24,064 bases of DNA, from the IMG/VR virus record IMGVR_UViG_3300020045_003120, positions 1 to 24,064 of that record. One strand, 5' to 3'. Source of the DNA: a virus. Lineage: Duplodnaviria; Caudoviricetes. Shown piece after piece: positions 1 to 24,064 of this stretch (positions within the stretch are counted from its first letter, which is position 1; each line of letters begins with the position of its first letter). The notes beneath the pieces are model-generated. The model was not told the origin of the DNA, did no database searches, and worked only from the letters and a program-made list of their open reading frames with translations. Made by a program: the position numbers and the translations under genes.

Positions 1-104
1 CAAAAGACGATAAAGGTAAGATTTGCTTTTATTATGATAAGGCAGAATACAGGGATTGGTATAAAAGAAACGGGGGAACTATATTGGTGTCTATTGAAGG
101 TAGT

Positions 105-587
105 TTATTGACTTATTTTATCGCACCACACACTTTTGTAGGATGGATGGTAAATGTACCCGAATCTGTTGTAGTATTCCCTACCTGCGATATACATTGT
201 TGCAAGTGCGTGTTTGGCATCTGAATCAGGAATATGAATTAGCTTATCCATATTCCCATCTTCAAAGGGCATTAAAATGACTTGGTCAAATCCCCAAAAC
301 GTAAACCGCATATCATCGGACATTACAACTACTATATCTCCCCATTCAGGTAAATCCCTGTTTACTGCATGGATTTTAGAATCTGATAAACCCCATTGTA
401 TTGATACGTTTTGATATGAGTTTATACGCTCTACAACCTCTTTGTTGTTCATTGTTGGGTCATCAAGGTCAAGTGTAACGGATACATGGATATTTGCTGC
501 ATCCGCTACATTGTCCATGATTGAGTCAAGTCCTTGAAAGAATCTTTCCGGTCTACCCCGTGTCGGATATTTTATTAGTATCTTCAT
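105..587 (-). CDS. Phage glycosyltransferase (GT-A/GT2-like), probably C-terminally truncated
   Basis: MKILIKYPTRGRP N-terminus, DLDD and SDDM (DxD-like) motifs, SKIHAVN. ATG at 587 overlaps the GroES stop (ATGA). Ends shortly after YKSVWCD. Confidence 0.7.
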   Translation of the reverse strand: MKILIKYPTRGRPERFFQGLDSIMDNVADAANIHVSVTLDLDDPTMNNKEVVERINSYQNVSIQWGLSDSKIHAVNRDLPEWGDIVVVMSDDMRFTFWGFDQVILMPFEDGNMDKLIHIPDSDAKHALATMYIAGREYYNRFGYIYHPSYKSVWCDKISQ

Positions 588-847
588 ACTACTGCCCAAA
601 CATCGTTTACGTGAATCCAAGTACAGGATTTGTTGTTAAAGACTTGACCAACTCCCGAACCTGATGGATAAAGAACAGTTTCGCCTACTTTTACATTGGT
701 TGCTTTATCGCAAGCTACAACTAAGCCTTCTGATAAATCTGCATTGGCTGATGCTGCAATAACAATTCCGTTAATCTCCTGTTCCTTACGTGGCAATGGC
801 TCAACAATAAGCCTTAGATTCAATACTCCCGTTGGTAACTTTTGCAT
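584..847 (-). CDS. groES: GroES/Cpn10-like co-chaperonin
   Basis: 87 aa with the Cpn10 pattern RLIVEP...GIVI...GLVVA...VKVGETVLY...DVWAVV. Confidence 0.8.
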   Translation of the reverse strand: MQKLPTGVLNLRLIVEPLPRKEQEINGIVIAASANADLSEGLVVACDKATNVKVGETVLYPSGSGVGQVFNNKSCTWIHVNDVWAVV

Positions 848-1002
848 TACTTTATTTTTGGTTTATGTTTTACGAAAATTGTTTTACCTGCTTTGGGGTG
901 CGTATTTGGTACGATAATAACAACACCATCTAATTCACGCTTTAGTGTTAGTGGTACTTTTATCGCTTGCGTATAGCCGCTATTTTTATTTCTCTTTTTC
1001 AT
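847..1002 (-). CDS. Small basic hypothetical protein (51 aa, MKKRNKNSGYTQAIKVP...KPKIK)
   Basis: Read manually. ATGA overlap with the upstream gene and TAATG overlap with groES. Confidence 0.6.
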   Translation of the reverse strand: MKKRNKNSGYTQAIKVPLTLKRELDGVVIIVPNTHPKAGKTIFVKHKPKIK

Positions 1003-1331
1003 CCCGGTAATACTTTATTTACTTCCCTTGAAGTGGTTACTAAAGATATGAACTTTAGGGCTTCATCGTATGTTGAAAAATATGCCCTGTCGTTTTCTTC
1101 ATCTGTAAGATGCGATATTGGTGCAATATTAAGCGTCTTTCTGTTTACTGCCCAATATACTTTTCTTTCTGCTGTTCCTGTAAGTTCTGAAACTTTTTTT
1201 AGCTTATATGCCTCCATAAAAGCATCTAAATTGGATTCATATAACGCTTCTCTGTGGTCGAAAAATACTGTCACCCTTGATTTGTAGCAAAAATCTTTTA
1301 CCATTTCATCTGTCCACGGGAAGTTGTTCAT
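999..1331 (-). CDS. Hypothetical protein
   Basis: 110 aa ORF in a tightly packed minus-strand run. Confidence 0.65.
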   Translation of the reverse strand: MNNFPWTDEMVKDFCYKSRVTVFFDHREALYESNLDAFMEAYKLKKVSELTGTAERKVYWAVNRKTLNIAPISHLTDEENDRAYFSTYDEALKFISLVTTSREVNKVLPG

Positions 1332-1343
1332 TTTGTTTAGTTT

Positions 1344-1502
1344 TTATTTTATGTAACAATTTATATTTTCATCTCTCCATGACCTTTGACCTTCTAATAC
1401 ACAAGTATCATATACAAATACTTTTTCCGTAGTATTATTGGTGTAGCACTTTAGGCAATTAAACTTAACATCTGCTTTTTCACATGACGTAAATAAAATG
1501 AG
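1344..1502 (-). pseudogene. N-terminally truncated lipoprotein (Bacteroidota-style lipobox)
   Basis: Manual translation LILFTS-C-EKADVKFNCLKC...NCYIK*. No in-frame start upstream because the frame runs into the GC-rich junction. Confidence 0.55.
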
Positions 1503-1532
1503 TCGCGGAAAAACTCCGCGACAAAAAATGAG
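1495..1532. other. Junction between AT-rich and GC-rich segments
   Basis: Abrupt composition shift with truncated genes on both sides. AAAATGAG direct repeat (1495-1502, 1525-1532) around the hairpin GTCGCGGA-AAAAC-TCCGCGAC (1502-1522). Confidence 0.7.
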
Positions 1533-1537
1533 CCCGC

Positions 1538-2437
1538 TTGAAAGCGGCGCGGCTCGCTCTTGAGCGGCTGCTGACCGAAGAGCCAGCCATAGCCGAAAGC
1601 GCGGCCGATTCCGTCAAGCGCTCCGATGCGTACCGGATTTTGGACTCTCGAAAAGCTACGCCGGTTGCCGCATCAAAACTGCGCGGGTTGCTCGCAAGTG
1701 CATGGGATCAGGCGCACGACGCTGGGTTGCTCGATCAGGATTCGCCCAACTGGTGGCGCGATGTGATGCGCGGCAAGCTCAAGAGCAAGGGCAAGATCAT
1801 CGGCGGCGAACATGCCGGACCAGCGCGGCGGACTCTGAGCATTGATGAGGTTCGCACGCTGCTGGAATGGTTGCCCAACATGCACCAGATCGCGCAGGAC
1901 GCGATCACGCTGTACCTGTGGACGTGCGCGCGAGGCTCCGAGATTCTTGCGATGAGGCCAGAACACTTGCGCGAGGAATCGGGCGTGCTGTGGTGGACTC
2001 TTCCTGTGATGATGACGAAAAACGCAGGAAAGCCGCACGCTGTTGATCTGCGCGTGCCACTGTTTGGTAGGGCGCTGGAAGTCGTCAGGCGCAGGCTTGA
2101 GGCTGTAGGGCCGCAGGGGTGGCTATTCGATGTTGAGGATGGCGGTCAGTACCGACAGCACTACCTAAGCACATACGTCTATGACCACCAACCCTACAGC
2201 GTGAAGTCAGTTGCTAGGCCGCACCGGCTGACATTACCTGTGACGCACTGGACGTTGCATGATCTGCGCAGGACAGGGCGCACGCTACTCGCTGGGCTGG
2301 GGTGCCCGCAGGATGTGGCCGAAGCGATATTGGGTCACATGCCTGCGGGGATTGTTAGCGTCTACAACCGGCACTCGTTCGATTCGGAGCGGGTTGTTTG
2401 GCTGGCTAGGTTGTCGGAGCTTCTTTGTCGTGCGTAA
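1538..2437 (+). CDS. int: Phage tyrosine integrase (P4-like family), N-terminal arm-binding domain missing
   Basis: Catalytic set TCARGSE (R), TKN (K), HDLRRT (HxxR), LGH and VY (Y). In-frame TGA at 1529-1531 lies in the junction. Confidence 0.9.
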   Translation: MKAARLALERLLTEEPAIAESAADSVKRSDAYRILDSRKATPVAASKLRGLLASAWDQAHDAGLLDQDSPNWWRDVMRGKLKSKGKIIGGEHAGPARRTLSIDEVRTLLEWLPNMHQIAQDAITLYLWTCARGSEILAMRPEHLREESGVLWWTLPVMMTKNAGKPHAVDLRVPLFGRALEVVRRRLEAVGPQGWLFDVEDGGQYRQHYLSTYVYDHQPYSVKSVARPHRLTLPVTHWTLHDLRRTGRTLLAGLGCPQDVAEAILGHMPAGIVSVYNRHSFDSERVVWLARLSELLCRA

Positions 2438-2652
2438 CTAGGCGATCTGGTGTTCGGCAACGTGAGCGCAGCCTTTGCCTCCGCTGCGACAGCACGCCAC
2501 GCATCCCGGTACTCATCGGTCATTTCGTGCCAACACAAAGTGTGCTCGCCGTCCAGTTCCGCTCGGTCGGTCTTCTGCCATACCTCGAAAAGCACTTGGC
2601 CGAACTCTGTGCTCGAAACGACGCCAGCCGGCGCGGGGGTGTTCGTGTTCAT
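2362..2652 (-). CDS. Cassette A hypothetical protein
   Basis: 96 aa. ATG lies inside attC-A. The C-terminus runs antisense into the 3' end of int. Confidence 0.7.
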   Translation of the reverse strand: MNTNTPAPAGVVSSTEFGQVLFEVWQKTDRAELDGEHTLCWHEMTDEYRDAWRAVAAEAKAALTLPNTRSPSYARQRSSDNLASQTTRSESNECRL

Positions 2653-2700
2653 GGTGTGTCTTTCTGCGCCGTCAGGCGCGTCTCAGCGAGGGTGTTGGGA
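2599..2700 (+). repeat. attC site A (102 bp)
   Basis: GCCGAAC-TCTGT-GCTCGAAA-CGACGCC...GGCGCG-TCTCAGC-GAGGGT-GTTGGGA. 5- and 6-nt spacers. The extra C in L'' and extra A in CGACGCC give extrahelical G and T on the bottom strand. Confidence 0.85.
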
Positions 2701-3194
2701 TGCACGTCGCGCCATTCCCAGCGCTCGACCGTCTCAGTCCAGCGGGCCATAACCTGTTGCGCTTTACCGCACCAAAGACAAGCCCGCGTGTCGCCATCCT
2801 GCGTCCAGCGCGTGTCGTCGCCAATGAAGTGCATCTTGTGGTCCGCGTCAATAGCGCACCGGCCGTCAGCAACGTATCGCGGCCAGAAGTCGGCCACTTC
2901 CACCAGGTCGCGCATGTTCACCCAGCAGCCGCTTTCGGCTTTGGCTCCGTTGCACAGCACGTTCACCAGTCTCGCGCCGATCAAGTCGCCCAGGTCCAGC
3001 ATGCCAATCCACAACACGCCGTCAGCATCGCGGTAGACGCGGCTTGTCCAGGCGTGGTGCTTCTTGCTGCGCATGGTCAGCCACTTGTAAAGGTTCGGGC
3101 TGTACTTCGCGCCGTTGCGCGGGCTCACTGCGGCCACGTCCAGGCCGTTCGGTGCAATCCCAACTCTGCAATCCATCGAATTCGCTTCGCTCAT
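2649..3194 (-). CDS. Cassette B hypothetical protein (Cys/His motifs CAIDADH, CLWC)
   Basis: 181 aa. Start inside attC-B with GGAG 7 nt upstream; stop inside attC-A. Confidence 0.8.
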   Translation of the reverse strand: MSEANSMDCRVGIAPNGLDVAAVSPRNGAKYSPNLYKWLTMRSKKHHAWTSRVYRDADGVLWIGMLDLGDLIGARLVNVLCNGAKAESGCWVNMRDLVEVADFWPRYVADGRCAIDADHKMHFIGDDTRWTQDGDTRACLWCGKAQQVMARWTETVERWEWRDVHPNTLAETRLTAQKDTP

Positions 3195-3215
3195 CGCTGA
3201 TCTCCGGTGTTGGGC
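3158..3215 (+). repeat. attC site B (58 bp, 59-be-like)
   Basis: TCCCAAC-TCTGC-AATCCATC-GAATTCGCTTCGCTCATC-GCTGATC-TCCGGT-GTTGGGC. Central CGCTTCGC as in aadA-type attC. Confidence 0.85.
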
Positions 3216-3457
3216 GACTCGCGCAGCCTGTCCATCCCCCTGGCCACCAGCTCGATGTCATCCTGGCATTCGACGGCGGCGCATGGGCCTTCGTGCCCCT
3301 TGGCCCTGGTACAGCGCCAGCCAAACGGCGGCAAGTCGCACCGACTATCGGCTTCGTCATAGTCGGTGCAGTCATCGCACCCGTTGCAGCCCTGCTCGCA
3401 GGTTCGCTCCGGCACAGGCCGCCCAACTCTGCAATCCATCGAATTCGCTTCGCTCAT
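3191..3457 (-). CDS. Cassette C Cys-rich hypothetical protein
   Basis: 88 aa with CEQGCNGCDDC and CDLPPFGWRCTRAKGHEGPCAA. Same N-terminus (MSEANSMDCRVG) as cassette B because both are attC-encoded. Confidence 0.75.
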   Translation of the reverse strand: MSEANSMDCRVGRPVPERTCEQGCNGCDDCTDYDEADSRCDLPPFGWRCTRAKGHEGPCAAVECQDDIELVARGMDRLRESPNTGDQR

Positions 3458-3478
3458 CGCTGGCCTTCGGTGTTACCA
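3421..3478 (+). repeat. attC site C (58 bp)
   Basis: GCCCAAC-TCTGC-AATCCATC-GAATTCGCTTCGCTCATC-GCTGGCC-TTCGGT-GTTACCA. 41 bp identical to attC-B (3422-3462 = 3159-3199). Confidence 0.85.
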
Positions 3479-3702
3479 GCTCTCCCATCCCCCGACCCAC
3501 TAGGCGGCAGCTTTGCGCTAACCGGCCTTGTCCTGACCCACTCGCGCAAGTTCTCCACCGGATAGCCCACAAGCCCAGCCGATATTTCTCGCGGCATCAG
3601 AAGCGGCTCAGTGCGGCTCAGTCGCTCGAAAGTGCTGACGGACATTCCGCGAATCATTGCGGCTGCTGTGGGCTTGTCTACTGCTAGAGGCTCGATGTTC
3701 AT
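3454..3702 (-). CDS. AlpA/Xis-like excisionase (winged HTH)
   Basis: 82 aa, AAAMIRGMSVSTFERL...PREISAGLVGY...LREW. Distal end of the early-left operon, near int. Confidence 0.75.
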   Translation of the reverse strand: MNIEPLAVDKPTAAAMIRGMSVSTFERLSRTEPLLMPREISAGLVGYPVENLREWVRTRPVSAKLPPSGSGDGRAGNTEGQR

Positions 3703-4337
3703 TGCGCACCGCCGATCTTTTTCGTGCGCTCAATGGCGCGGACCAGTCTCATAAGCTCATGCATTGGCGATCCAATATGGGCGTTGCACTCCATGATTTC
3801 GTCTGAGGCAAACACCTGCTCTTCAGTCAGCGGCTGCTGTGGGTGGGTGTAGACGGCCCGAATGTCGAAGTTCGCCGGGTGCCGTTGTGCGTCATCAAGT
3901 GATTTTGAAAAACTGGTGTACGTCTCATCAGGCCTTCCAGTTGCACTGCTGTGAATCCATGAATAGACGTATCCAAACGGCTCACCTTGCTCTGGAGCTG
4001 GCTCTTGCTGCGCTGCCTGCTGGGCTGGCTGGGGTGCTTCTGAAAGCGCTGCATCCCAAAGACTCTCAAAGTCGGCGCCATGCATGGAGCCACCAGCAAA
4101 AGCGCTGTCGTCAACCTTATTCACAGCCGCCCACATTTCGCGCGTCAGTTCATCCGGCACCAGTTGCCACCCTTCCGGCGCAGCAGGCACAGGCGCGAGA
4201 GCCTGGATAGCTGCCCGGGCTTTCCATGCTTCCCATGACGACTGCTCAACTCCGCCAATGTCAAGGCTTTCCGGGAAGTGCCGTGCAACTGGTCCCCACC
4301 ACTGCCGCCACGCTTCGCGCTCTATCTGCTCATTCAT
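3699..4337 (-). CDS. Hypothetical early protein (mosaic Ea-like)
   Basis: Likely start MNEQIER at 4337 (ATGA overlap). PEGWQLVP and PLTEEQ modules typical of phage early genes. Confidence 0.7.
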   Translation of the reverse strand: MNEQIEREAWRQWWGPVARHFPESLDIGGVEQSSWEAWKARAAIQALAPVPAAPEGWQLVPDELTREMWAAVNKVDDSAFAGGSMHGADFESLWDAALSEAPQPAQQAAQQEPAPEQGEPFGYVYSWIHSSATGRPDETYTSFSKSLDDAQRHPANFDIRAVYTHPQQPLTEEQVFASDEIMECNAHIGSPMHELMRLVRAIERTKKIGGAQ

Positions 4338-4429
4338 GCTTTTCTCCCTACGTTGTAGCCCCACTGCCACACAGACAACAGGATTGCGGCGACAGACAGG
4401 CCAACTGCCCACCAATCAACGTCACACAT
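4334..4429 (-). CDS. Small membrane peptide (31 aa, MCDVDWWAVGLSVAAILLSVWQWG...)
   Basis: One hydrophobic helix, GGAG RBS, overlaps both neighbours. Confidence 0.55.
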   Translation of the reverse strand: MCDVDWWAVGLSVAAILLSVWQWGYNVGRKA

Positions 4430-5036
4430 GCTTTTCTCCCATTGCTGCGTTGATGGCTTCGCGTGCATTTCCAAACGGCTTTGATCGGTGTTCTTCGTTG
4501 TCGTCAAACCACCAAACACTGCAAGCCTCTCCGTCTTTGCTGTGGGTTACGCGAGCACTGTAAAAAATCACCCAATCCAGCCGCTCCGCATCCTTCCGCA
4601 GCGCTTCACACTCAGCACGCAGGCGCTCTAGTTCTTGCGCTGTGGTGGCAGGTTTAGTCAATGAAAGCAAATCACTTTGGTCTACTGAGGAAACCACCTC
4701 TTCAAAAGTAAAACCGCTTGGCTTGTGCATAAAACAACCATGTAATCTAAATGTGTTGTATTCGGTTAACGCATCTTCAACCTCCCAATATAGAGAGCCA
4801 TTGTTAGCAGACTGCTCCGCTGCAAAAACAAGACCATTCAATGAGTTGATTTCGGCACGCAGCTTTGCGTTTTCATTGAACAGCAGCGCATAGGCTTCGT
4901 TGCTGTCGGATAGCTCTTGCTCCATTGGGGAAAGGCGGCGGAGTTCGGCGGCTGCTGAATCGCCGTAAATGATGGCGTTGTCTGAGCGGCCTGCAATCTG
5001 CATCGCCAGCCACTCGGCCTTGGTTTGTTCTGTCAT
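4422..5036 (-). CDS. Hypothetical early protein with coiled-coil segments
   Basis: 204 aa with AAAELRRL, LRKDAERLDW and REAINAAM modules. Confidence 0.75.
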   Translation of the reverse strand: MTEQTKAEWLAMQIAGRSDNAIIYGDSAAAELRRLSPMEQELSDSNEAYALLFNENAKLRAEINSLNGLVFAAEQSANNGSLYWEVEDALTEYNTFRLHGCFMHKPSGFTFEEVVSSVDQSDLLSLTKPATTAQELERLRAECEALRKDAERLDWVIFYSARVTHSKDGEACSVWWFDDNEEHRSKPFGNAREAINAAMGEKHV

Positions 5037-5257
5037 GCTGAATCCTTAATGTTGCGAATTGCTCGCGTGATTTCTTCAATCTCTGCGCAAAGCTCAGGAA
5101 TACCCTGAGTCGTCATGTATTGCCCATCGTCCAAGTGATGAAGCAATACCGTTGCTTTGTCGCGCAGCAACTGAGCCGCTTGTTTCTGCGCTCTGTAGAG
5201 TGTTGATAGACGGCCCACGCGGGCCATCTTTGATTCATCGGACAGATCGGGTATCAC
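5033..5257 (-). CDS. Hypothetical protein
   Basis: 74 aa, ATGA-coupled on both sides. Confidence 0.7.
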   Translation of the reverse strand: MIPDLSDESKMARVGRLSTLYRAQKQAAQLLRDKATVLLHHLDDGQYMTTQGIPELCAEIEEITRAIRNIKDSA

Positions 5258-5925
5258 AGCGCAAGGTGAGCGCCGCGATAACTCAGCGCGTCACGGAATG
5301 GAATGTCGTCGTCCATGTCAGCGAAGCCAGAACCGCCACCGGAACTAGGTTGTGCAGCAGCACGGCCATCAGCGGGTTTTGCGGCTTTGATAGGACGGTG
5401 GTGCAGGCGCTCGACCATCTTCGGCAGCATCAGCGGAACGGTCTTTCGCTCCAGAATCTCGGTCGCTGTCAAATCGGTCTTGGCTTGGAAAATCCCAGCG
5501 ATCACCATGCGCGTTCCGGTGGTCTGGTCTTTTTTCAGGTAGTCCTCGGTTTCCATCAGCAGGCCGATGGGCTTGCCACACAGATCGGGAAACACCGTGG
5601 CCTGCTTTGTGACTTCGGCATTCGCGTCGTAGTCCCATGCCTTCACCGTGCCGGTCTTCGGCTCAATGTTGCGAAGCTGCATGCAAGTCATGATTGCCAT
5701 CAGCACGTCAAACCCCATGATGGTTTCGCCATTGGCCTTCTTCGTGTACAGAGACAGACTCGCCTGTTGCCCGTTGCATTCAAAGCGGAGTGCGATGCCC
5801 TTGGTCCCGGTGGTGGCGGTAATGTCTTCGGCCTGCGTGAAGACGCCGACATACTTGCCAATTTGGTTGATGCGGTTGCCGGTCTGGTCTGCTTTTTGAG
5901 CGGCTTTGGTGTCGAGTGCGTACAT
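5254..5925 (-). CDS. Phage ssDNA-binding protein (DUF669-like)
   Basis: Follows the Sak4-like ATPase. Gly-rich linker plus acidic FADMDDDIPF motif. Confidence 0.7.
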   Translation of the reverse strand: MYALDTKAAQKADQTGNRINQIGKYVGVFTQAEDITATTGTKGIALRFECNGQQASLSLYTKKANGETIMGFDVLMAIMTCMQLRNIEPKTGTVKAWDYDANAEVTKQATVFPDLCGKPIGLLMETEDYLKKDQTTGTRMVIAGIFQAKTDLTATEILERKTVPLMLPKMVERLHHRPIKAAKPADGRAAAQPSSGGGSGFADMDDDIPFRDALSYRGAHLAL

Positions 5926-5943
5926 GGTGAGGTTCCTTTGTGA

Positions 5944-6591
5944 TTAAGCGGGGGTGAGGTCGTAAAAGTCGCTGATTGCCTTGTCAACTTCGGCAAGGTC
6001 GTTCGGGATTGCGAGGTCTTGAAACATCCCAATCGGCGACTTGCAGCAGTCTTGTCCGTTGGTCTGCGTGCGAAAGGTGTATTGCCCGTTGATGACTTCA
6101 GTTCGCAGAACGATGGTGAAAAAGCCCTCCGGAACGATGTGTTGGTCAACTAGCTTTCCAACGGTCTTCATCCGAACGTTTCCGAATTCATCGGTATTCG
6201 TGTGTGCAAGGATGTAAACACGGCGGCGGTCATCAAGCGAACCGGCAGCATTGAAGATGTTCCAAGCGTTTTTTCCAATGTCGGTGAACTTGTCGTAACC
6301 CTTCTCGCTGGATCGGTTCATCAGTTCATTGACCATGACGGCCTGATAGTCGTCAATCACAACGATTTCTTGCGGAGAGCTGCGCATCAGTTTCTCAATC
6401 AGCACCGGGTCTGCGGTCTGAACCACATTGCCTTCTGACTTTGTGGAGAGCTTGACTTTCCACCCGGTTGACTTGAACGGAAGCGGCTTTCTGATGCACT
6501 GGATCAACAGTGTTTTGCTCGGATCAAAATTGCGAAGGCTGGTGGATTTCCCAGAACCGCTGCTACCTAGAATCAATGTTGCTGTGCTCAT
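5944..6591 (-). CDS. AAA_24/Sak4-like recombination ATPase
   Basis: Walker A GSSGSGKST, Walker B VVIDD, KGYDKF, ILAH, KTVGKL, CKSPIGMF. Confidence 0.85.
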   Translation of the reverse strand: MSTATLILGSSGSGKSTSLRNFDPSKTLLIQCIRKPLPFKSTGWKVKLSTKSEGNVVQTADPVLIEKLMRSSPQEIVVIDDYQAVMVNELMNRSSEKGYDKFTDIGKNAWNIFNAAGSLDDRRRVYILAHTNTDEFGNVRMKTVGKLVDQHIVPEGFFTIVLRTEVINGQYTFRTQTNGQDCCKSPIGMFQDLAIPNDLAEVDKAISDFYDLTPA

Positions 6592-6631
6592 TTGTGGGCC
6601 TCTGTGTTAACTGTGTTGGCTTGTTGAGTGG

Positions 6632-6796
6632 TTAGTGAATTGCTAGTGGGTCCTCCATGCGCTCGCGCTTTTCGTTGACTGGCGGCATGTTGCTTGGCGG
6701 GTATTCATAGCCCAGCGCTTCGCACAGTTGCGGCATAAGCTTGTCGGCTGTTTCGCTTTCCATGCCCATACAAAATAGGTCTTGCTCGGTAATCAT
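6632..6796 (-). CDS. Small hypothetical protein (54 aa, MITEQDLFCMG...)
   Basis: Read manually. GAGG RBS; fills the gap in the operon. Confidence 0.55.
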   Translation of the reverse strand: MITEQDLFCMGMESETADKLMPQLCEALGYEYPPSNMPPVNEKRERMEDPLAIH

Positions 6797-6803
6797 TGCA
6801 GCC

Positions 6804-7013
6804 TCACAGCGGTTTGATTTGCAACAGCACGGCCACGCAGATCATCAGCACACAAAAGCCGATCAGGAAAGCGCACAGCCATTCGCCAAACGTCCACGGC
6901 TCATCGCCTGCAAATTCAATCGGCTCTTTCTTTTCGCAAGCGGCCATGAATGCGCGTTGGCTGGCTTCAATGTCCAGCGGCTGGCCTGCGCGGAATCTGT
7001 TGGTTGTGTTCAT
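6804..7013 (-). CDS. Small protein with C-terminal TM helix
   Basis: 69 aa, GGAGG RBS, hydrophobic C-terminus. Confidence 0.65.
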   Translation of the reverse strand: MNTTNRFRAGQPLDIEASQRAFMAACEKKEPIEFAGDEPWTFGEWLCAFLIGFCVLMICVAVLLQIKPL

Positions 7014-7403
7014 TTATTCCTCCGGGTTAATTCCAAGCATGGCCTTTGCGTGGGCAATGGCGGCTTCTGCTGTGGCGTGGGCGCAGCCACGTTTTGTAGC
7101 AAGCGATTTCATTGACGGGCCTTTCCAGCAATCAAATAGATCATCGTGTACAAAATCTGGCGCATAAATGTCACCATCCGGCACAGCCTCCAGCGGCTTA
7201 GGCACCTTGAAGCCGTTCACAATGATGTGCTGCGGCTTGCGACGGATTTCCCAACGCTCTGGTCGGTAAATCCAACCTGCCCAATGTGTTCCGTCCGCCA
7301 TGTCGTCCCAATTGCCATTTGTCGTGATCTCAAACTCACTCAGCGGAACGCCATCTGCAATAGCCCGGAGCACAGATGCGTGCTTGTGTTCAATCTTGCT
7401 CAT
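7014..7403 (-). CDS. Hypothetical protein
   Basis: Start MSKIEHKH with GGAG RBS; RRKPQHIIVNGFKVPKP motif. Confidence 0.7.
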   Translation of the reverse strand: MSKIEHKHASVLRAIADGVPLSEFEITTNGNWDDMADGTHWAGWIYRPERWEIRRKPQHIIVNGFKVPKPLEAVPDGDIYAPDFVHDDLFDCWKGPSMKSLATKRGCAHATAEAAIAHAKAMLGINPEE

Positions 7404-7404
7404 A

Positions 7405-7500
7405 TCAAATAACTCCAATCAGCGCGGCACCAATGGCCGCAAATGAAACGATGTATGCGAAGCGCAGGGCTGCTCGGGCGGCGGGTGTGTGGTGGCTCAT
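7405..7500 (-). CDS. Small membrane peptide (31 aa, MSHHTPAARAALRFAYIVSFAAIGAALIGVI)
   Basis: Read manually. ATGA overlap at 7497-7500, GGGAG RBS. Confidence 0.5.
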   Translation of the reverse strand: MSHHTPAARAALRFAYIVSFAAIGAALIGVI

Positions 7501-7874
7501 GTCGCGCTCCCTGTGGCTTTGGCGATGGCTGTATGTAGGTTTTTGACTGCCGCTACTGCGTTTCCAGAAAAACCCGCAGGACTTTCTTGCAAGTTCACAA
7601 AGTCAGGCATAACAGCGCACCACATTGGTCGTCCTTCATTTGTGCAGCCATCTTGAAAAACAATTGGCTCCCCGTCTTTAGGGCCTCCATGTGCAGGGCA
7701 GCAATGTCCATGGCAGTAGGGTCGATTCACCCAATTAAGCAGTTCCTTTGGTAGCTGAGGGCCATTTGCAGGCTTTTGGCAAAATCCAGAAGGTGCTCCC
7801 ATCATCCACATGGGAACATTGCACCGTCCTTTTTGCCAAGGCATTGTTTTTTTGTCTAGGGTGGATTGGCTCAT
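7497..7874 (-). CDS. Cys/His-rich hypothetical protein
   Basis: 125 aa, CHGHCCPAHGGP, ends AIAKATG. Confidence 0.7.
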   Translation of the reverse strand: MSQSTLDKKTMPWQKGRCNVPMWMMGAPSGFCQKPANGPQLPKELLNWVNRPYCHGHCCPAHGGPKDGEPIVFQDGCTNEGRPMWCAVMPDFVNLQESPAGFSGNAVAAVKNLHTAIAKATGSAT

Positions 7875-8029
7875 GCCAACACCCCGCGAATCCGTTCAAG
7901 TTGCTCACGCAATTCAGCGATATGCAGCACGATTGCAGGAACATCTACATGCAGTGGGTGAATGCTGCGAAGTGCTGCGCTGTAGTACGCAATGCGTGCT
8001 AGTAGAGAGAGTTCGGTGAAGAGGTTCAT
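7871..8029 (-). CDS. Small hypothetical protein (52 aa, MNLFTELSLLARIAYY...)
   Basis: Read manually. ATGA overlaps at both ends. Confidence 0.6.
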   Translation of the reverse strand: MNLFTELSLLARIAYYSAALRSIHPLHVDVPAIVLHIAELREQLERIRGVLA

Positions 8030-8268
8030 TTGTCGCTTCCTTTCGGATCAGAGGCGAGGCCGCGCCATTTGATCGTGCTAGAAATCAATGATGATCCACT
8101 AATCTCTGCCCATGCGGCATCAACGCTAGGCGCTCTGAAAAACCACTGCTGACCATCAAATTTGCTGTAGCCGAAGTTTTTAATTCCACCGTAGTCACGC
8201 TCATAAACACCGGCCCGATCAGGCCTCACACCCCCATGAAACCACGGAGTAAGTTTGTCGCTCATCAC
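8026..8268 (-). CDS. Hypothetical protein
   Basis: 80 aa, LTPWF...PDRAGVYER...WRGLA. Confidence 0.7.
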   Translation of the reverse strand: MMSDKLTPWFHGGVRPDRAGVYERDYGGIKNFGYSKFDGQQWFFRAPSVDAAWAEISGSSLISSTIKWRGLASDPKGSDK

Positions 8269-8630
8269 ATTGCCCCAATCGTTTCGGACAGAATCACGCG
8301 CTTTGTGTCTTCATCTTCAAGATAGCGAGTCGCCAGCTCACGGGTAGCCGCTGCAATCTGTGCATCAGAGTTGCGACGATCAAACATGATCTTCAGCAAT
8401 TCGCTGCTTGAGATAGGGCCAAGCAACAGCGTGCTTTTGACCAACAGAGGTGCTCGTTCGTCTGCAATCAGCGAAACGAATTCGCCAAATGTTTCGGCTG
8501 TCAGTTCAGCGTTACCGCCGGCGACTTGCTCAAATCCAAAGCGATCTGCTGATTCGCTGCGCTGTGCGTTGTCGCTGTAGCGCTCGGCATCGCGAGCTGC
8601 CTGTACTTCGTGAAATGCTGGTGCGTTCAT
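8265..8630 (-). CDS. Hypothetical protein
   Basis: Start MNAPAF with GGAGAG RBS. Confidence 0.7.
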   Translation of the reverse strand: MNAPAFHEVQAARDAERYSDNAQRSESADRFGFEQVAGGNAELTAETFGEFVSLIADERAPLLVKSTLLLGPISSSELLKIMFDRRNSDAQIAAATRELATRYLEDEDTKRVILSETIGAM

Positions 8631-8642
8631 GCTGCTCTCCAC

Positions 8643-8852
8643 TTAGATGGCGATTGAAATGCCATGCTCTTGCACGGTGAAGAAAGATGCGATGCGAGCC
8701 ATGCGGGCCGCTTGCTCAACTTCTGCTTGAGTTTTCTTGCTGCCTGCGCGGTGGATGGCGGCCAATGCCCTGGCGGCATCGCTGCAAGAAATGACACCGC
8801 ATTCCATGGCTGCCAATGTGCGGGACATGTCGCGTTGTTCTGCTGCTTTCAT
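8643..8852 (-). CDS. First gene of the pL operon, hypothetical (69 aa)
   Basis: Start MKAAEQ at 8852 with AGGAG RBS, just downstream of pL. Confidence 0.7.
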   Translation of the reverse strand: MKAAEQRDMSRTLAAMECGVISCSDAARALAAIHRAGSKKTQAEVEQAARMARIASFFTVQEHGISIAI

Positions 8853-8885
8853 CTGCTCTCTCCTGTTTGTTGAACCGATGGATGT

Positions 8886-8939
8886 ATTAAACACCACGTT
8901 TACACACCATGTCAACAGCAGGTGTAAACACTGTGTGTT
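8886..8939 (-). promoter_or_regulatory. pL promoter with operator sites OL
   Basis: Minus strand TTGACA (8915-8910), 18 bp, TTTAAT. Imperfect TAAACA-N3-TGTTTA sites at 8888-8902, 8901-8915 and 8925-8939. Confidence 0.7.
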
Positions 8940-8967
8940 TCTCCGACGAACGGTAAACAACAGGCGT

Positions 8968-8990
8968 AAAAAAACCGCCCGAAGGCGGTT
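8968..8990 (-). terminator. Intrinsic terminator of the cI operon
   Basis: Minus strand AACCGCC-TTCG-GGCGGTT-TTTTT. Confidence 0.85.
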
Positions 8991-9008
8991 GGTATGGAGC
9001 GGGCTAGA

Positions 9009-9311
9009 TCAGAAGCACTGAACGCGCCCGTAAATGTCAGGCTTGCAGCTTGGTCGGTTCTGCTGGCCCGGCAGGATGAACGGCTGCGGAGGGCTCAGTT
9101 CGTCGCGCTGGCTGCCTCGCTGGCCCGTGTACGGGTTGGCCCCGTAGATGCTGTTCTGCGCCCCGTAGTTGTTCATGCGCGAGCTGTCAGGGGCGCTGCG
9201 CATGTGGCCCGGTACGTAGATTCCATCCTTGCGGTAATAGCCGTCTACGTATGTCTGAGCGTGCGCGGTAAGTGCCAGCATGGCGGCGGCAAGTAGTGCG
9301 ATCTTTTTCAT
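9009..9311 (-). CDS. Secreted protein co-transcribed with cI
   Basis: Signal peptide MKKIALLAAAMLALTAHA; YVDGYYRKDGIYVPGH...NPYTG motif; GGAGG RBS and ATGA coupling to cI. Confidence 0.8.
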   Translation of the reverse strand: MKKIALLAAAMLALTAHAQTYVDGYYRKDGIYVPGHMRSAPDSSRMNNYGAQNSIYGANPYTGQRGSQRDELSPPQPFILPGQQNRPSCKPDIYGRVQCF

Positions 9312-10018
9312 GATGTTCCTCCTGGTGAAAGTTTGCGGCGGGTTGTTACTTCGATGGCTACAGCGGCGACAGATATGGCCGGATCGTCAATCTCGATCAT
9401 TGGGTAGCCGTTGTTCGACCTCAAGAACCACATGCCGCCCTCCTTGACAAGCTTACGAACCAGCGGCTCACCTGAGCGCGGGTGAAGTGCGATCACGACG
9501 CACCCAGATTCCGGGGCGGCATTGGCATCGCACAAGAGCATGGAGCCGGGCGGTATGTGGTCCTCAGGGACTGCACTCACCATCGCATCACCATTGACCT
9601 CAATCAAAAAACTCCGTGGGGTAACAGCATCTGACGCCACTACCTCATACCTGTCCTCGGGTGGGGTAAACATACCTTGCACGAATCCCTGAACCTCGTG
9701 CCAAGACAATACCGGCACTCGCTTGTGCAAGCCTACAAGTAATACATCCGTAGTAGGGGTTTCCACTTCCCCCATATTGGGGATGGATGTAACAGACAGA
9801 AGCATTCTGCCTTCGCCGGTAGTCACCCATGACGGGTTTATCCCGTGAACCTCGCCAGCTTTGAGGGCGCCAGCTTTTGAAACTCCACGGGTTTTCCAGT
9901 TGGTTATTGTTGCTGGGCTTTCGCCCATGAGCGTGGCAACCCTTCCGGGCTCAAGCGGAGCAATGGCCCTCTGCGTAAGCATGAGCGCGTCAAAAAGTCT
10001 AGAGGCTGACGGGTGCAT
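9308..10018 (-). CDS. cI: CI-like repressor (HTH plus degenerate S24 domain)
   Basis: HTH (VATLMGESPATITNWKTRG), SWVTTGEG linker, S24-like C-terminus, divergent from cro. Likely start ATG at 10018. Confidence 0.85.
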   Translation of the reverse strand: MHPSASRLFDALMLTQRAIAPLEPGRVATLMGESPATITNWKTRGVSKAGALKAGEVHGINPSWVTTGEGRMLLSVTSIPNMGEVETPTTDVLLVGLHKRVPVLSWHEVQGFVQGMFTPPEDRYEVVASDAVTPRSFLIEVNGDAMVSAVPEDHIPPGSMLLCDANAAPESGCVVIALHPRSGEPLVRKLVKEGGMWFLRSNNGYPMIEIDDPAISVAAVAIEVTTRRKLSPGGTS

Positions 10019-10041
10019 GCCAGCATTGTCATCATCAAAGT

Positions 10042-10071
10042 GTTGACAAGTGTTTAAACGTGGTGTGTAAT
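10042..10071 (+). promoter_or_regulatory. pR promoter with operator sites OR
   Basis: TTGACA (10043-10048), 17 bp, TGTAAT (10066-10071). Shares TAAACGTGGTGT with pL. Confidence 0.75.
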
Positions 10072-10079
10072 CATGCCCC

Positions 10080-10289
10080 ATGACGACAGACACCCAACAC
10101 CCAGACGCCAATCTCATCAAGTTTCTCGGCGGTCCCGCCGCCATGGCGAGAAAGCTTGATCTTACGGAGCGGCACGCAACCCAGCGCGTTGCCAACTGGA
10201 TCAAGCGAGGCATTCCGCCATCCATCCGCTTGGAGCATCGCGGCCTGTTTGACAAGGCCGAACGGGCTATTGCAAAGCAATCCGCCTAA
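10080..10289 (+). CDS. cro: Cro-like repressor
   Basis: 69 aa, LGGPAAMARKL...QRVANWIKRGIP; divergent from cI. Confidence 0.85.
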   Translation: MTTDTQHPDANLIKFLGGPAAMARKLDLTERHATQRVANWIKRGIPPSIRLEHRGLFDKAERAIAKQSA

Positions 10290-10471
10290 CCCGTTTCCCA
10301 CACGCCCGCTATGCCAACCGGCCAGCAATCCCAACGCCTCGCGCTGTTCCCTCCCTGCGGCGCGGCTACGGCAGGTGTTGTTGTGCGGGCGTGCTTTTTC
10401 TTCCATGCCGCAACTGTGCGCCTAAACGGCCAATGAGCGGAATACCTCAAACGTGTGTTTTGTCCCCTCAA

Positions 10472-10648
10472 ATGACTATGTCCGCACATACAGCAATCAA
10501 AGGTTCTCCCAGCAGCGCACAACCCATGCGCGGCCTGTCGAAACGAGCGCAGAAGCAGCTTGCACCGGTTCGCAATGGCTTCTGCACACCGATTGAACCG
10601 GCAGGCAGCGGCATTCAGCGGCTGGCTAAGACGAAAGCGGCGATATGA
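10472..10648 (+). CDS. Small basic hypothetical protein
   Basis: Stop overlaps the next ATG (ATGA); start uncertain. Confidence 0.4.
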   Translation: MTMSAHTAIKGSPSSAQPMRGLSKRAQKQLAPVRNGFCTPIEPAGSGIQRLAKTKAAI

Positions 10649-11049
10649 GCAACGAATCAAAAAAGTTCAAACATCTTTGCGTAGGCGATGTTGTTTGTGT
10701 TGTTGACCAGCGCAGAAGGGGCTCTCTTGAGCCTGAGCCAAGGTCGGAGCAGGTTGTGCGTGTCGGGCGCAAGTTTGGATACATCAAGGGGTACGGTGAT
10801 GACCGACCTTTCGACCTTGCAACTGGTGTAAGCCACCACAAAGAAGGAAATGCACGGGCTAACGGGTATGGATTTGATGTTTACAAATCTGAGGCCGATT
10901 ACATCCAAGAGGTTTTTAGGGCTAGCGAGTTTCGCAGGCTCAAGCAGCGTTTGATTTCAGGTTATTCGAGCAGTCTTGTAAATCTAAGCCATGAGTGCGT
11001 TTCAAAGATTCATGCTGTTCTTGATGAAGAGTTGAAAGGCGAGCAATGA
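10645..11049 (+). CDS. Hypothetical protein (SH3/KOW-like N-terminus)
   Basis: LCVGDVVCVV...VVRVGRKF. Confidence 0.7.
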   Translation: MSNESKKFKHLCVGDVVCVVDQRRRGSLEPEPRSEQVVRVGRKFGYIKGYGDDRPFDLATGVSHHKEGNARANGYGFDVYKSEADYIQEVFRASEFRRLKQRLISGYSSSLVNLSHECVSKIHAVLDEELKGEQ

Positions 11050-11297
11050 ACCAACAACTAGACGCCTACACCGCTCTGTGCAAGTTCGCCAGCCGTCCGC
11101 ATCGTCGTCAAAAGGCGTGGTCGCCATGCGAAGCAATTTGGATGATTGCGCTGCTGTATGGGGTGCGTTTTGAGAATGAGCGCCATTGGGGGCCGATATT
11201 CCTACGCGCCATGCGTGAAGGCGTGATTAAGCGTGCTGGGCTGTTTCCGCGTGCTAGCTCTAACGGGTCAATGCGTCCCGGCTGGGTGGGGTGTTGA
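11046..11297 (+). CDS. Hypothetical protein
   Basis: 83 aa, coupled to neighbours. Confidence 0.65.
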   Translation: MNQQLDAYTALCKFASRPHRRQKAWSPCEAIWMIALLYGVRFENERHWGPIFLRAMREGVIKRAGLFPRASSNGSMRPGWVGC

Positions 11298-11298
11298 T

Positions 11299-12114
11299 AT
11301 GCGAATCAAGGATTGGAATAAGTTCCAGCACTTCAAAGACCGCAAGCCGCCTTGGATCAAGTTGTACCGAGACATTCTTGATGATGTTGAGTGGCACGAG
11401 CTTCCCGCAGATAGCGCAAAGACCTTGGTAATGCTTTGGTTGATTGCTAGTGAGGACGAAGGCAACTTGCCGGAAATGAAAAAGCTGGCCTTCAGGCTCC
11501 GTATCAACACGAAAACTATTAAGGATCACATTTCGCACCTGTCTCACTGGATTGATATGGATGGATATCAAGCTGATATCACGCCGTCTCAGAAAAATTC
11601 AGTACCTGATGTTAGTGACCACCAAGAGACAGAGACAGAGACAGAGACAGAGACAGAGACAGAGACAGAGACAGAGACAGAGACAGAGACAGAGACAGAG
11701 ACAGAGACAGAGACAGAGACAGAGACAGAGAAGCCGCCGCGCAAGCGCGTCAAGCCTGTTTTTTTTGAAACGCCGGATTGGATCAATCGTGAGCATTGGG
11801 ATGCATGGCATTCCTGCGCCAAACGTAAGAAGGCCACTGCGGAGCAGAAGGCGCTGGCTCTTGAGACTTTGAGCGAATGGCGTACCGCTGGCCAGGACTT
11901 CGCTGGAGCGCTGAAAAACGCAGCGGTAGGGGGTTGGTCGGGGTTATTCCTTCCTAGCGCTCAAAAGGCCGCAAATCAAAGCCTGAGCTTTGCCCAGGTT
12001 GACGAACAAACCCGCCGAAAGCGTTGGGAAGAAATGACGGGTCGCAGGTGGCCCGAATCGGATGCGATGCCGGAATTCATCGACGTTGAAACAACTGTGC
12101 AGAGGATCGCATGA
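11299..12114 (+). CDS. Phage replication initiator (replisome organiser-type)
   Basis: MRIKDWNKFQHFKDRKPPWIKLYRDILDD N-domain, ET-repeat linker, PDWI...W C-domain; lambda O position. Confidence 0.8.
   Translation: MRIKDWNKFQHFKDRKPPWIKLYRDILDDVEWHELPADSAKTLVMLWLIASEDEGNLPEMKKLAFRLRINTKTIKDHISHLSHWIDMDGYQADITPSQKNSVPDVSDHQETETETETETETETETETETETETETETETETETEKPPRKRVKPVFFETPDWINREHWDAWHSCAKRKKATAEQKALALETLSEWRTAGQDFAGALKNAAVGGWSGLFLPSAQKAANQSLSFAQVDEQTRRKRWEEMTGRRWPESDAMPEFIDVETTVQRIA
11626..11730 (+). repeat. Perfect in-frame hexamer repeat (GAGACA)17-GAG
   Basis: Seen directly; encodes (ET)17E. Confidence 0.95.
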
Positions 12115-12560
12115 GTCTCCAGATGAAAGCCATTGACCGACTTTTTGAGCGCATGGCCGCTACCTACACAACGCAATGGACGCGCCAGTTCTCCGAAGTT
12201 CCGATGCAGGACGTGAAAACCGCATGGGCGCATGAGCTGGATGCATTTTCTGGCTACCTTGAGTCGATTGCATGGGCGTTGGAAAACCTTCCGCCGAAGT
12301 GCCCAAACGTGATTGAGTTCCGCAATATTTGCCGCCAAGCGCCAGCGCGTCAGGCTCCGCAACTTCCTGAACCAAAAGCAGACCCGGCCCGTGTTGCTGC
12401 TGAGTTGGCAAAGTTGGCAGATGTTCGGAAGTCTGCGCTTGTCAGCCGCACAGATGGCCGCGATTGGGCACGTCGAATCATGGAGCGCGTCAATTCTGGT
12501 CAATCAGTAAACATGACCGTAAAGATGTTTGCTCGTCAGGCGTTGGGTGAGTTGTCATGA
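12111..12560 (+). CDS. Putative helicase loader (lambda P position)
   Basis: Follows the initiator; LFERMAATY...W and PNVIEFRNICR motifs. Confidence 0.55.
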   Translation: MSLQMKAIDRLFERMAATYTTQWTRQFSEVPMQDVKTAWAHELDAFSGYLESIAWALENLPPKCPNVIEFRNICRQAPARQAPQLPEPKADPARVAAELAKLADVRKSALVSRTDGRDWARRIMERVNSGQSVNMTVKMFARQALGELS

Positions 12561-12688
12561 ACCACATACGAACAAACGACCCACTGCACAACTGGGCGCA
12601 CCGAATCCTTGACGAAGTACGCGCAGGCATTCCGCACACGCAATCAGACATTAACAAGGCGCTTGCTGCGCTTGGGGAGCCGATATGA
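12557..12688 (+). CDS. Small hypothetical protein (43 aa, MNHIRTNDPLHNWAHRIL...)
   Basis: Read manually. ATGA overlaps at both ends. Confidence 0.6.
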   Translation: MNHIRTNDPLHNWAHRILDEVRAGIPHTQSDINKALAALGEPI

Positions 12689-13038
12689 ACGAAATAACCC
12701 TGCCATGGCCTCCCGCTGCGCTGAACCCTAACAAGCGCTGCCATTGGTCAACCAAAGCGAAGGCAGCACGAAGCTACCGCGAATCCTGCGCCGAACTGAC
12801 AGAGCAATCAGGAAACTCTATCGATTGGGAAGGCGATATTCATGTCTGGATCGACTTCTACAAACCAGATCGGCGCCATCGGGATGACGACAACATGATT
12901 AGCGCATTCAAGAGTGGGCGTGATGGAATGGCCGATGCGCTCGGTGTCAATGACAAGCGGTTCCGAATTCATCCGTATGTCAAGGATGAAATTGGCGGGA
13001 TGATAAAAATTCGGTTTACGAAAGGTCCGGAAGCATGA
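12685..13038 (+). CDS. rusA: RusA-like Holliday junction resolvase
   Basis: ITLPWPP...NPN and RRHRDDDN...K...D...ND motifs. Confidence 0.8.
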   Translation: MNEITLPWPPAALNPNKRCHWSTKAKAARSYRESCAELTEQSGNSIDWEGDIHVWIDFYKPDRRHRDDDNMISAFKSGRDGMADALGVNDKRFRIHPYVKDEIGGMIKIRFTKGPEA

Positions 13039-13193
13039 GCCAAATTCAATATCACAACCTGATGATGGTCTTGTGTTTAACCGCTTCCAACGTTACGAAA
13101 AGCAAGATTGCAGAGGGGTTTTTCATTGCCCTCTCGGCAATGCACTTTTTTATGGCGATTGTTTTAACCGTTGCGTCATTGGTGGCGAAATGA
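13035..13193 (+). CDS. Small membrane protein (52 aa, MSQIQYHNLMMVLCL...)
   Basis: Read manually. Hydrophobic, ATGA overlaps at both ends. Confidence 0.55.
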   Translation: MSQIQYHNLMMVLCLTASNVTKSKIAEGFFIALSAMHFFMAIVLTVASLVAK

Positions 13194-13597
13194 GCGAAGC
13201 ACTAACCATTCAACTGAGCAACAGGCAACAGGCATGGGCTGCAATGGAAGCTCGCCTGTTCCCGTTTCTGAAGCTGGCATTGCAGGCCGACCGCCAATGG
13301 CTTCTGTCGGTCAAGCAGGCAACCCGCAGCACAGAGCAAAACCGCAGGCTGTGGGCAATGCTGAACGAAATCAGCCAGCAGGTTGATTGGTACGGCCAAA
13401 AGCTGACGCCTGCTGAATGGAAAGATGTGTTCAGTGCGGCCATGAAGCGCACAAAGGTAGTGCCAGGGCTTGATGGTGGTTTTGTTGTGTGCGGTCAATC
13501 GACCAGCAACATGACGAAATCTGAAATGAGCGAAATGCAGACGCTGATGGAAGCATTCGGAGCTGAAAAAGGCGTGAAGTTCACGGTGCAAGAATGA
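13190..13597 (+). CDS. ninB: NinB/Orf recombination protein
   Basis: RSTEQNRRLWAML...WYGQKL...WKDVF...PGLDG...STSNM...AFGAEKGV. Confidence 0.9.
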   Translation: MSEALTIQLSNRQQAWAAMEARLFPFLKLALQADRQWLLSVKQATRSTEQNRRLWAMLNEISQQVDWYGQKLTPAEWKDVFSAAMKRTKVVPGLDGGFVVCGQSTSNMTKSEMSEMQTLMEAFGAEKGVKFTVQE

Positions 13598-13929
13598 GAT
13601 TCCAGAAATTCAACTACGTGCGCAGCCGAAAGCTATTGCAGGCTGTGGCGTCTATTCCGTGCCAGCACTGCGGGCGCGATGGGTACACACAAGCGGCTCA
13701 TAGCAATCAATCAGCACACGGTAAAGGCCGGAGCATTAAAGCAAGTGACGTATTCACGGCCGCATTGTGCGATGTTTGCCACGCAGCATTAGATCAAGGC
13801 TCGCACATGAACCGAGAGCAGCGGGTGACGCTGTGGGGTGATGCATGGCGCAAGACGGTTAAGACGTTGGTATCCGGTGGCCTTTGGCCGCTGGATGTTG
13901 AGATTCCAGATATTAGAAACTTTCACTGA
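13594..13929 (+). CDS. Zn-binding His-Me nuclease-like protein (DUF968/DUF1364-like)
   Basis: PCQHCG...QAAHSN...HGKG...K...ALCDVCH. Confidence 0.7.
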   Translation: MRFQKFNYVRSRKLLQAVASIPCQHCGRDGYTQAAHSNQSAHGKGRSIKASDVFTAALCDVCHAALDQGSHMNREQRVTLWGDAWRKTVKTLVSGGLWPLDVEIPDIRNFH

Positions 13930-13930
13930 A

Positions 13931-14437
13931 ATGACAAAAAAGATCATCTATCACACATTGGAAACACTTCACAACCTTTGCACCGAGTGCGGAGATTGCT
14001 GGGAATGGGGAATGAGCCTTAACAGTCAGAACATGCCGCAGACACGGCACGGCGGCAAGGTTATGGGCGCTCGCCGTCTGGCTTACGAGTTGGCAGGAAA
14101 CGAAATCAAGCCGGGTAATGTGGTTTTCCCAAAGTGCAACAACCGTAAATGCATCAATCCTTCGCATACATCGCAAAGCACAAGCTCAAAGTTCATGTCA
14201 GCGAAGAACAAAACGCAGGTCAGAACCGTTGCAACGCGCAAGAAGATTTCAGACAACGCCCGCAAGAATGCAAAACTGACACCCGAGCTTGTGAACGAAA
14301 TCAAAAACAGCAGCAAATCAGGCCGTCAATGGGCGCGTGATACTGGTATTGGCCTAAAAACCATCTGGAACGCTATTAACGGGCGAACGTGGAAAGAGTA
14401 CGGATCGCCTTGGAGTGGATTGGGGGCGCGATCATGA
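13931..14437 (+). CDS. HNH-like protein with degenerate active site and C-terminal HTH
   Basis: CWEW...ARRLAY...VFPKCNNRKCINPSH...AKLT...WARDTGI...GRTWK. Confidence 0.75.
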   Translation: MTKKIIYHTLETLHNLCTECGDCWEWGMSLNSQNMPQTRHGGKVMGARRLAYELAGNEIKPGNVVFPKCNNRKCINPSHTSQSTSSKFMSAKNKTQVRTVATRKKISDNARKNAKLTPELVNEIKNSSKSGRQWARDTGIGLKTIWNAINGRTWKEYGSPWSGLGARS

Positions 14438-14709
14438 GCAACATTAATGAAGTGCTTTCAGAGCGCGGAAGTCGTTACGGGAAGTTCAAGGATCACGCTG
14501 AGGTCACACAGAAGCTGAAATACATCATCCGCCTGCACATGGGGGCGCGGTACGACCGACTCGAAACCGACCAGCAGGAAGCCTTGGACATGATCGCCCA
14601 CAAGATCGGGCGAATCGTCAACGGTGATCCGAACTATGCGGATAGCTGGGTGGACATTGCTGGATATGCAAAGCTGGTCGCAGACCGATTGGGAGGCGTT
14701 GAACGATGA
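14434..14709 (+). CDS. DUF6378-like protein
   Basis: ERGSRYG...EALDMIAHKIGRIVNGDP...DSWVDIAGYA. Confidence 0.75.
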   Translation: MSNINEVLSERGSRYGKFKDHAEVTQKLKYIIRLHMGARYDRLETDQQEALDMIAHKIGRIVNGDPNYADSWVDIAGYAKLVADRLGGVER

Positions 14710-15188
14710 GCCGCAAACGCTGCAAACGCAAAGTGTGGGCGCTGATTAACCCGATTCAGCATGCAATCGACGGTGCTGGAATCACCTCGCGCAATGATTT
14801 GGACAAGCTTCTATCGCGTGAACTTGCCAGCCTGGACGCATTCACTCATGGAAAGGCTCGCATGTCCGAATGGTCCGACATGGTGAACGTCAACAACCTG
14901 ACGCAGACGCTCGCAAGCATGGGAGTTGGGCGCGAAGCCCTGCCAGATTGCCATAAGGCAGAAGCCGCGCTAGTTGAGGCCGCCGCACGCTACCAGAACA
15001 CCAAACGCATGGGATTGAGTGGGCCTGGGATTCAAGCGCTGCGGGACGTTATCGAATGGCATGACTTGCAGCGTGCCAGCATTCCGCGCAGCCAGTACGA
15101 AGAAGCCATCCGATTGACAGGCGCACGCATCAAGAGCGGGTATTCGACGGTTGATCTGGAAAAAACGCTTGGAAAGGCTGTTGCATGA
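14706..15188 (+). CDS. Hypothetical protein
   Basis: 160 aa with basic N-terminus; GGAGG RBS, ATGA coupling. Confidence 0.75.
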   Translation: MSRKRCKRKVWALINPIQHAIDGAGITSRNDLDKLLSRELASLDAFTHGKARMSEWSDMVNVNNLTQTLASMGVGREALPDCHKAEAALVEAAARYQNTKRMGLSGPGIQALRDVIEWHDLQRASIPRSQYEEAIRLTGARIKSGYSTVDLEKTLGKAVA

Positions 15189-15340
15189 ACATTCCTATAT
15201 TCCTTCTGTCTCTGTTGTTTTGGTATTCAGAGACCAAATACTTTGGATGGAATGCTCTTCCACAGTCGCCTGAAGAGGTTATTTGCGATGGCATTGCAAT
15301 ATTGATCGGCGCGTTGTCTTTGGTAAAGGTGTGCAAATGA
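15185..15340 (+). CDS. Small membrane protein (51 aa, ...ETKYFGWNALPQSPEEVICDGI...)
   Basis: Read manually. Two hydrophobic segments, ATGA overlaps at both ends. Confidence 0.65.
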   Translation: MNIPIFLLSLLFWYSETKYFGWNALPQSPEEVICDGIAILIGALSLVKVCK

Positions 15341-15573
15341 CCTGCCCAGCCTGCGAACTAGCAAAGACGCAATACACCGGCAGATACAGCGCTGATTGCG
15401 ATTCCTGCAAGGTCAGAGCGATTGCAAACGGACAAGAGCTATTCGACGCATTGCAGGCGCAGAAGATCACACCAGCTTACAAGGCTGTGCTGAAGAAAGC
15501 ATTTGGCGACGGCTGGGAAGCTGGACACGAACGGGTTAAACAGTGGCGCATGAGCCGGAAGGAAACGAAATGA
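15337..15573 (+). CDS. Zinc-finger hypothetical protein
   Basis: MTCPAC...CDSC. Confidence 0.7.
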   Translation: MTCPACELAKTQYTGRYSADCDSCKVRAIANGQELFDALQAQKITPAYKAVLKKAFGDGWEAGHERVKQWRMSRKETK

Positions 15574-15875
15574 CAGATCGTGAATTGCTGGAGCTGGCGG
15601 CTAAGGCGGCTGGGATTCGATTGTTTTGGAATGGCGGAAATTCATTCTTCCGAGCTGAAATGGAATACCCGCACGATAACTGGAACCCACTCAAAAACGA
15701 TGGCGACGCGCTGCGGCTGGCTGTGAAGTTGGATTTGTTGTCTGGCGCTGAGTTTTGGCGCGAAAGAAGCGTTCAGTTGGCAATAGATGCGTTTTCTGGT
15801 GATCGGCAGGACCCATACGCAGCAACCCGCCGTGCAATAACAAAAGCAGCAGCAGAACTAGGAAATAATCTATGA
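15570..15875 (+). CDS. Conserved phage hypothetical protein (MTDRELLELAAKAAG family)
   Basis: WNPLKNDGDALRLAVKL...YAATRRAI; AAGGA RBS, ATGA overlap. Confidence 0.75.
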   Translation: MTDRELLELAAKAAGIRLFWNGGNSFFRAEMEYPHDNWNPLKNDGDALRLAVKLDLLSGAEFWRERSVQLAIDAFSGDRQDPYAATRRAITKAAAELGNNL

Positions 15876-16537
15876 GCTGGCCTAAAGGAAAGCCAAGAGG
15901 CAAGCGTGCCGTGATTCCATCCGGAGAGGTTTTTAACCGACTGACTGTGATTGATCGCGACGAATCAAAAACACAGCGAGCTTACTGGCGGTGTAAGTGC
16001 GAATGTGGGGCCATAGTTTCAATTTCTGCCTGTGATGTGAAGTCTGGTCACAGCAAAAGTTGCGGGTGCCTAAATCAAGAGGCCAGGATAAAGAACAACA
16101 CAACCCATGGGATGAGTGGTACGCCAACCTACATCTCTTGGACGAACATGGTTGATCGCTGCTGCGATACAACAAACAAGCGATTTGCTCACTATGGCGG
16201 TCGTGGCATCCGTGTTTGTGATGAATGGATGAAGTTCGATGGATTCTTGAAAGATATGGGCGCTCGTCCTGACAAGCTAACTTTGGAGCGAGTGGACGTT
16301 GATGGGAATTACGAGCCATCAAACTGCAAATGGGCTACCAAGAAAGAACAGGCCAATAACTTGCGAAAGTCGATTCGAGCAATCTACCAAGGACAATCCT
16401 ACACAGCGTCACAGCTAGCAGATTTGCTCGATGTTCCTTACGAGCGTGTCTATTGGGCCATCAAGAGGTATGGCGAAGATTGGCACGGCCACATAACCCG
16501 CGCTGCTGCTGAGATTGGAAAGGCCATGGAATGCTGA
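15872..16537 (+). CDS. HNH-type homing endonuclease
   Basis: WRCKCECG, KSCGC, THG, YGGRGIRVC, TLERVDVDGNYEPSNCKWAT...QANN. Confidence 0.85.
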   Translation: MSWPKGKPRGKRAVIPSGEVFNRLTVIDRDESKTQRAYWRCKCECGAIVSISACDVKSGHSKSCGCLNQEARIKNNTTHGMSGTPTYISWTNMVDRCCDTTNKRFAHYGGRGIRVCDEWMKFDGFLKDMGARPDKLTLERVDVDGNYEPSNCKWATKKEQANNLRKSIRAIYQGQSYTASQLADLLDVPYERVYWAIKRYGEDWHGHITRAAAEIGKAMEC

Positions 16538-16917
16538 TGAAAACACGCTCAATCGACTATCACGCAGTAGAAGAACACCACATCCCAGTGCATGAGCGGT
16601 TGATAAACTGGGCTATGTGGGCAAAGCCTGGCAAGGGTGTCGCTGTATCAGCTATGTTCAAAGGGTGGAAGTCAAATGCGTGGCAATGGCACCCAGCAGA
16701 ATATCGGCCAACTGTGAACGAGCTAGACGCGCAAGCAGTTGAGAAAGGCATTTGCAAACTTCCAAAAAGGCACATGGAGGCCATAAAATGGGCCTACCTT
16801 GTGAGGTGCAACCCTGGAAAACACACCCGCCACATTGCGGCTAGTGACGCTGGGTTATGCGAAATTTTACGGAATGCGCGACAGATGTTGACAAACATAC
16901 TGCCTGCGGCTATATAA
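16531..16917 (+). CDS. Late antiterminator Q-like protein
   Basis: ERLINWAMW...DAQAVEKGICKLP...AIKWAY; last early gene before the promoter/terminator and terminase. Confidence 0.7.
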   Translation: MLMKTRSIDYHAVEEHHIPVHERLINWAMWAKPGKGVAVSAMFKGWKSNAWQWHPAEYRPTVNELDAQAVEKGICKLPKRHMEAIKWAYLVRCNPGKHTRHIAASDAGLCEILRNARQMLTNILPAAI

Positions 16918-16918
16918 T
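16888..16918 (+). promoter_or_regulatory. Late promoter pR'-like
   Basis: TTGACA at 16888-16893 followed by TATATAAT at 16911-16918 (17 or 19 bp spacer). Confidence 0.7.
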
Positions 16919-17011
16919 TCCGCAGCGACGCAAATATGCAAGGCTCAATCCATGCGGAGGCGCAGTAGCCTTAAAAGATAACCGAGTTATCAAGCATGGA
17001 GGGAGACGCAC

Positions 17012-17046
17012 AAAGCCCCACAGTAAACTGGCGGGGCTTTTTCTTT
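17012..17046 (+). terminator. tR'-like intrinsic terminator
   Basis: AAAGCCCC-ACAGTAAACTGGC-GGGGCTTT-TTCTTT. Confidence 0.75.
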
Positions 17047-17268
17047 GCGCGTTTGCTTAAGTCGGTCGCATCCTTACACCAAAGCAGCTATTTAGCTCAG
17101 GGATGACGACCGACACCCAACAGGCTAGCAGTCAACTCCTATAAGGGCTGCATCAAGCGACACATATCAGCGCATCGGTTCTCCTTTGGCCGTTAAGCGG
17201 GGTGGGCGCTTGTATTTCACATTTCGGGCGAACCTAAACACTCCTGCCGCCGGGGAGTGGCAAACATC

Positions 17269-17730
17269 ATGACCGTAGGACGACCCAGCAAATTTAAACC
17301 TGAGTATGTCGAGCAATCGCGCAAGCTTGCCCAATTGGGAGCGACAGACCGGGAGATTGCTGAGTTCTTTGAAGTGCATGAGGCGACGGTTCACCGTTGG
17401 AAAGCGGAATTTCCTGAGTTTTGCGAGTCCTTAAAAAGTGGCAAGGAACTTGCTGATGACCGGGTTGAGCGTTCTTTGTATCACCGTGCAATCGGATACA
17501 AGCACGACGCTGTGAAGATGTTTCAAGCTGGTGGTGAGATTCTGAAAGAGGAATACACCGAGCATTTCCCGCCTGATACGACTGCTGCGATCTTCTGGTT
17601 GAAGAATCGCCGTCCGGCGCAATGGCGTGACAAGACAGAGCAGACGCTAACCGGTGATTTGACGATTACCGGGCAGACAAAAGAGCAGCGTGATGCCGCA
17701 GTTGCAGCAGCAGCCCGCGCCGACGCCTGA
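17269..17730 (+). CDS. terS: Terminase small subunit
   Basis: GRPSKF...LGATDREIAEFF...PPDTTAAIFWLKNR...WRDK. Confidence 0.9.
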   Translation: MTVGRPSKFKPEYVEQSRKLAQLGATDREIAEFFEVHEATVHRWKAEFPEFCESLKSGKELADDRVERSLYHRAIGYKHDAVKMFQAGGEILKEEYTEHFPPDTTAAIFWLKNRRPAQWRDKTEQTLTGDLTITGQTKEQRDAAVAAAARADA

Positions 17731-19144
17731 GGATTTCGCGTTTTCCCGCCTGATTGCCTATGCGGCCTATCAATGGCCGGGGTACAAAGACGCGGCGCAC
17801 CATCGGGCGATTGCCAGGAAGCTTGAGGCTGTAGAGCGCGGCGACATTACGCGGCTGATGATCTTCATGCCGCCACGGCACGGTAAATCGATGCTGGCGA
17901 GTGAGTTCTTCCCGGCTTGGTACATGGGGCGGAACCCTGACCAGTACGTGATTGCATCGACGTATGCGCAGGATTTAGCTGATGACTTCGGGCGCAAGGT
18001 AAAGGCGCAGATCAGCGACCCGAGCTATCAGGCGATCTTCCCAGGTGTGAAGCTGGCAGAAGACAGCCAGTCTGTGAAGCGTTTTCACATTGAAGGCGGT
18101 GGAACTGAGATAGGAACTGCACAGCGTGGCGCTTATTACGCGGTTGGTGTTGGTGGGCCACTGACAGGCCGCGGCGCTCACTTGCTGCTGATTGACGACC
18201 CAGTGAAGAACCGGGAAGAGGCAGACAGCGAAGTAACCCGCCGACGCATCAAGGATTGGTACACATCGACCGCATACACGCGATTGATGCCGGGTGCGCG
18301 GGTGGTTGTGATTCAAACCCGGTGGCACGAAGACGATCTGAGCGGGTGGCTGTTGGAAGACCACCAGCATGAAGGATGGGATGTTCTAAGCCTTCCTGCG
18401 CTGTCTGATGACGGCGCTTTGTGGCCTGAGCAATACCCAGTTGAAGCACTGAACCGCATCAAGCAGGCTGTTGGCTCTCGTGATTGGTCTGCGCTGTATC
18501 AGCAAAGCCCGGCGCCTGAGTCTGGCGACTACTTCAAGAAGGAGTGGTTCCAGTATTACGACGACTTGCCGAATTTGTTGCAGGTCTACGGCGCATCTGA
18601 CTATGCGATCACGGCCAAGGGTGGCGATTACACGGTCCACGGAGTTTTTGGCGTTGACAGGAACCAAGACGTTTACCTGATTGACTTGTGGCGGCAACAG
18701 ACGACCTCAGACGTTTGGATCGATGCGTTTCTAGACCTCGTCCACAAGCACAAGCCGATCCAGTGGGCCGAAGAGCAAGGCCAGATCATCAAGAGCCTTG
18801 ACCCGTTCATCAACAAACGGAGCCAAGAGCGCGGCATTTATGTGGCGCGTGAGCAGTTCACCAGCCTGACGGACAAAGCCAGCCGAGCGCAGGCGATCCG
18901 AGGGCGCATTGCACAAGGGAAAGTGAAGTTTCCTCGCTATGCGCCATGGCTGGCAGACCTAGAACGAGAAATGCTGACCTTTCCGGTTGGCGTGAATGAC
19001 GACATGGTTGATGTGCTTTCCCTGTTCGGGCGCATGTTGGACCAACTCAGCAGCAAATCAGCACCGAAACCAGCGGCCAAAGTGGACCGTTGGGATCGCG
19101 CTTTCAACTCAGACGACAACGAAGACTCATGGAAAACGACCTGA
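17690..19144 (+). CDS. terL: Terminase large subunit
   Basis: Walker A MPPRHGKS, Walker B LLLIDD, QTRWHEDDL, ALYQQ, nuclease motif DDMVD. Confidence 0.95.
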   Translation: MMPQLQQQPAPTPEDFAFSRLIAYAAYQWPGYKDAAHHRAIARKLEAVERGDITRLMIFMPPRHGKSMLASEFFPAWYMGRNPDQYVIASTYAQDLADDFGRKVKAQISDPSYQAIFPGVKLAEDSQSVKRFHIEGGGTEIGTAQRGAYYAVGVGGPLTGRGAHLLLIDDPVKNREEADSEVTRRRIKDWYTSTAYTRLMPGARVVVIQTRWHEDDLSGWLLEDHQHEGWDVLSLPALSDDGALWPEQYPVEALNRIKQAVGSRDWSALYQQSPAPESGDYFKKEWFQYYDDLPNLLQVYGASDYAITAKGGDYTVHGVFGVDRNQDVYLIDLWRQQTTSDVWIDAFLDLVHKHKPIQWAEEQGQIIKSLDPFINKRSQERGIYVAREQFTSLTDKASRAQAIRGRIAQGKVKFPRYAPWLADLEREMLTFPVGVNDDMVDVLSLFGRMLDQLSSKSAPKPAAKVDRWDRAFNSDDNEDSWKTT

Positions 19145-21213
19145 AGCAACTCACAGCCACGGAGGGCGAACTATCGCGGTTGGTCCAGTGGTTCGAGTCC
19201 GCTGAGGATTCAAGCCGTGAGGCCCGCGAAGTCTCCGAGAAGTGCCGCGATTACTACGATGGTGAGCAGTACACCGCCGAAGAGATTTCGACGCTGAAGA
19301 AGCGCAAGCAGCCGATCATCACTGTCAACCGCATCAAGCCGAAGATCAACACGCTCAAGGGCATGGAGTCCAAGAGCCGGACGAACCCCAAGGCTTTGCC
19401 GCGCAATGTGGGGTTTGATGATGAGGCCGCCGAAGCCTGCCAGGACTCGATTCGGTACGTGCTGGACAGCAATCAGGCGGATAACCTGTTCTCTGAGTGC
19501 TTCGATGATCTGTGCGTCGAAGGCACGGAGGGCGTTGAGGTCAACGTCAAACCTGACCCGAAGAGCGAAGACTTCATCGTTACGCTGCGCCATATCCATT
19601 GGGATCGGCAGTTCACCGATCCGCACAGCCGCGAGCGCTCTTTCAGTGATGAGAAGTACAGCGGCGAGGTGCTTTGGCTGGACTTGGAAGACGCCGAAGC
19701 GATGTACCCCGATGCAGCGGGCGTCATCAGCGCAACGATTGACAAGTTCGGCGGGAAGAACGGCGACACGTACAACGATAAGCCGCAGTACCGCTGGGCA
19801 GATGCGAAGCGCAAGCGCGTTTGTCTGATTTCCATCTGCTACCGCAAGGGCGGCGAATGGATGCATGCCGTTTTCGTGCGTGGTGGCTTCGTTCAAGAGC
19901 CGCAGCCGGTGCCATTCAAGGATGAAGACGGCAACAGCGAATCCATGTACATCTTCCAATCGGTGTACGTGGACCGCGACGGCAACCGATACGGGCCGGT
20001 TAAGGATTGGTTGAGCCAGCAGGACGAAATCAACAAGCGGCGCAGCAAGGCGCTGCACCTCATGAGCGTGCGCCAGTCCAAGGTACGTGCTGGCTCAGTG
20101 GATTCACTTGTCCAACTGCGCGAAGAGTTGGCAAAGCCTGACGGTGTGATTGTTGAGAACATTGAGAACGGCGTGACCATCTTGCCAACTGGCGACATGG
20201 CGCAGGCTCAGTTCCAACTGTTGCAGGAAGCCAAGAGCGAGATTGACGCGGTGGGCGTGAATGCTGCCATGTCAGGCACTGAGACACGCTCCATGTCTGG
20301 CCGTGCGCTGGAGGCTCGCGCAAACGCTGGATCGTCAGAGGTTCAGCCGATCCTTGACGCACACGCGCACTTCAAGAATCGTGTGTATCGCGCCATCTGG
20401 AACCGTATTCGCCAGTACTGGACGGCTGAGAAGTGGGTGCGCGTCACCGACAACGAAAAGAACATCAAGTTTGTTGGCTTGAACCAGCCTGTAACGATGC
20501 TGGACAAGTACACCGAGCAGGCCAAGAAAGCAGGCCAGCCGCTTGACCCGCAGATGTTGGAGCAGTTGAAGCAAGACCCACAAATGATGGTTGTCGTGGG
20601 ACAGAAAAACGTCCCAGCAGACATGGATGTGGACATTATTTTGGACGAAGTGCCCGACTTTGCTGCACTGCAATCCGAGCAGTTCGCACAGTTGGCTGAC
20701 ATGGCGTCCAAAGGCATGGCGATACCGCCCGAGGCCATCATTCAAGCCTCTAGCCTGCGCGACAAAGACAAGATTCTCAAGATGATGCGCGGCGAGACTG
20801 AAGACGGAAATACCAGCCCGCAGCAAGTACAGCAGATGCAAGAGCAGATGCAGCAGCTTGACGGCGCCATTCAGGGCATGAGTCAAGAGATTGAGCAGAA
20901 AGACGCCGAAGCACGCGCCCTGCAATTGAAGCTTGAGCAAGAGCAATCCAAGCGCATCAAGGTTGAGAACAAGCTGAACTCAACTGAAGCCGTCAACGAA
21001 ATCAAGGCCGCGCAGCAAGAGCTATCAACACAGATGCAGGCTCCACCTGAACAAAGCGATGTGCTGGCCGCTTTGCAGGGCATGAGCGCAGGACTGTCTC
21101 AGATGTTGCAAGCCATCCAGGCGAGCGCAGAACAGACGCAACAGGGCATTGCACTCATTGCCCAAGCCATTGCCGAAAGCAACGGCGGTTATATCGAAAC
21201 ACCCGAGGGTTAA
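19129..21213 (+). CDS. Portal protein (P22-like, Gln-rich C-terminal coiled coil)
   Basis: DYYDGEQY...NRIKPKIN...QDEINKRRSK...SGRA; follows terL; likely start MENDLK. Confidence 0.9.
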   Translation: MENDLKQLTATEGELSRLVQWFESAEDSSREAREVSEKCRDYYDGEQYTAEEISTLKKRKQPIITVNRIKPKINTLKGMESKSRTNPKALPRNVGFDDEAAEACQDSIRYVLDSNQADNLFSECFDDLCVEGTEGVEVNVKPDPKSEDFIVTLRHIHWDRQFTDPHSRERSFSDEKYSGEVLWLDLEDAEAMYPDAAGVISATIDKFGGKNGDTYNDKPQYRWADAKRKRVCLISICYRKGGEWMHAVFVRGGFVQEPQPVPFKDEDGNSESMYIFQSVYVDRDGNRYGPVKDWLSQQDEINKRRSKALHLMSVRQSKVRAGSVDSLVQLREELAKPDGVIVENIENGVTILPTGDMAQAQFQLLQEAKSEIDAVGVNAAMSGTETRSMSGRALEARANAGSSEVQPILDAHAHFKNRVYRAIWNRIRQYWTAEKWVRVTDNEKNIKFVGLNQPVTMLDKYTEQAKKAGQPLDPQMLEQLKQDPQMMVVVGQKNVPADMDVDIILDEVPDFAALQSEQFAQLADMASKGMAIPPEAIIQASSLRDKDKILKMMRGETEDGNTSPQQVQQMQEQMQQLDGAIQGMSQEIEQKDAEARALQLKLEQEQSKRIKVENKLNSTEAVNEIKAAQQELSTQMQAPPEQSDVLAALQGMSAGLSQMLQAIQASAEQTQQGIALIAQAIAESNGGYIETPEG

Positions 21214-21216
21214 ATC

Positions 21217-22659
21217 ATGGCGAATATGTTTGGTAGTGGCGCATTCAGCTACAGCGACCAGTCTGCGAACAAGGTGAACTTGTACAAAGACCCTGTGACG
21301 GGGGTTTTGTTTGCTGGTGAGGATCAGAACGACCCTGCTGCTGAGGCGGTTGGTGGAAGGGAGTTCACATCGCCAAACTCTATTGTTTTGTTTGGAGACT
21401 CCATAACCAACAACAACAACGTCAACAACGGTCAGTCTGGGGCGTCCAACGTCACAACCCAATCAAAGACGCAGGACATTGGATGGTTCACATGGGCAAA
21501 TATCATGCTCAATGGAGCCTTCAAGGTGGTGCGAAACAGCGCTGTTGCGGGCGACAAAACCGGCGACATGCTGGCGCGAATGGAGTCTGATGTTTTGGCC
21601 TATGCACCTTCGTGGGTATTGGTTGCAGGCGGCATCAATGACCGCGACCTAGGCGGTGGTGCTGACCGTGGTTTTGACTACACAGTTGGAAATCTCAAGG
21701 CCATCTGCTCTCGATTGAACGCATCCGGCTCCATGGTCCTGTTGGCAACCTTGATCCCAAACAACGCGATCAACACTCTTGGTGCCGGAAATATCAAGGT
21801 TGAGAACCTGATGCGCGTCAATGACTGGATTAGACGCTATGCCGAGGCGACGCCCGGAGTGGTGTGCGTCGATGTGTTTTCCTCAATCTACGATCAAACG
21901 ACAGTGTGCGGCGCAATTTCTGGTTCTTTGGCAGACCAGTCGCACCCAAGCACGAGCGGCGCATGGCGAATTGGCGCTGCCGCTGCCCGTATCTTGACCG
22001 GCATCATCAAACCGAGGCCAGTGGTTTCCTCCCTTGGAAGCGTTGCATCTGCAACCAACCCGCATGGGAACCTGATCAGGTTTTCGACTATGAGCGGCAC
22101 CACGGGCACGCTACCAGTTACCTACGTTACGACCGGCACCGTTCCAGAAGGTTGGTGGCTGCAAGAGTCTGGAGCCACTGCAAACGCTGGGCACACCATC
22201 ACCATGACGCGCCCAGCACGTACCGACTTCCCGGTGCAATCGTGGTGGCAAACAGTCATTGCATGGACTGCTGCGCAAAGCGCGGTTTGTACGTTCACGC
22301 ACCGTCTGCTGACTGGTTCGACCTTGACGATTCCTGCGGGTGTTGTGGCTGGCGATCCGCTTGATTGCTCGATAGAGTTGGAATATTCCGGGGTTACGAA
22401 CGCTGGGCCTCTGACAGTCGAATTCATCGCAAGGCAAGGCACGACCGAACTTGCAATCGCCAACTTCCTTTATGGAGAGACTCTGACTACGCCGACGCCG
22501 GCCTTTGCTGGTGTCGTAACGATCAACAATTTTCCGCTGCCTGCTGGCGCTGACAATATTTTTGTTCGTGTTCAGACGCGCAACCTCGCTGGCACTGCTG
22601 GCGGCTACACACTGCGCATCGGGCGCTTGTTCTGCGGGAAGCAGTTAACGTCTTTTTGA
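21217..22659 (+). CDS. SGNH/GDSL esterase with C-terminal beta-rich domain
   Basis: FGDSIT, AVAG, GGIND and DQSHP: complete S-G-N-H set. Confidence 0.85.
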   Translation: MANMFGSGAFSYSDQSANKVNLYKDPVTGVLFAGEDQNDPAAEAVGGREFTSPNSIVLFGDSITNNNNVNNGQSGASNVTTQSKTQDIGWFTWANIMLNGAFKVVRNSAVAGDKTGDMLARMESDVLAYAPSWVLVAGGINDRDLGGGADRGFDYTVGNLKAICSRLNASGSMVLLATLIPNNAINTLGAGNIKVENLMRVNDWIRRYAEATPGVVCVDVFSSIYDQTTVCGAISGSLADQSHPSTSGAWRIGAAAARILTGIIKPRPVVSSLGSVASATNPHGNLIRFSTMSGTTGTLPVTYVTTGTVPEGWWLQESGATANAGHTITMTRPARTDFPVQSWWQTVIAWTAAQSAVCTFTHRLLTGSTLTIPAGVVAGDPLDCSIELEYSGVTNAGPLTVEFIARQGTTELAIANFLYGETLTTPTPAFAGVVTINNFPLPAGADNIFVRVQTRNLAGTAGGYTLRIGRLFCGKQLTSF

Positions 22660-22730
22660 TATGCCAACATGACCAACCTTTTCGCGTCCTCTACCACCGG
22701 CTAACACAGTCGAATCAGTAACCACAACAC

Positions 22731-22762
22731 AACCCGCCCGGAGCAATCCCGGCGGGTTTTTT
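22731..22762 (+). terminator. Intrinsic terminator after the esterase gene
   Basis: AACCCGCC...GGCGGGTT-TTTT. Confidence 0.8.
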
Positions 22763-22769
22763 GTTGCCC

Positions 22770-22817
22770 TGCCGCCGAGGGAATTCGGGCGAAAGGTGCC
22801 GCCGACCGTTCGGGCGA
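22770..22817 (+). promoter_or_regulatory. Two tandem bulged hairpins before the scaffold RBS
   Basis: TGCCGCCGA-GGGAA-TTCGGGCGA and TGCCGCCGA-CCG-TTCGGGCGA. Confidence 0.6.
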
Positions 22818-22829
22818 TTAGGAAGACCA

Positions 22830-23555
22830 ATGAGTGATTTGGAAGAAGTTTATGCAGCCCGCAGCGTGAACGAGGAAACGCAAGCCGTGCAACACACGCA
22901 CGACGAGCCGGAGTCGATTGAAGCTGTGGACACGGGCGATGAACAGAGCGTGCCGCCGACGCCAGAAGCAGAAGCCAAAGAACCGGAGGTCGATTGGCGT
23001 GCCCGTGCTGAACAAGCGCAGCGGCAAGCTGAGGAAGCAGAGCGCAAAGCAAAAGGACTCGAGCAAGCCATTGCAGCCGCTCGCCAAAAGGTGCGGGAAC
23101 AGCCGCAGCCAAGTTTCAACGAAGACCCTGAAGCATTCGTCCAGCGTGTACGCGCAGAGATGCAAGAGCAGGTGAAGCTGGTCCGAATCGAATCGGCACA
23201 AGCAGCAGCCCGCGCACGTCATCCAGACTACGACGAGAAAGAACAGGTTTTCGCACAACTGGCTGAGACAAATCCCTATCTGGTGGCGCAGTTGCAGCAA
23301 GCCGCAGACCCTGCGGAGTTCGCCTACAAGGCCGCGCAGTTCCATACGGAAATGCAGGCCGCAGGCGGTTCGATTGAGGCCCTGAAAGCCAAGATCGCCG
23401 CCGATTTGCAAGCGGAAAAGCAAGCCAAGTTCCAGGCGCAGGCGCAAAGCCTCCCCAAAACCCTTAGCGGAGCCATCGGCACCGGTCGCAGCAGTGCGCA
23501 GGTGTTCACAGGCCCGACTCCACTTGATGACATCTACGCCAAGAAAGGCAAATAA
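22830..23555 (+). CDS. Capsid scaffolding protein
   Basis: Acidic N-terminus, coiled coil, HPDYDE, DPAEFAY; AGGA RBS; immediately before the capsid gene. Confidence 0.8.
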   Translation: MSDLEEVYAARSVNEETQAVQHTHDEPESIEAVDTGDEQSVPPTPEAEAKEPEVDWRARAEQAQRQAEEAERKAKGLEQAIAAARQKVREQPQPSFNEDPEAFVQRVRAEMQEQVKLVRIESAQAAARARHPDYDEKEQVFAQLAETNPYLVAQLQQAADPAEFAYKAAQFHTEMQAAGGSIEALKAKIAADLQAEKQAKFQAQAQSLPKTLSGAIGTGRSSAQVFTGPTPLDDIYAKKGK

Positions 23556-23557
23556 CC

Positions 23558-24064
23558 ATGGCACTTACCACCGCCGCAACCAACCTGACTCCCAAACAAT
23601 GGGACGATCAGTTCTTCGCCGAATACGTCCGCGAATCCCGCTTTTTCCCCTATGACGGCACTGCGGAAACCTCGGTCATTCACGTTAAAGAAAACCTCGC
23701 CAAGAGCCCTGGTGATACGGTTTACTTCGCCCTTGAAAACCGCCTGCGCGGCGCTGGCGTGACCGGCAACGGTCTGCTTGAAGGCAACGAGGAAAAGCTG
23801 AATACCCGTGAATACGGCCAGACGATCCAGACCTACCGCAACGCCACGGCTGTGACCGGCCACGACGAGCAACTGAGCGCAATCGATCTGCGCAACGCCA
23901 GCAAGTCGGCGCTGAAGCTGTGGGCCATGGAACTGAAGCGCGATCAGATCGTGACCGCTCTCGGCTCCATCGATGGCGTGGCTTTCGGCACCGCCAACGC
24001 AACCCAGCGCAACGCTTGGACCGCTCGCAACAGCGACCGCGTTCTTTTTGCGAAAACCTCCGGG
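23558..24064 (+). CDS. Major capsid protein (N4-gp56/DUF4043-like), partial
   Basis: Manual translation MALTTAATNLTPKQWDDQFFAEYVRESRF...PGDTVYF...GVTGNGLLEGNEEKL; open to the window end. Confidence 0.85.
   Translation, partial: MALTTAATNLTPKQWDDQFFAEYVRESRFFPYDGTAETSVIHVKENLAKSPGDTVYFALENRLRGAGVTGNGLLEGNEEKLNTREYGQTIQTYRNATAVTGHDEQLSAIDLRNASKSALKLWAMELKRDQIVTALGSIDGVAFGTANATQRNAWTARNSDRVLFAKTSG

Follow-up and report, generated by a model that had tools for sequence, protein, structure and literature searches.

Introduction

Clusters of attC sites have already been reported from bacteriophages: among 10,705 phage genomes, 17 CALINs were identified along with phage integrons, and IntI1 recombined five of the six phage attC sites tested (Qi 2023, PMC9892861). 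The phage CALINs of that survey resemble the array described here, each being a cluster of attC sites with one ORF per site and no intI in a phage genome; its main text says nothing of bottom-strand genes, of starts within attC or of coupling by way of attC, and its figures may show orientation. Cassettes are also known away from integrons, as IntI places them at GWT sites (Loot et al., bioRxiv 10.1101/2022.09.11.507474), and both outer junctions of our array fit insertion at a site of this kind, like the attG sites and SALINs of that preprint. These off-platform elements belong to bacterial genomes, and the preprint, in the portion available, presents no adapted in-frame type of reversed cassette. 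A further parallel is found in synthetic attC sites placed within coding sequence, which both encode a peptide and recombine (Nivina et al. 2020, PMC7439510), as is predicted for the sites described below; those sites were engineered, whereas ours are natural and carry start and stop codons as well.

Canonical integron cassettes, such as those of class 1 integrons and of chromosomal integrons in Betaproteobacteria, share with our locus the anatomy of attC, the polarity towards the bottom strand, the G|TT ends and the pairing of core sites within each unit. They differ in the placement of their genes, which occupy the top strand, run up to R'' (40/47 units in our control set) and are read from Pc, whereas the genes of our locus lie on the bottom strand and begin within attC. 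Occasional reversed ORFs with promoters of their own occur in bacterial arrays as exceptions.

In this study we analyzed a stretch of 24,064 nucleotides from a virus of the Caudoviricetes (IMG/VR record IMGVR_UViG_3300020045_003120), hereafter the window. Judging from its sequence and from the comparisons given below, we consider it probable that the window holds a three-cassette array of integron type, with bottom-strand genes that start in their own attC sites, likely inserted and likely exchanged at G|TT by an IntI acting in trans and likely transcribed from pL rather than from an integron promoter. Phage-borne attC arrays have already been published; the distinctive part is the reversed layout with starts in attC. 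A literature search, in which subscription journals were thinly covered, yielded no account of reversed cassettes or of an IntI group in phage early operons.

Genomic setting of the array

The whole virus record is a linear 24-kb contig, about 54% complete, which from about position 1530 onwards corresponds to a lambdoid temperate phage, with an integrase, a leftward early operon, a repressor, replication and nin-type genes, a terminase and a portal. The array is located at the far end of the leftward early operon, between the excisionase-like gene and the 3' end of the integrase gene (Table 1). The latter is convergent with the early operon, its stop codon lies 14 nt before the first G|TT point, and it is truncated at its 5' end, with an open frame of 301 aa vs 452–478 aa in its relatives and about 150 N-terminal residues missing. 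The excisionase-like gene receives its last six codons and its stop codon from attC C, and a pattern scan of the viral contigs gave no match to it. The pL-like promoter points into the leftward operon and overlaps an operator-like repeat that is common to a pR-like site near position 10045; judged from its sequence, it is the likely promoter of the leftward operon, at whose end the cassettes lie. Relatives of gene B named Hydrogenophaga, Burkholderiaceae and Methylibium suggest a host from the Burkholderiales.

Several further features of the window were recorded. A 22-nt inverted pair (8886–8907 and 10050–10071), likely representing operators, overlaps the pL- and pR-like promoters that flank the repressor gene. 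Positions 1–1530 form an AT-rich block (28–38% GC) with GroES-like and glycosyltransferase-like genes, which is abruptly joined to DNA of 56–64% GC; this join near 1530, with its truncated integrase, could have arisen through chimeric assembly or could mark a true junction between the phage and another element. About 18 tandem AGAGAC hexamers (11625–11731) lie within the O-like replication gene, and a lipase/esterase-like gene (21217–22659) directly follows the portal gene.

Table 1. Positions of the array, its genes and its neighbours in the window.
Feature	Position	Strand	Remarks
Tyrosine integrase	1538..2437	+	phage type, not IntI; PF00589, phrog_1; no TIGR02249 match
Left junction	2426..2454	+	ends in G|TT (2452|2453), not an attC; 12-nt motif, stop codon and GGTGTT spacing as in L001
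ORF A	2362..2652	-	96 aa; starts within attC A
Unit A	2453..2694	+	242 bp between G|TT points; left R' complementary to R'' of the unit; circle length and fold
attC A	2599..2700	top +, bottom -	R'' 2599, L'' 2611, L' 2681, R' 2694; 23.7 bits
ORF B	2649..3194	-	181 aa; conserved core, attC-encoded leader and tail
Unit B	2695..3209	+	515 bp; own R'/R'' pairing; gene-B DNA identity from R'' to R' in aligned loci
attC B	3158..3215	+	58 nt; R'' 3158, L'' 3170, L' 3196, R' 3209; 33.1 bits
ORF C	3191..3457	-	88 aa, cysteine-rich; two halves match different viral loci
Unit C	3210..3472	+	263 bp; own R'/R'' pairing; circle
attC C	3421..3478	+	decayed copy of attC B; R'' 3421, L'' 3433, L' 3459, R' 3472; 8.8 bits
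Excisionase/AlpA-like gene	3454..3702	-	putative, by position and a single source name; lies beyond the array
SSB and Sak4-like annealing protein genes	5254..6591	-	PHROGs 743 and 2872
pL-like promoter	8886..8915	-	TTGACA, 18 nt, TTTAAT; read by eye, absent from consensus-scan output

Anatomy and scoring of the attC sites

The preliminary description of this DNA had placed three elements of attC architecture in the window, and their coordinates, their R''/L''/L'/R' anatomy and their G|TT points were all confirmed. The three sites have invariant AAC and GTT boxes, spacers of 5 and 6 nt, and a C at position 4 of L''. Of the seven positions in the L arm, six form Watson-Crick pairs in attC A, five in attC B and three in attC C. 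The last of these is 94% identical to attC B over 53 nt (50/53 nt), with a changed L' arm and GTTACCA as its R' box.

To score these sites we relied on our own covariance model, R1, composed of 47 attC bottom strands located beside bacterial intI genes. A scan of bacterial genomes with IntI1 led to 80 loci, and our own attC scorer was run on the 65 that had sequence upstream of intI, where it gave 101 matches on the expected strand vs 9 on the other. The 47 sequences were drawn from 66 distinct scorer matches, and matches on the wrong strand, three doubtful ones and near-copies were left out of the alignment. Applied to the window, R1 placed both attC B (33.1 bits, E 1e-6) and attC A (23.7 bits, E 3e-4) on the minus strand, the E-values being rough; the best other match in the 24 kb reached 9.3 bits, and attC C, with 8.8 bits, is at chance level. 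The check by covariance model proposed earlier is consequently positive for attC A and B and negative for attC C. Because A and B score on the minus strand and C is about 94% identical to B, A and B qualify as attC sites, with the plus strand as their top strand, and C represents a decayed copy of B. A scan of the window against Rfam gave no match.

The folding of the bottom strands gave a divided answer. The attC bottom strand folds better than the top strand, in linear as well as circular form, yet the three hairpins in linear form are no more stable than shuffled sequences, with bottom-strand z values of only -1.2 to -1.6. This weak folding energy, together with the 0.5 matches per shuffled window that a simple scorer gives at the level of A and B, would agree with chance palindromes or terminators accompanied by one short duplication. 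We regard such a chance origin as extremely improbable, as it is contradicted by the model scores and, as described below, by the core pairing, the recurrence with exact ends and the IntI-linked relatives. B and A can presumably still recombine, and C would do so poorly.

Cassette units and pairing of their core sites

The G|TT points lie at 2452, 2694, 3209 and 3472, and the unit lengths given in the preliminary description follow from them exactly. Its claim that core sites co-vary by unit also held: beyond the triplet, the left R' of units A, B and C pairs with the R'' of the same unit over 4, 5 and 5 bases, vs 0, 3 and 0 bases in the linear sites, and 0.57% of random GTT/AAC pairs in the window (n=9152) reach 4 bases. 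With two supported attC sites 458 bp apart, one decayed site and no intI nearby, the array corresponds to the definition of a CALIN.

At its left end the array borders on a junction for which two origins are conceivable: a secondary insertion site, or an attI of which the upstream portion was kept and the core lost. The 12-nt motif, the stop codon and GGTGTT occur at the same spacing in the viral contig L001, and an attI-like stretch follows them in L001 only; from this one locus, the window may have lost the core of attI. The left-end motif was found in 3 of 401 bacterial genomes (control 1), in none of them near intI, and this search was uninformative. Were the three units removed, the flanks (2445–2452 and 3473–3482) would come together as an almost perfect inverted repeat of 8 bp around GTT, which may be due to chance.

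Reversed genes with starts and stops inside attC

ORFs A, B and C are all encoded on the bottom (minus) strand of attC, reversed with respect to bacterial cassettes, and each starts within its own attC, whereas a canonical cassette has a top-strand ORF upstream of its attC. The preliminary description had the count right, with one gene per unit, and left unstated both the location on the minus strand and the overlap with the sites. Each site contains an ATGA that joins two genes: at 2649–2652 in attC A it is the stop of ORF B and the start of ORF A, and at 3191–3194 within attC B and 3454–3457 within attC C it is the stop of the upstream gene and the start of the next. Because there is no clear Shine-Dalgarno motif at sites B and C, the starts at these sites would depend on coupling. 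ORF A crosses the left G|TT as Asn and continues for 30 codons into the integrase end, and all four ORFs of the window that cross a G|TT point read it as Asn. When the units were closed into circles in silico, the ORF of each was exactly 4 nt longer than the unit and closed on its own ATGA. In such a design, each attC would provide its gene with a start and the neighbouring gene with an end, and any unit could enter or leave at G|TT without breaking the translation of adjacent genes.

Recurrence of the sites in other DNA

The 53-nt core of the B type was found in six contexts with different flanks, namely twice in the window and in the viral contigs L001, L002, L003 and L119, where it is identical or one base off and accompanies different cargo. 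Identity ends at GTT in three viral contigs and in independent metagenome contigs, so that the earlier expectation of finding cassettes in other contexts with G|TT boundaries was borne out by a B-type site with other cargo. A freshwater metagenome, of which contigs were searched and which covers a small share of the stretch, contains a contig identical over 3159–3215, contigs with a match ending at 3474 or 3475 (site C) or beginning at the AAC of site A, and sites related to attC A, one of them with unrelated sequence before 2603. A collection of annotated phages gave no match to positions 2400–3720. A scan with a degenerate attC pattern gave 29 loci, two of them with model hits, one of which was the L003 contig again. 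An empty site is represented by L169, in which an excisionase-like gene overlaps the end of a 53% identical integrase and nothing lies between; excisionase homologs vary in their tails, one of which corresponds to what attC B would encode. In L002, repeated TGTCGTG motifs occur near the first G|TT, no integrase lies to the left of the array, and the array follows a lysis-type gene in the end region of the contig.

These recurrences bear on whether the array is still exchanged. Its sites could be derived from attC and now fixed: a phage integron, deprived of intI, would be decaying in place, with the sites retained for the gene ends and translational coupling they encode. The decay of site C, the weak hairpins and the lack of IntI in the contig agree with this, as do the left end, which resembles only the upstream part of the attI-like stretch of L001, and the truncated integrase, on account of which the element may be defective. 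We nevertheless consider a fixed remnant unlikely, given that the B-type core is near-identical in four contigs with other cargo and in an independent sample, pointing to recent spread, and that the core pairing is intact in all three units. Returning to exchange by IntI, the preliminary description had proposed that the phage acquires or shuffles early genes as cassettes; the model support for A and B and the recurrence with G|TT ends favour this, the decay of site C and the lack of IntI weigh against it, and on the latter two grounds mobility in the present day is something we infer.

The proposed recombinase and its phage-borne relatives

A search with TIGR02249 found no IntI in the 24-kb contig, which is about 54% complete, and the accessory early genes are therefore likely swapped by an integron enzyme from elsewhere. 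The adjacent integrase, considered as the cassette recombinase in a reverse-integron geometry, was rejected: it is not an IntI, and arrays with the same sites lie beside an unrelated integrase (L001) or beside none (L002). By analogy with established integron biology, on which these steps are modelled, IntI would fold and cut the bottom strand of attC, excise circles and insert them at attI, attC or secondary sites of the GWT type. The enzyme could be provided by the host or by a co-resident phage with intI and attI beside the same integrase family, and the lineage of the window may have lost IntI or never had it.

Phages of this kind are present among the viral contigs. In L164/L176, the gene for an integrase 50% identical to that of the window precedes a complete intI, which lies on the early-operon strand, and then come an attI and reversed cassettes; in L160/L175 the same intI and attI are followed by one cassette and then an excisionase-like gene. 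Exactly at attI, a single unit of 523 bp distinguishes L175 from L176. The start of this unit, the first cassette of L176 (attI, offset 0), recurs at 1099 bp, after the third site; as this repeat is at the contig end it may be an assembly effect, the alternative being duplication by reinsertion. A scan with IntI of the L164 type retrieved 24 viral loci, 18 of them at 43–100% identity and some of them duplicates, and the three phage IntIs tested all pass the TIGR02249 cut-off. attC matches were obtained at 13 of the 18 loci with close IntIs, and all 41 have the canonical polarity to intI; among the units beside phage intI (n=37), 29 are reversed, 3 canonical and 5 uncalled. From L175 to L191, a conserved attI-like sequence of about 33 nt with an upstream GTT repeat is located 5' of intI, and several of these loci have a short excisionase-like ORF directly after intI.

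The gene-B family and exchange of attC leaders

A total of 299 homologs of gene B were found. By our own residue rules, among the best 120 of these, 45 have an R''-type leader, 52 an Asn at the R' position and 36 both; for the closest 50 the corresponding counts are 41, 35 and 34. The ends of the homologs are variable, and many distant ones have neither attC-type end. In four aligned viral loci, gene-B DNA identity extends from R'' to R' and is lost beyond, each locus having another attC, and for homologs in other arrays identity ends at the same AAC/GTT. With R1, no attC was detected in 12 loci, which include five bacterial and one plasmid gene-B loci and three loci of partial ORF C relatives; a plasmid search returned one gene-B homolog, from Methylibium, without attC. 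Given the distant homologs without attC ends and the loci without attC, gene B is present in some genomes as a plain gene and in others as a cassette. Homologs without the same boundaries, which the preliminary description had counted against a cassette origin, are thus found alongside homologs that have the same AAC/GTT ends. A quick tree of the gene-B core left 58 of 117 forks open.

The same gene body occurs with different attC leaders and the same leader on different bodies, including two homologs with an attC A-like leader on a gene-B body. Plain bottom-strand excision does not explain this exchange of leader and body. An attC core could be moved between bodies by recombination of the top strand, reported to be 1,000–10,000 times rarer (PMC5027507), by Sak4 through homologous recombination, or by repeated cassette birth. 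A broader role for homology would be that the units are shuffled mainly by Sak4 and SSB through near-identical attC cores, with IntI needed at first capture only. Genes for both proteins lie in the same operon, B and C share 50/53 nt, leaders move between bodies, ORF C is a mosaic, and with crossovers inside identical cores, too, identity would stop at GTT. Such shuffling cannot, however, explain the insertion at attI without attC homology (L175 vs L176), nor the fact that R' and R'' within a unit still pair, and neighbouring sites in most arrays differ widely in sequence; we regard it as very unlikely to be the main route. Insertion and exchange at G|TT by IntI remain our preferred account of the units.

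The cargo proteins gave few matches. No Pfam match above the cut-off, no PADLOC match and no PDB sequence match was obtained for the cargo, atlas matches stayed below 0.9, and the folds had no Foldseek match at E 0.001 in PDB or BFVD. ORF B has no NCBIfam match; its model has a pLDDT of 89.6, with a confident core and low-confidence ends where attC encodes them. ORF C matches PHROGs only weakly, in families of unknown function, and the searches found no relatives of protein A, nor of unit A.

Orientation of cassettes in phages and bacteria

The distribution of gene orientations was determined for 115 distinct viral units in 30 loci, taken from R1 matches and including units B and C, after duplicates and matches cut off were dropped and two sites of L003 added. 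Orientation was called by our own codon score, and part of this viral sample was found through the window's own genes. Reversed genes were called in 96 of the 115 units, with 6 canonical and 13 uncalled; in the loci found by attC pattern alone (n=84) the counts were 71, 4 and 9, respectively. The same script applied to units beside bacterial intI (n=47) gave 2 reversed, 40 canonical and 5 uncalled. Full pairing with the unit's own R'' was observed in 92/115 viral units vs 27 in the linear sites, and in 39/47 bacterial units vs 8. On these sequences, the reversed layout is the rule in these phages.

Translation signals in the sites follow the same division. A Shine-Dalgarno-like motif with ATG occurs on the bottom strand of 50 of 185 viral attC sites and on the top strand of 1, and in bacterial sites on 2 of 68 bottom strands and 0 top strands; ATGA is counted 63 times on the bottom and 2 times on the top strand of viral sites (n=185) vs 5 and 1 in bacterial ones (n=68). 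In the reversed viral ORFs (n=96), a possible start lies within the ORF's own attC in 43 cases, and 52 ORFs begin in the unit body; 61 stop before G|TT, and 33 of the 35 that cross it read Asn. A unit length of 2 modulo 3, true in the window, was rejected as a general rule, the reversed viral units being spread 26/32/38. Given the 52/96 starts in the body, the 61 early stops and this spread of lengths, the tidy coupling seen in the window represents one design among several.

Two arrays of the published survey were also scanned with R1. TJE1 is canonical (3 sites), and MW202573 is reversed, with 5 sites on the strand of the annotated genes in the first 30 of its 34.6 kb. In MW202573 (L208, 2069–3738), a published CALIN with reversed genes, an annotated gene has its start within attC; the main text of PMC9892861 does not remark on the reversed layout.

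Biological implications

Taken further, these observations would fit a wider model, in which temperate phages of Burkholderiales-type hosts run a back-to-front integron of their own, with a phage IntI group, their own attI at the end of the early operon, attC sites as portable start and stop modules, and circles that close on themselves as genes ready for translation; attC cores would move between bodies at the R'' end and so turn ordinary phage genes into cassettes. We put this model forward tentatively, as a possibility that falls somewhat short of even chances. If transcription proceeds from pL, as is likely, the newest cassette at attI would occupy the final position of the operon. In a bacterial integron, genes in the reversed orientation would be turned towards Pc and would likely be silent, so phage and host could share a recombinase and keep separate gene pools.

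Such an array would be one concrete, site-specific way in which phage early regions become mosaic gene by gene, and its natural attC sites double as coding and translation signals, a role that had previously been engineered. Recurring N- and C-terminal motifs in unrelated hypothetical proteins of phages may thereby be explained as attC read backwards. For the question of how cassettes originate, the gene-B family, with its plain genes, cassette forms and many attC leaders, provides a test set for models of cassette birth. If the back-to-front phage integron is true, phages would be a place where new cassettes are born.

Follow-up and report, generated by a model that had tools for sequence, protein, structure and literature searches.

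The window, a 24,064-nucleotide stretch that makes up an entire 24-kb virus record (label G000), probably harbors three integron-type cassettes in an array that lacks an integron integrase; their genes lie on the bottom strand, and the cassettes are likely moved by IntI acting in trans and read within a leftward early operon of the phage. The array is a CALIN, consisting of at least two co-oriented attC sites with no neighboring intI in a record whose completeness is 54%. Each cassette has its own attC at the 5′ end because the gene is reversed. Below, other G labels denote related virus records and L labels denote fetched loci.

Genomic Setting of the Array

The window shows a lambdoid layout, with a repressor, a cro-like gene, replication genes, RusA, terminase and portal, and a leftward arm that includes Sak4 and SSB. 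The cassette array is located at the far end of this arm, between an excisionase-like gene (xis) and a convergent phage integrase gene (Table 1). The host is probably a Burkholderiales bacterium, because relatives of the integrase belong to phages of Burkholderia, Acidovorax, and Ralstonia. An inverted pair of repeats surrounds the repressor gene; these probably represent the left and right operators and mark the region of the leftward, pL-like promoter. A promoter and terminator scan of the window gave only chance-level results, and it is the gene layout that suggests transcription of the array from pL.

The left part of the window (1–1540) codes for a GroES-like protein and a glycosyltransferase. 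Its G+C content rises from about 33–39% to 61% near 1530, where the contig may be chimeric or rearranged. A long perfect 6-nt tandem repeat at 11625–11737 corresponds to a Glu-Thr run in the replication protein.

Table 1. Features of the cassette array and its surroundings (window coordinates).
Feature	Position	Strand	Remarks
Phage tyrosine integrase (int)	1538..2437	+	PF00589, phrog_1; not an integron integrase
Gene A, 96 aa	2362..2652	-	Start likely in the attC A loop; Asn frame at the left junction; 3′ end within int
Left junction of array	2438..2458	+	G|TT crossover point at 2452; its core complements R″ of attC A
attC A, 102 bp	2599..2700	+	Found by attC matrix scan; bottom strand encodes the last 15 residues and stop of B, and a weak RBS
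Gene B, 181 aa	2649..3194	-	Conserved phage family; both termini attC-encoded
attC B, 58 bp	3158..3215	+	Bottom strand: 6-residue tail, GGAG, ATGA, 12-residue head
Gene C, 88 aa	3191..3457	-	Small Cys-rich protein; possible alternative start GTG at codon 15
attC C, 58 bp	3421..3478	+	Shares 94% identity with attC B across 53 nt; R′ off consensus
Excisionase-like gene (xis)	3454..3702	-	phrog_66 match weak (E 0.01); attC C supplies the last 6 residues and the stop
Operator-like repeat, 22 nt	8886..8907, inverted copy 10050-10071	.	Repressor gene (phrog_4) between the copies

Anatomy and Polarity of the attC Sites

The original prediction of attC sites with antisense genes holds: three attC-shaped sites are present, and all four ORFs (A, B, C, and xis) lie on the minus strand. 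The sites follow the box order of attC (R″-L″...L′-R′, spacers of 5 and 5–6 nt, an extrahelical base in L″), with the layout R″-5 nt-L″ (8 nt, including an extra C)...L′ (7 nt)-6 nt-R′. The L boxes pair at 6 of 7 positions in attC A and 5 of 7 in attC B, and more weakly in attC C. In predicted DNA folds the bottom strand is more stable than the top strand in all three sites (−18.2/−17.1 kcal/mol for A, −8.4/−6.1 for B and −7.5/−2.9 for C), and the R boxes are paired in attC B only. attC C is the weakest site, scoring under our threshold and included by hand; it may be decayed. The attC B type recurs in three further loci (L001, L002, and L003). At the left end, the GTT at 2452 constitutes a fourth crossover-type site, 14 nt past the int stop, with neither a complete attC nor a clear attI L box.

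In each of the three window cassettes, R′ and the R″ that follows it are exact reverse complements. Overall, 34 of 47 cassettes show this perfect match of core and inverse core, compared with a mean of 5.1 and a maximum of 13 after shuffling. The attC matrix, derived from the fetched sites, gives no match in 241,095 shuffled bases.

As attC sites are near-palindromic, the assignment of the top strand requires a separate check. In control arrays (the class 1 array MH445380, Vibrio and Shewanella integrons, and TJE1) the attC matrix calls the genes sense; class 1 sites score 33–58, and the strand calls for TJE1 agree with those given in the supplement of PMC9892861. A matrix of the L boxes from 16 control sites favors the called polarity for 65 of the 67 phage sites, all three window sites among them, with the smallest margin at attC C; because these controls had been selected by means of the phage-trained matrix, the test is partly circular. 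On this preference, the alternative that the sites have the opposite polarity and carry ordinary sense genes is rejected.

The wider set comes from gene B, for which 299 homologs were found and 120 listed. Fifty-five B loci were fetched, 18 of which carry attC sites, together with three loci that contain the 58-bp site. The scored set comprises 67 sites in 20 sequences, with five duplicate loci dropped, the window included and attC C added by hand; genes were called by a simple codon-based caller of our own. Of 120 calls for flanking genes in this set, 118 are antisense. The arrangement of a typical integron cassette, a top-strand gene pointing toward its own attC, is found in none of the three window cassettes and in 2 of 120 gene calls in the relatives. 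A general attC pattern search returned no viral contigs.

Reading Frame at the Crossover

All four window ORFs cross the GTT with AAC read as Asn, and their C-termini are as proposed. The same holds far beyond the window. Among 58 antisense genes upstream of a site, the crossover is read through by 35, without exception in the Asn frame; another 9 end at the TAA of the core and 14 stop earlier. Including one gene from a set selected by IntI, 36 of 36 read-throughs, from 26 families, are in this frame; codon context predicts 50–61%, giving a P of about 1e-6. A random frame at the crossover had been named beforehand as a refutation, and the frame is clearly not random. Read-through itself is common in some lineages only: in viral loci that carry IntI, 12 of 18 upstream genes stop in the core, 5 stop before it and 1 reads through. 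The frame lock may hold for cassette ends in general, in both orientations, because the three sense control cassettes that read into their own attC all use the Asn frame too. A corresponding constraint on the TGA in L″ is unconvincing (Asn frame in 17/33 and 4/12).

Stops and Starts Within the Sites

The RBS-like words and stop/start overlaps that had been described are all present: gene B is preceded by GGAG at 7 nt, gene C by GAAGG at 6 nt and gene A by a weak GAAAGA, also at 6 nt, and ATGA overlaps occur inside the attC sites at 2649–52, 3191–94, and 3454–57. Stop and start thus overlap at all three window junctions. Starts inside the attC sites are likely for the window genes. For gene B, the sole candidate starts upstream of an invariant body motif are two ATGs, both within attC. 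For gene C, three relatives with an identical head lack the valine of the GTG at codon 15. The ATG of gene A sits in a 31-nt loop of the bottom strand of attC A, with an alternative start at codon 20. Gene A has no attC-supplied stop and extends 30 codons antisense into the 3′ end of int. Its homologs are weak (E 1e-8 to 5e-4), share the frame and begin about 14 residues in; one separate search found none, and our codon-based gene caller also misses the gene. Pfam and PHROG provide no name for gene A or gene B, the ESM Atlas contains nothing at or above 0.9 for gene B, and the DNA of the window attC sites and xis has no match in cultured phages.

In the wider set the idea that genes start inside their own attC stands only in part: 20 of 60 called downstream starts are within attC, and the other 40 lie 13–80 nt past R″. 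Nevertheless, the stop is built into a large share of those sites that contain an ATG. Among 23 distinct sites with an internal ATG, about three of which probably start outside attC, the Asn frame has a stop within −11 to +3 nt of the ATG in 15, as against 3 and 4 for the other two frames. The 15 include four near-copies of the 58-bp type of the window; with these left out, the proportion is 11 of 19. The corresponding counts among the remaining 36 sites are 5 for the Asn frame and 4 and 2 for the others. Four sites keep the stop beside the ATG although the present neighbor gene stops earlier, which fits a built-in module.

A less likely explanation is that the frame lock is a by-product of the making or trimming of cassettes, and that the overlaps are ordinary phage junctions that fall in attC loops, with no selection for swappable coupling. 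The Asn frame of the three sense controls agrees with such an origin. So does a fourth ATGA overlap of the window, at 3699–3702, which occurs without an attC and indicates that these overlaps are the ordinary style of this operon. Furthermore, among the 120 listed homologs of gene B, 53 show neither attC-type end signature and 36 show both. This explanation does not account for the restriction of the stop beside the ATG to the crossover frame, even where the neighbor makes no use of it, and codon usage brings no more than the predicted 50–61% of genes into frame.

Coupling and the Hairpin

The original prediction went further, in proposing that every such attC is a coupling switch, that its hairpin may keep the RBS hidden until unfolded by a ribosome from the upstream gene, and that any cassette order yields a coupled operon. 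As a general rule this is improbable. The ATGA at all three window junctions speaks in its favor, as do the costs of opening the three window starts (10–14 kcal/mol, against 2–5 for four ordinary leftward genes, with xis at 11.1) and the fall of the median cost from 10.3 to 5.1 when the 5′ arm is held open. A parallel exists in class 1 arrays, where, according to the available text of PMC8876359, attC hairpins block translation and short ORFs relieve the block. However, the RBS and ATG of gene A are in an open loop (pairing 0.06 and 0.02), and 19 starts within attC cost about as much to open (10.3 kcal/mol) as 69 others (9.7 kcal/mol; p = 0.52); folding thus lends no support to a hiding of the RBS by the hairpin. 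Coupling in any order applies to the site types of the window and fails for the class overall, in which the spacing of stop and start is tight (−17 to +2 nt) at 12 of 52 junctions (with ATGA at 6), the called start is outside attC in 40 of 60 cases, and 23 of 58 upstream genes stop by the core. The main gain of the antisense design is probably that swaps leave every gene closed and startable, with coupling in a subset of sites and no hairpin switch.

Exchange of Modules Among Relatives

Relatives of the window differ exactly at the crossover. Close homologs of gene B share the same body; the N-terminus varies up to the valine of R″, and the C-terminus varies past an Asn. In seven copies of B the DNA identity drops from 0.83 before the crossover to 0.27 after it. 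B copies thus behave as cassettes, units found beside different neighbors with the break at G|TT. Conversely, identical heads occur on unrelated bodies, and the head of gene A is also found on relatives of B and C, which indicates that attC sites are exchanged between bodies too. N-termini therefore follow the attC and not the gene family, as had been supposed from the shared N-terminus of the window genes.

Cassette genes in the relatives match phage families, with DNA methyltransferases prominent among them, and lie downstream of xis, SSB, or RecT genes. This agrees with the earlier view of cassettes suited to phage operons instead of captured host cassettes. In a quick tree of the B family, with weak support, cassette-type ends are clustered yet fall in more than one clade; no order of events is claimed from it. 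At 10 B loci from genome contigs no attC was found, and IntI was detected in 2 of 5 searched genomes among those that carry B, which is uninformative on the host of the window. A 12-site antisense array in G001 (L067 4145–8341) ends near structural genes, and no phage integrase is seen beside it. One cassette is common to G001 (L067) and L001 and adjoins a different attC in each.

That the repeats are no recombination sites and the modules are swapped by homologous recombination at short repeats is very hard to sustain: attC B and attC C are 94% identical and a Sak4-like annealing protein is encoded at 5944–6591, but the breaks lie precisely at the crossover, between attC sequences that are unrelated, and the match of core and inverse core is instead what circular cassette intermediates would be expected to leave.

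The Recombinase

IntI is absent from G000, at 54% completeness of the record, and scores above the cut-off in 1 of 9 virus records searched; a profile search of G000 with TIGR02249 gave no match anywhere. The exception is informative. In G003 (L068 4127–5140) a complete IntI gene forms part of a phage operon, co-directional with antisense cassettes and beside an attI-like site. With this IntI as query, 26 viral loci were recovered, 13 of which have attC sites, and 34 of 34 gene calls at these are antisense. An IntI supplied in trans is the likely mover of the window cassettes, judging from these sequence comparisons. The G003 gene has its own RBS and a start just within the attI-like site. In KX853513 (L101, virus Rctr41k) an IntI-like gene annotated as xerD is co-directional with neighboring small genes; our scan found no array within the fetched stretch.

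Candidate attI sites, compared by eye with attI1 (in L099), are seen in L001, G001, L005, and G003; the left junction of the window lacks an attI-like L box. The attI-like left ends lie at 2300–2350 in L001, at 3720–3770 in L067 and at the end of gene B in L005. L001 and G001 share a unit of about 31 bp between two GTT triplets, which provides a stop in the Asn frame. The window array begins where the first GTT of L001 lies, 14 nt past the int stop, without this unit. A motif search with the attI-like sequence returned only its two source loci.

Recombination by the neighboring phage integrase in place of IntI is the least credible reading: arrays do adjoin a phage int in the window, L001, and L005, but that integrase differs between loci, other arrays have no adjacent int or lie beside a true IntI, the window copy is truncated and has no IntI match, and the integrases that neighbor such arrays were concluded not to be IntI in the available text of 10.1101/030866. 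The window protein lacks about 130 N-terminal residues (the L004 integrase aligns from its residue 150) and is probably a bystander to the array.

Proposed Mechanism

In the preferred account, cassettes moved by IntI in trans, an IntI of the host or of another phage would act on the folded bottom strand, excising and inserting cassettes at G|TT. A transcript from the pL-like promoter would then reach the array. Read along this mRNA, each attC supplies a short Asn-frame tail that ends in a stop, followed by an RBS-like word and the ATG that opens a short head, such that an upstream gene without a stop of its own is closed by whichever attC follows. At sites of the window type the stop abuts the ATG, and ribosomes could reinitiate at the overlap.

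A broader and more tentative proposal is that temperate phages keep a mirror-image cassette pool of their own, in which attC sites serve as exchangeable start-and-stop modules, fused in frame to start-less and stop-less bodies, and the birth of cassettes is ongoing. As part of the same proposal, ordinary phage genes might be converted repeatedly, with free and cassette forms existing side by side.

Comparison With Known Systems

Phage CALINs have been published; according to the available text of PMC9892861, IntI1 recombines their attC sites through the bottom strand. They resemble the window in being attC clusters without IntI in phages, and share DNA methyltransferase cargo with the relatives of the window. 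The available text describes the arrays as typical or "divergent" and ascribes oddities to mosaicism; within it, the words "antisense" and "opposite" occur 0 times. By the rule used here, the published TJE1 array is sense, all 4 sites of the MW202573 array are antisense, and so is one site in P12002L. The MW202573 array (L103 2069–3738) is a published phage CALIN of antisense type with read-through tails. Between the leftward methyltransferase genes of P12002L (L102 29150–38960) there are several AAC...GTT intergenic elements in addition to the two published sites.

With class 1 and chromosomal integrons the window shares attC anatomy and polarity, the G|TT crossover and the match of core and inverse core. 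In contrast to these systems, the window genes lie on the bottom strand and would be unreadable from Pc, the attC is at the 5′ end of the gene, intI is missing and the termini are often encoded by attC. ORF-11 of attI1 and the short ORFs of attC sites are similar in that the recombination site provides a stop near the next start and allows reinitiation; in the available text of PMC8876359 this is a separate short ORF on the top strand, whereas in the window real genes end and start on the bottom strand of attC in a fixed frame. Insertion by IntI at non-classical GWT sites (10.1101/2022.09.11.507474) offers a route into a non-attI site such as the window junction, under a resident promoter. The available text of that study contains nothing on phage arrays, uniformly antisense cargo or frame constraints. 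No description of an antisense, frame-locked cassette class was found in the literature searched, which mostly excludes subscription journals.

Significance

If this interpretation is correct, phages would swap early accessory genes, such as methyltransferases, by integron recombination and express them from phage promoters. The cassette design would be the reverse of the textbook one, with a recombination site that is also protein-coding and obeys a strict frame rule. Since gene family B occurs with and without attC ends, and one body occurs with many attC sites, the origin of cassettes becomes testable on a single family. Finally, ends encoded by attC would account for the recurring look-alike N- and C-termini of phage hypothetical proteins.
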